Assembly (NCBI GenBank): GCA_963716725.1
Contig: CAVQUB010000014.1
Location: 1 to 64,000 of the forward strand
Length of the DNA stretch: 64,000 bases
From: an uncultured delta proteobacterium
GTDB lineage: Bacteria > Myxococcota_A > Polyangia > Polyangiales > Polyangiaceae
Direction: 5' to 3'
Part shown: positions 1-64,000 of the stretch, piece by piece
Position numbering within the stretch: the first letter of the stretch is position 1
How the letters are laid out: the number at the start of each line of letters is the position of its first letter
Position numbers and translations under genes: made by a program
The notes under the pieces: model-generated
Database searches by the model: none
What the model was told of the DNA's origin: nothing
The model's input: the letters and a program-made list of their open reading frames with translations, nothing else

Positions 1-86
1 GTGTTATGTCTCATGAATAACTTTAAAAAGTAATTCATTTATGGTCAGACTTCTCCAACATTTTTTTTCTGGCCGCCCACTTCGAC

Positions 87-665
87 TTACGACGTATTCC
101 TCGGTTCGTGGTGGGCCGACGACAGGCTCGACACGGCGAAGCGTGCGAGCCCCATCGCCGCGTACGTGCGCACCATCAGCGACAGTTCGCCGGCAGTGTC
201 CGCGTAGAGCAAGATGTCTCCCGCCATCGGCAGCCCGAGCCGCGCGATCTCGTTGATGCCCTTCACCATTGCCGAGTGGCACCCCGGCGTGCGCGTCAAG
301 CCGTCGTGGGTTTTGGCGCTGGCGCCTTTGATCGCAAAGCTCACCTCGGTGACGCCCGCGTCGGCGAAACGGCCTGCCACCTCGGGATACGCTAGCAGCA
401 TGCCGTTGGTCTGGAGCAGTACCCGTTCGTAGCCGAGCCGGCGCGCCATCTTGACCACGGTCACGGCGTCGCTCCGCAGCGTGGGTTCGCCGCCGCCCAG
501 CCAGAAAGCCGACGCGCCGCGCTGCCGCGCCGCGATCAGGTGCTCGGCGATCTCCCGCGTGCTCATGCTCGGACCGCCGTCCGATACCGAGTAGCAACCG
601 ACGCAGTGGTTGTTGCAGCGGTTGTCCGCCGAGACCTCCAGCCAACGCAGCGGGCGCGCGCTCAC
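87..665 (-). CDS. Radical SAM protein, probably 3'-truncated
   Basis: CxxxCxxC motif (CNNHCVGC), GGEPT and QTNG motifs. Only ~190 aa; ends next to an AT-rich break at the window start. GTG start at 665 assumed. Confidence 0.8.
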   Translation of the reverse strand: MSARPLRWLEVSADNRCNNHCVGCYSVSDGGPSMSTREIAEHLIAARQRGASAFWLGGGEPTLRSDAVTVVKMARRLGYERVLLQTNGMLLAYPEVAGRFADAGVTEVSFAIKGASAKTHDGLTRTPGCHSAMVKGINEIARLGLPMAGDILLYADTAGELSLMVRTYAAMGLARFAVSSLSSAHHEPRNTS

Positions 666-728
666 TGGATGCAACCGACGCAGTGGATGTCGAAGCGCTG
701 CACGGGAACCGCCCTTCCGCGCCGCAGT

Positions 729-1280
729 CTAGCTCCGAAAAAGTCGCAGGTCACTCCGGGGCGGGCAGACCGCGCCGAGCCACCGAGCGAGCTCCGCGCG
801 GCGCGCCTCGACGGGCGGATCGGTCGTGGGCCGCAGGGCTTCGATTGCGCGAGCCAGCCGCGGCCGGTCGATGGCGGCTGCGGTGTCGAGCACGAGGCGC
901 ACGTCCTCCAGGTCTCGCTCCGAGAGGCGCGCCATCTTCAGCAGCACCATGAGCGTGGCATTCGGCCGATACACGGTGCTGCGCGAACCGGAGTAGAGTA
1001 GCTCGAGCTGTTCTTGCCAACCGTCGATGCGGCGCACGAAGAACTCCGCTGCCGAGTTCACCGACTCGATGGGGAGCGAGAGTTGCTCGGCGAGCTCCAG
1101 TAGCGCGAGGCGCTCGCCTCCGGTTTGCGTCATCGGCACGACGTCGACGTCCTCCGTGAGCCGCCGCGGCGCTACCCACAGGGCCAGCGCGGCGCCGCCC
1201 ACCACCAGCCACTTGCCATCGAGCTGGTCTCCGATCGCGTGCACGATCCGCTCGATGGCGTCGCGGTCCAGTTCCGTCAT
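729..1280 (-). CDS. Nucleotidyltransferase-fold protein (DUF6036/AbiEii-like)
   Basis: VVGGAAL...RLTEDVD motif and C-terminal LLKMARLSERDLED. Confidence 0.7.
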   Translation of the reverse strand: MTELDRDAIERIVHAIGDQLDGKWLVVGGAALALWVAPRRLTEDVDVVPMTQTGGERLALLELAEQLSLPIESVNSAAEFFVRRIDGWQEQLELLYSGSRSTVYRPNATLMVLLKMARLSERDLEDVRLVLDTAAAIDRPRLARAIEALRPTTDPPVEARRAELARWLGAVCPPRSDLRLFRS

Positions 1281-1309
1281 GGCGCTACCCGTGTGCTAGC
1301 ATATACGTC

Positions 1310-1630
1310 GTGTCCGGGATCGAGCTCGAAATCCTAGCGAGCGCCGGCGCGCCGATCGGCGCTCCACGAAGCGCGCCACGGTCGCTGCCGCCCGACGACG
1401 ATCTGCGGCGAGCGGTCTCCTGGCTCGCGACCGACGAGCGTCCATTGGATCCGGCGCCCTTCGTCGCTTGGCTCAGCGCCTTCGAGCACCACTGGCCGAC
1501 GCGATTTCACGCGCTCTTCGGCACGCAGGGAGTCGAACTTCTCAGCGCGCTGCGCGGCGAACTGACCGACGAGAACCGGTATCTGAAGCTGCGTCGCATC
1601 GCCGTCGAGAATCTTTCCGGCGTGCTCTGA
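1310..1630 (+). CDS. Hypothetical protein, divergent from the nucleotidyltransferase
   Basis: 106 aa ORF with protein-like composition; no motif recognised. Confidence 0.55.
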   Translation: MSGIELEILASAGAPIGAPRSAPRSLPPDDDLRRAVSWLATDERPLDPAPFVAWLSAFEHHWPTRFHALFGTQGVELLSALRGELTDENRYLKLRRIAVENLSGVL

Positions 1631-1640
1631 CAAAAAAATG

Positions 1641-1893
1641 GCGCGGACAGCGCGGAGCGCGCGGAGCACGCAGGGAGTTTTTTGGTCTGGCTTCTCGACG
1701 CCCGCTTCGCGATGCCGCGACGGTTCGAGCGCTGGCACCCGAATCGAGGTTGGGCTCGAAGCGCTGGCGGCAAGGGCGCACGTGGCCGAGCCCGCGAGCA
1801 GCGTGTCGACCCGCACCCCAAAAACTCTTCTCCGCGTGCGCTGCGTACCCTGCGTCCCCGGCGACTTTGGTGCTTCGGTCTGGTTTCTCGACG
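1641..1893. repeat. REPIN-like repeat unit A (~195 bp core, inverted 4x9 bp termini)
   Basis: Near-identical to 2613-2865 and 2849-3041. The 9-mer arrays at 1641-1676 and 1829-1864 are imperfect inverted copies. Confidence 0.9.
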
Positions 1894-2092
1894 GCCTCGT
1901 CGTCCCGAATAGCCCCGGCGAAACGCTTCGTTTTCACCGCCCGACGGCCGCGCTCCGTCCCGCGACGTCGACCTCTCCCGTAGCGATACCGCGAGGCGAC
2001 CTTCATCACGCTGCCGTCGGCGGCGTTGGCCCCCGAGCGTCGGCAGGGGCCGCACGTGGCCGAGCGATCCCCCGCGATTCCTCTGGCGTTGC

Positions 2093-2524
2093 CTAGTCGT
2101 CCGCGCGAGGACTCAGCACGACGCGTCGAACCCCGCGCACCAGCTGGGGCACGTTGAAGTTGAGGAGCAGCCCGAGCTGGCACCTGGAAACCCGAAGGTA
2201 GGCCATGACCTGAGCGAAGTGGACTGGCGTCAGGGACTCAACCGCCTTGAGCTCGACGACGACGCGGCCCTCGACGAGGAAATCGACCCGTCCTTCGCCA
2301 ACGACCTCGCCCTTGTACTCGAGTTCATAGCGGGCCTGCCGCGCGAACTGAATGCCGCGGCACCTGAACTCCACGACGAGCGCGTGCTCATATACGCCTT
2401 CTGTGAAGCCTGGCCCGAGCGCGCGGTGAACCTCGATGGCCGCCGACACGACCGCCCCGGATATCGCGTTCAATTCGGCGCTCGGCTCGACGACTCTTCC
2501 CAATCTGCTGGGTGCCCCGTCCAT
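2093..2524 (-). CDS. GxxExxY protein (PD-(D/E)XK nuclease-like family)
   Basis: GPGFTEGVYEHAL, RVDFLVEGRVVVELKAVE, AQVMAYL, GLLLNFNV. Start uncertain (2524 or 2602). Confidence 0.92.
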   Translation of the reverse strand: MDGAPSRLGRVVEPSAELNAISGAVVSAAIEVHRALGPGFTEGVYEHALVVEFRCRGIQFARQARYELEYKGEVVGEGRVDFLVEGRVVVELKAVESLTPVHFAQVMAYLRVSRCQLGLLLNFNVPQLVRGVRRVVLSPRADD

Positions 2525-2612
2525 CTCGCTCCTGCTGCGGCTCCTTCGGTCTCGAGCTCCGGCGAGTTGCGTCCTTGGATCGTTCCCCGGGTCTTCTTGC
2601 ATCTGGGGAAAG

Positions 2613-3041
2613 GCGCGGAGAGCGCGGGGCACGCGGGGCACGCAGGGATTTCTTTGGTCTGGTTTCTCGACGCCCGCTTCGCGATGCCGCGACGATTCGA
2701 GCGATGGCACCCGAATCGAGTTCAGGCTCGAAGCGCTGACGGCGAGGGCGCACGTGGCCGAGCCCGCGAGCAGCGAGTCGACCCGCACCCCCCAAAAACT
2801 CTTCTCTGCGTGCGCTGCGTACCCTGCGTCCCCCGCGACTTTGGTTCTTTGGTCTGGCTTCTCGACGCCCGCTTCGCGATGCCGCGACGGTTCGAGCGCT
2901 GGCACCCGAATCGAGGTTGGGCTCGAAGCGCCGACGGCAGGGGCGTACGTGCTCGAGCTCGCGAGCGGCGTGTCGGGTCGCACCCCCAAAACTCCTCTCT
3001 GCGTGCGCTGCGTTCCCTGCGTCCCCGGCGACTTTGGTGCT
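2613..3041. repeat. REPIN-like repeat units B and C in tandem (period ~195 bp)
   Basis: ggtctgg(t/c)ttctcgacgcccgcttcgcgatgccgcgac at 2656 and 2851. 9-mer arrays at 2613-2648, 2803-2838 and 2996-3031. Confidence 0.9.
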
Positions 3042-3052
3042 GGGGGGTGGGT

Positions 3053-4850
3053 CTACCGGTACCCGGCCGCTTGCAGCGAGAACAGCCGCGCGTAGATCCC
3101 GTCCAGCGTCATCAGCTGGTCGTGGGTGCCGCGTTCGATGATGTGGCCGCCGGCCAGGACCACGATCTGGTGGGCCATGCGCACGGTCGAGAAGCGATGC
3201 GAGATCAGGACCGCGATCTGACTCTCGGTCATCTCGCGGAAGCGATCGAAGATGCGGATTTCGGCCTCGGCGTCCATCGAAGCGGTGGGCTCGTCGAGCA
3301 CCAGGATGTCCGCGCTCTTGCGCATGAAGGCCCGGGACAGCGCTATCTTCTGCCACTGCCCGACGCTCAGCTCGCGGCCCCGATCGAACCACTTGCCGAG
3401 CTGCGTGGCGTAGCCCTTGGGCAGCTCCTCGATGAAGGGCGCGGCCAGGCCCTTCTGGGCGGCTTCCTTCCAGCGGGCGTCGTCGTCGAAGGCGGTCACG
3501 TCGCCCGTGCCGATGTTCTCGCCCACCACGAACTGGTAGCGCGCGAAATCTTGGAAGATGACGCCGATGCGGCGGTGCAGCGCGCCCGCGTCCCACTCGT
3601 CGAGCGGCAAGCCGTCGAGCAAGACGCGGCCCGAGGTCGGGCGGTAGAGCCGCGTCATCAGCTTGATCAGCGTGGTCTTGCCGGATCCGTTCTCACCGAC
3701 CAACGCCAGCTTCTCGCCCGGCGGGATGTGCAGATCGATACCGGCGAGGGCAGGCTGATCGCTGTCGGGGTACTTGAACGAGACGTTCTCGAAGCGGATG
3801 CCGTCGCCGGGGCGTGGGCCGGCGCTGGCCTTGCCGATCTCCGGCGGCACTTCGTGTTCGAGGAAGTCGTAGAGGTTGGAGAGGTACAGGTTGTCTTCGT
3901 ACATGCCGCCGACCGCAGCGAGCGCGGCCGTCAGGGCGCTCTGTCCCTGCTTGAAGACCAGGAGGTACATGGTCATCTGCCCGAGCGTGATGCGCGATCC
4001 GACGGCAGCGACCGCGATCCAGGCGTAGGCGCCGTAGAACGCGGCGGTGCTGAGCAGCCCCATCACGAAGCCCCAGGCGGTGCGTCGCAGGGTCAGCGCC
4101 TTGTCTTCGAGGTAGAGCTTTTCGTAGATGCTCTTGAAGCGCCCGAGCAGCGTGGGCCCGAGCTCGAAGAGCTGCACTTCCTTCACGTAGTCTTCCCGCG
4201 AGAGCACGGTCTCGAGGTAGTTGCGCTGCCGCGTCTCGGGCGTGCGCCAGCGGAACATGCGGAACGCCTCACCCGAGAAGCGCGCCTCGGCGAAGAGCGC
4301 GGGCAGCGCGGCGGCGACCAGGCCGAGCACCGCCCAACCCGAGAAGGTCCAGAGCAGCAGCGCCGTAGGTCAGGAGCGAGACGCCGTTTTGCATCAGGCC
4401 GAAGGTGCGCAGCACCAGCGACAGCGGGCGGCTCGAGGCCTCTTGTCGGGCCCGCGTCATCTTGTCGTAGAGCTCGGAGTCTTCGAAGTGCTCGAGGCGG
4501 AGCGTGAGCGCCTTCTCGATGATCATCACGTTGACGCGGTTGCTGAGCTGAGCGCGCAGCAGCGACTTGACCGCGTCGAGGGCGCGTTGAAAGGCCGACA
4601 AGAGCGCGACCAAGCCGAGCTCCACCGCGACCCAGCCCAGGGCCACGTTGGGCGTGGCGCTCTCGGGCTGCTGGATGGCGTGCACCACCGCGTCGACGAT
4701 CAGCTTGCCGATGTAGGCGACCGCCGCGGGCAGCAGCCCGGCGCCCAGGCTGAGCAGCGAGAGGGCGACGGTGAGCCTGCGGCTGGTGTCCCAGACCAGG
4801 CGGATCGCGCGCCCGCCATAGCCGTAGACGCCGAGAGTCCGCGCGATCAC
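3053..4850 (-). CDS. ABC transporter, fused permease/ATP-binding (frameshift ~4350)
   Basis: Walker A GENGSGKT, LSVGQWQKIALSRA, LDEPT. The N-terminal TM part lies in the overlapping ORF 4269-5189. Confidence 0.9.
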
Positions 4851-5007
4851 GGCGCCACTATAGCCGCCCGCCCGACGCGCGCGAGGATCGTGATGGCGAG
4901 CGCGGCCCGCGGCCTTGGGGTGCGTGACGCCGCCCATGCTCTGGCTTGGCACGCCCGAGTTGCGCGGCTCCTTGCTCGGCACTGATCTCGGCTCTAGGCT
5001 CCGCGCC

Positions 5008-5994
5008 GTGCCTCTTCGGATCGGCTGGCTCGGCGCAACGTTCATGGTGGGCCTGGTGGGCCTGGCGTGGGGTTGCAGCAGCGGCGGCAGCTCGGGCGGG
5101 GCGCTCCCGGACGCCTCGGATCTCGATGGCGGCGCGGAGAGCGGCCCCGTCGATGCGGGTGCTTCGGCCGCCTGTGATCGCTTCGTCACGTGCTCGCTGA
5201 AGGTGCAGCCGGAGACCGGCGCTGCGACGCTCGCGGCCTACGGTCCCGACGGCGCGTGCTGGAAGTCCCAAACCAAGGCGGTCTGCGAGGATGCGTGTCG
5301 AGGCGGCATCGCCGCGCTGCACGCCGTCGCCCCGGCGGAGCCGGCCTGCCGGATCTGCGTTTCGAGCCAGGACTGCGCTGCTCCCACTGGGGCCTGCAAC
5401 CCGAGCACGGGCGAGTGCGTCGAGTGTCAGAGCCCGTCTGATTGCAAAGCGTCGTTGCCCGCCTGCGATATGGCCAGCGGGATCTGCGTCGCGTGCACCA
5501 GCGCCGCCGACTGCAGCGCGCCGCTCGCTGCCTGCGAGCCAGAGGGTCACAGCTGCGTGCAGTGCGTCAGTGGTTCGCAGTGCAGCTCCGGCAGCTGCAA
5601 GCCCGATCACACCTGCTGCGTAGCGACCGATCCCTGCTCCCCGAGCAGCTGCGGGGACGTGTACGACGACTGCGGCAAGACCGTGAACTGCGGCAGTTGC
5701 CCGAGCGGAAGTTTCTGCAACTCGAGCTCTTACTGCGAGCCGATCAGCACGACCTTTGCGTGCAACGCCGGTGGCAAGAACAACACCTGCACGAAGTACC
5801 TCCAGTACTGCCAGTACTACTTCGCCGGACCCGGCGGCACGACCGCCTGGTGCAGCTCGATGCCCGCCGCCTGCCAGGCGAACCCAACGTGTGCGTGCCT
5901 CGCGAGTGCGGGCGAGTACTATGCGCCCGACACCTGCTCGTCGAACACCGGACCGGACGGCGCGGGCGTGCTGTACGTCACGTCGAAGCCCTGA
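5008..5994 (+). CDS. Cys-rich putative lipoprotein
   Basis: Lipobox-like LAWGC, Gly/Ser linker, repeated C..CxxxxDC modules. Start uncertain. Confidence 0.75.
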   Translation: MPLRIGWLGATFMVGLVGLAWGCSSGGSSGGALPDASDLDGGAESGPVDAGASAACDRFVTCSLKVQPETGAATLAAYGPDGACWKSQTKAVCEDACRGGIAALHAVAPAEPACRICVSSQDCAAPTGACNPSTGECVECQSPSDCKASLPACDMASGICVACTSAADCSAPLAACEPEGHSCVQCVSGSQCSSGSCKPDHTCCVATDPCSPSSCGDVYDDCGKTVNCGSCPSGSFCNSSSYCEPISTTFACNAGGKNNTCTKYLQYCQYYFAGPGGTTAWCSSMPAACQANPTCACLASAGEYYAPDTCSSNTGPDGAGVLYVTSKP

Positions 5995-6080
5995 AAGCGC
6001 GATCGCGGCGCCGCTGCATCTGCCCGCTCGACGCGCCCGCGGATCGTGAGGTATGAGCGGGCGTCACTTCAGGAGGGTTC

Positions 6081-7853
6081 ATGCGCACTTCGTCCGTTGC
6101 CATCGGGATCGTGGGTTGTTTCAGCTTGCTCGCCACCGCGAGCTGTTCGTCGGACGAGTTTGAGCCCACGGCCAGCGGCGGAAAGAGCGGCGACGCGGGC
6201 GTCGGCGGGTCCGGCGGCGGCAAGGGCGGCAGCGGCGGCAGCGGCGGCGCGACCGGCGGCACTGGCGGCACTGGCGGCGCTGGCGGCACTGGCGGCACTG
6301 GCGGCGCGAGCGGCACTAGCGGCGGGGCGACCGGCGGCACCGGCGGCGCGAGCGGCAGCGGCGGCGCGAGCGGCGGCGCGAGCGGCAGCGGCGGCGCGAC
6401 GGGTGGAACCGGCGGAACGCCAGGCTGCAAGTCGGACACCGAGTGCGACGATCAGAAGGCGTGCAACGGCAAGGAGACCTGCGCGAGCGGGACCTGCAAG
6501 CCCGGAACGCCGGTGAGCTGTCCGAACTCCGACGCGGCACACTGCGTCGCCGAGTGCGTCGAGGTGAGCGCTGGCGTCTCCGCCTGCAACACCAAGGGCA
6601 AAGACGCGGACGGGGACAAGCATCTGGACAAGGCCTGCGCTGCGTCGAGCGTGACCGCGGACGACTGCGATGACAGCAAGCCGAGCGTGTACCCTGGCGC
6701 AACGGAGATCTGCGACGGCCTCGACAACGATTGCAACGGCAAGGACGAGCTCGACGAGGGCACGCCGCCCGTGGGCGGCAGCGCGAATTTCTCGGACGGT
6801 TCGTCGGACTCGATCCGGCCGGCCATCGCGTGGTCGCCGACGAACAAACACTACGGGGTGGTCTGGCTGGACGTCGCCGTGGGCATTCGCTACGTGCGCA
6901 TGAGCCCGGCGGGCAGCATGGTCGGCACGCCGGTCACGGTCTCCGCGCAGCTGCAGCCGGCGCGCATCGCCTGGAGCGGCGCGCATTTTGGCGTCGCGTG
7001 GCACGACTCGCAGAAGATCTACTTCCGGCGCGTGGCGCCCGACGGGACTTTTCCCGAAGCTGCCAAGGTCGTCAGCGCTGCCAACGCGAAGGCCTCGGAT
7101 CCGGATCTCGCCGCGACCCCTTCGGGGTGGGCGACGGTCTGGTCGGACACGCGGGCCAGTACCTTTGGCCTGCTCCACGCGCGGTCCATCGGAGCGGACG
7201 GCGTCGTCGCCGGAACCAGCGACACACAGGTCGGCAACACCGGGGGCAGCAACAAGTCCCCATCCGTGGCCAGCAACGGCGTAAGCTTCATGGTTGCGGC
7301 CGAGCGAGGCGCGCTCTCGGTGGCCAACCAGATCCAGGGCTTCAACCTGAGCTCGGTCCTCGTGGCCACCGGTGAGAAGATCGTCTCGGCAGATCCGCCG
7401 CCGACCGGGATCATCGCGGACCGACCCGTCGTGGCGTCCGCCGCGAACGGCTGGAGCTTCGCGTGGCGCGAGTCCTCGTCGGGGGGCCTGAGCCTGCGCT
7501 ACTACGAGCAGCTCGCGAGCGGGGCGGCCGGGTGCGCGCCGGTCGCCGTTCCGATCCCCCAGAGCCTCTTCGTGGGCGGAGTCGCCGCCCGTGGCAGCTC
7601 GCGCGTGGTCGTGCTCGGCCAGGAGGAGGGCGTGCCCGCCAAGGCGCGGTTGGTGCGCTTCAAGGCCGGCTGCGTCTCCCCGGTGCAGTACACGATGGGA
7701 CTCCCCGACGCTCCGAACCTCGACTACATGGGCATGGCGGTGGCGTGGAGCGACAACAGCTTCGTGGCGATGTGGGTCGATCAGACCACCGGCACCTACA
7801 CGCTTCGGCGCTGGGTGAGCGGGCCCAACCTGTGTGACGCTCCGGTGCCCTGA
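6081..7853 (+). CDS. Lipoprotein with Gly-rich linker and MopE-like metal-binding repeat
   Basis: RBS aggagg, lipobox TASC, DCDDSKPSVYPGATEICDGLDNDCNG motif, beta-rich C-terminus. Confidence 0.8.
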   Translation: MRTSSVAIGIVGCFSLLATASCSSDEFEPTASGGKSGDAGVGGSGGGKGGSGGSGGATGGTGGTGGAGGTGGTGGASGTSGGATGGTGGASGSGGASGGASGSGGATGGTGGTPGCKSDTECDDQKACNGKETCASGTCKPGTPVSCPNSDAAHCVAECVEVSAGVSACNTKGKDADGDKHLDKACAASSVTADDCDDSKPSVYPGATEICDGLDNDCNGKDELDEGTPPVGGSANFSDGSSDSIRPAIAWSPTNKHYGVVWLDVAVGIRYVRMSPAGSMVGTPVTVSAQLQPARIAWSGAHFGVAWHDSQKIYFRRVAPDGTFPEAAKVVSAANAKASDPDLAATPSGWATVWSDTRASTFGLLHARSIGADGVVAGTSDTQVGNTGGSNKSPSVASNGVSFMVAAERGALSVANQIQGFNLSSVLVATGEKIVSADPPPTGIIADRPVVASAANGWSFAWRESSSGGLSLRYYEQLASGAAGCAPVAVPIPQSLFVGGVAARGSSRVVVLGQEEGVPAKARLVRFKAGCVSPVQYTMGLPDAPNLDYMGMAVAWSDNSFVAMWVDQTTGTYTLRRWVSGPNLCDAPVP

Positions 7854-7854
7854 C

Positions 7855-8770
7855 GTGCGCCTCGCCGCCATCTCCGTCGATCTGGACGAGATCCCCAACT
7901 ACTTCGCGATCCACGGGCTGCCTCCGCCGCAGGGGGCGAGCGCCCACGCGGTCTACGACGTCGCGATCCGCCGACTCGAGAGCTTCGCGCGCCAGCACGA
8001 CCTGCCGCTCACGCTCTTCGCGGTCGGCGCGGACATGGCGCGCGGACGAGAGCGCTCGGCGCCTGCGCGAGATGGCAGATCGAGGCCACGAGATCGGCAA
8101 CCACTCCCTCGATCACCGCTACGATCTCACGCGGCTGCCCCTCGACGAGATGCGGCGTCAGGTCGAGAGCGGCGTCACGGTGCTCGAGGGCGCGACGGGG
8201 CAGCGTCCCTCGGGCTTTCGCGCGCCGGGTTACACCATCACCGACGACCTGGTGCGCGTGATCGAGGACGCCGGCGTCGCCTACGACTCGTCGGTGTTCC
8301 CCTGTCCGCCCTACTACCTGGCGAAGGCCGCGGCCATGGCCTCCATCCGCCTGCGGGGTCGGCGATCGCAATCGGTGCTCGACACGCCCAGCGTGCTCGC
8401 CGCCCCGACGCGGCCCTACCGCATGGGCGCCCGCTATTTTCAGCGAGGAACGGGCCTGGTCGAGCTGCCCATCCAGGTCACGCGGGGCGCGCGCCTGCCC
8501 TTCATCGGGACCACGCTCACGCTCGCGGGCGAGAGGCGCGCGCGCTGGCTCACGCGTCGGGTGGTGGGAGAGCCCCTCGTGAACCTCGAGCTGCACGGCA
8601 TCGACGTGCTCGACGCCGCCGACGGCCTCGAGGCGTTGCGGCCGCACCAGCCCGACGTGCGCGTGGGCGTGCTGCACAAGCTCGCTGCCCTCGGCGCGGT
8701 GATCGAGACGCTGAAGTCGGCGGGCTACTCCTTCGTGCGGCTCGATGAAGCCGCGAAACGGGCAGTGTGA
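7855..8770 (+). CDS. Polysaccharide deacetylase (frameshift ~8050)
   Basis: ISVDLD, TLF, HEIGNHSLDH, GFRAPGY and YDSS motifs across two frames. Confidence 0.85.
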
Positions 8771-9348
8771 TGGCGGTCTCGATCCATCCGACGGCGGTGG
8801 TCGATGAGGGCGCGCTGATCGGCGATGAGACCAGCATCTGGCATTTCTGCCACGTGATGGCCGGCGCCCAGATCGGTCGCCGCTCTTCGCTCGGTCAGGG
8901 TTGCTTTGTCGCCGCGGGCGCCCGGGTGGGTGACGGCGTGCGAGTGCAGAACAACGTCAGCCTCTACGACGGCGTCGTGATCGAAGACGAGGTCTTCATC
9001 GGGCCCTGCGCGGTGTTCACCAACGTCACCAATCCCCGGGCCGCCGTCTCGCGCCGCGCCGAGTACCAGCGCACCGTCGTCCGGCGCGGTGCGACCATCG
9101 GGGCCAACGCGACCGTGATGCCGGGGCGCACCCTCGGGCGCTACTGCTTCGTGGCGGCCGGCGCGGTGGTGGTGCACGACGTGCCCGACTTCGCCTTGGT
9201 GATGGGCGTGCCCGCGCGCCAGGCCGGCTGGATGAGCCGGCATGGGCGCAAGCTGGTCTTCGACGCCGAGGGCTCGGCAATCTGCCCCGGCAGCGGGGAG
9301 CGCTATCGGTTGATGATCGACGGGACTGTCGTCGAGCAAGGCGGCTGA
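8770..9348 (+). CDS. Hexapeptide-repeat N-acetyltransferase (WbpD-like)
   Basis: IWHFCHV, QNNVSLYDGV, VFTNVTNPRA, GATIGANAT. Confidence 0.9.
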   Translation: MAVSIHPTAVVDEGALIGDETSIWHFCHVMAGAQIGRRSSLGQGCFVAAGARVGDGVRVQNNVSLYDGVVIEDEVFIGPCAVFTNVTNPRAAVSRRAEYQRTVVRRGATIGANATVMPGRTLGRYCFVAAGAVVVHDVPDFALVMGVPARQAGWMSRHGRKLVFDAEGSAICPGSGERYRLMIDGTVVEQGG

Positions 9349-9428
9349 GCCTGGCCATCGCCACCCGCTTTCGCCACTTTCGCCAGCTTCGCCAGCCTCG
9401 ATCCCGGTGATTTTCCGCGCAAGGCCCC

Positions 9429-9444
9429 CGGCACGGCGCGTGCT
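9429..9444 (+). promoter_or_regulatory. Possible sigma54 -24/-12 promoter
   Basis: cGGcacggcgcgtGCt: GG-N10-GC with the GGCAC core, 13 bp before the helicase ATG. Confidence 0.4.
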
Positions 9445-9456
9445 CTTGGCAGGGGC

Positions 9457-10827
9457 ATGCGGCTCTCCTTCGAACACGGCACCGTCGTCATCAGCGATCC
9501 TCCCGATCTGGATCTCGGGTTTGCTCCGGGACTGATCTGGGATCCACGCGTCGCGCTCTGGCGCGCGCCGGCTCGCTTCCACTCGGATCTGGTGCGCGCG
9601 CTGCGGGCGAAGAAGCTGCCGCTCTTGGACTCGGTGCGACCGCGCCCTTCGCCGCGCATGGCCGAGTGGGCCCAGCTCGAGCTGAGGCCCTACCAGCAGG
9701 GCGCGCTGCTCGCGTGGACGCTGGCGGATCGCCGGGGCCTGGTGGTGCTGCCCACGGGCGCGGGCAAGACCCGGGTGGCCATCGCGGCGCTGGCGGAGCT
9801 GCGTCTGCCCGCGCTGGTGGTGGTGCCCACCCGCGCGCTGCTCTCGCAGTGGCACGCAGAGCTGAGCCGCGTCTGCCCCGAGCCGGTCGGCATCTGGGGA
9901 GATGGCGAGCGCGTGCACGGCAACGTGACCGTGGCGACCTTCGAGAGCGCGTATCGGTTGATGCCGGAGCACGGCGCGCGCTTCGACGTGGTCGTGGTCG
10001 ACGAGGTGCATCACTTCGGACTCGGCGCGCGCGACGAGCTCTTGGAAATGAGCGTGGCGAAGCACCGCCTCGGCCTGACCGCGACCCCGCCAGACGCGGT
10101 CGCGCTGGCGCGCCTCGATGCGCTGGTGGGCCCGGTGGTCTACGAGCTCGGCCTCGCCAATCTCGCGGGCACCTACCTCGCCGACTTCGATCTGGTGGAG
10201 CTGCGCTTGCCCCTCGATGCCGACGAGCGGCTGCGCTATCAGCGCGATCATCAGCGTTTCGCCGAGGTCTTCCGGGGATTCATCCGCAGCAGCCCCGGCG
10301 CGAGCTGGCAGGACTTCACCAGCGTCGCCATGCAGTCGGCGGAGGGGCGCGCCGCGCTCGCGGCCTGGCGCCGCAGTCGGCGGCTGCTCGGCCTCACGCG
10401 CAAGAAGCTGGCGGCCGTGCACGAGATCCTGGAGCGACACCGGAGCTCGAAGCTGCTGATCTTCACCGCGGACAACGACGCCGCCTACGCCATCTCGAAG
10501 CGCGAGCTGGTGATGCCCATCACCTGTGAGATCCGCCGCAAGGAGCGGGTCCGGGTGCTCTCGGCGTTTCGCGAGGGCACCATCCGCGCCCTGGTCTCGT
10601 CGCGGGTCTTGAACGAGGGGCTCGACGTGCCCGACGCCGATGTCGCGGTGATCGTGGGCGGCACTCAGGGCGAGCGCGAGCACGTGCAGCGCATCGGGCG
10701 CCTCTTGCGACCCGGTCCTGGCAAACGAGCCACGGTCTACGAGCTGGTGAGCGCCGGCACGCGGGAGGTCGCGCAGTCGCGGGAGAGGAGGCGGGGTCTT
10801 GCTGCCGCGAGCGCTGCTCTCGTCTAG
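9457..10827 (+). CDS. SF2 helicase, XPB/Ssl2-like
   Basis: LRPYQ, PTGAGKT, DEVHH, GLTATP, LNEGLDVP, QRIGRLLR. Confidence 0.92.
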   Translation: MRLSFEHGTVVISDPPDLDLGFAPGLIWDPRVALWRAPARFHSDLVRALRAKKLPLLDSVRPRPSPRMAEWAQLELRPYQQGALLAWTLADRRGLVVLPTGAGKTRVAIAALAELRLPALVVVPTRALLSQWHAELSRVCPEPVGIWGDGERVHGNVTVATFESAYRLMPEHGARFDVVVVDEVHHFGLGARDELLEMSVAKHRLGLTATPPDAVALARLDALVGPVVYELGLANLAGTYLADFDLVELRLPLDADERLRYQRDHQRFAEVFRGFIRSSPGASWQDFTSVAMQSAEGRAALAAWRRSRRLLGLTRKKLAAVHEILERHRSSKLLIFTADNDAAYAISKRELVMPITCEIRRKERVRVLSAFREGTIRALVSSRVLNEGLDVPDADVAVIVGGTQGEREHVQRIGRLLRPGPGKRATVYELVSAGTREVAQSRERRRGLAAASAALV

Positions 10828-11968
10828 CGTCGGCCTGCGCGAGGTCGAGGTGGTGCCGCGTTATCTCGGGCCCCGCGATGAGCCCTGGCTGCGCGCGTTG
10901 CTCGACGTGTTTGCCGCCTTCGAAGGCCAGCGCCGGCAAGCGCTGCACGATCGCTTGGCCGAGCCGCTCCCGGTGCGCGCGCCGCGCAGCTCATTGCGGG
11001 CAGCGCGGCACGTGCTCGACCACGTCACGAAGTCGAAGACGACGCTGGCCGTGCCGGCGGAGACCGCGCGGGCCGCGGTCTTCAGCCGGGCCGCGGTCGA
11101 ACCCCATCGCGAGCGGGCGCTGGCGCTGGCCGCCGCGGAGCTCGAGGTCGATCCCGACCGCATCGAGGAGCTGCTCTTCGCGGATCTGCGCTCGTCGGAG
11201 CGCGTGGGGGGCCTGCCGAAGGACCTGTCCCCGGCGGCCTTGGCGCAGCGGGTGAACCTGGCCATCGCCTCGGGCTTGATCCAGCGCGCGCAGTCCGTCC
11301 GCCTCTGCGCCTTTGGCAACACCCGGGCGCTGGTCCGACACGCGCAGCTGGTGGGGCTGATCTGCAATTGCTCGGCGACGGAGGGTGGGGTGGAGCTGCA
11401 GATCTCAGGGCCCTTCGCCTTGTTTCGTCATACGCTGATCTACGGCAAGCGCCTGGCGTCCCTGGTGCCGCGGTTGATGTGGTGCGATCGCTTCGAGCTC
11501 GAGGCGAAGGTCGCTCTCGGTCTCGGACCAGCGCTGCTGACCTACCGGCTGCGCACCGGCGATCCTCTCACCGTGGGGCGCGAGCTCGAGCGCTACGACA
11601 GCGAGGTCGAGGCGCGCTTCGCCCGCGACTTCGCCAAGCTCGCCTCGGACTGGGATTTGGTGCGCGAGCCCGAGCCGGTCCCCCTCGGATCGGGCCGGCT
11701 GATCTTTCCCGACTTCGCGCTGGTTTGCCGCCGCGAGCCGGAGCGGCGTTGGCTCCTCGAGATCGTGGGCTTCTGGACCGAGAGCTACCTGACGGACAAA
11801 CTCGCGCGGCTGCGTGAAGCCCGGATCGATCGGCTGATCCTCTGCGTTGACGCCGCGCGCGCCTGCGACGACGACGCGGTGCCCGAGGGCGCGGAGGTGC
11901 TGCGCTATCAGAAGCGCATCGACGCGAAGCGGGTGCTGGCGCGCATCGAGAGCGCGCGTGAAATCTGA
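10799..11968 (+). CDS. DUF790 family nuclease (Bax1-like)
   Basis: ISGPFALF...YGKRLA, YDSEVEARFA, REPEP, FPDF, LEIVGFWT..YL..KL; overlaps the helicase gene. Confidence 0.88.
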   Translation: MLPRALLSSSVGLREVEVVPRYLGPRDEPWLRALLDVFAAFEGQRRQALHDRLAEPLPVRAPRSSLRAARHVLDHVTKSKTTLAVPAETARAAVFSRAAVEPHRERALALAAAELEVDPDRIEELLFADLRSSERVGGLPKDLSPAALAQRVNLAIASGLIQRAQSVRLCAFGNTRALVRHAQLVGLICNCSATEGGVELQISGPFALFRHTLIYGKRLASLVPRLMWCDRFELEAKVALGLGPALLTYRLRTGDPLTVGRELERYDSEVEARFARDFAKLASDWDLVREPEPVPLGSGRLIFPDFALVCRREPERRWLLEIVGFWTESYLTDKLARLREARIDRLILCVDAARACDDDAVPEGAEVLRYQKRIDAKRVLARIESAREI

Positions 11969-12011
11969 GTCCGCCATGGACCCAGGGTCGCATCGCGGTC
12001 ATACTGCGGGT

Positions 12012-12275
12012 ATGACCCGAGTCGAGAAGATCGCCATCAGCTTGCCTGCGCCGCTGGCGGCGCGGGCGCGGCTTGCGGTGCGGCAGGGGCGAGCGCCCAG
12101 CGTGAGCGCCTACGTGGCCGGCGCGTTGGAACAACGGGTGAAGCTCGACGAGCTCGAGTCGCTGCTTTCCGAGATGCTCGACGAGTCTGGCGGCCCCCTC
12201 ACGGCCGCTGAGGAGCGCCGCCTCGACCGCGAGCTCGGCGTGAGGGCGAAGCCTCGACGAAAGCGGGCTGGGTGA
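12012..12275 (+). CDS. Putative antitoxin (RHH-like)
   Basis: KIAISLP...SVSAYVA; TGATG coupling to the PIN gene. Confidence 0.75.
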   Translation: MTRVEKIAISLPAPLAARARLAVRQGRAPSVSAYVAGALEQRVKLDELESLLSEMLDESGGPLTAAEERRLDRELGVRAKPRRKRAG

Positions 12276-12652
12276 TGGCGGGGCTCACGCTGGATGCGGG
12301 CGCGCTGATCGCGTTCGAGCGCAAGGACCGCCGCGTGGTCGGCTTGCTCGCTCGGGCGTTGGCGCACCGCCAGTCCATTGCCATCCCAGCGGGGGTCGTG
12401 GCTCAGGTGTGGCGATCGGGACGCCGGCAGGTGCTCTTGGCGCGCTTGCTCAGAGCCTCGTGCGTCGAGGTGGTGCCCCTCGACGATTTCGAGTCCAGGC
12501 GAGCCGGGCAGCTCTGCGGGGCTCGCGGCACCCGGGACCTGATCGACGCATCGGTGATGGTTTGCGCGCAGGCACGTCGCCATCGGGTGGTCACCTCCGA
12601 CCCGGAAGATCTCCGCGCGCTGGATCCGAAGGCCGAAATCATCGCGGTCTGA
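12275..12652 (+). CDS. PIN-domain toxin (VapC-like)
   Basis: LTLDAGALIA, DLIDASV, VVTSDPED acidic residues. Confidence 0.85.
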   Translation: MAGLTLDAGALIAFERKDRRVVGLLARALAHRQSIAIPAGVVAQVWRSGRRQVLLARLLRASCVEVVPLDDFESRRAGQLCGARGTRDLIDASVMVCAQARRHRVVTSDPEDLRALDPKAEIIAV

Positions 12653-12661
12653 GGCCACGGG

Positions 12662-12686
12662 GGAACCTTGGCCCCGCCAGCGCGTG
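12662..12686 (+). promoter_or_regulatory. ECF-type promoter, probably autoregulatory
   Basis: GGAAC-N16-CGT directly before the ECF sigma start. Confidence 0.5.
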
Positions 12687-12696
12687 AAACCGGGGG

Positions 12697-13308
12697 ATGA
12701 TGCTGGCGATGGACGTCCCGGGCAGTGCGGCCCCGCCGGCCTCGTCGGGCTCGCCGGCCCGATCCGGTGAGCTCGATGCCGACACGCTCGACCGCGCGCG
12801 AACCGGCGATCCGCTGGCGTTTCGTGCGTTCGTGGTGCGTTACGAGCGGCCGGTCTTCGCGTTGCTCTCGCGCATGATCGGCCGCGGTCAGCAGGTGGAG
12901 GATCTGGCGCAGGAGACCTTTCTCAGAGCCTTCCGCGCGCTGCCCGGCTTCGATCCCCAGGGGCCGGCGCGGGTCTCGACCTGGCTCTTGACCATCGCGA
13001 CCCGCCTCGCCCTCGACGAGAAGCGCCGCTGGCGCCGCCCCGAGCCCGTCGCGCCCGAGCCTGCCAGCGAGCGCGACTCGCCCGAGCGCGTGGCGCGACA
13101 GCACGAGCTACGCGCCGCCCTCGCGCGGGCCATCGAAGCGTTGCCCGAAGATCAGCGCGCGGCCTTCGTGCTGGCCGAGTTCCATGACTTCTCGCTGCAA
13201 GAGATCGGCGAGGCAGTCGGTGCGCCTGTGGGCACGATCAAGACGCGGTTGTTTCGCGCGCGCGACAAGCTCGCCCGCGCACTCGACGAGTTCAAGGAGG
13301 AGCGCTGA
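12697..13308 (+). CDS. ECF RNA polymerase sigma factor
   Basis: DLAQETFLRAF, TWLLTIA, EIGEAVGAPVGTIKTRLFRAR. Confidence 0.93.
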   Translation: MMLAMDVPGSAAPPASSGSPARSGELDADTLDRARTGDPLAFRAFVVRYERPVFALLSRMIGRGQQVEDLAQETFLRAFRALPGFDPQGPARVSTWLLTIATRLALDEKRRWRRPEPVAPEPASERDSPERVARQHELRAALARAIEALPEDQRAAFVLAEFHDFSLQEIGEAVGAPVGTIKTRLFRARDKLARALDEFKEER

Positions 13309-14672
13309 TGGACCGCCGATTGCTCGAGAGCGCGTGGCCGGCAGACGAGCCGCCGCAGGGGTTCGCGGAGCGGGTCGTGGCGCACACGACCGCGACCGCG
13401 AAGAAGCGGGCCCCGCGTGCGAAGGTTTGGGTGGCAGCCTTCACGGTGGTGGCAGCGGCGGCCATCGCCCTCTTGTGGCTCATGCCCGGCGCGCCGAGCA
13501 GCGGTTCACACCTCGCGCACGAACGCGTCGAGTTGCAGCTCGGGCGGCGCGCCACCGCGGTGCTCGAGAGCGGCGCCAAGATCAGCTGGCGCGGAGCCAT
13601 GATCGAGCAGAGCGAGGGCGATGTTTTCTATCGGGTGGAACCTGGCGGCGCCTTCGTCGTGAAAACTCCTGCGGGCGACGTGAGCGTGCTCGGAACTTGT
13701 TTCCGAGTGCGGGTGGGCGCGCTGGCCGCGAAAGGAGCGCAGGAGATGAAACGCAAAGACGTGGCGGTGGCAGCGGGCAGCGCGGCCCTGGCGGCGATGG
13801 CCGTGGTGACGGTGTACGAGGGCAAGGTGCAGCTCTCGCACGCGGGGCAGCGAGTGACGCTTGGCGCCGGAGAGTCGGGCAAGGTGGGGCCGGCGGGCAC
13901 GAGCAAGGTGTCGCCCGACGAGCTGGCCGAGGCCGAGCGCAGCCTGAGCGGCCCCGAGGGCGGCGCGCTGGCGGCGGCCAACGAGAACCTCTCGAAGGAC
14001 ATCGCGGACTTGAACAAGCGCCTGGGTTCCATCGAGAAGGAGAAGTCGCGTCTCGAGGAGCAGCTGTCGACCGCGGAGCACGAACTGGCGAAGCGTACGG
14101 ATGGCGGCGCCGCGCGGGGGCGACATGAGTTCGATCTCGATACGCAGGATTGGAGCGAGCTCGCGAAGGACGGCACCATCAAGTACCGCCACCCCTGCTT
14201 CAAGCCCAACGGCTGGACGCCTGGTCCCGAGCGGATGGAAAAGCTCGGGCTCGCGCCGGACGACATCGAGCCCATCGAGTCGGCCTACAAACGATCCTAC
14301 GAGCGTCTGTGGAAGACGCTGCGGCCGCTCTGCGCCAAGTTCATCGGCAACGCGGATGTCGTCGAGGGGCTTGGTCCCGACATTTGCACCCACGTGGTGG
14401 TCGATGCGATGCGAAAGAAGGACAGCGCGGCGGTGAGCGAGGCGATGCGACAGGTCGCTGAGATCCGCGCCGGACAGCGCCCGGCTCCCGTCGCGGGCAA
14501 AGAACAGAACCCGGTCTTCGATCTGTTCTACGCGCTCACCGGAGAGATGGGTGCCTTCGAGTCGGAGTTGGCGCAGACCTTCGGTCCGGAAGACGCCAAG
14601 CGCCTGGCGTATTCGAAGGAGATCTGCGCGGGCCACAGCACCTTTGGGGGACCGGGCCCGCGGGAGAAGTGA
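13308..14672 (+). CDS. FecR-like anti-sigma factor with coiled-coil C-terminal region
   Basis: Coupled to the sigma gene; TM helix; FVVKTPAGDVSVLGTCFRV and VTVYEGKV FecR motifs. Confidence 0.8.
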   Translation: MDRRLLESAWPADEPPQGFAERVVAHTTATAKKRAPRAKVWVAAFTVVAAAAIALLWLMPGAPSSGSHLAHERVELQLGRRATAVLESGAKISWRGAMIEQSEGDVFYRVEPGGAFVVKTPAGDVSVLGTCFRVRVGALAAKGAQEMKRKDVAVAAGSAALAAMAVVTVYEGKVQLSHAGQRVTLGAGESGKVGPAGTSKVSPDELAEAERSLSGPEGGALAAANENLSKDIADLNKRLGSIEKEKSRLEEQLSTAEHELAKRTDGGAARGRHEFDLDTQDWSELAKDGTIKYRHPCFKPNGWTPGPERMEKLGLAPDDIEPIESAYKRSYERLWKTLRPLCAKFIGNADVVEGLGPDICTHVVVDAMRKKDSAAVSEAMRQVAEIRAGQRPAPVAGKEQNPVFDLFYALTGEMGAFESELAQTFGPEDAKRLAYSKEICAGHSTFGGPGPREK

Positions 14673-14789
14673 GCTAATAGTCCTCCCCGCGCGGCTGGAG
14701 TAGAACGCTTGCGGTACAGTCATGGCTCGAATCTGTCCCTCGCCTCGGCGGAGCTCGCTTCGGCGGACAAGATCCGGGAGGATCTACCG

Positions 14790-16040
14790 ATGAAGCGCCT
14801 CGCGTTCACCCTCACGTCGATCGTGGTCCTCGTTCTAGGTGCTTGCTCGTCGTCGAGCGGCGGCGGCGGCGCCGGCAGCAGCTGTCAGTCCTTCTGCAGC
14901 CACCTGCAGACCGGGTCGAACTGCGAAAAGCTCGATCTCGCCGACTGCGCTTCGAAGTGCGAAGCAAAGCTCTCGAGCTGCCCGGCGCGGGGGCCGGCGT
15001 TTCTGTCGTGCCTCTCGACGCTCCCGTACACTTGCACCGTTCCGGGCTACGCGGTGTCAGGTGCACAGGGTCAGGCGCTGCCCAGCCCCGTCTTCGTCGA
15101 CGTCGTGGACGGCACACTCGAACTCCATGACGCCACCTGCGCGGCGCGCGCCGAGGAGTTCAACACCTGCGCGCCGATCGGCAACGGCGGCAGCGGCGGC
15201 AACGGCGGCAGCGGCGGCAACGGCGGCAGCGGCGGCAACGGCGGCAGTTTCGGGGGAGCTGGCGGTTTCGCCGGATCTGGCGGCGTCACCGGTGGAAACG
15301 GCGGCGGTGGCGCTGGCGCTGGGGGCGCCGGCGGCAGCGGTGGAAACACCTGCACTTCGGCGTTCCCCCACTGGTGCCCGCTGAGCGGGACGTGCTGGGC
15401 CAAAGACCCGGATTGCAGCACCGCGACCAAGTGCGGAGGGGACTGGGTCGTCTGCTCCGCGGCCCACGGCGCCCAAGGGTACGTGGTCGACTGCAAGTGG
15501 AAGACGTGTGTGGCGACGCCGACGAGCTGCACGCAGTCCAGCTATCCGGTCTTTTGCCCGACCCGCCACGGTGCGGCGCCGGAGTGCTACTCCCCCGGCA
15601 CCGCATGCTCGACGGTCGTCTACTGCGACGGCGTCGGTGCGAAGTCCTGCAAGCAGCCGAATCAGGCCGTCGACTGCGCGAACAACGTGTGCCTGACGCC
15701 GAAATCCGCCGAGTCGTCGGATGCGGCGTGCAGCAACAACGTCGATGACGACGGAAACGGTTTCATCGACTGCATGGACTTCCACTGCCTGGCAAACCCT
15801 TCCGTCACGGTGTGCAAAGGCGAGACCGATGACCTGGCGTGCAGCAATAAGCTGGACGATGACGGGAATGGGTTCACCGACTGCAAGGACTACTCGTGTC
15901 AGATCAGTCCTTCCGTCACCAAGTGCGCGGCGGAGCGCACGGACGCCGAGTGCCACGACGGAGTCGACAACGACGCCGACGGCAAGATCGACTGCGCGGA
16001 CACGTCGTGTTTGGGCAACCCGTTCACGACCTGTCCGTGA
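14790..16040 (+). CDS. Cys/Gly-rich lipoprotein with three C-x-N/D-x-x-D-D-D-G-N-G-x-x-D-C-x-D repeats
   Basis: RBS ggagg, lipobox LGAC, NGGSGG repeats, Ca-binding-like repeats. Confidence 0.8.
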   Translation: MKRLAFTLTSIVVLVLGACSSSSGGGGAGSSCQSFCSHLQTGSNCEKLDLADCASKCEAKLSSCPARGPAFLSCLSTLPYTCTVPGYAVSGAQGQALPSPVFVDVVDGTLELHDATCAARAEEFNTCAPIGNGGSGGNGGSGGNGGSGGNGGSFGGAGGFAGSGGVTGGNGGGGAGAGGAGGSGGNTCTSAFPHWCPLSGTCWAKDPDCSTATKCGGDWVVCSAAHGAQGYVVDCKWKTCVATPTSCTQSSYPVFCPTRHGAAPECYSPGTACSTVVYCDGVGAKSCKQPNQAVDCANNVCLTPKSAESSDAACSNNVDDDGNGFIDCMDFHCLANPSVTVCKGETDDLACSNKLDDDGNGFTDCKDYSCQISPSVTKCAAERTDAECHDGVDNDADGKIDCADTSCLGNPFTTCP

Positions 16041-16059
16041 GCCGATGCCGCGAGCCACC

Positions 16060-16633
16060 CAGTGGACCGCGGCGCTCGGTTCGCGCCGCGCCTTTGTCGC
16101 CGCCGGACGTCAGCGCACGCGCCGACCGCTCGGAGCCCTTGGTTGCCGAGTTCTGAGCGGTGTAGGCTGCGCTCATGGGGGCCGCCGCCAGCGCCGCGCG
16201 CAGGCGACCGACGGTGTATTCGGCGGATGTCGAGCTGAAAGGGAGAGAAAGCAGCGGGACGAGCTGGGGTCGGATCGAAGGGCGAGAGGACCCCGTCGGA
16301 GACGTGCGTGAGCGACGGCTCGCCCACCACGGCGAACCCACCCGCGATGCAGGTCGCGCCGTCGGGCGCCGCGGACGCGCAGGGCGCCTCCCGGGCTCGG
16401 CCCCAGGTGCCGACCTCGGTCACGGGCACGCCGCCGTCGAGGGCTTCGACGCCCTCGGTGGTGAGCACGCTTTCGCTGCCCTTGCGACGGCAGGTGCGCG
16501 CGGGATCCGCGAAGGTCGACGGGACGCCCATGCAGTCCCCGCGCAACACGGCGCGAACGCGGCGAACACCTTCGGTCGGAAATCCGAGATCCATGACCCG
16601 GCTCACGCTCAGCGCATCGACCGGCTCGAGCAC
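16060..16633 (-). pseudogene. Fragment of a SUMF1/formylglycine-generating-enzyme domain protein
   Basis: CIAGGFAVVGE...FSPFQLD then, after a frame change, AEYTVGRLR. No signal peptide and no downstream RLPTEAEWE part. Confidence 0.55.
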
Positions 16634-16647
16634 GCTCGCAGGTCCGC

Positions 16648-18093
16648 TCAGAAGGGCGCTTCGACGGCGACGCCGCCTAGGGCAGGGCCTGCCGTCGCCG
16701 GCTTGCCGGAGGGAGCTGGCGTCGCGCTCGGTGGTGGCGGCGCGTTGGCTGAGGGCTCTGCCTTGGTCGGCTTGGCGCCGGCGCGCGTGGTCTTTTGGGC
16801 TGGCTCGGAGACAGGCGCCGCGTCGGCCAAGGCCGCGGGCTCGAGGGCAGCGCTACCGGGACCTGCCATGGGCGCCGCCTGAATGGCCGGAGCTGCGCTG
16901 TCGACGGGCGTGGCCGAGGCTTGCTCCGTGCTCGCTGCCGGCTCCGGTGTGGTGCCGCTCCGCACACCGACGACTATCCCGAGCACGGCAATGAGCGCCA
17001 CGCCACCGGCGACGAACGGCCACGCGGGCACGCGTCGGATCGGGACGACGGGGGAGTCGTGGGTGGTGGAAAAGGCACCCGCGGTCCGAGGCGGGCCCAC
17101 CGCAGCATCGCTGGGATTGGCGGGAGTGAGGGCGTGGGCAACGCCGCTTGGGATCTCGCTTGCCCCCGGCGCCAGCAGCGACTCCCGCGGAAATGCTTGG
17201 ACCTCGGAGAACGACTGCGCGAGCTGGTTCGTGAACCGACCGAGCACCTCGAACGCGGGCTTCAAGTCCGCGAGCCTGGCGTTGCGATCCGTCTTCAGCA
17301 TGTCGCCTATCAAGCTGCGCATGGCCTGGGGCAAATCTGGCGCGACGGTATCGATGGGCGGAATCGAGCCGGTGGCGATGATCTTGAGTAGTTGGCCGAG
17401 ATTCTCGCCGTCCACCGGCCTCACACCGGCCAGTGCCTCGTACAAGATGACCCCGACTGCCCAGACGTCCGCTCGCGCGTCGACGTCCTTCTCGCCGAAG
17501 ACCTGCTCCGGCGACATGTAGTAGGGCGTGCCGAGCATCGCGCCGGTGCGCGTGAGCTCCGCGGACTGGGCGGCTTCGGGGCGTTTGGTATCGAGTTTGG
17601 CGATGCCAAAGTCCAGGACCTTTGGCGACATCTGGCCTTCTTGCATGCGCGCCAGGAAGATATTGTCCGGCTTCAGGTCACGGTGAACGATGCCCGCGGC
17701 GTGCGCGGAGCCGACGGCCGAGATCACGGGAAGCATGATCGTCGCCAGCTCGGGCAAGGCGATTCGCCTCTCCCGCTCGAGCTTCTGCGCCAACGACTCT
17801 CCAGCCAAGAGATCCATCACCATGACGGGTGAGCTGTCATCCTGAAGGAAGATGTCGTGCACTCGGATCACGTTCGGGTGATTGACCGAGGTGGCCGCTC
17901 GGGCCTCGCGCATGAAGCGGCGCACCGCGCCCGCATGTTGCACTGCCTCGGGCTTGAGAAACTTGAGCGCAACCTGGCTGCGGGTGAGCGTGTGCGTCGC
18001 AGCCCACACGGATCCCATGCCGCCTTCGCCGATCAGGCGCTCCAGGTGGTACCGGCCGCCGATGACCACCCCTGGACACAGGTCCACCGTCAT
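16648..18093 (-). CDS. Membrane-anchored Hanks-type Ser/Thr protein kinase
   Basis: IGEGGMGSV, HRDLKPDN, DFG, GTPYYMSPE, TM helix. Confidence 0.96.
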   Translation of the reverse strand: MTVDLCPGVVIGGRYHLERLIGEGGMGSVWAATHTLTRSQVALKFLKPEAVQHAGAVRRFMREARAATSVNHPNVIRVHDIFLQDDSSPVMVMDLLAGESLAQKLERERRIALPELATIMLPVISAVGSAHAAGIVHRDLKPDNIFLARMQEGQMSPKVLDFGIAKLDTKRPEAAQSAELTRTGAMLGTPYYMSPEQVFGEKDVDARADVWAVGVILYEALAGVRPVDGENLGQLLKIIATGSIPPIDTVAPDLPQAMRSLIGDMLKTDRNARLADLKPAFEVLGRFTNQLAQSFSEVQAFPRESLLAPGASEIPSGVAHALTPANPSDAAVGPPRTAGAFSTTHDSPVVPIRRVPAWPFVAGGVALIAVLGIVVGVRSGTTPEPAASTEQASATPVDSAAPAIQAAPMAGPGSAALEPAALADAAPVSEPAQKTTRAGAKPTKAEPSANAPPPPSATPAPSGKPATAGPALGGVAVEAPF

Positions 18094-18140
18094 CGCCGTT
18101 GAGGGTACTCGCGGCGTGGACAGGTGGCGAGCGCCTCCAT

Positions 18141-19205
18141 CTAAAACCGGAGGCCTTGCGGCTTTGCGACCCACCCGGTGCTGCCACCTTCATAAGGGGG
18201 GACTTCGGGGTCTGGTCGCGTGAGCGCGTAGGTCAGCACGACGCCGCCGACGAGCACAGCGCCCGCGCCGGCCCAGAACCACCAACGCTTGGTGACCGGG
18301 ACCTGCTCTTCCGAGAGCCGCGCCTTGAAGTTGGATTCTTCACCGGCGCTGACGACCAGCACGGTCTCGGAGTCATCGTAGCCGGACTTGCGAACCAGCA
18401 CCTTGTGGGTTCCCGCGGGGCGCAGGACGTCCACCGGGACCGGTCCCACGTCTTGGCCGTTCACACTCACCAGCGCGTATGGAACGTTGGCGGAGACCCG
18501 GAGGGTGGCCGGCAGCTTCGAGAGTTCGAGCGTCAGCGGCGGTTGCCTGCCCGGAGCGAAGGTCTTGTTCACGACCACGTCGGCGAAGCCCTTGCGGCTC
18601 AGCGTGAGGACGTGAACGCCGGCGTCGAGCACGAGATCGATCTCTGCGGCCGGTGCCAGTTTGCCTTTTCCGGGCGGCAAGACCCCGGCGACGAGGGTCG
18701 GACGCTTGCTCGGCCTCTGGTCGAGTTCGAGCGGACGACCGTCGACGGAGATGGTGACCTGCGCCGGTCGGAGCGAAACGCTCACGACCGAGAGCAGGTT
18801 CGACTCGATTTGATCGATGAACCCCTTGGCGTCGGCGGCCAGATTGGGTGGCAGCTCCGCTCCGGGCCGCTGCTCCGCGAGCGCACGTCTGAGCGACTTA
18901 CGAGCCAGCGCGTAGTGACTCATGGCCCGCTGACACGCGCCGATGTTGAAGGTCGTGACGGGATGCGGGCGGTCGACGGCGGAAGCCTCGAAGGCCGAGA
19001 GTGCATCGCCCCAGCGCGCGGCTTGAACCAGCTCGACCCCGCGTTGGAACTGCTCACGAGCGCGCGTCGTGCTTGCGTCTTCCGCTGCGGGCGCGTCGTG
19101 CGAGCCTGGCGCCGGCGCAGGCGGATCTGCGCGGCTCGCGCCGGTCGCGCACGTCAGCGCCAAGAGCGCTGCGAAACTTTTCAGCCTATAGCTGCGACCC
19201 GCCAT
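18141..19205 (-). CDS. TPR + PEGA domain membrane protein
   Basis: Signal peptide, TPR-like helix pair, two PEGA-like segments, KRWWFWAG TM anchor. Confidence 0.85.
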   Translation of the reverse strand: MAGRSYRLKSFAALLALTCATGASRADPPAPAPGSHDAPAAEDASTTRAREQFQRGVELVQAARWGDALSAFEASAVDRPHPVTTFNIGACQRAMSHYALARKSLRRALAEQRPGAELPPNLAADAKGFIDQIESNLLSVVSVSLRPAQVTISVDGRPLELDQRPSKRPTLVAGVLPPGKGKLAPAAEIDLVLDAGVHVLTLSRKGFADVVVNKTFAPGRQPPLTLELSKLPATLRVSANVPYALVSVNGQDVGPVPVDVLRPAGTHKVLVRKSGYDDSETVLVVSAGEESNFKARLSEEQVPVTKRWWFWAGAGAVLVGGVVLTYALTRPDPEVPPYEGGSTGWVAKPQGLRF

Positions 19206-19422
19206 TCTGACCCCCAGCCAATGCCAAGCGCGAAGCGCACCGTCGCACGAAATGCGCCTCGATACGAGTTCGATCTGTCGCAGGTTCCTCCGCGGAGCCG
19301 CGATATCGCCGCCCGACTGCCGGGTCCCGAGAGCTCGCGCCTCCGCCACCGTCCGATTGCGTGCTCGCCGCCGCGGTGCTCTCAGCCGCCGCAGACCGAC
19401 CGCGAAATCTGCCTGGAAGTGC

Positions 19423-20106
19423 CTAGAGGTCGAACGCCACGCCGCCGAAGGCGCGGACGGTCGTGATGTGATGGATCAGTGAGGGGGCCTCGCCGACCGC
19501 GGCGAGCAGGCGCTGATCGACGGCGGCGCCGAAGCGGAACTGTTTCAGCTCGAAGGCGAGCGTGGCGCTGACGAAGCCGCCAGCGGCGGCGTGGTCGAAG
19601 CGCCTTCCCGTCGCGCGTTCGTCGTCGCGGGCGCGGCGGCAGCTTGCGTAGACTGCGGGGTCGAGGGTGACGGGACAGGGCAGGAGAAAATGCAAACCGT
19701 CATCCCACACCGCATCGGCGTGCGCGTACGAAAAGCCAGCGCTGGGGGTGAGCGACAGGGTGACCTCGTCGCGCTGCACCAGCGGCACGCGATACGACCA
19801 ACCGACATCCAGTACGAGCAGCTTGAAGTGCTCCGGGGCCACGCTGTTGATCGGAACGTCGTAGATCGCGCTGCCGCGTACCAGCGGCCCGTGACGGCCG
19901 GCGAACAGAAGCTCCGCTTCGAGCCCGCCCGCTGCCGGCAAGCCGAGCGCGTAGCCGCCGTAGTGTCCAGCATCGAACCCGCCGCGCGTCTGGCGTAACC
20001 CCAGGCCCGCGCTCGCGCTGAGGTTGACACGATGGCGTTCCGGCGGCGCTCCATGCGCCAGGTTGGCAGAAATCAGCAATGCGAGGACGATACCAAGTCG
20101 TTTCAT
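19423..20106 (-). CDS. Exported protein, possibly outer-membrane beta-barrel
   Basis: Signal peptide MKRLGIVLALL...AHG, alternating beta-strand pattern, C-terminal VAFDL. Confidence 0.55.
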   Translation of the reverse strand: MKRLGIVLALLISANLAHGAPPERHRVNLSASAGLGLRQTRGGFDAGHYGGYALGLPAAGGLEAELLFAGRHGPLVRGSAIYDVPINSVAPEHFKLLVLDVGWSYRVPLVQRDEVTLSLTPSAGFSYAHADAVWDDGLHFLLPCPVTLDPAVYASCRRARDDERATGRRFDHAAAGGFVSATLAFELKQFRFGAAVDQRLLAAVGEAPSLIHHITTVRAFGGVAFDL

Positions 20107-20636
20107 CGGCTCACCCAACTCTTCGGGCGTCGATCCGATTCCCAGGTGGCGAGGCAGGAGACCACCACGAGCTACACGTACAACGAAACCACGAACGCCA
20201 GCTGCCTCGGCGGGGCTTTCCGGTGGAAGGAACGCCGACCGATTGCCACATTCTGCTCACCTGCCGCTCGCTCCGCTCGAATAGTTTCTGCCATCTTTTG
20301 CGTCGAACCCCGCGATTGGTACTGTGCCGCCATTGGAGCGTCCACCGCAGATGAAGTGCGCCGGTCTCGCGGCTTGTTCGCAGAATGCGCAACTGCGCTC
20401 CCCTCGGTGCGGACACGATCCAAAGGCTTGAAGGAGAACGCGATGAAACACCCTCGGGGCGACAATTCCGCGACGGAGTCGACATGCTCGTTTCTGATGG
20501 TGCACTCGGTGCACGCGCACAGCTAGCAAAGCCGAGACCAGAGCGGAATCGTACACTTGGAGCTACGGCGCGAACACCACGCCTCGAACCTCACGTTTCC
20601 ACGGCGTCCGCACCATCGCCGGCAAACGGAGCCGCC

Positions 20637-21166
20637 ATGAGGTCCTTTTCAGCACTCGTTCTCTTGCCGCTCATGGTCGCGTGCCATTCTTGATGAGCTA
20701 TTCCGAAACCGTCGGACACGACCCCGCGCGGCGAAATGGCTATTCGCTCGTGGGAAGCACGCTCTACCTGTGGGACTTGAATGAGATCCACACCCTCGCT
20801 CCGAACGACACGACCACGACTTGGGCGAAGCCCGGCGTGGGTATCTACGCCGCACAGGTTGCGAGCGGCTCCGGGACCTTGCTCGGCTTGGTGAGCGCCG
20901 CAACCACCTGGAAGCTTTCCGGACGGAATGCGGACTGCAAGATTGAGGGAACGCTCCTCGATTCGCCGACGAAGGGCGGGGAAGCGTTCGTGATGTACGT
21001 CGAGTGGAGATCGCTGACACGTCAGCTGCAAGCTGGTCTGTCGGCGCTAGATGTCAGTGCACGCCCCGGACCGAGATCGGACAGCACACGTCGAAGTCCG
21101 TCGGGTCGCTCGCTTGCTCCGGCCGGCACCCCTTGGCGAGGGCGGAGTCTTGTTCGCTCTTGCTGA
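20637..21166 (+). pseudogene. Possible frameshifted lipoprotein
   Basis: ggag RBS + MRSFSALVLLPLMVAC, then a stop; protein-like sequence continues in ORF 20681-21166. Confidence 0.35.
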
Positions 21167-21551
21167 CACAATCGAGCTTGCGTGCCTCGTTGGTTCCCGC
21201 GCAGCTGGAGTCGGTCAGGGTGTCCGCGGGTTCGGTGCAAGCCAAGGTTGCGGCTTGTTCGGGCTGACCCGTGACGGTCGTCGGGCAGCATACGTCGTTC
21301 CCCCCGGGCTTTTCGACGACGCACCCGGCGGCGACGGCCTGATCGGTCTGATCCTGGTTGCTGCAGTCGAGCTTGCGCGGACCGCCAGCGTTCCCGGCGC
21401 AGTCGGGGTTGTTGTTTGCGTCCGCCTTCTGACGGCAGGCTATCGGGTTGGGACCGCCGCCTCCATCGGAGCCCGATCCGCAGCCGGCTTGCGTGAGGGT
21501 GGCGAGTGAGAACGTGAGCAGCAGTGAGTGGTAAATGAACTGCCTCGACAT
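21054..21551 (-). CDS. Small lipoprotein with a duplicated Cys-rich domain
   Basis: RBS gaggag, lipobox QAGC, two copies of C..CAG...RKLDC...A.A.GC..E...DVCCP. Confidence 0.8.
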   Translation of the reverse strand: MSRQFIYHSLLLTFSLATLTQAGCGSGSDGGGGPNPIACRQKADANNNPDCAGNAGGPRKLDCSNQDQTDQAVAAGCVVEKPGGNDVCCPTTVTGQPEQAATLACTEPADTLTDSSCAGTNEARKLDCVSKSEQDSALAKGCRPEQASDPTDFDVCCPISVRGVH

Positions 21552-21696
21552 GGGGTGGCGCTCCTCGGGAGCAAGCTAGCCGATCGGTGCGTGTTTGGGG
21601 GGCGATTCGTCGGCGGGCGGGTTTGTGCCGCACGGCGGGCGACGCGACCGATGTCGCCGTAGGCCCGCCACCGGCGCCACCGGCGTCACCGGAGCC

Positions 21697-21839
21697 GTGG
21701 GCGCCAAACGCCACGCCGGAACGCGTTGCGACGTGGTGAATGTCGCGGTGGACGCCAAACGCCACGCGGTCGCGCGTTGCGACGTGGTCGATGTCGCGGT
21801 GGACGCCAAACGCCACGCGGTCGCGCGTTGCGACGTGGT
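21697..21839. repeat. Intergenic tandem repeat, 51 bp x ~2.8, with internal hairpin
   Basis: Unit gtggacgccaaacgccacgcggtcgcgcgttgcgacgtggtcgatgtcgcg at 21697, 21748 and 21799. Confidence 0.9.
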
Positions 21840-21883
21840 GGGTGTCGTGGAGTGGCCCCGCTATTTGTGGGGGCCGGCCCCGT

Positions 21884-22678
21884 TCAGCTGCGTTCTTCCG
21901 CCAGCAGACGCTCGGCCTCGATCCCGCTCGACTCGAGGAAGCGCTGCGCGAGCTCGTTGTCGCCGCGTACGAGCTCGTGGGGCGTGCCGCTCGCCACGAT
22001 CTGGCCCTGGTCCAACAGGTAGATCTGGTCCGCGATGCGAAGCGCGCCCGCCATGTCGTGAGAGATCACGATGCTGGTCACGTCGAATCGGTTGCGGGTC
22101 GAGACGATCAGATCGTCCACCATGCGGCTGGTGATCGGATCGAGGCCGCTGGTCGGCTCGTCGTACATGATCACCTCGGGCTCGAGCATCAGCGCGCGAG
22201 CCAAGCCGACGCGCTTGCGCATGCCGCCGGACAGCTCGCTCGGCGCGCGGTGCTCGATGTTCTCGAGGCCGAGGATCTTCAGCTTCTCTTTGACGCGCGC
22301 GCGGATCTCTTTTTCGGACAGGTTCGTGTGCTCGCGCAGGGGGAAGGCGACGTTGTCGAGCACGTTCATGCTGTCGAGCAGCGCCGAGTACTGAAAGACC
22401 ATGGACATCTTGCGACGCACGTCGCTCATCTTGCGCTCCGAGAGCGGCACGATGTTCGTCCCCGAGACCACCACCTCGCCGCTGGTGGGCTTGTCGAGCC
22501 CGATCAGGATCTTCAGCAGCGTGGTCTTGCCCGCCCCCGAGCCGCCGATGATCACCGCGATGTCGCCGCGGCCGACGCGCAGGTGAACGTCCCGGAGCGC
22601 GTAGAAGTCCCCGTAGCGCTTGTTCACGCCGCGCACGACGATATGGTCGGCTCGTTCGTCGGTCACCGCGCCCACCAT
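21884..22678 (-). CDS. mlaF: ABC ATP-binding protein, MlaF-like
   Basis: GGSGAGKT, FQYSALLDSMNV, LSGGMRKRVGLARA, YDEPTSGLDP. Confidence 0.85.
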   Translation of the reverse strand: MVGAVTDERADHIVVRGVNKRYGDFYALRDVHLRVGRGDIAVIIGGSGAGKTTLLKILIGLDKPTSGEVVVSGTNIVPLSERKMSDVRRKMSMVFQYSALLDSMNVLDNVAFPLREHTNLSEKEIRARVKEKLKILGLENIEHRAPSELSGGMRKRVGLARALMLEPEVIMYDEPTSGLDPITSRMVDDLIVSTRNRFDVTSIVISHDMAGALRIADQIYLLDQGQIVASGTPHELVRGDNELAQRFLESSGIEAERLLAEERS

Positions 22679-22774
22679 AGCCGAGGCGCGCGGGAGGGCA
22701 ATTTCCGGGGCGGGGTGGGCGAGGCCCCTCGCGGGCTTGACGCGGCCGCGCTTCGGGGTTTCTTCCGGTGCGCC

Positions 22775-23056
22775 ATGACCGATGATCACCTGAGCGCGTT
22801 GCTGGCCCTGTGCGAAGCCGGGAAGAAGGACAAAGAGGGTTGGTTCCACCTGCCCGAGGGGCGTCACCTCACGTTGCACGCGGCCTTCGCTGGCGCTTCG
22901 CTGAATGTCGCTCGGATCGCCGATCTCAAGCGCGACGGCGAGCTGGTCGTGGTGCGCACGGTCAAGGGCGAGACTTACATGCTCGCGCTCTCCGACGTGT
23001 TCGCCGGTGCGGTGGAGGCGTCCCCGGCGCAGTCCCGCAAAGCCGGCTTCGTATGA
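22775..23056 (+). CDS. Hypothetical protein
   Basis: 93 aa, protein-like, ends RKAGFV and adjoins the next gene. Confidence 0.65.
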   Translation: MTDDHLSALLALCEAGKKDKEGWFHLPEGRHLTLHAAFAGASLNVARIADLKRDGELVVVRTVKGETYMLALSDVFAGAVEASPAQSRKAGFV

Positions 23057-23110
23057 GCCCCGCCGCCTGGGGCTCTGCGTCGCTCGGCGGTCCGCGCTCC
23101 GCCTGAGCCC

Positions 23111-23938
23111 ATGGCCTGGCTGTCGAGCCTGCTCGGGGGCCTGCTCGCGTTCATCGTCGGAGATCTGATCCGCGTTCGACGGCGTCATGTGGTCGATTCG
23201 ATGCGTCGGGCCGGGATCGCTGATCCGGAGCGCAACGCGAGCGCGATGTACCGATCGCTGGGCAGGGCGCTCTTCGATCTCGCCTTCGCGCCGTGGCTCC
23301 TGAAGCGCGTGCAGATCGATCCCCGCGCCATCTCGCTGGCAAGAGAGCGCGGCGCGGTGATCGCCACCGCGCACACCGGCAGCTTCGATCTCGTGGCTTG
23401 CGCGGCGGCGCGCGCGCTCTCGTTCACGGTCGTGACCAAGCGCCTCAGCATCCGGTTCTTGGATGGGATCTGGCAGGGCTGGCGCTCCGGGCGCGGTGTG
23501 TCGCTGGTCGCCGCCGGCGACGCGGCGAGGGCGGCGCGTCGTGCACTCGCGAGTGGAGGCTGCGTGGCCATGATGTTCGACCAGGCGCCGGAACGAGAGC
23601 GCGGTACGGTGCTCGCTCCCTTCCTGGGGCAGATCGCGCGGGTAGATTTAGCGCCTGCGCTCATCGCGGCGCGGGCGCGTGTGCCGCTCCTGGTGGTGCT
23701 GGCGCGACGAACGCCCGACGGTGACCACTGGGCGGAGCTGGTGCTTGCGCTCGAGCCGCCCGCGCGGCCGGAAGCCAGGCGCGCCTGGGCCGAAGCCGCG
23801 ATGGTGGCCGCAACCGCCGAGCTCGACGCGCTGGTGCGTCGTCACCCCGATCAGTGGCTGTGGATGCACCGGCGCTGGAAGGACGCGCCCGCCGCGGCCG
23901 CGCCGTCTTTTGGCCCGAGCGCCGTGGAAATGCGCTAG
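23111..23938 (+). CDS. Lipid A / lysophospholipid acyltransferase (LpxL-like)
   Basis: TAHTGSFD, FDQ, PFLG, PDQWLWMHRRWK. Confidence 0.88.
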   Translation: MAWLSSLLGGLLAFIVGDLIRVRRRHVVDSMRRAGIADPERNASAMYRSLGRALFDLAFAPWLLKRVQIDPRAISLARERGAVIATAHTGSFDLVACAAARALSFTVVTKRLSIRFLDGIWQGWRSGRGVSLVAAGDAARAARRALASGGCVAMMFDQAPERERGTVLAPFLGQIARVDLAPALIAARARVPLLVVLARRTPDGDHWAELVLALEPPARPEARRAWAEAAMVAATAELDALVRRHPDQWLWMHRRWKDAPAAAAPSFGPSAVEMR

Positions 23939-23955
23939 AAGCACGGCACAAATCC

Positions 23956-25040
23956 ATGAGCCCCGCCTCCACCGAAAGTGTGAGCATCGCGCTGATCGGC
24001 CACGGCGTGTGGGGCGAGAAGATCGCGCGGACCCTCGGACGAGTGCCGCGGGCGAGCCTGCACACGGTCTGCGACGTCTCCGAGCCAGCACGGCAGCGCG
24101 CGAAGGCGGCCTCACCGAAGCGTGCGAGTCGCTGCTTGTCTGGACGAGGTGATCGAACGCGACCAAGCGCGCGCGGTCATCATCGCGACGCCGCCGGCAT
24201 CGCATGCCGAGCTCGCGCTCAGGGCCATCGAGGCCGGTCTCGACGTGATGGTCGAAAAGCCCATGGCGCTCTGCCTCGATCAAGCTCGGCGCTTGGAGGG
24301 CGCGGCGCGCGAGGCGGGGCGCGTGCTGATGGTCGGGCACATCCTCGAGTACCATCCCGCCGTGGTCGAGCTCAGAAGGCGGATCACCGACGGTGAGCAT
24401 GGGCGAGGTGCAGGTCGTGATCTCCGAGCGCCTGAGCTCCAGCCTTTCGCGACACGAAGACGCCTGGTGGTCATTGGGGCCCCACGACGTGAGCGTGCTG
24501 CGATTCTTGACCGGCGAGAGCCCGACTCGCGTCGCGGTGTCGAGCTCGGCGGCAGGTCCGGTCAACGTCGCGGCGGCGCGCATCGAGTGCGGGCAGGGCA
24601 GCCTCGGGCTCGCGCACTTCTCCTTGGTCGACGCCCAAAAGGTTCGGCGAATCGTGGTGGTGGGCAGCGAGCGCGTGGCCATCTTCGACGATCTGCGGGA
24701 GGAACAACGCCTCTCCTTCGTCGATGTCGACGACGTGGGCATGGCTCGCCTCGCGGACGTCGTCGGACTGGCGCGCGAGTACTCGCCGGCGCGGCAGAGT
24801 GCGCGGGATGTGCTCGACGGCGTGGCGCCGAATCGCTGGCTGCCGCTCGGAGCCGGCTCGGGCATTCGAGTCGAGCCTCGGGCCGCCCTGGAGCTCGAGG
24901 CCGAGCACTTCGTCTCGGGCGTGCTCGATGGCCGGCCGGTGCAGAGCGACGCCACCAGCGGGCGCGAGGTCGTTGCGGTGCTCGTTGCCGGACAGCGTTC
25001 CCTCGAGCAGGGCGGATTCGCGGAGGTCGCGCTTGACTGA
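23956..25040 (+). CDS. Gfo/Idh/MocA oxidoreductase (two frameshifts)
   Basis: IGHGVWG, IATPPASH, VEKPMA, MVGHILEYHP, WWSLGPHD across three frames. Confidence 0.85.
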
Positions 25041-25536
25041 CACCGGCGCCGAGACCGACGCCCGCACACGGGTGCGCGCGCGCTGCATCGCCGTGCGCGT
25101 GGGCGTGGGGCTCTACGGCTTGCCCGTCGAGCAGGTTCAGGAGGTGATCGCGATGCGGCCCATCACGCGGGTCTTTCACGCGCCAGCCGCCCTGGCGGGA
25201 GTGACGAACCTGCGCGGCGAGGTGCTGCCGGTGCTCGAGCTGGGCATCCTGCTCGGCGCCGAGGCCGAGACTCCCACCGCCGACGCGCGCATCGTCGTGG
25301 TCCGGGAGCCGACGGGCCAGAAACGCCGCGCCGGGCTCCGCGTCGACGAGCTCTCGGGGCTGCGCGACGTGCCGGCCGAGCTCGCGCCGGCGCCACAGAC
25401 GGCCGGTGAGCGTGCGCGCGCCGCGATCCGCGGGGTCATCACCGAGGCTCCGCCCTGCGCCCTGCTCGACGTGCCGTCGCTCTTGGATTCGTCGCTCTTG
25501 GTCGGGCTCGCGGGGCGGGGCGGGGACGACGCCTGA
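25033..25536 (+). CDS. cheW: Chemotaxis protein CheW
   Basis: YGLPVEQVQEVI, GVTNLRGEVLPVL, GLRVD. Confidence 0.9.
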   Translation: MTDTGAETDARTRVRARCIAVRVGVGLYGLPVEQVQEVIAMRPITRVFHAPAALAGVTNLRGEVLPVLELGILLGAEAETPTADARIVVVREPTGQKRRAGLRVDELSGLRDVPAELAPAPQTAGERARAAIRGVITEAPPCALLDVPSLLDSSLLVGLAGRGGDDA

Positions 25537-26345
25537 TGGCGCTGGGCGCAGAGCGGCGACGACTTCACGGCGTCGTGCTGGAGCTGCTCGAGAAGCGCCA
25601 CGGGGTTGGTACCAAGGCCGCAGGCGTCAGCGCGTGGATGGAGCTGCGGCTCGACCGCGCGCTCGACGCCTTGGCGATCGACGCGGACGGAACGCTGGAT
25701 GGCGCCGTCGAGCTCTTGCGGCGCGAGCCGACGCGGCTCGAAGAGATCGCCGAGCGATTGCGCGTCGGAGAGACGCGTTTCTTTCGCGACCCACCCCAGT
25801 GGGAGGCGCTGCGCGGGGTCGGCGTCGCGCCCTTCCGAGGCCGCGATCGCGTGCGCGCCCTCTCGGTGGGTTGTTCGACGGGAGAAGAAGGCTGGAGCTT
25901 GGCCATGGCGCTCGACGACTGCCTGGGACGCGGCGCCACTTATCGAGTGGTCGGCATGGATCGCAGCGAGGCCGCCATCAGCGCGGCGCGCGTCGGACTG
26001 TATTCGTCGAGCCAGGCCCGGCACGTGCCCCGGGAGCTGGCCTCGCGCTACCTGAGCGAGCAAGGCGACGCGAGCCAGGTGACCGAGGGGCTGCGCGGCA
26101 GCGTATCGTTCGTGGTCCGGGACGCCATGATCGGGCCACCGCCGGGTCGCTACGAGATCGTGCTGTGCAAGAACCTGCTGATCTACTTTGGCAACGAGGC
26201 GGCGGAACGTGCCGTGAGCCTGATGCTGCGCAGCCTCGCCGACGGTGGCTTCTTGATGGTCGCCAAGAGCGAGGTGCCGCGCGTCAAGGGCCTGGGTCAC
26301 CGCGCCGAGGAACTCGCGCCGGGCGTGGTGGTCTTCCGCGCTTGA
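25536..26345 (+). CDS. cheR: CheR-type methyltransferase
   Basis: [25 protein letters not shown]. Confidence 0.9.
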
Positions 26346-26382
26346 CGTTGCTTGCCGGGCCCGTCGGCGTTATGCCCCGGCC

Positions 26383-27162
26383 ATGTCCAGCGAAGATCTC
26401 CTGAAGATCGGCGGCCACACCTTTCGCTCGCGGCTGTTCGTGGGCACGGGCAAATACACGAGCGTGGATCAGACCCGCGCTGCGCTCGAGGCCTCCGGCG
26501 CCGAGGTGGTCACCGTCGCGCTCCGCCGCGTGAAGCTGGAAGAGCGCGGCGAGGGATCGCTGATGCAGCTCCTGATGAGCAAACGCTGGACCTTGTTGCC
26601 GAACACCGCCGGCTGCTTCAGCGCCGACGAGGCGGTGCGCACCCTGCGCCTGGCGCGGGAGCTCGGCATGGGCGATCTGGTCAAGCTCGAGGTCATCGGC
26701 GATCCGCGGACGCTGTATCCGGACAACGAACAGACCGTCGAGGCGGCTCGAGTGTTGGTCAAAGAGGGCTTCACCGTATTGCCCTACTGCATCGACGATC
26801 CCATCGTCTGCCGGAAGCTCGAAGAGGCGGGCTGCGCCGCGGTGATGCCGCTGGCCGCGCCCATCGGCTCGGGTCTCGGCATCCGGAACCCTTACAACCT
26901 GCGCATCATCCTGGAGCAGGCGAAGATCCCGGTGATCGTCGACGCCGGAGTGGGCACCGCCAGCGACGCCGCCGTGGCCCTCGAGCTCGGCTGTCACGGC
27001 GTCTTGATGAACACCGCCATCGCCGAAGCCCGCGATCCCGTCTTGATGGCCACCGCCATGCGCGAGGCGGTCAGCGCGGGACGCAAGGCCTTCCTCGCCG
27101 GTCGCATGCCGAAGCGCTTGTACGCCAACGCATCGAGCCCCACCGCGGGCCTGATCGAGTAA
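26383..27162 (+). CDS. thiG: Thiazole synthase
   Basis: [39 protein letters not shown]. Confidence 0.97.
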
Positions 27163-27214
27163 GAACGCCGATCCGCGCTTGGCCGCCTGACCGTTTCCCG
27201 GCAGAGTGCGCCGG

Positions 27215-28432
27215 ATGACGTTGGCGCCCTTGACCGCCTATCAGAAGCGCCTGTTCGCGTTTCTGAGCGTGGCGACCTTCTTCGAGGGCTACGACTTCAT
27301 GGCGCTCACGCAGATCCTGCCGAATCTGCGGGCCTCGCTGGGCATGAACGAAGCCCAGGCCGGCTTGATGGTGGGCTTCATCAACGTCGGCACCGTGCTC
27401 GCGTACTTCCTGGTGCGCAAGGCCGATCGCTGGGGTCGGCGTCGCGTGCTCACGGTGACCATCGCCGGCTACACGGCGTTCACGTTCCTGAGCGGCTTTT
27501 CGCCCAACGTCTGGGTGTTCGCCGCGTTCCAGATGGTCGCGCGCATCTTTCTGTTGGCCGAGTGGGCCATCAGCAGCGTGATCGCGGCCGAAGAGTTCCC
27601 CGCGGCGCGGCGCGGCATGGTGATCGGGGTGATCAGCGCCTCGGGCAGCTTGGGCTCCGTCGTCTGCGCGGGTGTGGTGCCGCTCTTGCTCCAGTCGCCG
27701 TGGGGTTGGCGCACCGTATATTTCGTTGGCATCGTCCCCCTCCTCATCCTGGCCTTCGCGCGGCGCAGCCTGCGCGAGACCAAGCGCTTCGAGCAGCAGG
27801 TGAAGAGCGACGCGGAGCGGCCGCTGCTCGGGATCTGGCGCACTCCCTACCGGCGGCGGGTGGCCGAGCTCGGAGCGATCTGGCTGTTGACCTACGTCTG
27901 CACCCAGACCGGCGTCACCTACTGGAAGGAGTTCGCGGTCGCCGAGCGCGGCTTCACCGATGGTCAGGTCGGGCTCTCGATCACCATCGCCGCCGTGGTC
28001 GCCATGCCGCTCGTTTTTCTGTCCGGCAAGGCACTGGACATCGTCGGGCGGCGCCGCGGCGCCTTGGTGATCTACACCCTGACTTCCCTGGGCGTATTCT
28101 TCGCCTACACCTTTCACGACCGTTGGGCGCTCACCTTTGCGCTGATGTTCGGCATCTTCGGCGCGAGCGCGTTCTTGCCCGTCATGAACGCATACACCAC
28201 CGAGCTCTTCCCGACCGAGCACCGCGGGGATGCCTTCGCCTGGAGCAACAACCTCATCGGTCGCGTGGGCTACGTGCTCTCGCCGGCGCTGGTCGGCTGG
28301 TTCGCGCACAGCGTGGGCTGGAGCAACGCGGTGCGAGTCACCACCATCTTCCCGCTGGTGGCCGTGGCGCTGATCCTGGTGCTCTTGCCCGAGACGCGCA
28401 ATCGCGAGCTCGAGGAGACCGCTGCGCTGTGA
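27215..28432 (+). CDS. MFS transporter
   Basis: About 12 TM helices; ADRWGRR, DIVGRR and ELFPT motifs. Confidence 0.9.
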
Positions 28433-28853
28433 GTGAGCCGCCAGATCAGTCCGAGCCGCGTGGCGGGTTCTTCGTGCGCGTGGTGCCCGCGCTGCTCTAC
28501 GTCGCGACCATCTTCTACGGAGGCTTGATGCGCCCGGGTGGCGGTGGGCCGGCTTCCCCCACGCCGACAAAGCGCTGCACGCGATCGCCTTCGGAATGAT
28601 GCAGGTCGTGGTGCTCCGCGCCCTTCGCTACCTGCTGCCGGGGCTCGGCTTTCGAAAGCAGAACCTGGGGGCGTTTGCCTTGGTCGTGGCGGCTGGCGGG
28701 CTGCTCGAACTCGCGCAGTTGTCGTCGGCCTTTCGCAGCGCCGAGTGGCTCGATCTCTTGGCCGACGCCGTGGGCGCGGGCCTGGTGGCCCTGGTGTTTG
28801 CTCGGCAGGCGCGACGCGAGACTTGCGCGGGCGCGGGACAACCGGAATCATGA
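28429..28853 (+). CDS. VanZ-like membrane protein (frameshift ~28555)
   Basis: DKALHAIAFG, ELAQ, RSAEWLDLLADAVG. Confidence 0.75.
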
Positions 28854-28857
28854 GCCC

Positions 28858-29133
28858 GTGCGTGTGATCGCCTTGGCCGTGTGCGCCGCTCTGGGCTGGG
28901 CGCCGATGCAATGCGCCTCGGAGCCGAACCCGGCCGAGCGCCGCTACGAGACTCCAGGCGAGGCGCTCTACGGTCTGGCGGATCAGTTCAAGGCCAAGGG
29001 CGATCCGGGCGCCTGGCGCTCGACGCTCGAGTACCTGGTGGCGCGCTATCCGAACAGCCGCTTTGCGAAGATGGCAAAAGACGATCTCGAAGCCGCCGCG
29101 CCCGCGGGCGCCAAAGCCTCCGGCCAGAAGTGA
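28858..29133 (+). CDS. Small exported TPR-like protein
   Basis: EALYGLA...LVARYPNSRFA; hydrophobic N-terminus. Confidence 0.6.
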   Translation: MRVIALAVCAALGWAPMQCASEPNPAERRYETPGEALYGLADQFKAKGDPGAWRSTLEYLVARYPNSRFAKMAKDDLEAAAPAGAKASGQK

Positions 29134-29722
29134 CGCGCCGCGCCTGATCGTGGTCAGCGACTTCACGCGTGGTCCCGAGGCCACGCTGCTGGCGCGGATC
29201 GAGCGTTGCTTGTCGAGCGCGATGCCCGGCAGCGTGCTGGTCCAGCTGCGAGAACCCGATCTCGCGACGCGCGCGCGCCTCGCGCTCGGTCGGCGCCTGC
29301 TGGAAATCACTCGACGCCACCAGCAGCGCTTCGCCGTGAACGACCGCCTCGATCTCGCCCGCCTGCTCCAGGCGGACGCCGTGCACCTGGGTGAAGGCAG
29401 CGTCGGGGTCGCGGACGCCCGGCGGCTGATGCCCGACGCGTGGATCAGCTGCGCGTGGCACGCCAAGGCCTCGCCACCGGAGGGGGCCGATGCCCTGGTG
29501 CTCTCTCCGGTCTTCGAGGCGCGACACGGCCGGCCCGCGCTGGGTCTGGACGCGATCGGCAGCGCAGCCGGTGGGCCGCCGATCTACGCGCTCGGCGGCG
29601 TGACACCCGAGCACGCGGCGCGCGCCGTCGAGGCAGGAGCCGCGGGGGTCGCGGTGATCGGCGCGGTGATCGACCAAGACGATCCAGGGCCGCTGCTCGC
29701 TGCACTGGGCATGCTTCGGTGA
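29130..29722 (+). CDS. thiE: Thiamine phosphate synthase family
   Basis: VQLRE, VNDRLD, VHLG, LSPVF, ALGGV. Start uncertain. Confidence 0.85.
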
Positions 29723-29785
29723 GAGGCCGGGGTGGCGCCCACCCTTCACCGAGGCCCGGTCGCGGGGTATACCGCCTGCCGACCC

Positions 29786-32700
29786 ATGGCCGAGACCCCC
29801 TTCGCCCCCGTTCCCACCGAGCTCGACTTTCCGCGCTACGAGCGGCAGATCCTCGAGTCTTTGGCGGTCTCGCCGCATCTTCGAGAAGTCCCTGGAGCTG
29901 CGGGCCGACGACGCACCGCACTTCGTCTTCTACGAGGGACCGCCGACCGCCAACGGGGTGCCGCACAACGGCCACGTGCTGACGCGCGTGATGAAGGATC
30001 TCTTCCCGCGCTACCAGTCGATGCTGGGCAAGCGAGTGCTGCGCAAGGGTGGATGGGACACGCACGGCTTGCCGGTCGAGGTCGAGGTCGAGAAAGAGCT
30101 GCGCATCCACGGCAAGGCCGCCATCGAAGCCTACGGCGTCGAGCCCTTCGTCGCCCGCTGCATCGAGAGCGTATTCCGCTACACCGCCGAGTGGGAGCGC
30201 CTGACCGAACGCATTGGCTTTTGGGTGAGCCTGCCCGACGCCTACGTGACCTTTCACAAGAGCTACGTGGAGAGCGTGTGGTGGGCGCTCTCGAACTTGT
30301 TCGACAAGGGGCTGCTCTACCAGGGCCACAAGGTCGTATGGTGGTGGGCTCAGGGCGGCACCGCCCTGTCGAGCGCGGAGGTCGGCCTCGGGTACAAGAG
30401 CGTGGACGACCCCAGCGTGTTCGTGGCGTTCCCGCTCGTCGACGAGCCGGACACCGCGCTGGTGGTCTGGACCACGACGCCCTGGACCTTGCCGTCGAAC
30501 GGCTACGCGGCGGTGCGACCTGGAGCGAGCTACGACGTGGTGCGAATCGGCGGCCCGCGGCCCCAGCAGGGCAAGGCCCCAAAAGAGCTGAAAACCGCCC
30601 AAAGCCAGCTGATCTTGGCCAGCGATTTGCGGGAGACCGTGGCCAGCAAGATCGGCCACGACCTCGAGGTCGTGAGGACCGTGCGCGGCGAGGAGCTGGT
30701 CGGCAAGCGCTACCTGCCGCCCTTCGACACCTATCATCGGGATCGCGCCGACGCGCGAGTGGCGCTCAAGGACGGCGGCGACGACGCCATGTGGTGGCGG
30801 GTCATCGCCGAAGACTTCGTGACCCTGGACACCGGCGCCGGCATCGTTCACGTCGCGCCGGCCTTCGGTGAAGACGACAACAAGGCGCACCAGAAGCAGC
30901 TCCGGCGTTACGCGAACCCGGACGAGGTGGAGCTGATCTGCGCGGTGCTTCCCGACGGCAGCTTCAAGCCCGAGGCGGGAAAATACGCCGGGCGCTGGGT
31001 CAAGGAGTGCGACAAGGAGATCCTCGCCGAGCTCGGCGAACGCCGCCTGCTGGTGCTTCGAGGAGCTGTACCGCCACGACTACCCCTTCTGCTGGCGCTC
31101 CGACGAGGATCCGCTGATCCAGATGGCGCGGCCCGCGTGGTTCATCCGCACCACGGAGCGCCTGGCCGACGCCATGGCGGACAACCAGGCGGTGAGCTGG
31201 CTGCCCGATCACATCAAAGAGGGGCGCTTCGGCGACTTCTTGCGCAACAACGTGGACTGGGCGCTGTCGCGCGAGCGCTTCTGGGGCACGCCGCTCAACG
31301 TCTGGGTGTGCCAGCGCGATCCGGAGCACAAACACGCGCCCAGCAGCGTGGCCGAGATCGAGCGCCTCGTCACCGACGGCGTTCAAGCACTTCTACGAAG
31401 CCAAGAAGCTCGATCCGACGCTGAACCCCCACCTGATCGTGCACAAACCCTGGATCGACCAGGTGGTGTTCCCGTGCCCCAGCTGCGGGAGCCCAATGCG
31501 TCGCGTGCCCGAGGTCATCGACTGCTGGTTCGACTCCGGCTGCATGCCCTTTGCGCAGTGGGGCTTCCCTCATCAAGAGGGCTCGCTCCAGAAGTTCGAC
31601 GACGCCTTCCCCGCGGACTTCATCTGCGAGGCCATCGATCAGACCCGAGGCTGGTTCTACTCGCTCTTGATGATCTCGGCCTTGGTCTTCGACTCGGCGA
31701 CCCAAGAGAAGGTCGGGCTCTCGACAGCCCCGCGCGCTTTCCTCATCCCTACAAGAGCTGCATCGTGCTCGGGCACGTCTGCGACAAAGAAGGCAAGAAG
31801 GAGAGCAAGAGCCGCGGCAACTACACGCCGCCGGAGATCATCCTGGACCGGGTGCGCATGGAGTTCGGGGTGCTCGCCGAGGCTCACGGCGCCAAGGCCG
31901 TCGAGGGCAAGGTGCTGATCGCGCGCGAGGATCTCGAGGGCATGGACCTGACGGAGGGCGCTCGAGTGGTGCTCTACCGCGCGGACGCGCCGGAGCAGAA
32001 GCGCGAGGTCGTGATCGAGGCGCAGAAGAAGCTGCCCCGGCGGGTGGCGCTGATTTCGGAGGCGGATCGCGCGGCTCTCGCGCTGGAGCCCATCGCCGCC
32101 GGCCTCGAGGCGAGGGTGGTCGAAGTGCCGCGAGCGCCGGTGGCCCAGCGGGTCACCATCGAAGACGAGAGCACGCCGGCACCGGGCGCCGACGCGTTTC
32201 GCTGGTTCTTCTACGCCGCCAGCCCTCCCTGGTCGAACACCCGTCACAGCCTGAGCAACGTGCGTCTCCTGCAGAAGGACTTCCACGTCAAGCTGCGCAA
32301 CGTCTACTCGTTCTTCACCATCTACGCGAACATCGACGGCTGGAGTCCGACCGAGCCCGAGCACGCTGGGCGTCCGGCAGCGGAGCGCTGTCTGCTCGAT
32401 CGCTGGTTGCTCTCCGAGCTCGCCATCACGGTGAGGGACGTGCGCAGCGCCCTCGACGGCTACCTGGCCTATGACGCGGCGCTCAGGCTGATCGATCTGA
32501 CCGAGGCGCTCTCGAACTGGTACGTGCGGCGCAGCCGGCCGCGCTTCTGGGCCAAGGGGCTCGAGGCAGACAAGCGGGACGCCTACGCCACGCTGTATCA
32601 GGCGCTCACGACCCTGGCCGAGCTCGCGGCGCCCTTTATTCCGTTTTTCAGCGAGGAAATTTACCAGAACCTGGTGGTGCGTGCGGGCCTGCCCGGGGCT

Positions 32701-33516
32701 CGCGAGAGCGTGCACTTCGCCGACTACCCGACAGTGGATGCGAGCGTGGTCGACGAGGGGCTCGCAGGCGAGATGGCGGCCGTGCGTCAAGTCGTGAGCC
32801 TGGGGCTGTCCGTGCGTACCGCGAATCGCCTGAAGGTGCGGCAGCCGCTCGCGCGCGCCGACGTGGTGTTCAACGACAAACAAACGCTGGAGCGTCTGGG
32901 CAGTCACCGCTCGCTGATCGCCGAAGAGCTGAACGTGCACGATGTTCAGTTCATGTTTCCCGGCCACGAAGCAGGCGCGGTGAGCTTCAAGCTCAAGCCC
33001 AACTTCCGCACTCTTGGGCCCCGGCTCGGCAAGCGCGTTCAAGAGGTCAAGCAAGCCTTGGACCGGGCGGACGGATCGACGCTGCACGCCGAGCTGTCGA
33101 AGAGCGGCAAGATCGTGCTCGATCTCGCCGGCGAGCAGCTCGAGTTTTCCAGCGACGAGGTCGAGGTGAGCGTGTCTGCTGCCCCGGGTTTTGCCGCGGA
33201 GACGGGCAAGATCGGCGTGGTCGTGCTGCACACCACGCTCACCGAGGCGCTGGTCGAAGAGGGTCTGGTCCGGGATCTGGTCAGCAAGATCCAACAGGCC
33301 CGCAAGGAGATCGGCCTCGAATTCACCGATCGAGTTCGCCTCTGGATCGGCGGCAGCGAGCGGCTGCGGCGCATCGTCGCCGAGAGCTGCGCACACTTGT
33401 CTACCGAGTGCCTCGCCGGGGAGGTCGTCGAGGGCGAGCTCGCGTCGGCGCCGGCCGGGGCGAGGGAGCACCAGATCGGTGACGAGACCGTGGCGGTCCA
33501 CCTGGAAAAGATCTGA
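29786..33516 (+). CDS. ileS: Isoleucine-tRNA ligase, type 2-like (about four frameshifts)
   Basis: [66 protein letters not shown]. Confidence 0.95.
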
Positions 33517-33558
33517 GCGAGATGGCCTCCGCTGAGGCTCTCGCGTAGCATCGGGCAG

Positions 33559-34393
33559 ATGGGCAAGCTGGCATCTCGAGTGCTCGCGTTGGCGGTCGCG
33601 TCGGGCTGCTGGTCCTGTGGATCGGACCAAGATCGCCCGAGCAACTTTCACGTTGCGAGCGGCGGCGGGTGGTGGTGGCGGCGGTGGTGGCGGCGGTGGC
33701 TTGGGCGGCGCGCCCTGCACGCCGGTTCCCGGGCAAGGCAGCACCATCGCCGGCAACCTCGTCACCTACGACGTGTACCTGGAGGACGTTCTGGCCTTCG
33801 ATGGGCAGGCGGAGCTCACCATGGCGGGCGCCACCTGCCCGTGGGTCTCGGCGAAGTACGACGCCTCGCAGCTCAACCCCGATGGCGGCCCCCCCAGCTT
33901 CGTGATCGACGGGGCCAAGGGACTGTCACCCTCGTTCGTGCACATCTACCAAGAGCCCACCAGCTCCCAGCCGGTGGTCCCGACCCTGATCGCCGTGGAC
34001 TCGAACTCGGATCAGAACATCCTCGACCGCTTTGGCTTCGTGCGCGCGCAGGGCATCGACGAAGCCTACGCGGCCACGGGCGTGGCGAAGGCTGACGACA
34101 AAGGCACGGTGCTCGTGCAAGTCGTGGAAAAGCCAGGCGTGCCCCTGGCGTCGGCGCAGGTCGACATGGGGACCAACGCCGCGCCGGCCTACCCGGGCGT
34201 CGCCGGTTGGCAGCTCGGGGGTGAGACCGACTCGAGGGGCGTCGCGCTGATGCTCAACGCCGCGGCCAAGCCCTTCCCGGGGCAATCGGCGTCCATCAAC
34301 CTGGCCATCGGGAGCACCAAAGAGTCGTTCAAATGCCCGGTCGAGGCCGGCGCCGTGACCATCTGCTGGATCCGTCCCACCACGGGGTTTTGA
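33559..34393 (+). CDS. Putative lipoprotein (frameshift in the Gly tract ~33665)
   Basis: Signal ...ASGCWSC in one frame; poly-Gly and a beta-rich domain in the next. Confidence 0.65.
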
Positions 34394-36045
34394 TGTTGCG
34401 AACCACCACCGGGCTTGGCGTCGCACTGCTGCTCTCCGCGGGCGTGGCCCGCGCAGCGGATGTGCCGGCCAGTCCCGCCGACTACGCGTCGAAGCTGGCG
34501 GGGCTGAAGCCGGGCGACACCCTGAAGCTCGCGCCGGGCGACTACAAGTCCGGCATGAACCTGTTCAACGTGCACGGAGCAGCGGGCGCGGCCATCGTGA
34601 TCGAGGGGCCCCCGAGCGGCGCGCCCGCGCGCTTCTTGGGCGTGAACGGCAAGAACACCATCGACATTCGCGACGCCAGCTTCGTCACCATCAGGAACTT
34701 GCTGCTCGACGGGCAGAACATCGACGGCGTGGACGCGATCAAGGCCGGGGGGCAGGCCTCGAACTTCGCGCACCACATCACCATCGAGGGCTGCACCATC
34801 ACGGGTCACGATGGCGGACAAACCAACCAGCAGATCGTGGGCATCAGCACCAAGATCGTGGCCTGGGACTGGGTGATCCGGAAGAACGTCTTCGACGGCG
34901 CCGGCACCGGCGCTTATCTGGGCAACTCCGACGGAACGCGGGCCTTCATTGGCGGGCTGATCGAGAACAACCTGTTCAAGAAGACGCTTGGCTACAACAT
35001 GCAGGTGAAGCACCAGCTCCACCGCCAGCAGGCCGACGTGCCCAGCGTGCCCACGGACAAACGCGTCACCATCATCAGGCACAACGTCTTCATCAAGCAG
35101 AACTTGCCGAGCCCCGACGGAGCGCGGCCCAATCTCTTGGCGGACGGCTTTCCGGCGAGCGGTCCGGGCAGCGACGATCACTACGAAATTTACGGCAACT
35201 TTTTTTTCCACAACGACGGCGATGCGCTGTTTCAGGGCAACGGCCGGATCCATTTTCACGACAACCTCCTGGTCGACTCGAAGTTCCCGGCGGTGCGCCT
35301 GGCCGCCCATCAAGGCAAGACCGTGATCGACGCGCTGGTGTACGACAACACCATCTACGACACCGCCAGCGGTATCTCGTTCGGGAGCGCGCCGAGCGGA
35401 CAGAAGCTGGTGGCCGGCAACGCCATCTTTTCACCGCAGCCGCTGTCAGGCGTCACCGGTGCGATCGACAACGTCACTGGCACCGTGGCCGACGCGCTGA
35501 GCCACGTGGTCAGCCCGAGCAAGACCCTGGGACAGATGGACTTCTTCCCGAAGCCCGGCAGCAAGCTGAAGGCCGCGGCCGTCGACCTGTCGAGCGTCAA
35601 GGCTGACGTCGACTTCGATCGCGACTTCAACGGAACGCAGCGCGACTTCACCTACCGCGGCGCCTATCAGGGTGAGGGCACCAACCCCGGGTGGAAACCC
35701 GACGCGACGCTGAAGGGCACGACGGGGAGCGGCGGGACAGGCGGCGGCGGCAGTGGGGGAGCTGGGACGGGCGGCGCAAGCGCGGGCGCCGGCGGCGCGA
35801 GCACGGGCGGCGCGAGCACGGGCGGCGCGAGCACAGGCGGCGCGAGCACGGGCGGCGCGGGCACGGGCGGCGCGAGCACGGGCGGCGCGAGCACAGGCGG
35901 CGCGAGCACGGGCGGCGCGAGCACGGGCGGCGCGGATGACGATGGCGGTTGCGGCTGCAGGACGGCGCCCGTCGGCGGGAGCCTGCCATTCACGGTCGTG
36001 CTGGGCGCGGGGCTCGCGTTGGGCGCGCGCCGGCGCAGGCGCTAG
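34393..36045 (+). CDS. Parallel beta-helix surface protein with MYXO-CTERM
   Basis: Signal peptide, LKPGDTLKLAPGDY, beta-helix repeats, DDGGCGCRTA + TM + RRRR. Confidence 0.88.
   Translation: MLRTTTGLGVALLLSAGVARAADVPASPADYASKLAGLKPGDTLKLAPGDYKSGMNLFNVHGAAGAAIVIEGPPSGAPARFLGVNGKNTIDIRDASFVTIRNLLLDGQNIDGVDAIKAGGQASNFAHHITIEGCTITGHDGGQTNQQIVGISTKIVAWDWVIRKNVFDGAGTGAYLGNSDGTRAFIGGLIENNLFKKTLGYNMQVKHQLHRQQADVPSVPTDKRVTIIRHNVFIKQNLPSPDGARPNLLADGFPASGPGSDDHYEIYGNFFFHNDGDALFQGNGRIHFHDNLLVDSKFPAVRLAAHQGKTVIDALVYDNTIYDTASGISFGSAPSGQKLVAGNAIFSPQPLSGVTGAIDNVTGTVADALSHVVSPSKTLGQMDFFPKPGSKLKAAAVDLSSVKADVDFDRDFNGTQRDFTYRGAYQGEGTNPGWKPDATLKGTTGSGGTGGGGSGGAGTGGASAGAGGASTGGASTGGASTGGASTGGAGTGGASTGGASTGGASTGGASTGGADDDGGCGCRTAPVGGSLPFTVVLGAGLALGARRRRR
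35791..35934 (+). repeat. Coding tandem repeat, 15 bp x9 (GGAST linker)
   Basis: ggcggcgcgagcacg repeated. Confidence 0.9.
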
Positions 36046-36102
36046 TACCGCGCGGCAGAAGTTTCGCTGGTTTCTTTTCCGTGTGCGTGTCGAAACCAAA
36101 CG

Positions 36103-36230
36103 CGCCAACTTCTCGCACGAGGCTCGTTCACGTCAACCGACGACCTTGCGGCGAAGATCGACGCGTACGTCGCGTGGTAGCCGCAGACCGACCCACCCTT
36201 TCGCTGGTCGTACCGCCCCAAGTCGTGGGC
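36103..36230 (+). pseudogene. IS630-family transposase C-terminal remnant
   Basis: Manual translation RQLLARGSFTSTDDLAAKIDAYVAW*PQTDPPFRWSYRPKSW matches the IS630 RGSFxS..L...I..Y...PFxWxY tail. Confidence 0.7.
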
Positions 36231-36301
36231 CGAATCCAGAATAATCCCTCACTTTCTGCGAAGAAAGCCGCAACTGTTTCGGAGTGAGGCCCGACCCCAC
36301 G

Positions 36302-36485
36302 GGGATGGCACAGGAAGGGCGAAAGCTCGGAAGATTTCATCCTGGCGGCGGACTGGGACCGGGCAGAGTGAGCACGGGATGGCACAGGAAGGGCGAAAGC
36401 TCGGAAGATTTCATCCTGGCGGCGGACTGGGACCGGGCAGAGTGAGCACGGGATGGCACAGGAAGGGCGAAAGCTCGGAAGATTT
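36302..36485 (+). repeat. 74 bp tandem repeat (36 bp unit x3, identical 38 bp linker x2)
   Basis: gggatggcacaggaagggcgaaagctcggaagattt at 36302, 36376 and 36450. Confidence 0.95.
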
Positions 36486-36948
36486 GGGGATGGGACGGAC
36501 GAGGTGATCGGTGCGCTGATCGAGGTGCATCGGCATCTCGGTCCAGGGCTGATGGAATCCGCATACGAGGCTTGTCTATCTGCCGAGCTGTCCGAACGAC
36601 GGCTCAAGTTCGAGCGGCAGCGACCGCTACCAATCCGCTGCGGGGGCGTGCACCTTGACAGCGCCTATCGCCTCGACCTGGTCGCTTCCAGATCATATCC
36701 TCCTGGAACTCAAGGCGGTCGAGCGGCTGCTCCCGATTCATGAAGCGCAGGTCATCACCTATCTGCGCCTTTCGCAGTTGCCTGTCGGCCTGCTCGTCAA
36801 CTTCAACGTGACCGCGCTCAGAAATGGCCTGCGGAGGCTCACGCCTGACCACCCCAAATCCTTCCGCTCTTCCGCCCTTCCTGTGAGAGCCCAAATGAGC
36901 GCGGGTCTCAGGGGCGAATCCACTCGAACTTCAGCCGTGCGGCGCTAG
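36453..36948 (+). pseudogene. GxxExxY protein, +1 frameshift at ~36685-36690
   Basis: GPGLMESAYEACL...YRLDLV, then DHILLELKAVE...AQVITYL...LLVNFNV in the +1 frame. Confidence 0.88.
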
Positions 36949-36951
36949 CGC

Positions 36952-37284
36952 TCAGCGCAACGTGACGGCGCGCCCAAGCTTGTCGCCGACCACTCGTTCA
37001 ATGGTCGACCAGAGCTCGTCGTCGGTCTTGTGCGCCACCCAGGCGGAGCGCTCCGGATCCCAGTCGAAGTGCCAGGCGGTGTGGTCGGCGGCCATCCAGA
37101 TTTGTCGCGCGGCGCGGTGCGAGTTCACCACGAAGCGACCACCCGCGCCGAAGTCGAGGGTCAAGATGTCGTTCGACAGCTCGGGATCGAGGCCGTCGAG
37201 GTCGAGTCGATCAAGAGCGTCGATCAGCGCGCGCAGCTCCGGGAGCGCACGCGCTTCGTACTCGGCCTCGGTGAGCGAGCTCAC
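36952..37284 (-). CDS. cyaY: Iron donor protein CyaY (frataxin)
   Basis: LTEAEYE, ILTLDF, VVNSHRAARQIWMAA, WHFDW. Confidence 0.9.
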   Translation of the reverse strand: MSSLTEAEYEARALPELRALIDALDRLDLDGLDPELSNDILTLDFGAGGRFVVNSHRAARQIWMAADHTAWHFDWDPERSAWVAHKTDDELWSTIERVVGDKLGRAVTLR

Positions 37285-37691
37285 TGGGTGGGTGCCGGCG
37301 CAGGTCCGGGAGTCGCCCCGCCCATCGCCGGAACGCAGGCCGGAGAGATGCACTGGTTGCCCGGCGCGCAGTCGTTGTTGGTCTGGCAAGGCCACGCGCA
37401 CTTGCCCGCGGCGGTGTTGCACCGGTGGGTGAGGCAGGCCGAGTCGTTCTGACAGGGGAAAGCCATGGCGCCAGGAGTACTCATCCCGGCCGCCGTGGGC
37501 TGGGGCGCCGGCTGCCCGTAGCCGGGTTGCTGCCCGTAGCCGGGTTGCTGCCCGTAGCCGGGCTGCCCGTAGCCGGGTTGCCCGTAGCCACCCTGTTGGG
37601 GCGGAGGCTCTTCGTCCTTCTTCTTGCAACCAACTATGACGAGCGCCGAAACGACGGTCGATACCACCAGACCAAGCAGGGCTTTCCGCAT
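37281..37691 (-). CDS. Small lipoprotein with QPGYG repeats and a Cys-rich domain
   Basis: RBS aggag, lipobox IVGC-KKK, (Q)QPGYG repeats, 8-Cys module. Confidence 0.85.
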   Translation of the reverse strand: MRKALLGLVVSTVVSALVIVGCKKKDEEPPPQQGGYGQPGYGQPGYGQQPGYGQQPGYGQPAPQPTAAGMSTPGAMAFPCQNDSACLTHRCNTAAGKCAWPCQTNNDCAPGNQCISPACVPAMGGATPGPAPAPTQ

Positions 37692-37828
37692 TGGGATCTC
37701 CTCGGGATTAAGTACTTGGACGACTGAGAGGGGTCAACTCATCAAAGACCCCGCAAGACTCAATAAAATCTCGGAATCGGCGGGGGACGACCCGGCGATC
37801 GGTGCTACCTTCGGGGTTCGAGCGGATG

Positions 37829-39052
37829 GGGAACAGGGGCGCGGGGGAACCGTCGACTGGGGCCGTTGTCGGGGCAGGCAACGGCGCCGAACCGCGAATT
37901 TTGGCGGATTTGCGCGCGGCAATCCGGCGCAAACCGGCCCATGAGGCGCGCCTCGCCGGGGTCCTCCGGGCGCTCTGCCCGTACTCGGCCTCGCTCCGCG
38001 ACGTCATGAGTGACGCCCTGGAAACGCTGGTGAGCCGCCGCTCTTACACCCGGCCACTGTACGCCGCGGCAGCGCGCTCCCTGGCCGCCGCAGGCGACCG
38101 CCGGGTCGGAGACCAGCTGCGGCGGGCCCTCGGCGCCGAGGACGTCGGCGGGCTGCCCACCCTGTGCGCGGCCTGCTTCAGCGCCGACCCCGCGCTCGGT
38201 GAACCCTTGTCCCGCGTCGCTACCAACCGCCATCCGCACCTCGCGCTGGCGGCGGAGGTGGCCCGCGTCGCCCGACGTGAGTCCGATGGAACTCACGTCG
38301 CGTCACTGGCGCCGAAGATCAAGGAGAGCCATCGGATCGAGCTGTGCACGGAGCTCTTCGTTCCGCTGCTCGGGCTGCGGTCGGCGCTCACGGGCGTGGG
38401 CCCCGCGCTCGCGGTGCTGCGGGACGCGGAGCGACACCTGGGTCGTTGGTTGGTGCTGGGGCAAATCGCGACCCGCGCCGGCGATCCCGGTCCGCTGCTC
38501 GAAGCGCACGAACGCGCCACCTCGGGCCCCGCCAGTGCGCGCGCGGCTTGGGCGATGGTGGCCTGGGCACTCGAAGAGGGCCGGCGCGAGCCACCAGACG
38601 TGCGTCCGAATGTCGAGCTTGTCGCGCGTCTCTCGGATCGTCCGAGCTCCGACCGCGACACCACGTTTCTGTATCGCTTGGCGGCAGCGGGCGCGCCGAG
38701 CGCACGGTCGATGCTCGAGAGCGTCGCCAAGAGCAGCGTCTTGTCGAACGACGGCGCGGTGCGCGCGGCGCTCTATCTCGCGCGCGATCACGCCCGAGAC
38801 GATCTCCGCGACGCGCTGGTGGCGGTGGCCGGCAGCGCAAAGCGAGAAGCGCTGCGCGGCCTGGCGACCGCTGCGCTCTGGGATCTCGGCGACCGAGAAC
38901 GCGCCCTGGCGCTGCTGCCGGCCCTTGGGGCGAGCCGCCAGCTCTCGACGCTGGCCTGGGGGGCGCTGCTCAGCTCGGCCCAGGCCGGCAAAATCGACGT
39001 CGTGCTCACGGAGTCGTCGTATCGTCGCGTCCAACTCGGATGGATCGACTGA
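37829..39052 (+). CDS. Hypothetical alpha-helical (HEAT-like) protein
   Basis: About 400 aa Ala/Leu-rich ORF; no catalytic motif recognised. Start uncertain. Confidence 0.7.
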   Translation, partial: GNRGAGEPSTGAVVGAGNGAEPRILADLRAAIRRKPAHEARLAGVLRALCPYSASLRDVMSDALETLVSRRSYTRPLYAAAARSLAAAGDRRVGDQLRRALGAEDVGGLPTLCAACFSADPALGEPLSRVATNRHPHLALAAEVARVARRESDGTHVASLAPKIKESHRIELCTELFVPLLGLRSALTGVGPALAVLRDAERHLGRWLVLGQIATRAGDPGPLLEAHERATSGPASARAAWAMVAWALEEGRREPPDVRPNVELVARLSDRPSSDRDTTFLYRLAAAGAPSARSMLESVAKSSVLSNDGAVRAALYLARDHARDDLRDALVAVAGSAKREALRGLATAALWDLGDRERALALLPALGASRQLSTLAWGALLSSAQAGKIDVVLTESSYRRVQLGWID

Positions 39053-39192
39053 AGGTCTGTCGAAGAATGGCGGAGCGCAAGCCGGCGGAGCCGGCCCACC
39101 CCGTCGGGTATCGCGAAGCGCGTCGCGTGGGGTGGGGCCCCAACGAATTCACTTCGGTGGGGCGGGGAGGCGCGTGCCTCCCCGATGACAAA

Positions 39193-41028
39193 GTGAAAGA
39201 GCTGTCGAATTTTCGACAGCTCTTGAGACGCTCCGCGCTCACCTGCGCCGTGCTGGTCGGGTTGGCGAGCGACGGCCGCGCGGCCCCGCCCGAGGGCCGC
39301 ACCATCGCCCTGGGATCGAAAGCTACAGGGCTCACGATCCTGGTCGATCGTGACGACGACGATGGCGACGGCCTGGCGGACTTCGAGAGCGCGAAGCCGT
39401 CGCGGGACTCGCTCGGGGACGTGGTCTGGATCACGACCCCGGCGCGGAGGCTCGACCGCGCCGACGGCAGCGGGGTGCGGTTGATCATCGACGGCAAGCC
39501 GATGATGCCCCAGTCCGCCGTCGGCCGGCGTCTGACCCGGATCGGCCTGCAAGGGATCGGCGCGGGAGTCACGCGGCTCTCGCTCGGCGGCGTCGACGTC
39601 GAGGTGAAGGTGCTCGACCTGTTGGCGCTCGATGGGCTCGGTGAGCGCGTCGACTTCGCGAGTTCGCACGCCGCCCTGAGCCGCTCACTCCCGGTCGAGA
39701 CGACGGATCTCGAGGCGCTGTCCTTCGTGGTGGCCGGCGCGCCGGACACGCTGCCACGTTGGCTCAGCCTCGGGAGCTTTCGCCCCGATGCCACGCCCCT
39801 CGACAGCCTCGGCGAGGTCACCCTCGAGCCGCGTCCTTGTCCTGCCGGTCTGGGGCCGGAGCTCCAGTGTCGCGCCACTGCCCCCATCCGCAGCGTCGGG
39901 GACAGCGCAGATCGCAGCCATCCGGCGGCCTCCCCGCATTCGCTCTTGGCGGAGGTCGGAGGCCGTCTGCTGTTGGGCGTCGACCAGGCGAGCGTGGCGC
40001 TGCGGGTGGGCGGCCCACGAAAGTCCGCGGTCGGTCCCCTCGAGCGGCTTCGCGGCAAGCTCAGGCTTCGGTTGGTGCGCATGAGCGCGGGCGGTGCGCC
40101 GCCCGTCGGGGGCGACGACGCGGGCGCGATCGCCGTCGCCCGGCGCGAGCTTGCGACCGCCAACAGCTTGTGGGGTCAATGCGGCGTCGTGTTCGGCAGC
40201 GAAGCCGAGCTCGACGTGGCGGTGGTCGATCCACCGGGGCCGTATCTGGTGGCCGTCGGTTGCGATCTCGGGACGCCGGCCAGTGGCGGCGAGGTCACGC
40301 TCGTGGTCGACGATCGCGAGGTGCGCGTTCCGACCAAGAGCGGGCAGTCGCCGACGGTGGTCGCGGGCTTGCTGGCCCGGGCCCTGCGGCGCGCCGGATT
40401 TCGCCCGGTGGTCGCAGCAAACGCGCTGGCTTCTCCCACCGCGCTGCGCAGCGTGGACCTGATCGTTCGGCGGAAGAACGGCGATCCGGCGCGCGTCGCG
40501 CTGCCCACCCCCCGCTCCACCACCGATGCCACCCTGCGCGTGTGCATCGGGGCGGTGGACCTCTCGGACGGGCTCAGCCACTTCAGCGACTTTGATGCCG
40601 TGGCGGGCACCCTCGAAGAGCGAACGCTGCTGCGCGCCTTCGACGACGGCGATCCGACGACCATCGAGGTCTTGGTCGTGCCTTCCTTCTCGCGCGCCGG
40701 CCGCATCGGCGAGTCCTTCATCTTCGGCGAAGGCGCTGGCGTGCGCAACGCGGTGATCGTCGACCGCGCGGGCGTGCGCGCCGGCGCTCGCTCGTTTGCA
40801 CTGGCGCACGAGCTCGGCCACATTCTCCTGGATCTGCCCGGGCATCCCGATGACTTTGGCGTGGACCGCCCGTCGCTGCTCATGGACGCGGACGCGACCG
40901 ATGCATCGGTCTTCGGACCGCGACGTCTGACCCTGGCCGACTGCGAGCGCGCTGTGCGTCAGAGTGGCCCGAAGGCGCCGGTGCCCTTGCTGCGTGCGTG
41001 GCCCATGAGTCGGGCCACTGGGCGCTGA
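39193..41028 (+). CDS. Exported protein with a zinc-metallopeptidase motif
   Basis: Signal-like N-terminus, DRDDDDGDGLAD, LAHELGHILL...H...LLM. Start uncertain. Confidence 0.7.
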   Translation: MKELSNFRQLLRRSALTCAVLVGLASDGRAAPPEGRTIALGSKATGLTILVDRDDDDGDGLADFESAKPSRDSLGDVVWITTPARRLDRADGSGVRLIIDGKPMMPQSAVGRRLTRIGLQGIGAGVTRLSLGGVDVEVKVLDLLALDGLGERVDFASSHAALSRSLPVETTDLEALSFVVAGAPDTLPRWLSLGSFRPDATPLDSLGEVTLEPRPCPAGLGPELQCRATAPIRSVGDSADRSHPAASPHSLLAEVGGRLLLGVDQASVALRVGGPRKSAVGPLERLRGKLRLRLVRMSAGGAPPVGGDDAGAIAVARRELATANSLWGQCGVVFGSEAELDVAVVDPPGPYLVAVGCDLGTPASGGEVTLVVDDREVRVPTKSGQSPTVVAGLLARALRRAGFRPVVAANALASPTALRSVDLIVRRKNGDPARVALPTPRSTTDATLRVCIGAVDLSDGLSHFSDFDAVAGTLEERTLLRAFDDGDPTTIEVLVVPSFSRAGRIGESFIFGEGAGVRNAVIVDRAGVRAGARSFALAHELGHILLDLPGHPDDFGVDRPSLLMDADATDASVFGPRRLTLADCERAVRQSGPKAPVPLLRAWPMSRATGR

Positions 41029-43047
41029 TCACTCCGGCACGCCGATTTGGGTGAGCTCGGTGCCCGCAGCGTAGGCGTAGCTGACGTAGGCGTCGAAGCC
41101 GTCGACCAAGACGCCGACCGGCTCGTCGGCGTCGACGCGGTGCACGCCGTCGTCCTGAATGCCTGCGCTGACCTTGTCGAGCTCTTTCGTGGGATCGATG
41201 ACCGGGAAGCTGAGCTGGCAGCGATAGACGACGTAGGGCGGCAGCGGGCTGCCACGCGCTTCGGCGTCGAGGCCGTCGCCGGGCACCATGGAGCAGGCCG
41301 CGATCTCTTGCACCGGCTTGCCGTCGAGCACCACCGCAGCGCTGGGCGATGCGATGATGCGCACGAAGTCGAAGTTGTACTTGTCGGGGGTCAGAAAGAC
41401 GTAGGACCGCCGGAACTGCTCGACCGGTGGCAGGATGATGCTGCTGGGGTCACCGCCTGGCAGCCCTCGGGGCACGCCGCCGTCGTCCTGGCTGGCCGAC
41501 ACGCTCTGGAGCATCACCGGCGCGTCGCTCTCCAACAGGAACTCCCGGGTCGACGCCAGATCCGCGTAGGAGCCCCGGGTCTTCAGCGTCACCGTCGCGA
41601 GGCTGCCGCCCAGGGTGGTCTTGATGGTCGCGCCGGCCTCGGTGACGGCGATCACTCGGAAGTACTCGGGCTGCGAGACGACGCCGATGCTGGCGCCCGC
41701 GGCGGCCACCATCTGCGAACGGTTGGCCGAGATGGTCGCCACGAAGTGCGTTCCCGCAGTGCGGATCGGATCGAGCTGCTCTTCGAGGTGATCGGCACAG
41801 CAGCGGCGCTTCGAGAGGTTGTCGAAGAAAGGTGAGTCACTGGCTTCGTTGCCGCTGAAGACCACCACCGGCTGATCGGCCCACACCACCGAGCCGGTGA
41901 AGTCCGCGTTGAAGTCGTCGGTCTCGAGGTTCAGCACGTCGAAGGGCCCGAGCACGTGCTCGACGACCCCGCCCTTGGCGGTGGTCGGCACCGGTCCTCC
42001 GCCGATGATCCCGGCCTGAGTCTCGATCCGGACGGTGGTATTCGGGCGGGTGCCAACGATGGTCAAGAATGCTCGCAGGTCGATGGGATTGGCCGGATTG
42101 AAGTTCGTATTCGGATCGTCGGTGCTGGCGATGGTCTGGGGCCAGCCGAGGACCACGTAGGAGCGCACGAGTTGCCCTCCGGCGTTCGACAAGGCCTCCA
42201 CCGGCTTCAGGAGCGAGGCGTCGTTGGAGAACACCGCGGCGTTGAAGAGCGGGTTGAACTGGTAGGCGACGACGGGGAAGTTCGCGCTGACACGGTAGGC
42301 CGCTCGGGTGAGCGCGGTGTGGGTGCCGGTGTCGAACTCGCCGGGCGGCGAGCCGTCCACTTCGCGCGGACCGAGCTGGAAGACCCGCAGCGACATCGGT
42401 GGGATCTTGGCGGTGGCCACGTTGATCGGCGCGTTGGTTTGGCCCGGGGCGCTGTCGTCTTGCTCGATGCTCACTTCGGCAAAGACGTCGGGTTGGGGAT
42501 TGGAGACCACGACCGCGAACTGCTGCGCGGCGGCGTTGAGCCCGGCGCCGACATTGGCGTTGTCGAGGTCCACCGCCCAGTACTCGCAGCCGACGTTGCT
42601 GCGCTCGACCTTGGCCTTCGAGCAGAGCTGGGTGCACTGGCCCGAGCGACAGGCAACGCCCTGGGTCGTGTCGCAGGCGTCGCCGGGGCTCTCCGCGTCG
42701 CCGCTCGGGTCGCAGAGCACGGTGGTCTGGCCGTCGCAGCGCCGCGAGTTCGGGACGCAGTGCTTGCACTGCCACTGCTCGGCGACGCAGACCAAGCCCT
42801 GAGCTGCGCAGTCCGTGATGGTGGTCCAGATCGGGCCGTTTTTGCTGCCTTCGCAGCGTTCGACTCCGCTGGTGCAGCGCATGGACCCCACGCTGCACAT
42901 CGGAGTCGGGCTCGTTCCGTCCGAGAGCCAGCGGTCGGCGCGGTCGAAGCCGCAGCTCAGGACGAGCAGGCCTCCGAGTCCCAGCGTGCACAGGCCGCGA
43001 ATCAGACGTCGGAGCTCGGAGCCTGCCGCCCGCCTAGAGATGCGCAT
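41029..43047 (-). CDS. IgGFc-binding-protein N-terminal-domain lipoprotein
   Basis: Lipobox VLSC, SNVGCEYWAVDLDN, YQFNP, SNDASLL, DHLEEQ, YVSYAYAAG. Confidence 0.85.
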   Translation of the reverse strand: MRISRRAAGSELRRLIRGLCTLGLGGLLVLSCGFDRADRWLSDGTSPTPMCSVGSMRCTSGVERCEGSKNGPIWTTITDCAAQGLVCVAEQWQCKHCVPNSRRCDGQTTVLCDPSGDAESPGDACDTTQGVACRSGQCTQLCSKAKVERSNVGCEYWAVDLDNANVGAGLNAAAQQFAVVVSNPQPDVFAEVSIEQDDSAPGQTNAPINVATAKIPPMSLRVFQLGPREVDGSPPGEFDTGTHTALTRAAYRVSANFPVVAYQFNPLFNAAVFSNDASLLKPVEALSNAGGQLVRSYVVLGWPQTIASTDDPNTNFNPANPIDLRAFLTIVGTRPNTTVRIETQAGIIGGGPVPTTAKGGVVEHVLGPFDVLNLETDDFNADFTGSVVWADQPVVVFSGNEASDSPFFDNLSKRRCCADHLEEQLDPIRTAGTHFVATISANRSQMVAAAGASIGVVSQPEYFRVIAVTEAGATIKTTLGGSLATVTLKTRGSYADLASTREFLLESDAPVMLQSVSASQDDGGVPRGLPGGDPSSIILPPVEQFRRSYVFLTPDKYNFDFVRIIASPSAAVVLDGKPVQEIAACSMVPGDGLDAEARGSPLPPYVVYRCQLSFPVIDPTKELDKVSAGIQDDGVHRVDADEPVGVLVDGFDAYVSYAYAAGTELTQIGVPE

Positions 43048-45136
43048 GAAAGATGTCCGTCGCGTGCGCCGTCCAGCCGCGCTCGTCGAGCTGGCGGTAG
43101 CGAAGGTTCCCGTAGTCGAAATCCACGATGCTCGCTCGGGTCACGCTCAGCGTGATCGAGCCCGGCAGCAGGGCGAGCTCGCTGCCGAGTTGGGCCAGGT
43201 TGGGCAGCTTGGTGGCCGTCACGCCGGCCGGGGCGGCGATGATCCAGTTGACCAATCCGCCGCTGCTCTGGGCGACGATCACGGTGAGCTCGACGCTGCG
43301 GCCGCCGGGCGCGGCGCTCCAGGCGAGATCCGTGGCGGCCCACACGCCGTTGGCCCCCGGGGTGCCGAGGACCGGGATTTCGACGAAGGGATCCAGGCTC
43401 ACCACCTGCGCGGTGGTGGTGGTGGCCGAGAGGCCCACGACCGAGCGCGGCGAGGTGCCCGCAATGCCGGTCACGGCGCTGCCGGTGTACACGTACTGGC
43501 TCGACGCGAGACCCTTGATCAGCGGGGGAACCCCCACGAAGGACAGCGGTCCTGTCACCGGCAGGAGCTTCTCCTGAAGACCGACTGGCAACAGGGCGTA
43601 GCCCAGCTCGTTCACGCGCACCGCCACGCTGACCTTGGCGCGGTCGGGGCCCTTGGGCGTGGGTTTGGGCCCGGTCAGATCGATCTTGAACGCGTGGTCC
43701 AGCGGGATGTCCATGTTGATGAACACGTCGCTGGTCACCTTGCCGGGCGACGTCGACACGCCCTTGGCCAAGCCCATGGCGTAGGCCTTGAAGTAGGGCG
43801 GCGATGCCTGACGGTTCTCGATGCCGGCCAGGGCATAGAAGCTCATGTTGCCGGTCTGCGAGCTGATCAAGAAGCTGTAGCCGATGGTGCCGCCGTCCGA
43901 GGGCAACACCGCGTCGGAGGCGTTGGGCAGCGTGAAGGCGTAGGTCGGCGTGCTCGCCAGTGGCAGTACGTAGGCGACGACGCGCTCGTCGGAGCTCTTG
44001 GGATCCGGGATGTTGTTCCAGGCGGCCTTCTGCTCGAACTCCTTCTTGCTCTTCCACACCAGCTGCCCTGTCACCGCGGCGCCCAGAGTGGGGGAGCCGC
44101 CGACGGGTGGCGGATCGCCTTCTTCGGCGCAGGCCGGCGAGAGCACCGGATCGAGGTAGACCGTGACGGTGTCCACCGGAACGTGCACGAAGGTGATGGG
44201 CTGGAAGCACTTCTTGGCGACCGTCACCGTGCGCTTGGGCCCGAGCCCGGTCGCCTGAAACACGGTCACGCCGGAGCCATCGGTCTTCTGCACCAGCGCG
44301 GTGGCCAGGTCGTCGCCGGCGATGGCGGTCGCCCCGGGCAGCACGGTGCCCTCGTAGCCGTCGAGCACGATGACCTTCAGCTGGTCTTTCAGCGGATTGC
44401 CGCTGAGACCGCCCTTGTAGCCGTTGTCGCTGTCGCCGTAGGTGAAGGCGTCGAGCACGTCGACGCTCACGGCGTCCTCGGTGGTGACGCGGATCGGCTT
44501 CGTTCCGGGCGTGCTCTTCGGCGTCTTGCACTCGAGCTCGGTGTCGCTCGTGACCGTGACGTCGGTGCAGGGCAGGAGGTCCACCAGGACCTTCACTTGG
44601 GAGTTCCAGTGGGTGCCCTGCCCGTAGAGCTTGACCAAAGTGCCGCCGGAGGTCGGCCCACTCTTGGGCTCGGCGTAGAAGGCGTCGTACTCGTAGCCAC
44701 CGAGCAGGGTGCGCTTGGTGGAGGCGTCGGTGCCGTTCTGTACGGTCACGTCCACTGGCCCCGCCGCGCCCGGAGGGACCACGACCTGCACGCGCTCAGC
44801 GTCGACGGGCACCAAGTCCGAGCTCGGGATCTCGTTGCCGGCAAACCAGACCCGCGCCTTGCTGTCGAAGCCGTTGCCGCGAACCATCACGGTCTGTCCG
44901 CCGTTCCAGGGGCCGTGCGGCGGATCGACGCCAAGCACCGCGTGGGGATCGGTGGGCGGCAGCTCGCCCTTGGCGTCGCCCGAACTGCCATCGATCACGA
45001 TCGACGGACCGCCGTCGTCGTCCGTCGGCTTCTGAAAAACTCCCTCCGGCTGCGCGAAGCAGCTACCCGCAGCGCCGAGACCGAGGCCAGTGACCGCGAG
45101 CCACAGGCCCAATCGGCGATTGTTCGAGGCAGGCAC
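43034..45136 (-). CDS. IPT/TIG domain lipoprotein
   Basis: AGSC lipobox; two IPT-like repeats (PPHGPWNGGQTVMVRGNGF; PKSGPTSGGTLVKLYG). Confidence 0.85.
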   Translation of the reverse strand: MPASNNRRLGLWLAVTGLGLGAAGSCFAQPEGVFQKPTDDDGGPSIVIDGSSGDAKGELPPTDPHAVLGVDPPHGPWNGGQTVMVRGNGFDSKARVWFAGNEIPSSDLVPVDAERVQVVVPPGAAGPVDVTVQNGTDASTKRTLLGGYEYDAFYAEPKSGPTSGGTLVKLYGQGTHWNSQVKVLVDLLPCTDVTVTSDTELECKTPKSTPGTKPIRVTTEDAVSVDVLDAFTYGDSDNGYKGGLSGNPLKDQLKVIVLDGYEGTVLPGATAIAGDDLATALVQKTDGSGVTVFQATGLGPKRTVTVAKKCFQPITFVHVPVDTVTVYLDPVLSPACAEEGDPPPVGGSPTLGAAVTGQLVWKSKKEFEQKAAWNNIPDPKSSDERVVAYVLPLASTPTYAFTLPNASDAVLPSDGGTIGYSFLISSQTGNMSFYALAGIENRQASPPYFKAYAMGLAKGVSTSPGKVTSDVFINMDIPLDHAFKIDLTGPKPTPKGPDRAKVSVAVRVNELGYALLPVGLQEKLLPVTGPLSFVGVPPLIKGLASSQYVYTGSAVTGIAGTSPRSVVGLSATTTTAQVVSLDPFVEIPVLGTPGANGVWAATDLAWSAAPGGRSVELTVIVAQSSGGLVNWIIAAPAGVTATKLPNLAQLGSELALLPGSITLSVTRASIVDFDYGNLRYRQLDERGWTAHATDIFHAHL

Positions 45137-45197
45137 GACCCACGAAAAGTAGGGTAGGGCCCCGGGCGCCGCAAGGACCGGCGCACAATGGCGCGGC

Positions 45198-47669
45198 TCA
45201 CGCCTCGAGGGCGGCGCCTTCGCTGCGGCTTGCCCCGCTCGGAACGGATCTCTCGGGGCCGCGGATCGCCCGCGAGATTTGCAAGGCCGTGTGCTTGCGC
45301 GAGCCGGCCGCCTCGGTTGGGCCCACGCAGGCCGGGCACCCGGCCACGCAGTCGCAGCTCTCGATCAGTGCCTGAGCGCGCTCGATCAGCTCGTCGTAAC
45401 GCTCGAAGATGCGCGGCGCGAGCCCCACGCCGCCGGGCAGCGCGTCGAACAAAAAGACGGTCGGAGCGAAGCCGCCGGTGCGCCCGCTGAAGGGATCGCG
45501 ACCGGGAGCTCCGTCTTCGCCGGGGGCCGCGCCGTCACCGAGGGTTTGGCTGATGTCCCGCGGATCACACATCAGGGCCAGCGTGCTCACGGTCTCGAGG
45601 GCGCGACCGAGGCCCCGCAGACCGTCCACGATGGCGGCCCGCGGCTCGCCGAGGCCGTCCACCAGCGCTTCGGGCAGGGTGAGCCAGAACGCGGTGGTGT
45701 GCATCTGCATCTCGGGCAGGTGCACGTCGCCGTAGCCCGCGTTCTCGTGGGTGAAGAACTTGATCTTCTTGTAGCCGGTGACCTTCTCTTCCACCTTCAC
45801 GTCGCCGCGACCGATGCGCGCGGGACCGCGCGAGCGGGTTTGCGTTCTCTTCGATCACCAGCACGGTGCGGTAGGTGAGGGCGGTCGTGAAGTAGTCCGG
45901 CTCCACCTTGCGCACGAAGGCCTTGTGGTTCTCGAAGTCGAGACGCTCGACCTGATATTGCTCGCGCGTCGTGCTGGTAGATGGCTTGCTCGTGCAGCAT
46001 GGTGTGGGCAGCGCGCCAGTCGAGCTCCGCGATGCTCTTGTCGGTGGCGACGTCGATGATCACGAAGTTGTCCCAGCCGATGTTGCGCAGCGAGACACGT
46101 GGTTGGCCGGAAACGCCTCGCCCGACCAGTGAAAGCGCGCCGGCTGACTCGTGCACCAGGCCGTGGCCGGCGAGGTACTCCAGCGCGCCTGCGTGTCTCG
46201 GCGTGTCGAGGCCGAGGTAGCGCTCGCCGCTGGCCGGCTCGGGGCGTGCTGGGCGCGAGCCTGCGCCGGTGATGCGGAAGGGCACCTCGAAGGCGGCGCA
46301 CTTGAGGTGCTGGACCAGGACCTCGACGTTGTCCGGGATCGATGCGCGCCTCTTCGGCGCCGGGCGCCGAGCAGGTACTCGGGATCGCGCGCCAGGTACT
46401 GATCGAGGGCGTCGCTCGAGCAGACCAGCAGCGCGATGCTGGTCGGTCGCCGCGGCGCCCGGCGCGACCGAAGCGCTGCCACGTCGCCGCGACGCGAGCC
46501 GGGGTAGCCCGACGCAGACCACCGCATCGAGATCGCCGATGTCGATGCCGAGCTCGAGCGCGTTGGTCGCGACCACGCACAGGATCTCGCCGTCGCGCAG
46601 ACCGCGCTCGATCGGCGCGTCGCGTCTCCGGCAGGTAGCCGCCGCGGTAGGCCATGATGGCGTCTGGGCCGGCGACGTCGCCCGACCGCGCGTCGCGCAG
46701 GTACTTCAGCATGACCTCGACGCTGTTGCGCGACGGCCCGAAGACCATGCGTCGGCACCCGCGCGCGCACCAGATCGGCGGTGAGGTTCACGGCTTGCTT
46801 CAGCGCAGCTGGCGCGGATGCCGAGCTCCGCGTTGACGATGGGCGGGTTGTAGACGAACAAACGCCGGCTGGCCCGCGGCGCGCCGGAGCGCTCGACCAG
46901 CGCGACCTCGTCGGCCGGCACGCCGATCAGGCGCGCGGCGTGCTCGCGCGGATTGCCGATGGTGGCCGTGGCCTGATGAACATCGGGTCGGAGCCGTGAA
47001 AGCGCGCGATGCGCCGCAGCCGCGCGATCACGTGCGCCATGTGCGAGCCGAACACGCCGCGGTAGGTGTGCAGCTCGTCGAGCACCACGTAGCGCAGGCC
47101 CTGGAAGGTCGCGGCCCAGCGCGCGTGGTGCGGCAGGATGCCGGCGTGCAGCATGTCGGGGTTCGTGAGCACGATCCGGCCGCGCTCGCGCGCCGCGCGC
47201 CGCGCGTCGCCGGGCGTGTCGCCGTCGTAGACCGTCGCCGGCAGGCCCAGACCCGCGTCGCGCGATCAGCTCGCGCAGGTTGTGCTCCTGATCGCGCGAC
47301 AGCGCCTTGGTCGGATAGAGGAACAGCGCGCTCGCGGCTGCGATCTTCGGCCAAGCGCCTCGAGCACCGGCAGGTGGAAGCAGAGGCTCTTGCCGCTCGC
47401 GGTGGGCGTGGCGACGACCACGTGCCGCCCGCCTCGCGCGCCGCGGCAATCGCCTCCGCCTGGTGGGTGTACAGCTCGCGGATGCCCCGGGCCGCGAGGG
47501 CGCCGCGCAGGCCCGGCGGCAGGTCGGCGGGAATGGGCGCGCTAGTCCCGCTGCTCTCGCGCGATGCAGCCGTCGGCGGTCGAGGCAGCGCCGAACGTTG
47601 CCGGACTCGAGCCAGCCGGCGACCACGGAGTCGACGCCGCGGGTCTGCCGACCAGGGAGCGTTAGACAT
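45198..47669 (-). CDS. DEAH helicase with DUF1998/Zn-binding C-terminus (MrfA/YprA/Hrq1-like), many frameshifts
   Basis: [57 protein letters not shown] across frames. Confidence 0.9.
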
Positions 47670-47672
47670 CCC

Positions 47673-47686
47673 GAACAACTAAACAG
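47673..47686 (-). promoter_or_regulatory. Operator-like motif CTGTTTAGTTGTTC (LexA-box-like)
   Basis: Ends 3 bp before the helicase ATG; matches the motif at 52016-52029. Confidence 0.45.
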
Positions 47687-47895
47687 ATGTGCGGTAGTGG
47701 ACAAGGGTCCGCGAGGCGTCTGGCCCTGGCGGCGGACCTGTCGTAGTTAAGCGCCGGCAAATGCAGTGACGTGACGGACCCGCCCCGGCCCGAGGAACAG
47801 TAGCGAGGCCGCTTCGGAGCCCAGCGCCGAGGCTGCACCGGAAGTCGTGACCGAGGCGGCTCACGCCGCTCCTCGCTGACAGCGCTCCGGAGTTC

Positions 47896-48675
47896 GTGGG
47901 GTTGGGCGCTCCGACCGAGGGCATCGGCGCCGCGCCGCCGGCCGCGGATCCCACAGCCCTGCCCGAGTCCGCCGCGCAAACGACTACGGCGACCCCGGCG
48001 GCGAACGAACCCGCCAAGCCGCCGCCGACGGCGGCGGAGATCGACGCGCTCCGCCACCGGCCGTCGTTCTTGTTCTTTGGAGTGGTCGCTGCGGTGTCTT
48101 TGGTCGCCGATATCGGCAGCAAGGCCTGGGCCGAGGTCGCGCTCAGCAGGCGCACTTCGCTCGAGCCGTCAATCTCGGTGATCGAGGATCACCTCGACTT
48201 CACCCTCGCCTACAACCGCGGCGGCGCCTGGGGACTCTTGCACGACGCAAACGAGAGCATTCGCCGACCCTTCTTCCTCGGGGTCAGCGTGCTGGCCATC
48301 TTGTTCATCGTCTCGCTCTACAGCCGGCTGGCGCCCAACCAGCGCTCCCTCAAGTGGGGCTTACCGCTGGTGCTCGGCGGCGCGCTGGGCAACCTCTCGG
48401 ATCGCATCACGCGATCGAGCGTGGTGGATTTCATCGACTACCACGCGAACTGGATCGAGAGGATGAACGGCCTGATCGCGAAGTACGCCAAGGGCTGGGC
48501 GGTCACCGATCACTGGCCCACCTTCAACGTCGCCGACATCTTCATCTGCATCGGCGTGGGCTTGATGGCCGTCGACATGGTCACCTCGCGGCGCAAGGCC
48601 GAGCCGACCCTGCCGCCCGGGGCACCTCCGCCGCCGGCGGATGTGCCGACCACGACCGCGTCCGGAGCGAGCTAG
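47896..48675 (+). CDS. lspA: Lipoprotein signal peptidase II
   Basis: YNRGGAWG, GGALGNLSDR, VVDFI, WPTFNVAD. Start uncertain. Confidence 0.95.
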   Translation: MGLGAPTEGIGAAPPAADPTALPESAAQTTTATPAANEPAKPPPTAAEIDALRHRPSFLFFGVVAAVSLVADIGSKAWAEVALSRRTSLEPSISVIEDHLDFTLAYNRGGAWGLLHDANESIRRPFFLGVSVLAILFIVSLYSRLAPNQRSLKWGLPLVLGGALGNLSDRITRSSVVDFIDYHANWIERMNGLIAKYAKGWAVTDHWPTFNVADIFICIGVGLMAVDMVTSRRKAEPTLPPGAPPPPADVPTTTASGAS

Positions 48676-48693
48676 CCGAAGCGCCGGGGACCG

Positions 48694-49611
48694 ATGCAGG
48701 GTCGTCTTTTCACGCTCTTCGAAATCCCGTTTCCGAGCTACTTCGTCCTGCTCCTGACCGGATTCTTGTTTGCCACCATCGCCGGGGCGCTGTGGGCCAA
48801 ACGGGTCGGGCAGGATCCCGACGTGGTCGTCGATCTCGGGCTCGCCATGCTCCTGGCCGGAGTGGTGGGCGCGCGGCTGCTGCATGTGATCGCCGACGGT
48901 TACTTCATGGACTACGTGCACCTGTGCACGGATCCCTCCAAGGTCGATTGGAAGGTCACCCGCGACGAGTGCCTGAGCCCGCGCTACGCGGGCGTGTGGG
49001 ACGCGGCGAAGTCCGTCTGTCACCCGACCGAGACCGACTGCTTCGCCTGGGCAAAGTTCTGGGCCGGCGGCCTGACCTACTACGGAGGCTTTCTGGGCGC
49101 CTCCGCCGCCGCCTGGTACCTGATGAAGCGCGATCGCTTTCCCTTCTGGAAGGCCGCGGACATGGCCGGCATGGTCATTCCCATCGGGCTCGGGTTCGGG
49201 CGCATGGGCTGCCTCTTGGCAGGCTGTTGCTTCGGCACGACCACGTCGGCGCGGTGGGCGATGACGTTCCCTTCCCACAGTCCTGCGAGCGAGTCGCAGT
49301 TCAAGGCCGGGCTGATCGGCTCACCCTTCGAGTCGTCCCTGCCGGTGCACCCGACCCAGGTCTACGAGTCTCTCGCGTCCTTCGCCATCGCGGCGGTGCT
49401 CATCCTCTTCCTGCACGGGCGCAAGCGCTACGACGGTCAGGTCTTCCTGGGCTTTGTCGCGCTCTACGCCCTGGCGCGCTTCGTCATCGAGTTTTACCGC
49501 AGCGACGATCGCGGCGGGCTCTTGGGCCTGTCGACCTCGCAGCTGATCGGCCTCGGGCTGGTCGCCGCGGTGGTGGGGGTCCACACCCGGCTCGTTCGGC
49601 GCACTGGATAG
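48694..49611 (+). CDS. lgt: Prolipoprotein diacylglyceryl transferase
   Basis: GARLLHV, GGLTYYGG, GRMGCLLAGCCFG, HPTQVYE. Confidence 0.95.
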   Translation: MQGRLFTLFEIPFPSYFVLLLTGFLFATIAGALWAKRVGQDPDVVVDLGLAMLLAGVVGARLLHVIADGYFMDYVHLCTDPSKVDWKVTRDECLSPRYAGVWDAAKSVCHPTETDCFAWAKFWAGGLTYYGGFLGASAAAWYLMKRDRFPFWKAADMAGMVIPIGLGFGRMGCLLAGCCFGTTTSARWAMTFPSHSPASESQFKAGLIGSPFESSLPVHPTQVYESLASFAIAAVLILFLHGRKRYDGQVFLGFVALYALARFVIEFYRSDDRGGLLGLSTSQLIGLGLVAAVVGVHTRLVRRTG

Positions 49612-49649
49612 GGTTGGCCCGGATCCGCGGCCTACCGTACCATCCAGGC

Positions 49650-50456
49650 ATGCGTTGCCGTCTGGTTGGGGTCCTCTCGCTCGTCGTCGCCGGCTTGGCC
49701 TGCTCGCCCAAGAACGACCGACCCGACAACGCCAACCTGGCCTGCGACTCGGGCAATTGCGTCAAGCCCGGTCCCGGGGGCGGCGGCGGCGGCAGCGCGG
49801 GGGACGCCGGCGTGGGATCCGACGTCGAGATCGACGCTCTCGGTGGTGTCAGCGTGACCGGGTCCATCGTCGAGCTCACCGGCGACGACTTCTACAACGC
49901 GATCCCGTTCACGGCTCAGGCGACGGTCAGCCTCGAAGGCGCGGCAGGGCTGCCGGTCGAGGGCGCGTACTCGGGCTCGACCTTCATCGTCCATGGTGCC
50001 GCCGCGGGCCCGGGCGTCTGGGCCACGGTCACGCCCAAGCCCACGGGCATTCTGCCAACGATTCAGCCCGCCGATACCAGCGCTGCTTCCCTCGAGCTGG
50101 TGGTGGTTCCCGCCACCACCATCGACACCATCTACGCCTTCCTGTCGGTCCCGGAGCAGCGCGAGATCGGTGCGGCTCACGTCGTGGTCCGCTTCCTGAA
50201 CGCCAAGACCGGCGTGCCCATCATGGGCGTCACCGTCTCGCACGGCGCCGACATCGTCAGCTACGACACGGGCGGTTCCTGGAGCGACACGGCGCCGGGC
50301 AGCGGCGCGGGCGGCTACGCCGTGATCGTGAACGTCTCCACCGCCAAGACTCCGAACCAACAGACCTTCAAGTTCAACGCGCCCACCGCGTCCGCCGGCG
50401 TCAGCCTGCTGGTGCAGCCCGACAGCGTGACTCTGGCCGACGTGCTGGTGGACTGA
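49650..50456 (+). CDS. Putative lipoprotein
   Basis: Lipobox GLAC, poly-Gly linker, beta-rich domain. Confidence 0.75.
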   Translation: MRCRLVGVLSLVVAGLACSPKNDRPDNANLACDSGNCVKPGPGGGGGGSAGDAGVGSDVEIDALGGVSVTGSIVELTGDDFYNAIPFTAQATVSLEGAAGLPVEGAYSGSTFIVHGAAAGPGVWATVTPKPTGILPTIQPADTSAASLELVVVPATTIDTIYAFLSVPEQREIGAAHVVVRFLNAKTGVPIMGVTVSHGADIVSYDTGGSWSDTAPGSGAGGYAVIVNVSTAKTPNQQTFKFNAPTASAGVSLLVQPDSVTLADVLVD

Positions 50457-50480
50457 GCGAGACTCTGGTAATCGCCGCCG

Positions 50481-51323
50481 GTGGCCAAGCTCATCGACGG
50501 CAAGCTTCACGCAAAGACGGTTCGGGACGAGGTCGCGGCGAAGGTGCAGGAGTTCGTCGCGGCGCGCGGGCGACGGCCGGGCTTGCACGTGGTGCTGGCC
50601 GGGGAGGATCCAGCCAGCGCGGTCTACGTGCGGAACAAGGAAAAAGCCGCGGAAGAGGTCGGCATCGCTGGAGCGGTGCACCGCCTGCCCGCGAGCGTCG
50701 GCGAGGCCGAGCTTTTGGCCCTGGTGCGGCGTCTGAACACCGACCCGAGCGTCGACGGGATTTTGGTGCAGCTCCCGCTGCCCAAGGGCATCTCCGCCGA
50801 AAAGGTCCTCGACGCCATCGATCCCGCCAAGGACGTCGACGGCTTCCACCCCGTCAACGTCGGTGCGCTCTGGACCGGAAGCCCGGGCCTCTTGCCCTGC
50901 ACTCCGCGGGGCTGCATGCGCCTCTTGAAGGAGGCGGGCGCGTCTCTCGTCGGAGCGAACGCCGTGGTGATCGGGCGCAGCAACATCGTGGGCAAGCCCA
51001 TGGCGGCGCTGCTGCTGGCCGAGCACGCGACGGTGACCCTGGCGCACTCGCGCACTCGGGATCTGCCCGGGCTGTGCCGGCAGGCCGACGTGATCGTGGC
51101 CGCCGTTGGCAAGGCCAAGATGGTCCAGGCCGAGTGGGTGAAGCCCGGCGCCATCGTGATCGACGTGGGCATGAACCGCGACGAACACGGCAAGCTGTGC
51201 GGCGACGTGGATTTCGCCAGCGTCGAGCCGGTGGCGGGAGCCATCACTCCGGTGCCCGGCGGGGTGGGGCCGATGACCATCGCGATGCTGCTCGACAATA
51301 CCCTCGAAGCCGCCCGGCGCTGA
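50481..51323 (+). CDS. folD: Methylenetetrahydrofolate dehydrogenase/cyclohydrolase
   Basis: [39 protein letters not shown]. Confidence 0.97.
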
Positions 51324-51326
51324 GCC

Positions 51327-51962
51327 TCAAGGCGGCGGGTAGCGGCTCGGATCCAGGGAATTTTCCAGGCAAATCGCCTGGAGCACTGCGTCTGCTCGCG
51401 CAAGCGTCGCGTCCATCGAGCCCGAGTTGTCGATCACGTGATCGGCGAGTTTCGCCTTCTCGGAGAGCGGCATTTGCGCCCGGATCCGCGCCTCGGCTTG
51501 CTCCCGAGTGCTGCCGTCACGCTGGGTGGTGCGCTCGATCTGGGTTGCGAGATCCACCACCACGACCACCAGCGGGCGCAGCGCGTCGGCCAGCCCGCTC
51601 TCGATCAGCAAGGGCACCTCGTAGCAGGCGAGGGGCTCGCCCCGCGCGGCCAGATCTTGCACGCGCGCCAGCGCGAGGTCGCGGACGAGCGGGTGAGTGA
51701 TGGCGTTCAGATCGAGGCGCGCGGCTTCGTCGTTGAACACGATCTCGGCGAGCCGCAGGCGATCGAGGGCGCCGTCGTCGTCGATCACGCCGTCGCCGAA
51801 GCGCGCGCGGATCGCTGCGAGCCCCGCAGTGCCCGGCGCGACGACCTCCCGCGCCAACACGTCGGCGTCGACCACCGGCAGGCCCCGAGCGCGGAACCGC
51901 GCGGCGACCGTGCTCTTGCCGGAGCCAATGCCGCCGGTGAGACCGAACACCGTGATGCTCAT
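51327..51962 (-). CDS. coaE: Dephospho-CoA kinase
   Basis: GLTGGIGSGKST, VDAD, ITHP, PLLIE. Confidence 0.96.
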   Translation of the reverse strand: MSITVFGLTGGIGSGKSTVAARFRARGLPVVDADVLAREVVAPGTAGLAAIRARFGDGVIDDDGALDRLRLAEIVFNDEAARLDLNAITHPLVRDLALARVQDLAARGEPLACYEVPLLIESGLADALRPLVVVVVDLATQIERTTQRDGSTREQAEARIRAQMPLSEKAKLADHVIDNSGSMDATLARADAVLQAICLENSLDPSRYPPP

Positions 51963-52015
51963 CGCGGGCCGGAGCATGCCGGTTTTTCCGGGGATTTGCC
52001 TGGTCCCGGCGCACC

Positions 52016-52029
52016 CTGTACAACTGTTC
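52016..52029 (+). promoter_or_regulatory. Operator-like motif CTGTACAACTGTTC (LexA-box-like)
   Basis: Ends 1 bp before the GTG start of the MrfB-like gene; resembles the Myxococcus LexA consensus as recalled (CTRHAMRYBYGTTCAGS). Confidence 0.5.
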
Positions 52030-52030
52030 C

Positions 52031-53261
52031 GTGGATCTCACGCGCCGCCTCTCGCTGCTCGGCCCCGGCCGGCCGGCCTCGACCGAGGTGCCAGCCGAGA
52101 AGCTGGCGACCCTCGACGACCTGCGGGCGCGCATGGCGGAGATCCTCGGACGGCCGCCGGTGGAGCCCGTGCTGCCCGATCCCGGAAGTGACGCTCCTGC
52201 CCTTCGTGCGGCGCGAGACCGACCACGGCCCGCTCTGCGTTCGCCGGGAGCGCCTCGGCCGATCGCACCACGTGGGTCGCATGTGCGTGCACGACGCCGC
52301 CCGGGCGGATCCGCGCCTGCTCGCGCTCCTGGCCCTCGATCCGGGCCTGGCGGCGGTCGATCCGCGCGGCGCGCTCTACCTCGACACCGAGACCACCGGG
52401 CTCGGCGGCGGCGCAGGGGTGCTCGCGTTCTTGGTGGGTTTGGCCTGGTTCGACGCCGACGGCGCCCTGGTGCTCGAGCAGCTGCTGCTGCAACGCCCCG
52501 GAGAAGAAGACGCCCTGCTCGAGCTCTTGCGCGAGCGCATCGAGGCGGCCAGCGTGCTGGTGACTTACAACGGAAAAGCCTTCGATTTGCCGCTTTTGCG
52601 CGGCCGTTGCGTGATGAACCGGCGCCCGGCGCTGCCCGCGCGACCGCACCTCGATCTCTTGCACGTCGCCCGCCGGCTCCACAAGCGCCGCCTCGGGGCC
52701 TGCCGGCTGATCGGGCTCGAGGCGGACGTGCTGGGCTACGTGCGGGTCGGTGACATCGAAGGTGGCGACGTCGCGGCCCGCTACGCTCACTACCTTCGCA
52801 GCGGCGACGAAGGCGCGCTGGCGGCCGTGGTCGAGCACAACGCGCTCGACGTCCTGAGCATGGCGGCGCTGGTGAGTCTGTACGGTGAACCCTTCGACGC
52901 GCTCCACGACGAGGATTTGATCGGGCTCGCCCAGGTGCTCCGCCGGGCGAAGGCCCTGGACCAAGCCCGCGTGGTCGCGGAGCGGGCCGTGGAGCGCGCC
53001 GTCGATCCCGAGGCGCTGCGCGTGCGCGGCGAGATCGCCAAGGCCCGTGGCGACCGCGCCGCGGCGCTGCTCGACTTCGAGGCCTTCGCTCGGGATGTGG
53101 ACGATCAAGCGGTGCGGCTCGAGCTCGCGAAGCTCTACGAGCACCACCTAAAATCCCCGGAAAAGGCCCTGGAAATGCTGGGACAGGGCACTGGGGAGAG
53201 CGACGAGGGACTCGCGCGCCGCCGCGCACGGCTCGAGAAGAAAGCCGCCCGCCGCCGCTGA
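52031..53261 (+). CDS. RNase H-like exonuclease with TPRs (MrfB/YprB-like), frameshift ~52190
   Basis: YLDTETTGL, VTYNGKAFD, HLDLLH, HNALD, LAKLYEH. Confidence 0.9.
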
Positions 53262-53309
53262 CGCCGCCGTCGCGTCCGCCGGCCGCGCGGTGCTATACGC
53301 GTGGCCACC

Positions 53310-55944
53310 ATGGCTTACGACCACCGAGCGGTGGAACCGCGCTGGCAGAAGTACTGGGAAGAGCACGAGACCTTCCGAGTCAAGCGTCGCCCCGGGCGGC
53401 CCAAGGCCTACGTGCTCGACATGTTCCCCTATCCCTCCGGCGCGGGGCTGCACGTGGGGCACCCGGAGGGCTACACCGCGACGGACATCTTCGCGCGCTA
53501 CAAGCGCATGAACGGCTTCGACGTCCTGCACCCCATGGGCTGGGACGCCTTCGGGCTGCCTGCCGAGCAGCACGCCATCAACACCGGGACGCACCCCGCC
53601 ACCACCACCAACGAGAACATCGAGATCTTCCGCCGGCAGCTCAAGTCGCTGGGCTTCTTCTACGACTGGTCCCGCGAGGTGAACACCACCGACCCCGGCT
53701 ACTTCAAGTGGACCCAGTGGATCTTCCTGAAGCTGTTCCACCGCGGACTGGCGTTTCAGGCCGAAAGTCCGGTCAATTGGTGCCCCGCGCTGGGCACCGT
53801 GCTGGCCAACGAAGAGGTCATCGACGGCAAGAGCGAACGCGGTGATTTCCCCGTCGTGCGCCAGCCGCTCCGCCAGTGGCAGCTTCGGATCACCGCCTAC
53901 GCCGATCGCCTCGCCGAGGAGCTCGAGCCCCTCGACTGGCCGGCCACCAAGCAGAAGCAGCGCGAATGGATCGGCAAGAGCGAGGGCGCCGAGGTCGACT
54001 TCCCGCTGGTCGGGCACGCCGGCCACCTGACGGTCTACACGACGCGCCCCGACACGCTCTTCGGCGCGACCTACATGGTGATCGCGCCGGACCATCGGTT
54101 CACGCTCGAGATCACCGCGCCCGATCGCCGGGACGAGGTCGAGAAGTACGTCAAGGCGGCCTCGCGCAAGAGCGACATGGAGCGCACCGCGCTCAACAAA
54201 GAGAAGACCGGCGTGGCCACCGGCGCGCGCGCGCGGAACCCGCTCACTGGCAAAGAAATCCCGATTTTCACCGCAGATTACGTGCTTGGAGCCTACGGCA
54301 CCGGGGCCATCATGGCGGTGCCGGGGCACGACGAACGGGACTTCGAGTTCGCGCAGATGTTCGCGCTGCCCGTCGTCGAGGTGGTGAGCCCCGACGGCGC
54401 GCTGCACGACGCCCTGGGCGCGGCCTACGTCGACGACGGCGTCGCCGTGCGATCGGGGAAGTTCGACGGCCTGCCCACGGCCGAGGCGAAGTCGAGCATC
54501 ACGACCTTCCTCGAAGAGCAGGGCATCGGTCGCCGCAAGGTGAACTACAAGCTGCGGGACTGGGTGTTCTCGCGGCAGCGCTACTGGGGCGAGCCGATCC
54601 CCGTCTACTTTCCGGTAAAAACCCAGGGTGATCCCCGCCAAGGCGCGGCCTACGAGATCGACTACTCGACGCCCATCGCCGTGGACGAAGCCGAGCTGCC
54701 GCTCCTGCTGCCGGAGCTCGAAGACTACAAGCCCGGCGATCCCGCGGGTCCGCTGGCGAAGGCCCTGGACTGGCGTTTCTTCCAGAAGGACGGCAGCTGG
54801 TTCGCCCGCGAGACCAACACCATGCCCCAGTGGGCGGGATCGTGTTGGTACTACCTGCGCTTCCTGGATCCGCACAACGACAGCGAGATTTTCAGCCAGC
54901 AGGCCTACGACGACTGGATGCCCGTGGACCTGTACATGGGCGGCTCCGAGCACGCGGTGCTCCACCTGCTCTACGCTCGTTTCTGGCACAAAGTGCTGTT
55001 CGACGTCGGCGTGGTGAAGCACCCCGAGCCCTTCAGTAAGCTGGTCCACCAAGGCATGATCTTGGGCGAACCCCAGATGACCGCGTATCGCGGCGCGAAC
55101 GCCGCCTTCGTCTCCGCCGATCTGGCTCGCACCGACGACGACGACCGGGTGGTGCACCGGGAGACCGGTGAGGCCCTCGAGGTCGCGCGGGTCGACGAGA
55201 GCGCGGTCGAGAAACGGGGCGGCCACTTCGTGCTCAAGGACAGCCCCGAGGTGAAGGTCCAGTCCATCGCCTTCAAGATGAGCAAGAGCCGCGGCAACGT
55301 GGTGAACCCCGACGACGTCGTGCAGGACGCCGGCGCCGACAGCCTCCGGGTCTACGAGATGTTCATGGGTCCCCTCGAGCAGGTGAAGCCCTGGCAGACC
55401 GCGGGCATCCAGGGCGTCCGCCGCTTCCTCGATCGGGTGCACACCCTGTCGACTCGGGAGCTGTCTGGCGAGATGAGCGCCGAGACCGCGAAGCTGGTCC
55501 ACCGGACCGTGAAGAAGGTGGGGGAGGACATCGAAGGGCTGCGCTTCAACACCGCCATCAGCGCCATGATGATCCTTGCCAACCACTTGAACGGTCTCCA
55601 GCCAACGCCGCGAGAAGCCTTGGAAAAATTGACGCTCTGCCTGTCGACCTTTGCGCCGCATCTGGGCGAAGAGATTCTGGGAGCGACTGGGCCACCCGCC
55701 GACGGTTCTGGACGTGCCCTGGCCCACCCACGACCCGGCCCTGTGCGTGGACGACCAGGTCGAGGTCGTGGTGCAGGTCAACGGAAAGGTGAGGGGTCGC
55801 GCGGTGTTGGCGCAGGACGCCAGCGAGGACGCCGCTCGGGCTGCGGCCCTCGAGGACGAGAACGTCAGCCGGCACGTGGCGGACAAGCAAATCCGGAAGG
55901 TGGTCTACGTCCCGGGGCGCGTGCTGAACCTGATCGTGGGCTGA
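53310..55944 (+). CDS. leuS: Leucine-tRNA ligase (frameshift ~55680)
   Basis: [23 protein letters not shown]-terminal VQVNGK...[11 protein letters not shown]. Confidence 0.97.
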
Positions 55945-56005
55945 ACGCGCGCTGCTGAACGCGCGTATTCCCAACTGAACACAAGCACTTGTGTTGAAAA
56001 CTTGA

Positions 56006-56021
56006 TGTTTCCCGTGAAACG
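56006..56021. promoter_or_regulatory. parS-like site
   Basis: TGTTTCCCGTGAAACG, 14/16 match to TGTTTCACGTGAAACA. Confidence 0.65.
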
Positions 56022-56022
56022 T

Positions 56023-56544
56023 GTGGCGGGTAGCTCCGCGACTTTGCTCGGCCTTGTCCTGGCCCTGCTGGGCCCCGGAGCTTGTGGGTATCGACCGGTC
56101 CACGGCGGCGAGCAGCCCTCCCGCCTGTCGTTGGTGGCTGCGCCGGCCCTGGCGCCGGACGCCGAAGCGACGGGGGCGGCGCTGTCGGGGGCCCGGGCCG
56201 AGCTCGGGCGGGAAGGGGTGTTGGGGTCACCCACCGGGTACCCCCGGCTGGTGATCGAGCTGGTTCGGGTGGACGCCGAGGCGGCCGCCATCTCTGCGAG
56301 GGGCGACCAGCCCCTGGGGCGGGGCACGCGGATCACCGTCGTCGTCCGGGGCTGGGTCGAGGACTCGGCGGGGGCGTCGCCTTCGCGAGTCACCGGTGAC
56401 CTCAGGCGGGCCGTGGTGACCGCGGAGGGGGCAGGCGGCGCTGAGGCGGCCGCGTCGCGCCGGGATGCGGCCAGGCGGGCAGGGGAGGCTGCTGGACGGG
56501 CCGTCGCCCGGCACGTGTTGGGGATCCCGACCGCCCGGGACTGA
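56023..56544 (+). CDS. LptE-like lipoprotein
   Basis: Lipobox GAC-GYRP; position directly after leuS. Confidence 0.6.
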   Translation: MAGSSATLLGLVLALLGPGACGYRPVHGGEQPSRLSLVAAPALAPDAEATGAALSGARAELGREGVLGSPTGYPRLVIELVRVDAEAAAISARGDQPLGRGTRITVVVRGWVEDSAGASPSRVTGDLRRAVVTAEGAGGAEAAASRRDAARRAGEAAGRAVARHVLGIPTARD

Positions 56545-56548
56545 TCCG

Positions 56549-57103
56549 GTCGTGGGCCGAATCCAGAAAAATCCCCTCACTTTCTGCGAAGAAAGCCGCA
56601 ACTGTTTCGGAGTGAGGCCCGACCCCACGGGGATGGCACAGGAAGGGCGAAAGCTCGGAAGATTTGGGGATGGGACGGACGAGGTGATCGGTGCGCTGAT
56701 CGAGGTGCATCGGCATCTCGGTCCAGGGCTGATGGAATCCGCATACGAGGCATGTCTATCTGCCGAGCTGTCCGAACGACGGCTCAAGTTCGAGCGGCAG
56801 CGACCGCTACCAATCCGCTGCGGGGGCGTGCACCTTGACAGCGCCTATCGCCTCGACCTGGTCGCTTCCAGATCATATCCTCCTGGAGCTCAAGGCGGTC
56901 GAGCGGCTGCTCCCGATTCACGAAGCGCAGGTCATCACCGATCTGCGCCTTTCGCAGTTGCCTGTCGGCCTGCTCGTCAACTTCAACGTGACCGCGCTCA
57001 GAAATGGCCTGCGGAGGCTCACGCCTGACCACCCCAAATCCTTTCGCTCTTCCGCCCTTCCTGTGAGAGCCCAAATGAGCGCGGGTTCAGCCGCGCGGCA
57101 CTA
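56549..57103 (+). mobile_element. Left-truncated copy 2 of the IS630-like/GxxExxY element
   Basis: Near-identical to 36222-36906 without the 74 bp expansions. Right end ttcagccgcgcggcac-TA is a 14/16 inverted match to the left TIR of copy 1. Confidence 0.8.
56633..57086 (+). pseudogene. GxxExxY protein with the same +1 frameshift as the 36 kb copy plus a Y-to-D change
   Basis: ORFs 56465-57028 and 56835-57167 carry the two halves; AQVITDL instead of AQVITYL. Confidence 0.88.
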
Positions 57104-57751
57104 CGGCCGCATCGCCTTCTTGAAGCGCTTGGCGTCCGCGAACATGTCCACGTTCGTGAACACGTAGGTCGCCTCTTGGTCGAGGTCGGCGCTGGCGATT
57201 TCAGCGAGCTTCTCGATGGCGGGATCTTCGTAGCGGGACTTGTGGCCAGCGGGTCCCGGGAGGCGGTAGTAGGCCACTGAACGTTTGGATAGACCGTGCG
57301 TCAGCGGATCGCGCGCGGCGAGGCTCCTGGTCTCTTCCGCGAGCGCGTCAGCGTCGTCGGGATCCCAGGCGGAGCCTGGCTCGAACACGATTCGGTTGAA
57401 CTGTTCGCGGACCGACTTGAGGAAGTCTTTCAGCGCGCTGCGGTTGGCGCGGGAGGCGGTGAAGTCGGACGGGGCGACGAAGATCGCCGTGGAGGCGTCC
57501 AGCTCGGCCGCCACATCGCTCAGCTGCTTGAGGGCAGTCTCGATCACTTTTCCCTCGCGAAACCCCTCCTGGCCCACCTGGCGCGGCCCGAGCAGCGCAA
57601 ACTCGAAACCTTCCGGAGCCTCGCGGCGCCAACGACGCAAAGTGCCCGGGCCGGGGACCGCGAGGTGGGTCTCCTGCACTTCGACGAAGAGGTACTCTTT
57701 GAAGTACCTAGTCGCAGGGACAGCGAATCCCGCGCATCCGACCGTCAACAT
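57101..57751 (-). CDS. DUF72 family protein
   Basis: VGCAGF, VEVQET, RRWRREAPEGFEF, FEP, YYRLPG, YVFTN. Confidence 0.75.
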   Translation of the reverse strand: MLTVGCAGFAVPATRYFKEYLFVEVQETHLAVPGPGTLRRWRREAPEGFEFALLGPRQVGQEGFREGKVIETALKQLSDVAAELDASTAIFVAPSDFTASRANRSALKDFLKSVREQFNRIVFEPGSAWDPDDADALAEETRSLAARDPLTHGLSKRSVAYYRLPGPAGHKSRYEDPAIEKLAEIASADLDQEATYVFTNVDMFADAKRFKKAMRP

Positions 57752-57794
57752 GGGCGGGCAACGCTACCACAAGGGCGGGCCCCGTCCACGACCA

Positions 57795-57830
57795 CAAAAC
57801 GCGAACGCCCGAGACATCGTCCCGGGCGTC
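57795..57830 (-). terminator. Probable intrinsic terminator
   Basis: Minus-strand hairpin acgcccgggac-gat-gtctcgggcgt followed by tcgcgttttg, downstream of the lipoprotein gene. Confidence 0.55.
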
Positions 57831-57851
57831 CGTGAGGTTGGCGAGTTCAGC

Positions 57852-58436
57852 TCACTTCTTGGTGAAGCACTCGGTCAAACAGCCCGTGTCCAGGCAAGCG
57901 ATGAGGTCGCTGGTGGCGCCAGCCACCGTGCCGCAGGACGGGGTCGCGCACTGACCGGCGCAGGTGCCCTTGGCCGTGCTCGGATCCGTGCCCTTGTCGA
58001 GCTCGGCCGTGTAGCAGGTCTGGAAGCACGGCATTTCTCCGTCGCCATCCTTCGGGCCGCCCTCCCAGCAGGGGTTGCCCGGGGCCGTTGCCACGCAAAC
58101 CTGGAACTCGGTGCAGCATTTGGCCTTGATGCAGGTCTGACAGGCGTCGGTGGTGTCGCTGGGCTCACAGCTGCCGGGGGTGCCCGGCACGCCGCCGGTG
58201 GCCGGCTCGCACTCGTAGCCCGCCGAGCCGCCGGTCGCGCCGCCGGAGCCCGAAGCTCCGCCGGTTCCGCCGGTCGTTCCGCCGGTTCCGCCGGTCGTTC
58301 CGCCGGTTCCGCCGGTCGTTCCGCCGGTTCCGCCCGTGTTCTCGTCATCGCCGTCGCCGACTACGCAGCCGCCCATGATTGCGAACGAAGTGACCAATCC
58401 GACCGCTGCCAGTGTACGCCAAGCATTTTTCATCAT
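57852..58436 (-). CDS. Gly/Cys-rich lipoprotein
   Basis: RBS gggag, lipobox MGGC, GGTGGTT repeats (21 bp), CxxCIxxxCC module. Confidence 0.85.
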   Translation of the reverse strand: MMKNAWRTLAAVGLVTSFAIMGGCVVGDGDDENTGGTGGTTGGTGGTTGGTGGTTGGTGGASGSGGATGGSAGYECEPATGGVPGTPGSCEPSDTTDACQTCIKAKCCTEFQVCVATAPGNPCWEGGPKDGDGEMPCFQTCYTAELDKGTDPSTAKGTCAGQCATPSCGTVAGATSDLIACLDTGCLTECFTKK

Positions 58437-58676
58437 CGATCTCCCTGTGGTGCCCCAAAAGTCCAACCGCCGCTCGAGCCTATTTTTCAGCGCGCAGGCC
58501 TGATGGGCAAGCCCGAGCTTTGCACAGTCCTCACTCGGTCGCCATCTTCCGGGACGCTGTCGCCGAATACCCGAACATACGTAACTTGAAGCGCAAAATT
58601 CCCGAAACCAACCAGCTCTCACCGCGCCCTACATGAGCCGCGGGATCACGCCGGTTCGACGGAGTTGCCCGAGGCC

Positions 58677-60236
58677 TTATTCGCCCTTGGGCTCGCGGCG
58701 CCGGAAAAAGGCCATCCCCAGGGCGGCAGCGCTGACGAGCCACCAGGGGGCGTCGCCCACCGCTCCGTACAGCGTCCATGGTCGGAGCCAGGCGATCTCC
58801 GCGGCGATGGCTTCCTGGCGGAAGGTGCCGGTGTGGCCCGCGACCCGGCCCACCGGATCGACGAAGGCGCTGACGCCGCTGTTGGTGGACCGCACCAGGA
58901 ACCGGCGGTGCTCGACGGCGCGCAGCTTGGCCAACGCCAGGTGGATCCAGGGCTCCGTGGTGTCGCCGAACCAAGCGTCGTTGGTGATGTTCACCAGCAG
59001 GTCGGTGGGTCCGGTCCGGACGATGGACCGCACGAACGAAGCGCTGATGTCCTCGTAGCAAATGAAAGTGGCCAGGCCGTGGCCGTCGAGTTGCAGCGGC
59101 GCCAAGGTCTTTCCGGGCGTGAAGCGGCCGGAGTTCCGCGAAATCTCATAGAGCTTGGGGAACTGCTCGCCGAAGGGCAGGTACTCGCCGAAGGCGAGCA
59201 AGAACTGCTTGTCGTAGCGCCCCGTGACCTCTCCCCGGGCGTCGCTGAGCAGCGCCGAGTTGAACAGCACGTAGCCCCGGGCGTCGTCCACCCGCCGCAC
59301 CAGCACCGCCCCGAAGATCGCGGGCGCGCCCAACGACGCCGTGAATTGGTTGCGGTACATCGCCGGGGCGATCTCTTCGTCTTGCGGGGAGACCACGCTG
59401 GTTTCGCTCCAAACCACCAGGTCGAGGGGACCGGCGGCTTGCAGTTCGCGCGTGAGGGCGAGGTGTCGGCGCAGGCCCTCCTGTTTGGCCTGACGCTTGC
59501 CCATCAGGCTCATGTTCGCCTGCACGATCCCGACTCGGGCCTTGGGCGCGGCCCGGGTCTGGGCATCGACCATCGGGATGCGGACGAGGCCGTAGATCGC
59601 TGCGGCGACCGGCACCCCGGCCAAGGCGCCCACCACGCGCATTCGGGGCTTGCGCCCCTCGAGCTTGGCGACGATCGGCTCTGCGATGGCGAGGTTGGCG
59701 GCCACCAGGACCAGCCCGACGGCGATGGGCCCGCCGAGCTCGGCCAGCTGCAGCAGGGCCGGGATCTGGTGCACCGTCGCCGCGTAGGCCCAGGGGAACA
59801 GGAGCGGAAAGAGCAGCTCGCTCGCGGTGAAGGCCGCCGCGAACGCCACGCCGGCGGGCCAGCCGCGATGGGCGGCCCGGGCGTAGAGCCACCCGCACAG
59901 CGCCATGCGTCCGGCCTGGTACGCGCACAGGATCGACATGAAGACCAGGCACAGCGCCGTGGGAAAGCCGCTGAAGATCTTCAGCATGTCGAGCAGCCAA
60001 TAGAAGCCACACATCGTCATGGTGAAGCCGGCGAGCCAGCCGAGGCCGGCGCCGGTACGGGGTCGCTGGGCGCGCAGCGCGAGGATCAGCGGCACGAACG
60101 CCACGAAGCCCAGCGGCCACAGATCGACGCCCGGAAACGCCAAAAAATAGAGCAGGCCGGACAGCAGCGCGAGGGCGGTGGCCGGGCGCTTCTTCAGCGG
60201 AAAAACCCCGGCAGGGGGGGCCTCGTCGTCGGTCAT
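58677..60236 (-). CDS. lnt: Apolipoprotein N-acyltransferase
   Basis: VWSET, YDKQFLLAFGEY, ICYED, NITNDAWFG, RSTNSGVS. Confidence 0.95.
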   Translation of the reverse strand: MTDDEAPPAGVFPLKKRPATALALLSGLLYFLAFPGVDLWPLGFVAFVPLILALRAQRPRTGAGLGWLAGFTMTMCGFYWLLDMLKIFSGFPTALCLVFMSILCAYQAGRMALCGWLYARAAHRGWPAGVAFAAAFTASELLFPLLFPWAYAATVHQIPALLQLAELGGPIAVGLVLVAANLAIAEPIVAKLEGRKPRMRVVGALAGVPVAAAIYGLVRIPMVDAQTRAAPKARVGIVQANMSLMGKRQAKQEGLRRHLALTRELQAAGPLDLVVWSETSVVSPQDEEIAPAMYRNQFTASLGAPAIFGAVLVRRVDDARGYVLFNSALLSDARGEVTGRYDKQFLLAFGEYLPFGEQFPKLYEISRNSGRFTPGKTLAPLQLDGHGLATFICYEDISASFVRSIVRTGPTDLLVNITNDAWFGDTTEPWIHLALAKLRAVEHRRFLVRSTNSGVSAFVDPVGRVAGHTGTFRQEAIAAEIAWLRPWTLYGAVGDAPWWLVSAAALGMAFFRRREPKGE

Positions 60237-60718
60237 TCGGTGCGCTTGATGATGTGGAAGCCGAACTCGGTCTCGACCACGTCGGAGATTTGCCCGACGT
60301 CCAGGCGGAAGGCCGCGTCCGCGAAGGCCTTGGTCATCGTGGAACGATCGAAGGCTCCGAGGTCGCCGCCTCGGGTCTTGGCGCTCGGATCGTCCGAGTG
60401 GTCCTTGGCAGTGGCCTCGAAGATCGCACCACCGCGGAGGCGGGTCAGAAGCTGGCCGGCCAGCGCGCGCGCGTCGTCCTTGGAGCGCGTCGCGCTCGAC
60501 CGGGCGGAGCCCTGGTACGCGACCAGGACGTGGGACGCGCGCACCTTGGTCAGCGCCGCGTTGGGGTCGGTCGGCGGTGGCGCGGCGCGGGGCGCCGGGC
60601 TCACGGTGATCGCGTCGCTCGGGGGTGACTTGGACGAGCTGGACGAGCTGGACGGGGCAGTGAGATCGGCGCAGCCCGTCAGCGTCAACCACACGAGCGC
60701 GAGGCAGAGGCGAGTCAT
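60233..60718 (-). CDS. Parvulin-type peptidylprolyl isomerase (lipoprotein)
   Basis: LTGC lipobox, RASHVL, GGDLG, VETEFGFHII. Confidence 0.92.
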   Translation of the reverse strand: MTRLCLALVWLTLTGCADLTAPSSSSSSSKSPPSDAITVSPAPRAAPPPTDPNAALTKVRASHVLVAYQGSARSSATRSKDDARALAGQLLTRLRGGAIFEATAKDHSDDPSAKTRGGDLGAFDRSTMTKAFADAAFRLDVGQISDVVETEFGFHIIKRTE

Positions 60719-60812
60719 CGCCCTGCTCCTAGGCCCACGGCCGGTGCGTTTCAACCTGGATCTCGGGGCCGCGGTCCGGGGCGGCTTGCCGAGCGGTCGA
60801 ACGCCGGCAAAG

Positions 60813-62030
60813 ATGGCGATCGCCGTGCCCAAGGTCCTGCACATCGAGGATGATCCGGCCAACCGGCTCCTGGTCAGAAAGCTGCTCTCGGTGGCCGGCT
60901 TCGAGGTGGTCGATGCCCAAGACGGGCTGGAGGGCATCCGCAAGGCGGCCGCGGAGCGGCCCGACCTGGTGCTGGTGGACATCGCGATGCCGGGCCTCGA
61001 CGGCTATGAGGTCACCCTCCGGCTGCGGTCGCAGCCCGAGCTCTTCGGGGTGCCGATCGTGGCAATCACGGCGGAAGGCAGTCGGGAAACCAGCCTCGCC
61101 GTGGGGTGCGACGGCTTCCTTCAGAAGCCCATCGATGGGCGAACCTTCGCGGCCACCCTGCGCGGGTATCTGGAGGGGAGGCGCGAGCACGTCACGCCCG
61201 ATCAGACCGGCAAGCAGCTTCGACTCCAGAGCCAGAAGATAGCCGCGCACCTCGAGCAGAAGATCGCTGAGCTCGAGGGGGCAAACGCGCGCATGCGCGA
61301 GCTCGATCTCGCCCGCAAGGAGTTCTATCGGAACATCTCCCACGAGCTGGCGACCCCGATGACCCCCATCGTCGGCTACGTGAAACTCCTGGCCGATCAG
61401 GAGCTGGGGCCGCTGGTGCCGGCCCAAGGCAAGGCGCTGCAGGCCATGGCCGAGTGCGTCGAGCGCCTGCGGGGGCTGATCGACAATTTGCTCGACGTGA
61501 CCGCGCTCGAGACCGGCAAGCTCAAGCTCGACTCGCGCCGCCTGGACTTTGCCGAGGTCTTCGGGCGGGCGTTGGCGGGCCGCCGAGCCGCCTTCGGACG
61601 GGCGGGGGTCGAGCTGGCCGTCGAGGTCCCCGACGCGGTGCTGGAGGGGCAGGGCGATCCCGAGCGCCTCGGGCAGGCCCTCGAACACCTGCTGGACAAC
61701 GCCATCAAGTTCACTCCCTCCGGCGGCAGCGCCGGGGTGCGGGTGCGACGACTCGTGTCCGGTCACGTCGAGGTCGTGGTGGCGGACACCGGCCCCGGCG
61801 TGCCCCGGGACACCTTCGATCGGCTCTTCGACCCGTTCTATCAAGTGGACGGTTCACCGACCCGAGCCCACGGCGGCACGGGAATTGGTCTCGCCATCGT
61901 CAAGGGCATCGTGCGTGGACACGGCGGCGACGTGCGCGTCGTGTCGCCCGCCGACGAGCGCATCGGTGGCGTGCGGCTGGGTGGCGCAGCCTTCACGTTG
62001 CTGGTTCCGGAACGGGCGCCGCGCGCATGA
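60813..62030 (+). CDS. Hybrid histidine kinase (REC-HisKA-HATPase)
   Basis: IEDD...VDIAMP...KP, SHELATP, NAIKFT, DTGPG, GTGIGLAI. Confidence 0.93.
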   Translation: MAIAVPKVLHIEDDPANRLLVRKLLSVAGFEVVDAQDGLEGIRKAAAERPDLVLVDIAMPGLDGYEVTLRLRSQPELFGVPIVAITAEGSRETSLAVGCDGFLQKPIDGRTFAATLRGYLEGRREHVTPDQTGKQLRLQSQKIAAHLEQKIAELEGANARMRELDLARKEFYRNISHELATPMTPIVGYVKLLADQELGPLVPAQGKALQAMAECVERLRGLIDNLLDVTALETGKLKLDSRRLDFAEVFGRALAGRRAAFGRAGVELAVEVPDAVLEGQGDPERLGQALEHLLDNAIKFTPSGGSAGVRVRRLVSGHVEVVVADTGPGVPRDTFDRLFDPFYQVDGSPTRAHGGTGIGLAIVKGIVRGHGGDVRVVSPADERIGGVRLGGAAFTLLVPERAPRA

Positions 62031-63142
62031 GCGCCGACCGCGTGTACCTCGATTGGAACGCAACCACGCCGCCTCATCCCGAGGTGATCGAGGTGATGAG
62101 CGTCGCGGCGCGGGAGACCTGGGGCAACCCATCGAGCGTGCACCACGACGGGCGCTCGGCCCGGGCGATCATCGAAGCACTTCGGGAAGTCATCGCGGGT
62201 CTGGTTCAGGCCGACCCGCGGGACGTGGTGCTGACCTCGGGGGGTACCGAAGCCAACAACCTCGCGCTGTCGGGCGCCCGCGCGTTGGTCGTCAGTCGGT
62301 TGGATCACCCGTCGGTGACCCGCTCCGCCGAGGCGCTGGCGGATCGGGGCGTCCCGGTGGTGTGGCTGCCGGTCTCGAGCGCGGGCCGCGTCGATCCGGA
62401 CAGCGTGGGCCGCGCGCTCGCGGGGCTGGAGGTCGGGGCGACCGCGGTCGTCACGGTGGTGAACCACGAGACCGGGGTCGTGCAGCCCCTGGACGCGATC
62501 TTCGACGTCGCGCGGGGGGCGGGGGCTCGCCTGCACGTCGACGCGGTCCAAGCGGTGGGCAAGCTGGCCCCCGAGAGCTACTCGCGCGCCGACAGCATCG
62601 CGGTGGCTGCCCACAAGCTGCGCGGCCCCAAAGGCATTGGCGCCCTGGTGTTCCGCGGCTCCCCGGCGTTGCTGCGCCCCGTCTTGCGGGGGGGAGCCCA
62701 GGAGCGCGGCCTGCGCCCGGGAACCCAGGACCCGGTCCTCGCGGCTGGATTCCTGAGGGCGCTCGAACGCGCGGCCGATGGGCCGGCTCGCTACGAGCGG
62801 CTGGGGCTCGAGCGCGATCGCATCGAGGCCGCCCTCGGCGACCTCGCGCAACCGAACGTGACCGCGGACCGCGTGCCCCACGTGTCCAGCTTGTTCGTGC
62901 CGGGGGCTCGCGGGGACGAGCTCGTCGCGGCCCTCGACCTGGCCGGGCTCTCCGTCTCGAGCGGCAGCGCGTGCTCCGCCGGATCGAGTGAGCCCTCACC
63001 AGCGCTGAGCGCGATGCTCGGCGACGAGCGCGCGCTGGGGTCCATCCGGTTGAGCTTGGGTGACGCCACCCGCCCCGCGGAGGTCGACAGGGCGATTTCC
63101 GTTTTGATCCGGCTGCTTTCAGCTCGTCGCGCCAACCCCTAA
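62027..63142 (+). CDS. Cysteine desulfurase family (IscS/NifS-like)
   Basis: YLDWNATT, GNPSSVH, TSGGTEANN, HVDAVQ, AHKLRGPKG, SSGSACSAG. Confidence 0.93.
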   Translation: MSADRVYLDWNATTPPHPEVIEVMSVAARETWGNPSSVHHDGRSARAIIEALREVIAGLVQADPRDVVLTSGGTEANNLALSGARALVVSRLDHPSVTRSAEALADRGVPVVWLPVSSAGRVDPDSVGRALAGLEVGATAVVTVVNHETGVVQPLDAIFDVARGAGARLHVDAVQAVGKLAPESYSRADSIAVAAHKLRGPKGIGALVFRGSPALLRPVLRGGAQERGLRPGTQDPVLAAGFLRALERAADGPARYERLGLERDRIEAALGDLAQPNVTADRVPHVSSLFVPGARGDELVAALDLAGLSVSSGSACSAGSSEPSPALSAMLGDERALGSIRLSLGDATRPAEVDRAISVLIRLLSARRANP

Positions 63143-63342
63143 GGCAATGGATGCTCCGACCCGCTTTTTCTCAGAACGCGGGTGATCGACTCGCTCGCAA
63201 CCGATCGAAATCGATCAGCTTTTCGAGGTGGACCAGCGGCCACTGGCCCATTCCATTGAATGGAAATCGAGCCCCGAAATGAGTCACGGGTGTTCAGTCC
63301 ATCCCCGGCGTTGCATCCGTCGCTCGAACTGCGAGAGCGAAG

Positions 63343-64000
63343 TCACTGACTCCGTTGGCGAATTGCCTCGTAGAGGGCGATCCCGGCGGCGACAGACGCG
63401 TTGAGCGAGTCGAGGCGCGAATCGGGAACCAGCCGGGCGAGCACCGAGCACCCGCGCCGGGTTGCTCGGCCCATGCCCTCGCCCTCGCTGCCGATCACCA
63501 GCACCGTTGGTCCGGTCAGATCGACCGCGCTCAGCAGCTGCTCCGCGTGGGCGTCGAGCCCGACCACCTGCACCCCGGCTCCTCGGGCCTGGGTCAGGGC
63601 CCCGGGCAGCGAACGAGCCCGCGCGAGCCGAGCGTGCTCGATGGCGCCGGCGGACGCGCGGAAGGTGGCGGCGGTGAGTGGGGCCGACGAGTGCTCGCCC
63701 CAGAGCACGGCGGCCCCGGCAATGCCGGTGGCGCTGCGGATCACGGCGCCGAAGTTCTGCGGGTCCTGGATGCCGTCGAGGGCCACGGCAAGGAGCGACG
63801 GATCGGTCCAGAGGCTGTGGGGCTCGAGGATCTCGAGCGCGGGTCCGAACGCGAGCACGCCCTGGTGCTGTGCCCCTCCCGAGAGGCGATCGAGCTCGCT
63901 CCTGGCGACCCGGTCGACCCGAGCCACGCCCTGGTCGGACGCGAAGCGGACCACCGCGTCGAGCCGGGGCAGGCGGCGGTCGTCGACCAAGACGCGCTCG
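63343..64000 (-). CDS. rlmB: TrmH-family 23S rRNA methyltransferase, 5' end outside the window
   Basis: HQGV, LDGIQDPQNFGAVIRS, GSEGEG, SLNASVA. Confidence 0.85.
   Translation of the reverse strand, partial: ERVLVDDRRLPRLDAVVRFASDQGVARVDRVARSELDRLSGGAQHQGVLAFGPALEILEPHSLWTDPSLLAVALDGIQDPQNFGAVIRSATGIAGAAVLWGEHSSAPLTAATFRASAGAIEHARLARARSLPGALTQARGAGVQVVGLDAHAEQLLSAVDLTGPTVLVIGSEGEGMGRATRRGCSVLARLVPDSRLDSLNASVAAGIALYEAIRQRSQ

Follow-up and report, generated by a model that had tools for sequence, protein, structure and literature searches.

A GxxExxY gene among inverted short-word arrays: a probable selfish cassette with dispersed gene-less arms

REPINs are hairpin-forming intergenic repeats that often lie at the 3' ends of genes, often form tandem clusters and reach hundreds of copies. 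In the REPIN/RAYT system these elements are associated with a single-copy nuclease-type gene, flanked by repeats that are thought to be served by its product, RAYT (REP-associated tyrosine transposase).

A second described system is formed by the ORF-bearing intervening sequences (IVS) of 23S rRNA. In Coxiella burnetii (PMC4990558), the IVS in helix 45 of the 23S rRNA has a 28-bp terminal stem with tandem heptamers GACAGAT in its 5' arm, and RNase III cuts it at the first of these heptamers. The IVS ORF encodes the four-helix-bundle protein S23p, not GxxExxY, and the same source terms the IVS a selfish element of unknown mobility. A literature search on the GxxExxY (PDDEXK_3) family and on the 23S rRNA IVS, their ORF family and heptameric repeats returned no GxxExxY word-arm cassette outside rRNA. 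PF13366/GxxExxY is a large PD-(D/E)XK family present in bacteria, archaea and viruses; a survey of the PD-(D/E)XK superfamily (PMC3424549) gives its function as unknown.

The locus described here belongs to the window, that is, the whole stretch of 64,000 nucleotides that was analysed. Its features are the following.

1310-1630 (+): upstream host ORF, 106 aa, without Pfam/NCBIfam match; its stop is 10 nt from the unit A L arm
1641-1864: unit A, with an L arm of 4 x 9 nt, T-run, core, A-run and inverted R arm of 4 x 9 nt
1641-1676 (+): unit A L arm, GCGCGGACA GCGCGGAGC GCGCGGAGC ACGCAGGGA, then GTTTTTT
1677-1828 (+): unit A core, with T-run, core of ~140 nt and A-run
1829-1864 (+): unit A R arm, inverted 9-mers TCTCCGCGT GCGCTGCGT ACCCTGCGT CCCCGGCGA, base-paired to the L arm in the MFE structure
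1865-2092 (+): junction and diverged, truncated partial core (the "decayed copy"), core start 1873-1902, core block 2048-2065
2093-2524 (-): GxxExxY / PDDEXK_3 gene, intact, 143 aa, with PF13366 and TIGR04256 matches
2525-2612 (-): unique 88-nt leader, from the GxxExxY ORF start to unit B
2613-2838: unit B, of the same build as unit A
2613-2648 (+): unit B L arm, GCGCGGAGA GCGCGGGGC ACGCGGGGC ACGCAGGGA
2649-2802 (+): unit B core
2803-2838 (+): unit B R arm
2839-3031: unit C, core and R arm only
2839-2995 (+): junction CTTTGGTTCTTTGG and unit C core, without L arm
2996-3031 (+): unit C R arm; on the minus strand, a sense-oriented L-type arm starting 22 nt past the ABC stop
3053-4330 (-): host ABC-transporter ATPase gene, 78-86% nucleotide identity in six same-genus genomes

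The arm 9-mer of this locus is RCGCRGRGN, inverted arrays of which form the unit ends, and a shorter core, CRCRRA, is present in the units as CGCGGA and CGCAGA. Units A and B are 91% identical over 243 nt, A and C 92% over 198 nt, and B and C 88% over 199 nt. The units span ~195-235 bp, with a period of 195 nt from unit B to unit C. An earlier note, made from the letters of this DNA, had described an intact GxxExxY ORF among ~195-bp repeats, units A and B each with four opening and four inverted closing 9-mers and unit C with the closing array only. The anatomy agrees on each of these points, as do the unit identities of 88-92% and the profile matches, motif and catalytic residues of the protein. 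The "decayed copy" that the same note placed left of the gene survives in part: at 1873-2065 a 30-nt start (80-87%) and the 18-nt block at 2048-2065 (94%) are recognisable, and nothing aligns between them. Seen along the mRNA, this partial core flanks the GxxExxY ORF on its 3' side, and it ends 28 nt from the ORF stop.

The ORF has the unit A R arm on one side and the unit B L arm on the other and lies between complete L-core-R hairpin units, whereas the usual cassette has its ORF inside one arm pair. The array order is likewise atypical: on the GxxExxY mRNA strand an R-type array is nearest upstream and an L-type array comes first downstream. On both sides the insertion sits just 3' of a host stop with sense arms, 10 nt from ORF 1310-1630 and 22 nt from the ABC gene on the minus strand. 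Homology of the locus to its relatives ends at the stop codon of the ABC-transporter gene.

The GxxExxY ORF is preceded by an AGGAG-like ribosome-binding site 6-10 nt 5' of its ATG. In profile searches its product matches TIGR04256 (E 4.8e-40, 136.5 bits, cut-off 35) and PF13366 (E 4e-39, 134 bits, cut-off 22). Alignment with homologues indicates that the protein keeps the GxxExxY motif and the catalytic residues D81/E91/K93; among 15 aligned GxxExxY sequences G39, E42, Y45 and K93 are invariant and D81 is nearly so. Sequence searching of the PDB gave no match up to E 1, and Foldseek of the AlphaFold2 model (pLDDT 90.7) against the PDB gave none with E <= 0.001, lambda exonuclease appearing at E 2.4e-3. 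The best structural neighbours of the model are all PD-(D/E)XK enzymes (BpuSI and Cas4 SSO0001 with Z 7.8, Hjc with Z 6.6). The product is therefore predicted to have a PD-(D/E)XK, restriction-endonuclease-like fold, with middling structural scores and no one closest enzyme.

The suggestion of the earlier note that gene and repeats form a nuclease-plus-repeat system was followed in 20 GxxExxY homologue loci from many phyla. Tandem arrays of period 7-11, identified with TRF, number 29 in the 9.2 kb within 200 nt of GxxExxY (3.15/kb) and 46 in the other 106.7 kb of the same loci (0.43/kb). This is an enrichment of ~7-fold (Poisson P 5.5e-16) against a whole-locus background that is mostly coding. 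Such a background weakens the comparison, which is mitigated by a control family of 66 myxobacterial four-helix-bundle loci, where the same arrays occur at 0.95 versus 0.76 per kb, without enrichment. Arrays lie within 200 nt of the gene in 17 of the 20 loci and on both sides in eight. Inverted 7-mers common to the upstream and downstream flanks amount to 269, versus 94 in 18-locus control windows. In a ranking of flank words by frequency, a CRCRRA-type 6-mer comes first in 12 loci out of 20 and within the first four places in 16; it has this rank in none of the 18 control windows and none of 58 flanks of the control small-gene family. The usual layout of the cassette is host stop, L arm, ribosome-binding site, ORF, R arm and next host gene; two cassettes (L024 and L026, the latter from Thiohalobacter) lie between genes read from their reading frames as accB and accC. 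The association of GxxExxY with periodic inverted repeats thus stands; the ~195-bp unit, however, does not behave as a dispersed REPIN.

Within the genome under study (G000; related genomes are named G001-G005, G011 and so on, and loci have L numbers), the full ~195-bp unit is found at this locus only, and elsewhere the matches are arms of 33-52 nt. A strict arm pattern, (RCGCRGRGN)x3 followed by TTT within 6 nt, has 14 matches at 12 distinct sites, and its reversed control has none. Genome-wide copies, which the earlier note had proposed to count, consequently exist for the arms, at 11 other intergenic loci. These are mostly gene-less and usually begin just past a host stop codon. The loci share the arms and short adjoining motifs only; their cores differ, so that plain copying of a single master element does not account for them. 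Several loci have a single, partnerless arm.

The distribution of the words within the genus was compared in six related, non-independent genomes, each word pattern being tried in part of them. The G000 pattern has 12 sites in G000, one in G003 and none in 39 other relatives. The lone G003 site adjoins a syntenic GxxExxY ortholog, 61% identical, whose inverted arms follow the usual L-ORF-(L-core-)R order. The ortholog of G002 (57%) is flanked by arrays of another word, CGCNACGA, which has 75 matches at ~30 loci of that genome and none in G000, G001, G003 or G005. Reversed-pattern controls for the G000 and G002 words gave no matches. A TIGR04256 search of G001, G004 and G005 returned zero matches, and the arm words tried there are also absent. 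The arm words are therefore species-specific and co-occur with a resident GxxExxY gene inside the genus, a result in favour of the nuclease-plus-repeat suggestion of the earlier note.

G000 also has a second GxxExxY lineage, carried by an IS630-like element with its own L and R arms of a different word, CACAGGAAG, and the two GxxExxY paralogs of G011 carry differing words. These differences indicate that the word follows the cassette and not the host. The IS630-like element merely carries its cassette as a passenger.

Filled and empty sites can be compared directly, and gene-less copies do occupy sites that are empty in relatives. The intergenic site between a response-regulator gene and an M23 gene measures 3-30 nt in G001, G004 and G005. 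In G000 two hairpin units fill it, and in G002 a hairpin whose arms are of the G002 type. The orthologous G000 position is empty for 17 of 18 G002 arm sites. At an acyl-CoA-dehydrogenase site the G000 and G002 arms are co-located, each with its own word, followed by homologous sequence.

The locus is probably a selfish GxxExxY word-arm cassette whose arms have been amplified and dispersed without the gene, in a partnership resembling REPIN/RAYT and with a build resembling that of an IVS. The cassette would consist of a PD-(D/E)XK gene with inverted arms on either side, in each of which a short word is repeated in tandem (at this locus RCGCRGRGN, a 9-mer with a CRCRRA core). Its site would be a hot spot of variation in the intergenic region that follows the ABC-transporter gene. 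Duplication and recombination between arms may then have multiplied the arms and the 3' flank of the ORF, giving the gene-less hairpin units A, B and C. Species-specific gene-less arms would have spread to the 11 further intergenic sites of G000, for the most part sense-oriented and just 3' of host genes. The arms may act as the cis-acting sites of the cassette and the GxxExxY nuclease, in the most likely mechanism, as their sequence-specific reader or cutter. We infer that this binding or cleavage would promote the copying or insertion of arm-bounded units, in analogy to REPIN/RAYT. In transcripts the paired arms could form a long stem that is processed, as RNase III excises such stems from the ORF-bearing 23S rRNA IVS.

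The likeness to REPIN/RAYT lies in a single-copy nuclease-type gene flanked by repeats, in scattered intergenic hairpins that are often at gene 3' ends and often clustered in tandem, and in a word confined to gene-carrying genomes (in a small sample of six related genomes). On the other hand, the partner gene is here a PD-(D/E)XK and not a Y1/HUH transposase, the arms are tandem 7-11-nt words and not one conserved palindrome, the cores vary by locus, the copies are in tens and not hundreds, and the whole unit is undispersed. The partnership with GxxExxY is, moreover, read from sequence. With the 23S IVS the element shares a small ORF with terminal inverted repeats, arms that pair in MFE folds and a heptamer, GACAGAT, that resembles the CRCRRA words. 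It differs in lying between protein-coding genes instead of in a 23S rRNA helix, in its GxxExxY cargo instead of S23p, and in its dispersed gene-less copies. Homing endonucleases, MITEs and IS elements offer a further parallel: a nuclease gene in or beside repeated recognition-like sequence, presence/absence polymorphism at precise intergenic sites, and gene-less non-autonomous derivatives. Here, in contrast, the context is neither intron nor intein, and neither target-site duplications nor fixed terminal repeats could be delimited.

Some observations speak against the cassette reading. The ~195-bp unit is not dispersed, the cores vary between arm loci, the array order around the ORF departs from the usual one, arm copies are few (11 other loci) and G003 has the gene, yet a single arm site. 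The folds of units and single arms are unexceptional in energy, and the IVS with similar heptamers has a four-helix-bundle ORF. Common descent of a cassette and its derivatives could likewise bring word and gene together, with no action of the nuclease, and another protein could be the reader, given the DUF559 or four-helix-bundle neighbours of some arms.

The best-surviving alternative is that the element works as RNA only, like an IVS: the arms would serve only to form a long double-stranded stem, as an insulator or a site for RNase III, that lets a hitch-hiking ORF be expressed or cut from host read-through transcripts, GxxExxY would not act on them, and the spread would take place by host recombination or some other route. 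The Coxiella IVS is built alike and its excision by RNase III is demonstrated (PMC4990558). Cassettes of other phyla have neighbours read on the same strand, and at the present locus the GxxExxY gene reads in the same direction as the ABC gene upstream. Arms start 9-150 nt 3' of host stop codons and are mostly sense-oriented: 19 arrays are sense-only and three antisense-only among 35 in G002, and nine and four, respectively, among 26 in G000. The L and R arms of unit A pair in its MFE fold, so that the hairpin predicted by the earlier note does form in silico. Its energy, however, is no better than that of shuffled sequences (-117.4 versus -115.2 +/- 5.3 kcal/mol, z -0.42), and the other whole-unit fold, with z -1.86, is unexceptional too. 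A stem by itself also leaves unexplained the CRCRRA core across phyla, the partnerless single arms and the array-less control family of small intergenic genes, and does not account for lineage-specific gain at many sites. This alternative is accordingly considered unlikely.

Other functions of the arms as nucleic-acid structures were also considered. Terminator hairpins were rejected for single arms, as 22 arms with their flanks gave z values from -2.23 to +1.61 against shuffles; a scan of 1200-3400 detected one terminator-like site, where shuffles predict 1.3, and zero promoter-like sites. G-quadruplexes were dropped because, by eye, some arrays have four G-runs and many do not. The Rfam E-value scan of window positions 1-6000 gave zero matches. 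The 23S rRNA gene of G000 measures 3003 nt against a 2925-position model and contains no intervening sequence of appreciable size.

It is more doubtful still that the arms are the cis sites of another enzyme, such as a DUF559/Vsr-like endonuclease, a RAYT or an IS transposase, with GxxExxY as one of several cargo genes. A DUF559 gene directly adjoins an arm array in G000 (L007) and lies beside arms in 4 of the 20 G002 loci examined, including inside the G002 GxxExxY cassette. Across phyla, in contrast, the arrays track GxxExxY and the flanks read showed no DUF559; the gene of G005 at the acyl-CoA-dehydrogenase site, read as a DUF559 remnant, is armless. As regards RAYT, which the earlier note had named as a possible true partner of the repeat, the ABC-side hot spot of G001 and G005 contains a gene that by eye, from its translation, is RAYT-like, with 52-bp palindromic tandem repeats on its flanks in G001. 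In G000, by contrast, no RAYT was found beside the arms, and both Y1_Tnp matches are on one contig (C5) that has no RCGCRGRGN array. The IS630-like element ends in 20-bp terminal repeats plus CTAG, unrelated to the arms. The arm word also lies within 40 nt of three of the five four-helix-bundle genes of G000. This association does not generalise in the myxobacterial clade: clear inverted short-period arms were seen by eye at one (L093) of the 66 control loci, and four-helix-bundle genes were rejected as general arm carriers given that these loci are unenriched.

A chance neighbourhood of ordinary intergenic tandem duplications, prone to slippage, in a hot spot of recombination, with no functional link to the gene, would fit the confinement of the full unit to one locus, the unrelated tandem repeats that the same hot spot holds in G001 and G002, and the unit copy number, which differs between metagenome contigs, but is already disfavoured and very improbable in view of the cross-phylum array enrichment and common word core, the inverted arms of the syntenic G003 ortholog and the reversed-pattern controls without matches.

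The cassette reading can be extended, more tentatively and at somewhat less than even chances, to the family as a whole. GxxExxY proteins might act as nucleases with sequence specificity, each reading the arms of its own cassette and driving its copying, in a class of mobile elements that is widespread and undescribed. Such a class would seed gene-less hairpins at host 3' ends and keep its arms matched to the nuclease, and the ORF-bearing 23S IVS would be members that landed in rRNA. The different words at one orthologous site in sister species suggest, under this extended reading, that all arms of a genome stay in step with its resident nuclease.

With a conserved partner in DNA or RNA, GxxExxY gains its first concrete, testable substrate, namely inverted arms of CRCRRA-type words. 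These partner arms are cassette-specific and dispersed as gene-less copies in gene-carrying genomes. The word arms may also explain the origin of ORF-bearing rRNA intervening sequences. The genus contrasts, with their word swaps and filled versus empty sites, constitute a natural experiment on mobility and on the co-evolution of nuclease and word; part of it is one genome with ~30 arm loci clustered near a single GxxExxY gene. At the present locus, metagenome contigs include an allele that joins position 1875 to 3050, without the GxxExxY gene and units B and C, and gene-carrying contigs are present in the same metagenome run.

The arrangement described in the earlier note, an intact GxxExxY gene amid repeats with arms of inverted 9-mers (1641-3041), is borne out in the genome under study (G000; 7.9 Mb in 35 contigs, 68% G+C, 84% complete), of which the window is contig C14. 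The genome probably belongs to the Myxococcota, one of its small proteins having its nearest relatives in Labilithrix and Polyangiaceae records. A complete repeat unit consists of a core bounded by inverted tandem arrays of a short word, the L arm and the R arm. A GxxExxY ORF with such arms is termed here a word-arm cassette, and arms without the ORF are termed gene-less units.

Features of the locus and of the IS630-like element (window coordinates unless a contig is named)
1641-1864: unit A, in the order L arm (four RCGCRGRGN-type 9-mers), T-run, ~140-nt core, A-run, R arm (four 9-mers, inverted)
1873-2065: truncated, diverged core piece separating unit A from the gene's 3' end
2093-2524, minus strand: GxxExxY ORF, 143-aa product
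2613-2838: unit B, of the same build as unit A (L arm, T-run, core, A-run, R arm)
2839-3031: unit C, head to tail after unit B, core and R arm only, period 195
36040-36948 and 56549-57090: IS630-like element with second-lineage GxxExxY copies; full-length at G000:C11:406512-408246 (locus L006)

The 143-aa protein matches the profiles PF13366 PDDEXK_3 (E 4e-39) and TIGR04256 GxxExxY (E 4.8e-40), both far over the curated cut-offs, and its GxxExxY motif and catalytic residues D81...E91-x-K93 are intact in an alignment of 15 homologs. A search of solved structures by sequence gave no match. The AlphaFold2 model is confident (pLDDT 90.7) and its structural neighbours are without exception PD-(D/E)XK nucleases, no single one being prominent (BpuSI and Cas4 SSO0001, Z 7.8; Hjc, Z 6.6; lambda exonuclease, Foldseek E 2.4e-3). 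A PD-(D/E)XK superfamily survey lists the function of PDDEXK_3 as 'Unknown' and remarks on multiple transfers (PMC3424549), and another paper names GxxExxY in passing only (PMC8934634). No description of cassettes of this type outside rRNA was found in the literature on Pfam families, 23S rRNA intervening sequences (IVS), heptameric repeats and selfish elements.

The repeat units are 88-92% identical (blastn). Their L and R arms pair in minimum-energy folds, with energies no better than those of shuffled sequence (z -0.42 and -1.86), and 22 arms taken singly show no folding of their own (z -2.2 to +1.6). No Rfam family is matched and no terminator or promoter signal exceeds chance at the locus. 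Read along the mRNA strand, [L-core][L-core-R] comes first, then an 88-nt leader, the ORF, the partial core and a further [L-core-R]; the ORF is therefore placed between complete hairpin units and not within one L...R pair. Because the partial core downstream of the ORF matches the 3' part of the gene-less cores, the sequence suggests that a cassette with the ORF gave rise to the gene-less units, first losing the ORF and then being duplicated.

The ~195 bp unit, called REPIN-like in the earlier note, is not dispersed: the whole unit occurs at this locus only (blastn, word size 9, G000). The 9-mer arms are dispersed. Arrays of at least three RCGCRGRGN units are present at 11 other loci (contigs C1, C3, C6, C11, C13, C15 and C32), several of which are tandem pairs of short L-core-R hairpins, and after most arrays come a T-run and a motif resembling GGTTCGGA or GCTCGGA. 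The strict arm pattern gives 14 matches at 12 distinct sites, and the reversed control none. These arrays occupy intergenic sequence, in the typical case starting 10-80 nt past a host stop codon. Some have no small gene nearby, for example between response-regulator and M23-peptidase genes, and an arm lies within ~50 nt of three of the five four-helix-bundle (TIGR02436) genes and of one DUF559 gene. No REP-associated tyrosine transposase (RAYT) gene adjoins these arms in G000; the two Y1_Tnp matches are on contig C5, which holds none of the arrays. A long array of 18-nt period (ACGCAGGCT CCGCGGGCG; G000:C5:498710-498970) lies at most ~500 nt from one of them (C5:499487-499729) and may be the repeat family of that RAYT-like gene.

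The association of GxxExxY genes with flanking periodic inverted repeats extends across phyla. Among 20 homolog loci (39-55% identity), labelled Verrucomicrobiota, Gammaproteobacteria, Bacteroidota, Acidobacteriota, Lentisphaerota, Spirochaetales and one archaeal bin, 17 have arrays of period 7-11 at most 200 nt from the gene, eight of them in both flanks (Tandem Repeats Finder). Array density is 3.15 per kb near the gene versus 0.43 per kb in the remainder of the loci (Poisson P 5.5e-16), several of the loci being interrelated and the background mostly coding sequence. The flanks are inverted copies of one another, with 269 inverted 7-mers in common versus 94 in control windows (18 loci). In the usual layout, a host stop codon is followed by the L arm (e.g. 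CACGGAAAG x3), a ribosome-binding site, the ORF, the R arm and then the next host gene's start; two Thiohalobacter genomes have the cassette between genes read from their frames as accB and accC. The most frequent flank word is a 6-mer fitting the common word core CRCRRA in 12 of the 20 loci, and such a 6-mer ranks in the top four in 16, versus none of 18 control windows and none of 58 control-family flanks. The control family, 66 myxobacterial four-helix-bundle loci, shows no enrichment of arrays (0.95 vs 0.76 per kb). Many of these genes (L060-L100, e.g. L074 and L079, upstream of the match) have both ribosome-binding site and start codon within a perfect inverted repeat (catggtgcggctcctt...aaaggagccgcaccatg), and (GGTCGN)n hexamer arrays often come after them.

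Within the genus, the ABC-transporter gene beside the locus is kept in six genomes (G001-G006; 78-86% nucleotide identity) and its stop codon marks the precise end of homology. Downstream of it lies a hot spot with different contents in each species. The hot spot of G001 (L013 1140-1500) contains a gene that is RAYT-like by eye from its translation and a tandem array of six or more 52-bp repeats that all contain a perfect palindrome; a similar gene, also judged by eye, occurs in G005 (L012), and 56-bp tandem repeats lie downstream of a fragment read as Uma2 in G002 (L014). No RAYT-like gene, repeat or small-gene island was seen there in G004 and G006. The hot spot of G003 (L019, G003:C10:330000-342000) holds a small-gene island, by eye with a MNT/HepT pair, Uma2, two four-helix-bundle genes and a DUF4160/DUF2442 pair, interspersed with hexamer repeats and including a GxxExxY ortholog of 61% identity. 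Upstream of this ortholog is a long L arm and downstream an L-core-R hairpin, both made of the words GCGCAGAGG/ACGCAGAGA; this is the sole match to the G000 arm pattern among 40 relatives. In the window itself, the ABC-transporter gene is read as two overlapping ORFs in different frames, 3053-4330 and 4269-5189 (minus strand), one for the transmembrane part and the other for the ATPase part, which may reflect a frameshift or an assembly error. A DUF6036/AbiEii-like nucleotidyltransferase gene (729-1280, minus strand) adjoins a small ORF without family match (1310-1630, plus strand); the region 729-1630 seems part of the variable hot spot, because it is not common to relatives beside the ABC gene.

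G002 and G003 have one GxxExxY gene each, and a TIGR04256 search found none of any kind in G001, G004 and G005. The G002 ortholog (57% identity) is at a different locus, with arms of another word, CGCNACGA. Arrays of at least three such words give 75 matches at ~30 G002 loci and none in G000, G001, G003 and G005, nor in the reversed control. In our own grouping of places, the contig with the gene, 38% of the genome, accounts for 26 of the ~30 loci, and 10 gene-less loci lie within 210 kb of the gene (G002:C1:1132503-1342407). This clustering near the gene and on its contig suggests local spread of the arms. The word differs between the G000 and G002 orthologs and is found where the gene is. 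The G002 arrays lie 9-150 nt past host stop codons (20 fetched loci). The arms are biased to the sense orientation just past host genes: by adjacent host gene end, 19 of 35 G002 arrays are sense only, three antisense only, three both and 10 neither, and the 26 G000 arrays divide into nine, four, five and eight, counts that come from a crude ORF caller and in which hairpin partner arms work against the sense trend.

A second GxxExxY lineage is carried by the IS630-like element. The 56 TIGR04256 matches in G000 represent 32 further gene copies, ~95% identical in DNA, of which three are intact, ~8 have a compensated double frameshift and ~22 have a single frameshift in common, immediately ahead of the ExK motif. 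The copies occupy the 3' end of the element, whose features are HTH and DDE_3 ORFs, terminal inverted repeats of 20 bp and CTAG ends; many element copies are deletion derivatives. The passenger cassette has its own L and R arms of another word (CACAGGAAG or GCGGAAGGA), and a further relative (G011) has two GxxExxY paralogs with differing words. The word is thus tied to the cassette rather than to the host. A 75-bp segment in three tandem copies (window 36298-36485) is placed just upstream of one IS-borne copy.

Comparison of relatives, as the earlier note had proposed, reveals both filled and empty sites. The convergent response-regulator and M23 genes are separated by 3-30 nt in G001, G004 and G005, by two 158-bp hairpin units in G000, by a different hairpin with arms in its own word in G002 and by 79 nt of other sequence in G003. 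All 18 G002 arm sites with an adjoining host gene are matched in G000, some weakly, and only one has a G000-type array, downstream of an acyl-CoA dehydrogenase gene. There, G000 and G002 have an arm of their own word at the same point, with recognisable homology and a DUF559 gene beyond it, and G005 has a DUF559 remnant, as read, and no arm; either two insertions occurred at one spot or an ancestral arm was rewritten to the resident word. Gene-less arm units have been gained at many sites in gene-carrying lineages. DNA metagenome contigs from four studies include an allele joining 1875 to 3050, without the gene and units B and C, in the same run as contigs carrying the gene, and other contigs have gained or lost single units. 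Recombination between direct repeats explains these variants, which are evidence of presence/absence polymorphism and not of a mechanism.

The observation is confirmed and its interpretation as a nuclease-plus-repeat system is partly supported: the repeat association, the cassette-specific words and the gene-less units speak for it, and the dispersed unit does not stand. Cassette architecture and word core are conserved, and the words are cassette- and species-specific; a chance neighbourhood of gene and repeats is very improbable. To this the genus adds words that are swapped in sister species, the joint occurrence of gene and word, sites that are empty in relatives, arm loci clustered near the gene in G002 and a cassette captured by an IS element. 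By analogy with RAYT and REPINs, the arms are probably the cis sites of the cassette, which the GxxExxY nuclease would read or cut. Although built like a REPIN/RAYT system, the locus falls outside that family on two counts, the class of its enzyme and the lack of dispersed whole units. It also resembles the 23S IVS, from which it is excluded by its position outside rRNA. In transcripts, the paired arms may form a long stem. The Coxiella IVS has such a stem, of 28 bp with tandem GACAGAT heptamers, the first of which is where RNase III cuts (PMC4990558). The main alternative, that the arms act at the RNA level only and the nuclease has another job, is unlikely. That another protein reads the arms is less probable still. 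The best candidate is DUF559, a Vsr-like endonuclease whose genes lie directly beside arrays in G002 (L151:2734-3327, L141, L148 and L149) and G000 (L007:2952-3437); it may be a second selfish gene using the same sites. A conserved 35-nt palindrome (GTCTTCCCCATTCG...CGAATTTGGGGAAGAC) always precedes the array-adjacent DUF559 gene.

Follow-up and report, generated by a model that had tools for sequence, protein, structure and literature searches.

Host genes and the outer IS630 element

The window, which is the whole 64-kb stretch of DNA analysed here, contains a 570-aa ORF (34333-36045) with a MYXO-CTERM domain (TIGR03901, 25 bits; cutoff 20). This gene is convergent to cyaY on the other flank (36952-37629, minus strand; TIGR03421, 67 bits), and an element is located between the two stop codons. 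Its left boundary is a TA (36043-36044), with which the MYXO-CTERM gene's TAG stop (36043-36045) also begins, followed by a terminal inverted repeat (TIR), GTACCGCGCGGCAGAAGTT, on the plus strand (36045-36063), with a weaker match reaching 36074. The right TIR (36927-36945) is followed by the second TA (36946-36947), both on the plus strand. The two repeats, each bounded by a TA, match in inverted orientation at 15 of 19 bases, and the sequence-only reading of this DNA had described them in just these places. Both the TIRs and the TA at either end, as a target duplication, are as expected for the IS630 family, and the empty site, when reconstructed, is the palindrome GCGC-TA-GCGC with CTAG inside. 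The host TAG stop is preserved because insertion at C-TA-G would have duplicated the TA, and the earlier suggestion that the host stop codon was left intact was therefore borne out.

The TA-bounded 15/19 pair occurred only once in the 64-kb window. In Markov-1 simulations (n=40), the mean number of such pairs was 0.125, with at least one pair in 4 of 40, and the pair taken alone is only suggestive against chance. A repeat search extended the pair of ends to 36 nt at 75%. The inverted match is inflated because the repeat includes the palindrome CCGCGCGG. What makes the pair convincing is that the right repeat holds the last codons and the stop codon of the IS630 ORF. Further copies of the TIRs, by which the earlier reading could be checked, came down to a single right tip, in a second copy of the composite (copy 2, 56549-57103), whose reverse complement agrees with the first 13 bases of the left TIR of the first copy (copy 1) in all but one; no left-TIR copy at up to 4 mismatches was found in the rest of the window or in the 95 loci described below. 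The left end predicted for full-length IS630 relatives is GTRCCGCGCGGC... With both IS630 ends in place, copy 1 might still respond to an IS630 transposase supplied in trans.

Two parts of an IS630-family transposase were found on the plus strand between these ends. Part 1 (RQLLARGSF...PKSWAES, 36103-36237) covers 45 codons and contains an in-frame TAG (36178-36180) where relatives have Y, and the sequence before the equivalent of residue 249 of the related protein P0014 is deleted. Part 2 (GESTRTSAVRR and a TAG stop, 36913-36948) is in the same frame as part 1 once 684 inserted bases, a multiple of 3, are removed, which places the insertion point at ...PKSWAES / TRTSAVRR*. The tail with its in-frame stop, which had been noticed from the letters, is real: a search of longer proteins with the IS630 tail gave 35 matches (E down to 2.7e-19, 52-86% identity), 34 of them with PF13358. 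The similarity to IS630 that had been proposed for the region from 36103 was found by BLASTP, with 37/45 identities to P0014 residues 249-293 (E 3e-24), and P0013 and P0014 both scored 178 bits on the IS630 family transposase profile NF033545 (cutoff 100). For the 17-aa right tail, BLASTP gave no alignment as the query was too short, and a direct count was used instead. The C-end GESTRTSAVRR* shares 6/11 residues with the relatives' C-termini AESSATSAGRY and DESRQTSAARH and stops at the corresponding position, and a match of this level was attained at only 2 of the 1702 stops in six frames of the window. In 10 of the 35 relatives, TSA is present within the last six residues.

Profile scans of the 66-aa IS630 tail against Pfam and NCBIfam gave no match, and tblastn of the tail against plasmids gave only weak matches (E about 1e-3), on annotated IS630 transposases. 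The tail did not adjoin inner elements in any of the 95 loci (best E 0.028, L051), and a full-length IS630 was found neither in the window (41 ORFs scanned) nor in these loci. What survives of the transposase is its non-catalytic C-terminal 45+11 codons, the catalytic part being deleted.

The inner element and its GxxExxY gene

The 684 inserted bases are bordered by a 9-bp target-site duplication, with GGCCGAATC on the left (36228-36236) and GGGCGAATC on the right (36912-36920; 8/9 to the left copy). The element between them is 675 nt long (36237-36911, plus strand; CAGAATAATCCC...GGGTCTCAG), has IS10-like ends, carries a GxxExxY pseudogene and is non-autonomous. For comparison, 95 loci were fetched by the pattern of the inner arms, and the source genome of the window is not among them. 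Direct repeats of 9 bp at 8-9/9 identity were present in 6/6 of the elements in these loci that have both outer ends, with 0-5/9 in offset controls. When the ends of these six elements were compared with the inside end of IS10 (plasmid R100), 12/12 matched 13-16 of the 17 terminal bases, a score of at least 13/17 that was reached by 8 of 300000 random 17-mers. The ends in the window are degraded in relation to IS10 (9 and 12/17 for copy 1; 13 and 7/17 for copy 2). The IS10-subgroup transposase predicted for this family would be bounded by CTGRGAAATCCCCT ends, and CT ends with a 9-bp duplication are given for the IS10 subgroup in Table 1 of PMC2266710. A 12-nt duplication, GGGCCGAATCCA, had been considered and was dropped, as a comparison with the loci fixed the ends of the element and shortened the duplication to 9 nt.

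The smallest member of this family is a hairpin of 169 bp (L010), and members that include the ORF reach about 530 bp; internally deleted forms in the loci retain the N- and C-terminal ends of the ORF. L010 and L020 represent well-preserved elements, and the MAG with contigs CAVZIE01 is an example of a genome rich in them. The type was also found in loci without IS630 sequence and with its own duplications. With IS ends, a passenger gene, direct repeats and no transposase, it has the layout of a mobile insertion cassette. No IS10-type transposase, which would be a DDE enzyme with a YREK motif, was detected in the window (41 ORFs) or the 95 loci with the R100 IS10 transposase as tblastn query. 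An autonomous copy would show as two outer ends separated by 1-3 kb and flanked by a duplication, and the 95 loci contained none. In the 115-120-bp subfamily of MAG JBGANF01, no target duplication was recognisable. Several of the 95 pattern matches (at least L001, L003, L036, L048, L064, L069 and L074) turned out to be (GGAAGGGC)n simple repeats and not elements.

The GxxExxY gene reported inside the IS630 ends by the earlier reading is real (36453-36837, plus strand; GxxExxY / PDDEXK_3), with each of its halves matching PF13366 and TIGR04256. Its claimed status as a cargo captured between IS630 ends did not hold, because the gene belongs to the second element (36237-36911) with the 9-bp duplication. 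The two halves cover profile positions 3-67 (69.7 bits) and 68-114 (54.5 bits) in different frames, and the gene in the window gave no full-length match to the family. The reading frame is broken near 36689-36691 by one additional base (+1), which separates the catalytic D from the ExK motif, and both window copies have one more nucleotide than the intact ORF of the Polyangiaceae locus L071 (149.8 bits on TIGR04256). Judged by its reading frames, the window gene is a pseudogene, so the proposed movement of a GxxExxY cassette could not have involved a working cassette at this locus. The ileS gene in the same window is broken over at least 3 frames and, given this split, some of the frameshifts may stem from local assembly errors. 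The GxxExxY frameshift is the same in both window copies despite 8 other differing positions.

Among 63 GxxExxY sequences, D77, E87 and K89 were invariant or nearly so. The AF2 model of the L071 protein (pLDDT 90.2) had its best PDB fold matches with lambda exonuclease, Cas4 and Hjc, at E of about 1e-2 only. The GxxExxY family has the PD-(D/E)XK fold with the D...ExK residues. A phmmer search against PDB gave no GxxExxY match, and no GxxExxY gene was found in the phage collection. The family comprises 21687 clusters at 50% identity.

Within the inner element, the GxxExxY gene is bracketed by a 44-nt inverted repeat. The left arm (36450-36493, plus strand) includes the ATG (36453) and the first codons of the gene, and the right arm (36849-36892, plus strand) is 77% complementary to it. 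The bracket arms consist of TTCAC followed by purine-rich units of 8-9 nt. Brackets of this style were also found around GxxExxY genes of Sphingomonas, Bacteroides finegoldii, Bernardetia and the intact Polyangiaceae L071, with scores of 16-25 against a maximum of 14 at 400 control positions. In 4 of the 9 GxxExxY genes examined outside the window (Prevotella, Fusobacteria, Persicobacter and Gemmatirosa), no bracket rose above background. Hairpins with similar arms and without an ORF are dispersed in Bacteroides (13 records) and Polyangia-type genomes, and arm identity between Bacteroides and Gemmatirosa is 92-94%. No target duplication was recognised where the arms end in the cassettes of Sphingomonas, Bacteroides and Bernardetia, of which the Sphingomonas cassette lies in an operon (fabD-fabG). 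The short hairpins of the window's own family retain the first 8-17 nt of the ORF. A tandem repeat of 74 nt (36302-36485, plus strand; 2.5 copies, 100% identical) overlaps the left arm, its unit being the left inner arm and 38 nt of filler; this filler had no match elsewhere and the tandem repeat is absent from copy 2.

Copy 2 is a truncated copy of the composite on the plus strand (56549-57103), 20 kb from copy 1, and both copies lie between convergent genes. It consists of 15 nt of the IS630 tail (56549-56563), the inner element with the same frameshift as copy 1 (56564-57090) and the IS630 right tip CCGCGCGGCAC (57091-57101), followed by TA (57102-57103), and it has no left IS630 end. The CTA at 57101-57103 is the TAG stop of a minus-strand DUF72 gene. 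The two copies differ in 8 of 543 columns, with an identical left junction. Two of the 35 relatives of the tail, the metagenomic proteins P0004 and P0026, also read from the IS630 tail into the inner element. The frameshift, the 44-nt inverted repeat, the 74-nt tandem repeat, the 9-bp duplication and the second copy had gone unmentioned in the sequence-only reading.

Order of events and competing explanations

It is likely that the interval is a nest of decayed mobile DNA in three layers: an IS630 element, an IS10-like cassette and a hairpin-bracketed GxxExxY unit. In the proposed history, an IS630-family IS would have inserted at C-TA-G between the convergent stops of the MYXO-CTERM gene and cyaY, duplicating the TA. 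The inner element would then have hit an IS630 lineage still holding a longer transposase gene, 11 codons before its stop, bringing in IS10-like (IS4-family) ends and a GxxExxY gene without a transposase, and creating the 9-bp target duplication. Such an element would work as a mobile insertion cassette that depends on an IS10-type transposase, of the cut-and-paste kind, made from a gene at another location and acting in trans, with an inverted repeat of roughly 40 nt tightly bracketing the GxxExxY ORF. Later events would have been the +1 frameshift common to both window copies, the copying of the composite to the second site at 56.5 kb, the loss of most of the IS630 transposase from copy 1, which would have reduced it, apart from the insert, to a MITE-like shell about 217 bp long, the Tyr-to-stop change in the IS630 tail and the 74-nt tandem duplication. 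The homologies, the junctions, the duplications and the second copy are direct observations; we infer the order of the events, the inertness of the remains and, as full-length IS630 and IS10-type transposases were not found in the window and the 95 loci, mobilisation in trans.

The sequence-only reading had proposed one nested, non-autonomous IS630-derived element. The IS630 origin, the TA boundaries and the lack of autonomy stand, and the arrangement changes from a shell with cargo to two nested transposons. A single IS630-derived element that had captured the GxxExxY gene, with no second transposon involved, could explain why the tail and the gene both lie between inverted repeats bounded by TA, and why the composite is present in at least two window copies and on two other contigs. 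However, the GxxExxY segment breaks a transposase frame that is resumed after exactly 684 bases, it has IS10-like ends and a duplication of 9 bp on its two sides, and elements of its type occur in the loci without IS630 and with their own duplications, all of which makes the single capture extremely improbable. It is also improbable that the IS630 tail is a stranded fragment whose 15/19 partner on the left arose by chance, so that there would be no complete shell and nothing that could be mobilised. Chance did produce such a pair in 4 of the 40 simulations, the left repeat had no further copy in the window or the 95 loci, and the palindrome CCGCGCGG inflates inverted matches; against this, the end of the ORF and the TA define the right repeat on independent grounds, the left repeat starts directly after a TA, the reconstructed empty site is palindromic (GCGC-TA-GCGC), and the right tip of copy 2 agrees with the left repeat at 12/13 bases.

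Target duplications, IS10-like ends and an insertion into a transposase gene point to mobile DNA, and they speak against the inverted repeats belonging to the host as an RNA element that would terminate or process transcripts of convergent genes. This explanation would suit the strong stems predicted in copy 2 (z -4.56) and L010 (z -7.24), the position of both window copies between convergent genes and the terminator-like stems that two Bacteroides hairpins hold. Rfam scans of 35000-38000 and nine related loci gave nothing, or sub-threshold miRNA-precursor look-alikes, and no Rfam family matched. We regard a host RNA element as very unlikely; a terminator role may be a side effect of the inverted repeats. 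Another possibility, which we think doubtful, is that selfishness resides in the GxxExxY unit with its hairpin bracket, the PD-(D/E)XK protein acting on its own arms in a homing-like or REPIN/RAYT-like manner and the IS layers serving as vehicles. The brackets of the same style in Sphingomonas, B. finegoldii, Bernardetia and L071 (all above the control scores), the dispersed ORF-less hairpins of Bacteroides and Polyangia-type genomes, the near identity of Bacteroides and Gemmatirosa arms, and arm borders without a visible target duplication in Sphingomonas, Bacteroides and Bernardetia are in line with it. By contrast, 4 of the 9 GxxExxY genes examined outside the window have no bracket above background, the short hairpins keep the first 8-17 nt of the ORF and so look as if a classical TIR element that makes 9-bp duplications had lost its interior by deletion, and no activity of a GxxExxY protein is on record in the literature searched.

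Extended to other bacteria, GxxExxY genes could tentatively be viewed as the coding cores of pan-bacterial hairpin-bracketed selfish cassettes, in which the PD-(D/E)XK protein would recognise or cut the arms and the ORF-less intergenic hairpins of Bacteroides, Polyangia, Gemmatimonadota and Verrucomicrobia would be non-autonomous derivatives or targets. If this were true, they would be a nuclease-based counterpart of REPIN/RAYT, or would home by using dispersed repeats as homology arms, and the IS10-like and IS630 layers in the window would be mere vehicles. A nuclease acting on its own arms could account for the many GxxExxY paralogues, which is a testable lead.

On the preferred reading of three nested layers, the interval in the window would be transposon debris that is now inert, with an intact host gene on either side, and is of use only for annotation, as two remnants of ISs, a pseudogene and a stop codon that survives through the IS630 target TA in TAG. 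The very large GxxExxY family, to which no function has been assigned, here supplies the passenger gene of a cassette that has IS10-like ends and MITE-like derivatives, and in several phyla its genes lie between conserved hairpin arms that are also dispersed without them. In the literature searched, which was a limited collection, we found no prior description of GxxExxY as a hairpin-bracketed IS10-like cassette.

Comparison with known systems

The outer layer resembles the IS630 family (Tc1/mariner-related) and its MITE-like derivatives, as its tail is homologous to NF033545 members, it has TIRs with a stop codon inside the right end, and a TA is duplicated in a CTAG-type site. The internal deletion, which leaves the ends and a short interior, is also seen in MITE-like derivatives of this family. 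Unlike IS630 family members, the outer element here has only 56 codons with an in-frame stop and no catalytic domain, is interrupted by another element, and has a left end that was found only once across the window and the 95 loci.

For the inner layer, the closest likeness in its ends is to IS10 (Tn10; IS4 family, IS10 subgroup), as the copies in the loci share 13-16/17 terminal bases with the IS10 inside end and have 5'-CT ends and a 9-bp duplication. It differs from IS10 in having no IS10-like transposase gene, in its size of 170-680 bp as against 1.3 kb, and in its hosts, which are high-GC Polyangia-type bacteria. In its layout, the inner element is similar to MIC231 (IS231/IS4 family, Bacillus cereus) and to MITEs, with IS-type ends, a passenger gene, no transposase and target duplications, and with shorter ORF-less derivatives in many copies. 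Unlike in MIC231, the ends are IS10-like and not IS231, the passenger is a GxxExxY PD-(D/E)XK gene with an inner inverted repeat of its own, and trans-mobilisation would depend on a cognate transposase located outside the window and the 95 loci.

The GxxExxY protein, with its PD-(D/E)XK fold, is not an HUH Y1 transposase as in REP/REPIN and RAYT systems, the inner-element family makes 9-bp duplications, and a relation between the protein and the arms is hypothetical here. What the inner layer has in common with REP/REPIN and RAYT is a small gene located between inverted repeat copies, which are also dispersed as ORF-less intergenic hairpins.

The outer element in its setting

Copy 1 of the composite (36043-36947) lies between two convergent genes, one encoding a 570-aa protein with a MYXO-CTERM domain at its end (34333-36045, +) and the other cyaY (36952-37629, -). 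The window is chromosomal, has a G+C content of 68.8%, and includes ileS, leuS, folD, lgt, lspA, thiG and cheW/cheR, among others; no transposase was found among the 41 ORFs scanned in it. Two coding tandem repeats were also observed nearby: a 15-nt unit in 10.3 copies (35780-35934), encoding a GGAST-rich linker preceding the MYXO-CTERM anchor, and an 18-nt unit in about 4 copies (37511-37581), encoding GYGQQP repeats in an ORF upstream of cyaY (37281-37691, minus strand).

The boundaries proposed in the sequence-only reading, TA followed by GTACCGCGCGGCAGAAGTT at 36043-36063 and a 15/19 inverted match followed by TA at 36927-36947, are present, and the left TA lies within the TAG codon that terminates the MYXO-CTERM gene, as had been stated. 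In a repeat search, the inverted pair extended to 36 nt at 75%. However, the inverted repeat is only suggestive by itself, because 4 of 40 Markov-1 simulations contained at least one TA-bounded pair of this quality (mean 0.125, compared with one in the window).

The IS630-like transposase tail with an in-frame stop, also part of that reading, gave no match to Pfam or NCBIfam models. When it was compared with longer proteins, with X placed at the stop, 35 matched (E down to 2.7e-19, identity 52-86%). PF13358 was present in 34 of these, and two 301-aa relatives reached 178 bits against the IS630 family transposase model NF033545 (cutoff 100), which bears out the proposed similarity. The tail corresponds to residues 249-293 of the related protein P0014 (37/45 identities), with TAG at 36178-80 standing where the relatives have a conserved Tyr. 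The relatives end in ...RPKSWAESSATSAGRY or ...RPKSWDESRQTSAARH, and the tail in the window reads ...RPKSWAES and then departs from them. Exactly 684 bases on and in the same frame, 36913-36948 encodes GESTRTSAVRR followed by TAG; 6 of the 11 residues are identical to the relatives' C-ends with the stop at the same place. Of the 1702 stops across the window's six frames, just 2 reach this level. The TA of the TAG after GESTRTSAVRR is the right-hand TA, so the position of the right IS630 repeat does not depend on that of the left.

The inserted element and the probable history of the composite

Of the 684 bases, 675 are insert (36237-36911) and the other 9 represent a direct repeat, present as GGCCGAATC on the left (36228-36) and as GGGCGAATC on the right (36912-20). 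As they split the transposase frame, the arrangement indicates that the GxxExxY segment entered the IS630 transposase gene by a second insertion event. The proposal of GxxExxY as cargo between IS630 ends is not sustained, as the segment interrupts the transposase gene and is flanked by the direct repeat. Within the insert, the two arms of a 44-nt inverted repeat (36450-93 and 36849-92, 77% complementary) enclose the ORF, and there is a 74-nt tandem duplication (2.5 copies, 100% identity), the 38-nt filler of which had no match elsewhere.

The GxxExxY gene is present by profile match but lies in two frames (profile positions 3-67 and 68-114). Compared with the intact ORF of L071, a Polyangiaceae locus, both window copies have one extra base near 36689-91, located after the catalytic Asp but before the ExK motif. 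The ileS reading frame (29670-33516) is also broken, into at least three frames, with the tRNA-synt_1 profile at 4-185, 185-263 and 292-357 in different frames and the anticodon domain after them; ileS is a pseudogene or else reflects errors of assembly at this place. Local assembly errors may therefore be present in the window; leuS (53262-55958) is intact.

The GxxExxY family comprises 21687 clusters at E<=1e-3 and is given as of unknown function in the available text of a 2012 PD-(D/E)XK survey (PMC3424549). In the literature searched, the name GxxExxY appeared in only three papers, and the mention in one of these deals with something other than mobility. The AlphaFold model of the L071 protein was confident (pLDDT 90.2), and the PDB folds closest to it, lambda exonuclease, Cas4 and Hjc, matched weakly (E about 1e-2); phmmer found no relative with a solved structure. 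About 20 of the best 150 representatives (P0040-P0051 and others) have 220-295 aa and two matched stretches, and are tandem-duplicated or fused forms.

A truncated composite, copy 2, is located at 56549-57103, between a 180-aa ORF (56002-56544) and a DUF72 gene (57101-57751, -), and contains a recurrence of the inner-arm pattern (56637). It shows 8 differences from copy 1 in 543 alignment columns and retains 15 nt of the IS630 tail, including the same left duplication; its inner element has the same frameshift and lacks the tandem repeat. Its right end is the IS630 tip CCGCGCGGCAC plus TA, preceded by an apparent loss of 23 nt between two TCAG, and this TA is also within a TAG stop, that of the DUF72 gene on the minus strand. 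When reverse-complemented, this tip agrees with the copy 1 left repeat in 12 of 13 bases, which supports that repeat being real.

In P0004 and P0026, two of the 35 tail relatives, encoded on other contigs, the IS630 tail runs directly into the inner element, and the C-end of P0004 is identical to the copy 2 translation. Because these proteins and copy 2 have the same junction, the inner element probably inserted into an IS630 with more of its transposase still present, followed by spread of the composite. Copy 1 would later have lost about 250 transposase codons and gained the in-frame stop and the tandem duplication. The sequence-only reading was accurate in its observation and is supported in part in its interpretation: an IS630 carrying GxxExxY did spread as a composite (copy 2, P0004, P0026), but the carried segment is a second transposon. 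What remains at copy 1 is a set of nested, apparently dead mobile elements: a deletion derivative of IS630 is interrupted by an IS10-like cassette, and the GxxExxY passenger of this cassette is a pseudogene.

Relatives of the inner element and bracketed GxxExxY genes

Scanning genomes with the core of the 44-nt repeat gave at least 95 loci, most of them in Polyangiaceae-type MAGs and Labilithrix luteola; none of these is from the genome of the window itself, and the best identity among the matches listed was 78-80%. Among the 95 loci listed, 43 convergent arm pairs were found in 42 loci (spacing 56 to 790 nt) and GxxExxY-like coding remnants in 32. Both halves of the gene were detected in 12 loci and, by coordinates, abut in one frame only in L071, whose alignment was the one inspected. 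In the six elements with both outermost ends recognisable, these ends read C(T/C)(G/A)(G/A)GAAATCCCCT... and ...AGGGGATTTCCCAG, and every one of the six has a 9-bp direct repeat at its borders, the two copies agreeing at 8-9/9 positions (offset controls, 0-5/9). The smallest element, L010, is a bare hairpin of 169 bp and the largest reach about 530 bp; those of intermediate size retain just the beginning and the end of the ORF, which is the usual MITE-like decay picture.

At about 3850-4090 in L043, L051 and L012 (Labilithrix luteola), hairpin units of 156 bp that share the arm core lie within a further inverted repeat, CAATGCCGTTCGGATA...TCCGAACGGCATTG, which is another nested vehicle and in L043 is flanked by the 9-bp repeat GCCTAGAGC/GCGTAGAGC. 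One short hairpin of the Polyangia type was seen in a Verrucomicrobiae MAG.

Bracketed GxxExxY genes were also found in Sphingomonas (L096 1189-1625), Bacteroides finegoldii (L098 1122-1593) and Bernardetia (L099 1145-1595), with brackets of 25-30 nt at 86-92%, and in Treponema (L101 961-1421; 16 nt at 88%), and a perfect empty hairpin adjoins the Gemmatirosa gene. Eight GxxExxY genes from the plasmid collection were checked, and no bracket repeats were found at those of Prevotella, Fusobacteria and Persicobacter. On a uniform bracket score, L071, L098, L096 and L099 reached 16-25, compared with a maximum of 14 at 400 control positions; L101 scored 11 and four others were at background. The arms are built alike, with (T)TCAC preceding 8-9-nt purine-rich units. 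All six annotated genes are co-directional with both neighbours, such as fabD and fabG; the housekeeping pairs around bracketed genes are fabD/fabG, radA/FAD protein and ade/mannose-1-P guanylyltransferase. Bacteroides arms alone occur in 13 Bacteroides records and, at 92-94% identity, in 2 records of Gemmatirosa, a different phylum. ORF-less intergenic hairpins with the Bacteroides arm TTCACCACAGAGGACGCAGAGGAC... are located at L105 700-895, L106 700-775, L107 645-740 and L108 705-880, and two of the four inspected have terminator-like stems in their loops. No Rfam family matched the hairpins or arms, and no publication containing the arm sequences was found in the literature searched.

As the arms recur across phyla with and without the gene, one lead is that a hairpin-bracketed GxxExxY unit could be a selfish agent acting on its own arms. 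In the window's own family, however, the short hairpins keep the first ORF bases and the elements make 9-bp duplications, so classical transposition and decay are enough to account for it.

Likeness to IS10 and mobile insertion cassettes

In IS10 of plasmid R100, the outside end is CTGATGAATCCCCTAATGATTT and the inside end CTGAGAGATCCCCTCATAATTT. Compared over the 17 terminal bases, the inside end agrees with each of the 12 ends of the six complete elements at 13-16 positions; 13 or more matches occurred in just 8 of 300000 17-mers drawn at random from the loci. The ends of the two inner elements in the window are worn, with 9 and 12 matches of 17 in copy 1 and 13 and 7 in copy 2. No transposase matching the inner element was found in the window or the 95 loci; its movement was presumably in trans. 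In the available text of 'IS4 family goes genomic' (PMC2266710), Table 1 assigns the IS10 subgroup CT ends and a duplication of 9 bp, and the reference list names MIC231. Because of its IS10-like ends and the 9-bp duplication of this subgroup, the best description of the inner element is that of a mobile insertion cassette: it is IS10-like and non-autonomous, and it bears a passenger gene. Its copies in the loci resemble IS10 in terminal bases and 9-bp duplication, and it resembles the mobile insertion cassette MIC231 in being a non-autonomous element with a passenger gene.

Follow-up and report, generated by a model that had tools for sequence, protein, structure and literature searches.

Inverted arrays of short repeat units bracket GxxExxY-family genes: two decayed copies from an uncultured delta proteobacterium and their relatives

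The window, a 64,000-nucleotide stretch of DNA from an uncultured delta proteobacterium, contains two closely similar copies of a GxxExxY-family gene, each set between short periodic repeats in inverted orientation. This raises the question of whether such repeats belong to the gene, to the unit on which it was duplicated, or to neither.

Inverted arms and GxxExxY genes in the window

The left arm described in an earlier sequence-only reading, CACAGGAAG-GGCGAAAG-CTCGGAAG-ATTT, was found at 36457-36485 and 56637-56665, together with the perfect 13-bp core CACAGGAAGGGCG. The right arm, read in reverse complement as CACAGGAAG-GGCGGAAG-AGCGGAAG-GATTT, is exact at 36856-36885 in copy 1, but its counterpart in copy 2 (57036-57065), previously given as the same, has one mismatch (AGCGAAAG). 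A repeat search extended the arms of copy 1 to 44 nt (36450-36493 and 36849-36892), 77% complementary and 355 nt apart, the left arm reading CACAGGAAG / GGCGAAAG / CTCGGAAG and then ATTTGGGG on the plus strand, and the right arm CACAGGAAG / GGCGGAAG / AGCGGAAG / GATTTGGGG on the minus strand; in copy 2 the arms occupy 56630-56673 and 57029-57072. Each arm is composed of three 8-bp units, NN-CGGAAG. Because the pattern CACAGGAAGGGCGRAAGNNCGGAAG, with up to three mismatches, matched six times in the window against a mean of 0.00 in 100 dinucleotide-preserving shuffles, and because the two copies score 45 and 40 as local inverted repeats, where the 99th percentile of 1700 random placements of the same span is 25, the arms are not a product of chance, and the inverted repeats around both duplicated genes are confirmed. 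A second window pattern, GCGCGGAGCRCGCAGGGA, gave five matches against 1.85 expected, a count reached in 4 of 100 shuffles and, taken alone, barely above chance. Copy 1 contains two extra 74-bp tandem units on the plus strand (36302-36449), each with a further copy of the left arm (36309-36333 and 36383-36407); Tandem Repeats Finder reported a period of 74, 2.5 copies and 100% matches, and copy 2 is without the extra units.

The bracketed features had been taken as duplicated ORFs. Two copies are indeed present, but each is broken, with its N- and C-terminal pieces in different frames. In copy 1, the N-terminal piece (36453-36692, plus strand, frame A), of which codons 2-11 are the left arm, scored 70 bits against TIGR04256 (profile positions 3-66 of 116) and 66.7 bits against PF13366 (PDDEXK_3), and the C-terminal piece (36694-36894, plus strand, frame B), of which the right arm forms the tail, scored 53.7 bits (profile positions 70-114 of 116) and 54.3 bits, respectively, where the cut-offs are 35 bits for TIGR04256 and 22 for PF13366. 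The corresponding pieces of copy 2 are at 56633-56872 and 56874-57074. The arms overlap the ends of the ORFs, as had been proposed, but lie outside the conserved domain. The frame is shifted by a 1-nt insertion near 36685 (approximately GTCG[C]TTCC on the plus strand), in an alignment column that holds a base in both window copies alone and in none of the six relatives, and another 1-nt insertion, close to 36886 (GTGAGAGCCCAAATGA in the window, GTGCAATCCAAATGA in the aligned relatives), places the ancestral TGA (36896-36898) out of frame. With these two insertions each, relative to the six relatives, neither copy forms an uninterrupted ORF of about 115-140 aa, and both window genes are decaying pseudogenes of the GxxExxY family; their translations retain the residues of the catalytic motif (MESAYE, RLDLV and LELK).

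Outside the window copies, the GxxExxY protein is functional, as judged from dN/dS values, invariant catalytic residues and a predicted fold. The PD-(D/E)XK residues E18, D58, E68 and K70 (the E of GxxExxY, a D and E-x-K) are invariant in 61 sequences, and the predicted structure adopts a PD-(D/E)XK fold (pLDDT 89), with the tail encoded by the right arm below pLDDT 50. Its nearest structures in Foldseek were Cas4, AddAB, lambda exonuclease and Hjc, all at E >= 0.02 and thus weak, general PD-(D/E)XK neighbours, and a PDB sequence search with the protein P0008 at E <= 1 returned no relative, only chance-level matches to ORC3. Purifying selection on the gene is strong (dN/dS 0.02-0.12 overall). 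Seven Terriglobales orthologue pairs yielded usable values, all of 0.02-0.07 (dS being saturated in three other pairs, and five with L005, which is 3 nt shorter, being unreliable in the ungapped comparison), and the loci L001-L003 gave 0.08-0.10 among themselves.

A third GxxExxY gene in the window, intact and encoding 139 aa on the minus strand at 2108-2524 (136.7 bits against TIGR04256 and 134.2 bits against PF13366), belongs to another lineage, with a tblastn identity to P0008 of 45.5% across 112 residues, and lacks clean bracketing arms (score 16). The ORF-less units inside the window, read from the sequence as a repeat family, are of a 9-bp type only: one at 1641-1859, with a plus-strand array GCGCGGACA-GCGCGGAGC-GCGCGGAGC-ACGCAGGGA at 1641-1677 and an inverted array at 1830-1859, and two more at 2613-3027, with a plus-strand array at 2613-2648 and inverted arrays at 2804-2834 and 2995-3027.

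The outer unit that carries the window copies

The duplicated unit exceeds the arms (36222-36911 against 56549-57090, about 98.5% identical; 98.5% in an alignment of 466 columns and 98.3% across a further 117 upstream). The arrays themselves explain its origin less well than does an outer, non-autonomous MITE-like unit of ~530 bp, with an IS10-like terminal repeat and a candidate 9-bp target duplication, within which the window copies were duplicated. Copy 1 extends over 36237-36911 and copy 2 over 56564-57090; the whole unit of copy 2 (56549-57090, plus strand) carries the same two insertions as copy 1 and includes 15 nt of left flank shared with it (56549-56563).

The outer repeat is perfect in the related locus L001 (21 of 21; 9879-9899 and 10386-10406), and at the right end the repeats of L002, L004 and the window differ from it by 3, 2 and 5 mismatches, respectively. 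In copy 1, the right terminal repeat (36891-36911, CTGAGACCCGCGCTCATTTGG on the minus strand) matches L001 at 16 of 21 positions, and the degenerate left one (36237-36258, plus strand, CAGAATAATCCCTCACTTTCTG), too diverged for the limit of 5 mismatches, was aligned with the L001 repeat CTGAGGCATCCCCTCATTTGG by eye; in copy 2 the right repeat is at 57071-57090 and the degenerate left repeat at 56564-56586. The 9-bp flanks of copy 1, GGCCGAATC at 36228-36236 and GGGCGAATC at 36912-36920, match at 8 of 9 positions and represent a candidate target-site duplication, which is complete in L001 (GACGCGGCG, 9/9) and L004 (GATTCCGCG, 9/9) and was not found in copy 2 or L002. IS10 makes a target duplication of 9 bp. 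The first 13 nt of the terminal repeat share 11 of 13 positions with the Tn10/IS10 end printed in PMC3159471. A putative IS630-like transposase remnant to the left of copy 1 was seen by eye only, and two stop-free pieces from it had no match in Pfam.

The outer layer of the window clade resembles IS4-family MITEs in its 21-bp terminal inverted repeat (perfect in L001), its candidate 9-bp duplication (9/9 in L001 and L004, 8/9 in copy 1), its presence in two copies in the window and the lack of a transposase inside. It differs from them in enclosing a protein gene and the inverted arrays that go with it, in the degenerate ends of the window units, in the missing duplication of copy 2 and in its absence from canonical GxxExxY cassettes. 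In the 51 canonical elements, no outer terminal repeat scored above the 99th percentile of the null (0/51), and no 9-bp target duplication was enriched at symmetric offsets of 0-44. For the array-bounded unit itself, no transposition footprint speaks for mobility. For the window alone, the finding is modest, namely two dead copies on a MITE-like unit.

Arrays beside GxxExxY genes and away from them

The sequence-only reading had staked the association on the repeats being neither absent from most homologs nor equally frequent around random genes. The sample used is biased, comprising the best 80 among no fewer than 579 relatives, each with 53% or more identity to P0008 and with one peptide pattern in common. 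Of the 84 genes scored, 66 are bracketed by an inverted repeat that exceeds the 99th percentile of the 1700 random placements (72 exceed the 95th), compared with 17 of 1555 control ORFs. A search for ORF-less inverted pairs of the same design, proposed at the same time, recovered 41 among the 97 convergent array pairs in the related loci. Since the homologs are bracketed at this rate, the controls are not, and ORF-less pairs occur in related loci, the association between gene and repeat is strongly supported across the sampled homologs.

A regular expression for three units detected 263 arrays in 1,196,298 nt and none in a mononucleotide shuffle; 146 of them lie within 200 nt of a GxxExxY domain and 117 do not adjoin a GxxExxY gene, and by a rough estimate the array density up to 200 nt from a GxxExxY gene is ~20 times that in the rest of these loci. 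At 52 of 85 genes, both sides carry a strict array. Almost all arms consist of three tandem 9-mers, NN-C-R-C-N-G-A-G, of which the heptad is common to many bacterial phyla and to one archaeal order, Methanophagales. The overall architecture comprises three tandem units of 8-9 bp just upstream of or overlapping the start codon, and the same units, inverted, at the stop codon or shortly after it, and it is well supported that the window arms are the clade's local variant (NN-CGGAAG) of this architecture, common to the sampled GxxExxY genes. Among six plasmid or megaplasmid loci of cultured isolates, three (Bacteroides finegoldii, Bernardetia and Sphingomonas) have clear arms and three do not; in the Sphingomonas record the cassette lies within an operon, between fabD and fabG.

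The proposal that each GxxExxY lineage has its own cognate repeat held for some clades, with CGGAAG or CAGAAG in the window clade, CACAAAG in cyanobacteria and CGCGAAG in Sphingomonas, but most lineages share C-R-C-N-G-A-G. CGC and CAC forms switch freely along the protein tree (12 changes for 14 rows), and the CAC type is unclustered on it (96 of 500 shuffles being as low), where the tree is built from 85 short proteins and poorly resolved, with 56 of 82 inner branches open. GGAAG-type rows are labelled 'none' on this tree because the first regular expression missed that type.

ORF-less doublets and single arrays are scattered through intergenic regions of the same genomes. The locus L076 has clade-specific CAGAAG arrays at three other intergenic sites, and L035 has an extra unit that retains the 3' end of the gene alone, the one clear GxxExxY remnant. 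Length differences between orthologous loci break directly after the innermost heptad. The idea that the ORF-less units are deleted GxxExxY genes was rejected, as blastn of 19 interiors against the cassettes returned matches of the array type and one overlap only. Many arrays away from GxxExxY genes flank housekeeping genes, including aspS-like, recA, ftsW-like and murG-like genes.

Possible roles of the arrays

The arrays may be binding or end sites for the encoded nuclease, in a REPIN/RAYT-like or homing-like arrangement, a reading to which we give an even chance. In this arrangement, the heptad units would be sequence-specific DNA recognition sites for a minimal PD-(D/E)XK nuclease, three sites at each end with the two ends inverted, marking either where a selfish cassette ends or what it targets. 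An empty doublet would represent the site of nuclease action, and the filled cassette would be copied in through repair or recombination, as for a homing endonuclease gene; alternatively, the cassette might be maintained as a RAYT is among REPINs. Because the left array adjoins the start codon in many relatives, binding there would also control expression of the gene itself. A wider proposal, which we advance tentatively, is that GxxExxY genes and three-heptad arrays could form an unrecognised class of nuclease-repeat replicator, present across prokaryotes, in which the arrays serve as element ends or homing sites and promoterless cassettes and empty doublets are seeded into the intergenic gaps of housekeeping operons. 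Equally tentative is the corresponding specificity, in which a nuclease of ~125 aa would read 9-bp C-R-C-N-G-A-G units and would have been retuned to CGGAAG in window-type clades.

Several known systems offer partial parallels. REPIN-RAYT systems (PMC3337134, PMC3116915 and bioRxiv 10.1101/2022.05.22.493013) combine REP doublets with a REP-associated tyrosine transposase. They share with the GxxExxY elements one small enzyme gene flanked by its own inverted repeats, non-coding doublets (inverted repeats with a short spacer) dispersed in intergenic regions, and vertical persistence of gene and repeats under purifying selection in some lineages. The differences are that the GxxExxY enzyme is a PD-(D/E)XK nuclease of ~125 aa rather than an HUH tyrosine transposase of the IS200/IS605 type, that its repeat is three tandem 9-mers rather than the REP palindrome, and that its gene is located within host operons. 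Unlike REPIN-RAYT, the GxxExxY family has many gene copies per genome and a wide horizontal spread. Free-standing homing endonuclease genes include PD-(D/E)XK types, and GxxExxY elements resemble them as a small nuclease gene amid what appears to be its own split recognition site, with 'empty' sites, no target duplication and spread to distant taxa; in contrast to them, they have no intron or intein, their sites are repeated arrays and not a unique host-gene sequence, the homology arms would be only about 30-45 nt, and cleavage is putative. Integron attC cassettes, like the ORFs at 14104-16884 of the cyanobacterial locus L073, are head-to-tail promoterless small ORFs between imperfect inverted repeats, but in the elements described here there are repeats on both sides of each ORF, in a tandem heptad array instead of the R''-L''/L'-R' layout of attC, and neither attC core sites nor an integrase were noticed by eye on reading around the window elements.

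The arms could instead act in RNA, the purine-rich 5' arm, with the ribosome-binding region and start codon, pairing with the pyrimidine-rich 3' arm to lock or insulate the ORF within the operon transcript, much as hok-type toxin mRNAs are inhibited by folding back on themselves, or in the manner of RNase III stems in rRNA intervening sequences; we regard this as unlikely. The RNA of copy 2 does fold with the arms as its closing stem (-226.1 kcal/mol, z = -5.36, with 0 of 100 shuffles equal), and arms of the window clade co-vary, with 88.7% of cells paired and both-sided changes in 10 pairs compared with 4.4 in shuffles. An RNA stem would also suit the position of the left array, which adjoins the start codon in 22 of the 52 strict elements and has an ATG 1-11 nt away in 13 more, and the orientation of the cassettes, which is that of the upstream neighbour in 63 cases against 18 by a crude ORF measure and in all five annotated plasmid loci. 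However, the same heptad recurs across phyla, while a pure stem would be free to drift, and the arms are complementary at the cross-element rate only, both in the inner spacer (agreeing in 7 of 52 elements; cross-element rate 0.09) and at heptad position 4 of the middle unit (23 of 52; 0.44). Where the arms differ, there is no bias towards G·U pairs (transitions are wobble-compatible in 30 cases and incompatible in 25, p = 0.59), transversions account for 43 of the 98 heptad differences, and homogenisation extends to units that have no pairing with one another, position 2 being identical across all three units in 93 of 104 arms, where 39% would be expected. Both single arrays and ORF-less doublets occur commonly, and no Rfam family was matched: a search with Rfam 15 gave 0 matches in the window at the gathering score, only RNase P, tRNA and SAM riboswitch in seven related loci, none over arms or hairpins, and chance-level matches alone at E <= 1 in positions 8000-11000 of L061. 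Conservation, to judge from these comparisons, is acting on the units and not on the stem, while the concerted G/A changes at position 2 could reflect host base composition alone.

We consider it improbable, too, that the arrays are REP-like intergenic repeats read by a host factor (in mRNA stability, termination or nucleoid binding), into which small nuclease genes merely insert and in which they survive, with no recognition by GxxExxY. In L073, the same arrays bracket Uma2 genes three times and one HSDR_N gene, and adjoin ordinary genes; GxxExxY is therefore not the only gene that they accompany, and a host factor could read them. The 117 of 263 arrays away from GxxExxY genes, many of them beside housekeeping genes, and an empty doublet upstream of an aspS-like gene, retained in several Terriglobales genomes, are in line with this as well. 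Set against it are the occurrence of the heptad in many bacterial phyla and Methanophagales archaea, with no obvious dedicated factor shared among them, the estimated ~20-fold density near GxxExxY genes, the presence in the window genome of two kinds of unit that go with separate GxxExxY lineages, and the dispersed arrays of L076, which are that clade's own variant. For the window only, it is highly improbable that the arms belong to the IS10-like MITE as subterminal sequences (sites for transposase or a host factor) and are unrelated to the GxxExxY gene. An outer terminal repeat and a candidate 9-bp target duplication do enclose them, and the right arm is only 6 nt from its terminal repeat, but the layout is asymmetric because the left arm is ~55 nt (L001 and L004) to ~200 nt (copy 1) from its own, the clade relatives L022 and L076 have arms with no IS10-like outer repeat detected, and the same design occurs in the 51 canonical GxxExxY elements, none with an outer repeat.

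Read as sites for the encoded nuclease, the arrays would be part of a nuclease-plus-repeat element that is apparently undescribed: the arrays were not found described in the literature on GxxExxY/PF13366 and related repeats, including searches with four array 15-16-mers. Gene callers sometimes translate the hairpin repeats, yielding peptides such as TEDTE. The PF13366/TIGR04256 family is very large, with 37,904 cluster representatives (50% identity) in a profile search at E <= 0.001 and 18,473 at E <= 1e-10, and the one survey found to include PF13366 (PMC3424549) gives it as 'Unknown'. A conserved DNA motif at a fixed place beside the gene offers the first concrete substrate hypothesis for this family. 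If true, the nuclease-repeat reading would account for a class of hairpin repeats that is widespread between genes, would make this nuclease the second type of enzyme among the few protein-repeat replicators known, and might provide a very compact sequence-specific nuclease.

Arms of the two window copies

The left arm of the duplicated GxxExxY unit reads CACAGGAAG-GGCGAAAG-CTCGGAAG-ATTT at 36457-36485 in copy 1 and at 56637-56665 in copy 2, exactly as the sequence-only reading had it. The right arm of copy 1 (36856-36885), CACAGGAAG-GGCGGAAG-AGCGGAAG-GATTT in reverse complement, also stands as described; the identical sequence claimed for copy 2 (57036-57065) is in fact one mismatch away. A repeat search extended the arms to 44 nt (36450-36493 and 36849-36892; 77% complementary, 355 nt between them), and inverted-repeat scores of 45 and 40 were obtained for the two copies, against a 99th percentile of 25 in a null of 1700 random placements of the same span. 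A degenerate arm pattern matched six times in the window (0.00 expected from 100 shuffles), and in the RNA fold of copy 2 the arms pair to form the closing stem (-226.1 kcal/mol, z = -5.36). Two further left arms in copy 1 belong to a perfect 74-bp tandem repeat at 36302-36485 (2.5 copies, 100% matches), which is absent from copy 2 and includes a 38-nt non-arm part. The window also holds a 51-bp tandem repeat at 21697-21847 (3 copies, 91% matches) and, in several genes, low-complexity repeats of 9-21-bp tandem units rich in Gly/Ala/Ser or Pro/Gly/Tyr/Gln (6149-6434, 15137-15344, 35780-35934, 37510-37589 and 58257-58341).

In both copies the GxxExxY coding sequence (TIGR04256, PF13366 PDDEXK_3) is split over two frames; in copy 1 the N-terminal piece (36453-36692) covers profile positions 3-66 of 116 and the C-terminal piece (36694-36894) positions 70-114 of 116. 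Alignment with six related loci revealed two 1-nt insertions common to both copies, near 36685 and near 36886, the second putting the ancestral TGA out of frame, so that both are pseudogenes. The conserved domain does not include the arms. Intact relatives have an ATG or GTG directly before the left array and the stop just past the right one, so that the arms are translated as protein tails, MAQEGRKxGRF... at the N-terminus and ...DHPKSxRSSALPVQSK at the C-terminus. On reading the clade alignment, the variable positions of these tails are the spacer dinucleotides between units, irrespective of codon position, and the C-terminal tail was modelled as disordered (pLDDT <50, residues 119-130), which places the constraint on the DNA units and not on the peptide.

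The E, D and E-x-K residues are invariant in 61 sequences, and the predicted structure is a minimal PD-(D/E)XK fold (pLDDT 89, pTM 0.80), to which the closest solved structures, Cas4 SSO0001, AddAB, lambda exonuclease and Hjc, match weakly (all E >= 0.02). Values of dN/dS were 0.08-0.10 among the related loci L001-L003 and 0.02-0.07 for Terriglobales orthologue pairs, leaving aside pairs with saturated dS and five unreliable pairs with L005, which is 3 nt shorter and was compared ungapped. Arrays are still recognisable in orthologues with synonymous sites near saturation. The family has 37,904 representatives at E <= 0.001, and its protein tree, though poorly resolved, mixes phyla and intersperses Methanophagales copies with planctomycete and chloroflexal ones. 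The archaeal copies of L016 and L035 sit on very short branches amid bacterial ones, pointing either to recent inter-domain transfer or to mis-binned contigs. P0118, P0119 and about 20 other top family matches (~240-295 aa) carry two GxxExxY domains per ORF as fused tandem copies, and P0134 starts with ...TTEGTEDTEAS..., a translated array.

Arrays around the genes of relatives

A species-genome collection was scanned with the clade alignment, and the best 80 of at least 579 relatives were sampled, all at least 53% identical to the reference protein P0008 and forming one sub-branch of the family. The sample spans Acidobacteriota, Chloroflexota, Planctomycetota, Cyanobacteriota, Myxococcota, Pseudomonadota, Bacteroidota, Methanophagales archaea and others. 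For 85 genes from the 80 loci and the window, the 150-nt stretches flanking the domain on either side were aligned with each other, the downstream one as its reverse complement. In this sample of the best 80 plus the window, a bracketing inverted repeat exceeded the null 99th percentile at 66 of 84 scored genes (72 of 84 at the 95th), compared with 17 of 1555 control ORFs of 100-200 aa from the same loci, in line with the earlier expectation that such repeats accompany GxxExxY genes and not random ones.

The arms of this sample nearly always consist of a T-rich stretch and AC, followed by three tandem 9-mers NN-C-R-C-N-G-A-G, for example ACCGCAGAG-ATCGCAGAG-AACGCAGAG; CACAGAG units, some with an 8-nt period, were also found. 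Strict arrays occur on both sides of 52 of the 85 genes, and in 22 of these 52 the start codon directly follows the third heptad, with an ATG 1-11 nt away in 13 more. The 66 significant cases divide by the position of the stop, which precedes the right arm in 30, falls within it in 20, comes after it in 13 and is premature in the other 3. That the window arms are the window-clade form of this array is well supported. In an independent sample of six plasmid or megaplasmid loci from cultured isolates, clear arrays were present in Bacteroides finegoldii, Bernardetia and Sphingomonas parapaucimobilis (unit CGCGAAG), and partial or different patterns in Gemmatirosa, Treponema and Prevotella; arms are seen less often in more distant family members. 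Annotated plasmid records place the gene between housekeeping genes in the same orientation (fabD-GxxExxY-fabG, radA-GxxExxY and ade-GxxExxY). On the S. parapaucimobilis megaplasmid (L084, 1441-1905) the cassette spans the fabD-fabG gap nearly end to end, and its 3' end (GGAGGATAAgcATG) appears to supply the fabG ribosome-binding site. A GxxExxY gene at 969-1316 of L063, with no arms detected (score 16), lies on a contig assigned to a Klebsiella pneumoniae MAG, perhaps through a binning error.

A rather unlikely alternative is that the arms fold back in the RNA into a stem gating or insulating translation. Co-variation of the arms is seen within the window clade, where 88.7% of cells are paired and 10 pairs carry changes in both partners, against 4.4 in shuffles; even so, 4-5 of its 8 sequences lack pairing in the inner-spacer columns. 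Across the 52 strict elements, the two arms share the inner spacer in 7 (cross-element rate 0.09), the outer spacer in 17 (0.10) and middle-heptad position 4 in 23 (0.44), whereas position 2 (G or A) agrees in 45-51. Position 2 is moreover uniform over the three mutually non-pairing units of one arm in 93 of 104 arms, against about 39% expected, a concerted change that could simply follow host base composition. Differences between arms include 43 transversions out of 98, and their transitions show no excess of those that would wobble in the coding-strand transcript (30 vs 25, p = 0.59). Together, these statistics indicate selection on the heptads as units, for which recognition by a protein fits better than a plain stem.

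Arrays without the gene

In these sampled loci, a three-unit regular expression found 263 arrays in 1,196,298 nt and none in a mononucleotide shuffle; 146 of them are no more than 200 nt from a GxxExxY domain, and the other 117 are elsewhere. Of 97 convergent neighbouring pairs, 48 bracket GxxExxY, 8 hold something else and 41 are doublets with 2-161 nt between arrays, the ORF-less inverted pairs that had been proposed as a search target. The window locus at 1641-3027 fits this picture: three ORF-less units of ~195-207 nt, bounded by CGCGGAG-type 9-mers, surround an intact minus-strand GxxExxY gene of another lineage (2108-2524), whose own arms are only degenerate, and there seems to be a partial fourth unit at about 1878-2080. 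Orthologous loci differ in length by 69 nt (L045 vs L055) and 113 nt (L035 vs L016), the break falling just past the right arm's innermost heptad, and the extra unit of L035 retains only the 3' end of the gene, so that at least some empty units are deletion derivatives.

In the cyanobacterial MAG locus L073, tandem cassettes with the same boundary arrays contain Uma2 and HSDR_N-type genes. Here (13900-16900), four head-to-tail cassettes, each bounded by CACRGAG arrays and 12 nt from its neighbour, hold three Uma2 genes (two identical) and one HSDR_N-type gene; with HEPN_Swt1/DUF499 and a helicase nearby, the stretch looks like a defence island. NOV_C genes adjoin arrays in three cyanobacterial loci, other arrays adjoin ordinary genes (aspS-like, recA, ftsW-like and murG-like), and in L076, a member of the window clade, arrays of that locus's own CAGAAG type recur at three more intergenic sites. 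An intergenic repeat read by the host, into which small nuclease genes settle, is somewhat less probable still than the stem.

The outer unit and the proposed cassette

The duplication exceeds the arms, with 36222-36911 matching 56549-57090. In L001, the unit ends in a perfect outer terminal repeat (CTGAGGCATCCCCTCATTTGG, 21/21) between direct repeats GACGCGGCG (9/9), 9 bp being the length of the target duplications that IS10 generates; L004 has the terminal repeat and the direct repeat GATTCCGCG (9/9). Copy 1 retains 16/21 of the repeat at its right end, a degenerate left end and flanks GGCCGAATC and GGGCGAATC (8/9), and copy 2 has a degenerate repeat, no flanking direct repeat and 15 nt in common with the left flank of copy 1. 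Over its first 13 nt, the terminal repeat agrees with the Tn10/IS10 end printed in PMC3159471 at 11 positions. In the window clade, the GxxExxY cassette is thus carried within a non-autonomous, MITE-like unit, which, more than the arrays, best explains the window duplication. L001 and L004 show its MITE features; the window shows them only in part, and there it is highly improbable that the arms are subterminal MITE sites. Adjoining copy 1, a frame at 36046-36240 (...IDAYVAW*PQTDPPFRWSYRPKSW...), interrupted by a stop, looks by eye like the C-terminus of an IS630-type transposase; a Pfam search of its two pieces gave no match.

No Rfam family covers the arrays in the window and related loci checked, and no description of them was found in the literature searched, which included few subscription journals. 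The cassette and its arrays resemble a RAYT with its REPINs, but the GxxExxY enzyme is not the tyrosine HUH transposase that defines that system. The reading we favour, with roughly even confidence, is that the encoded nuclease would read the arms on DNA as recognition or end sites, and that the cassette would spread selfishly in a REPIN/RAYT-like or homing-like manner. The window would then hold two dead copies of such a cassette, probably moved by the outer IS10-like MITE layer.
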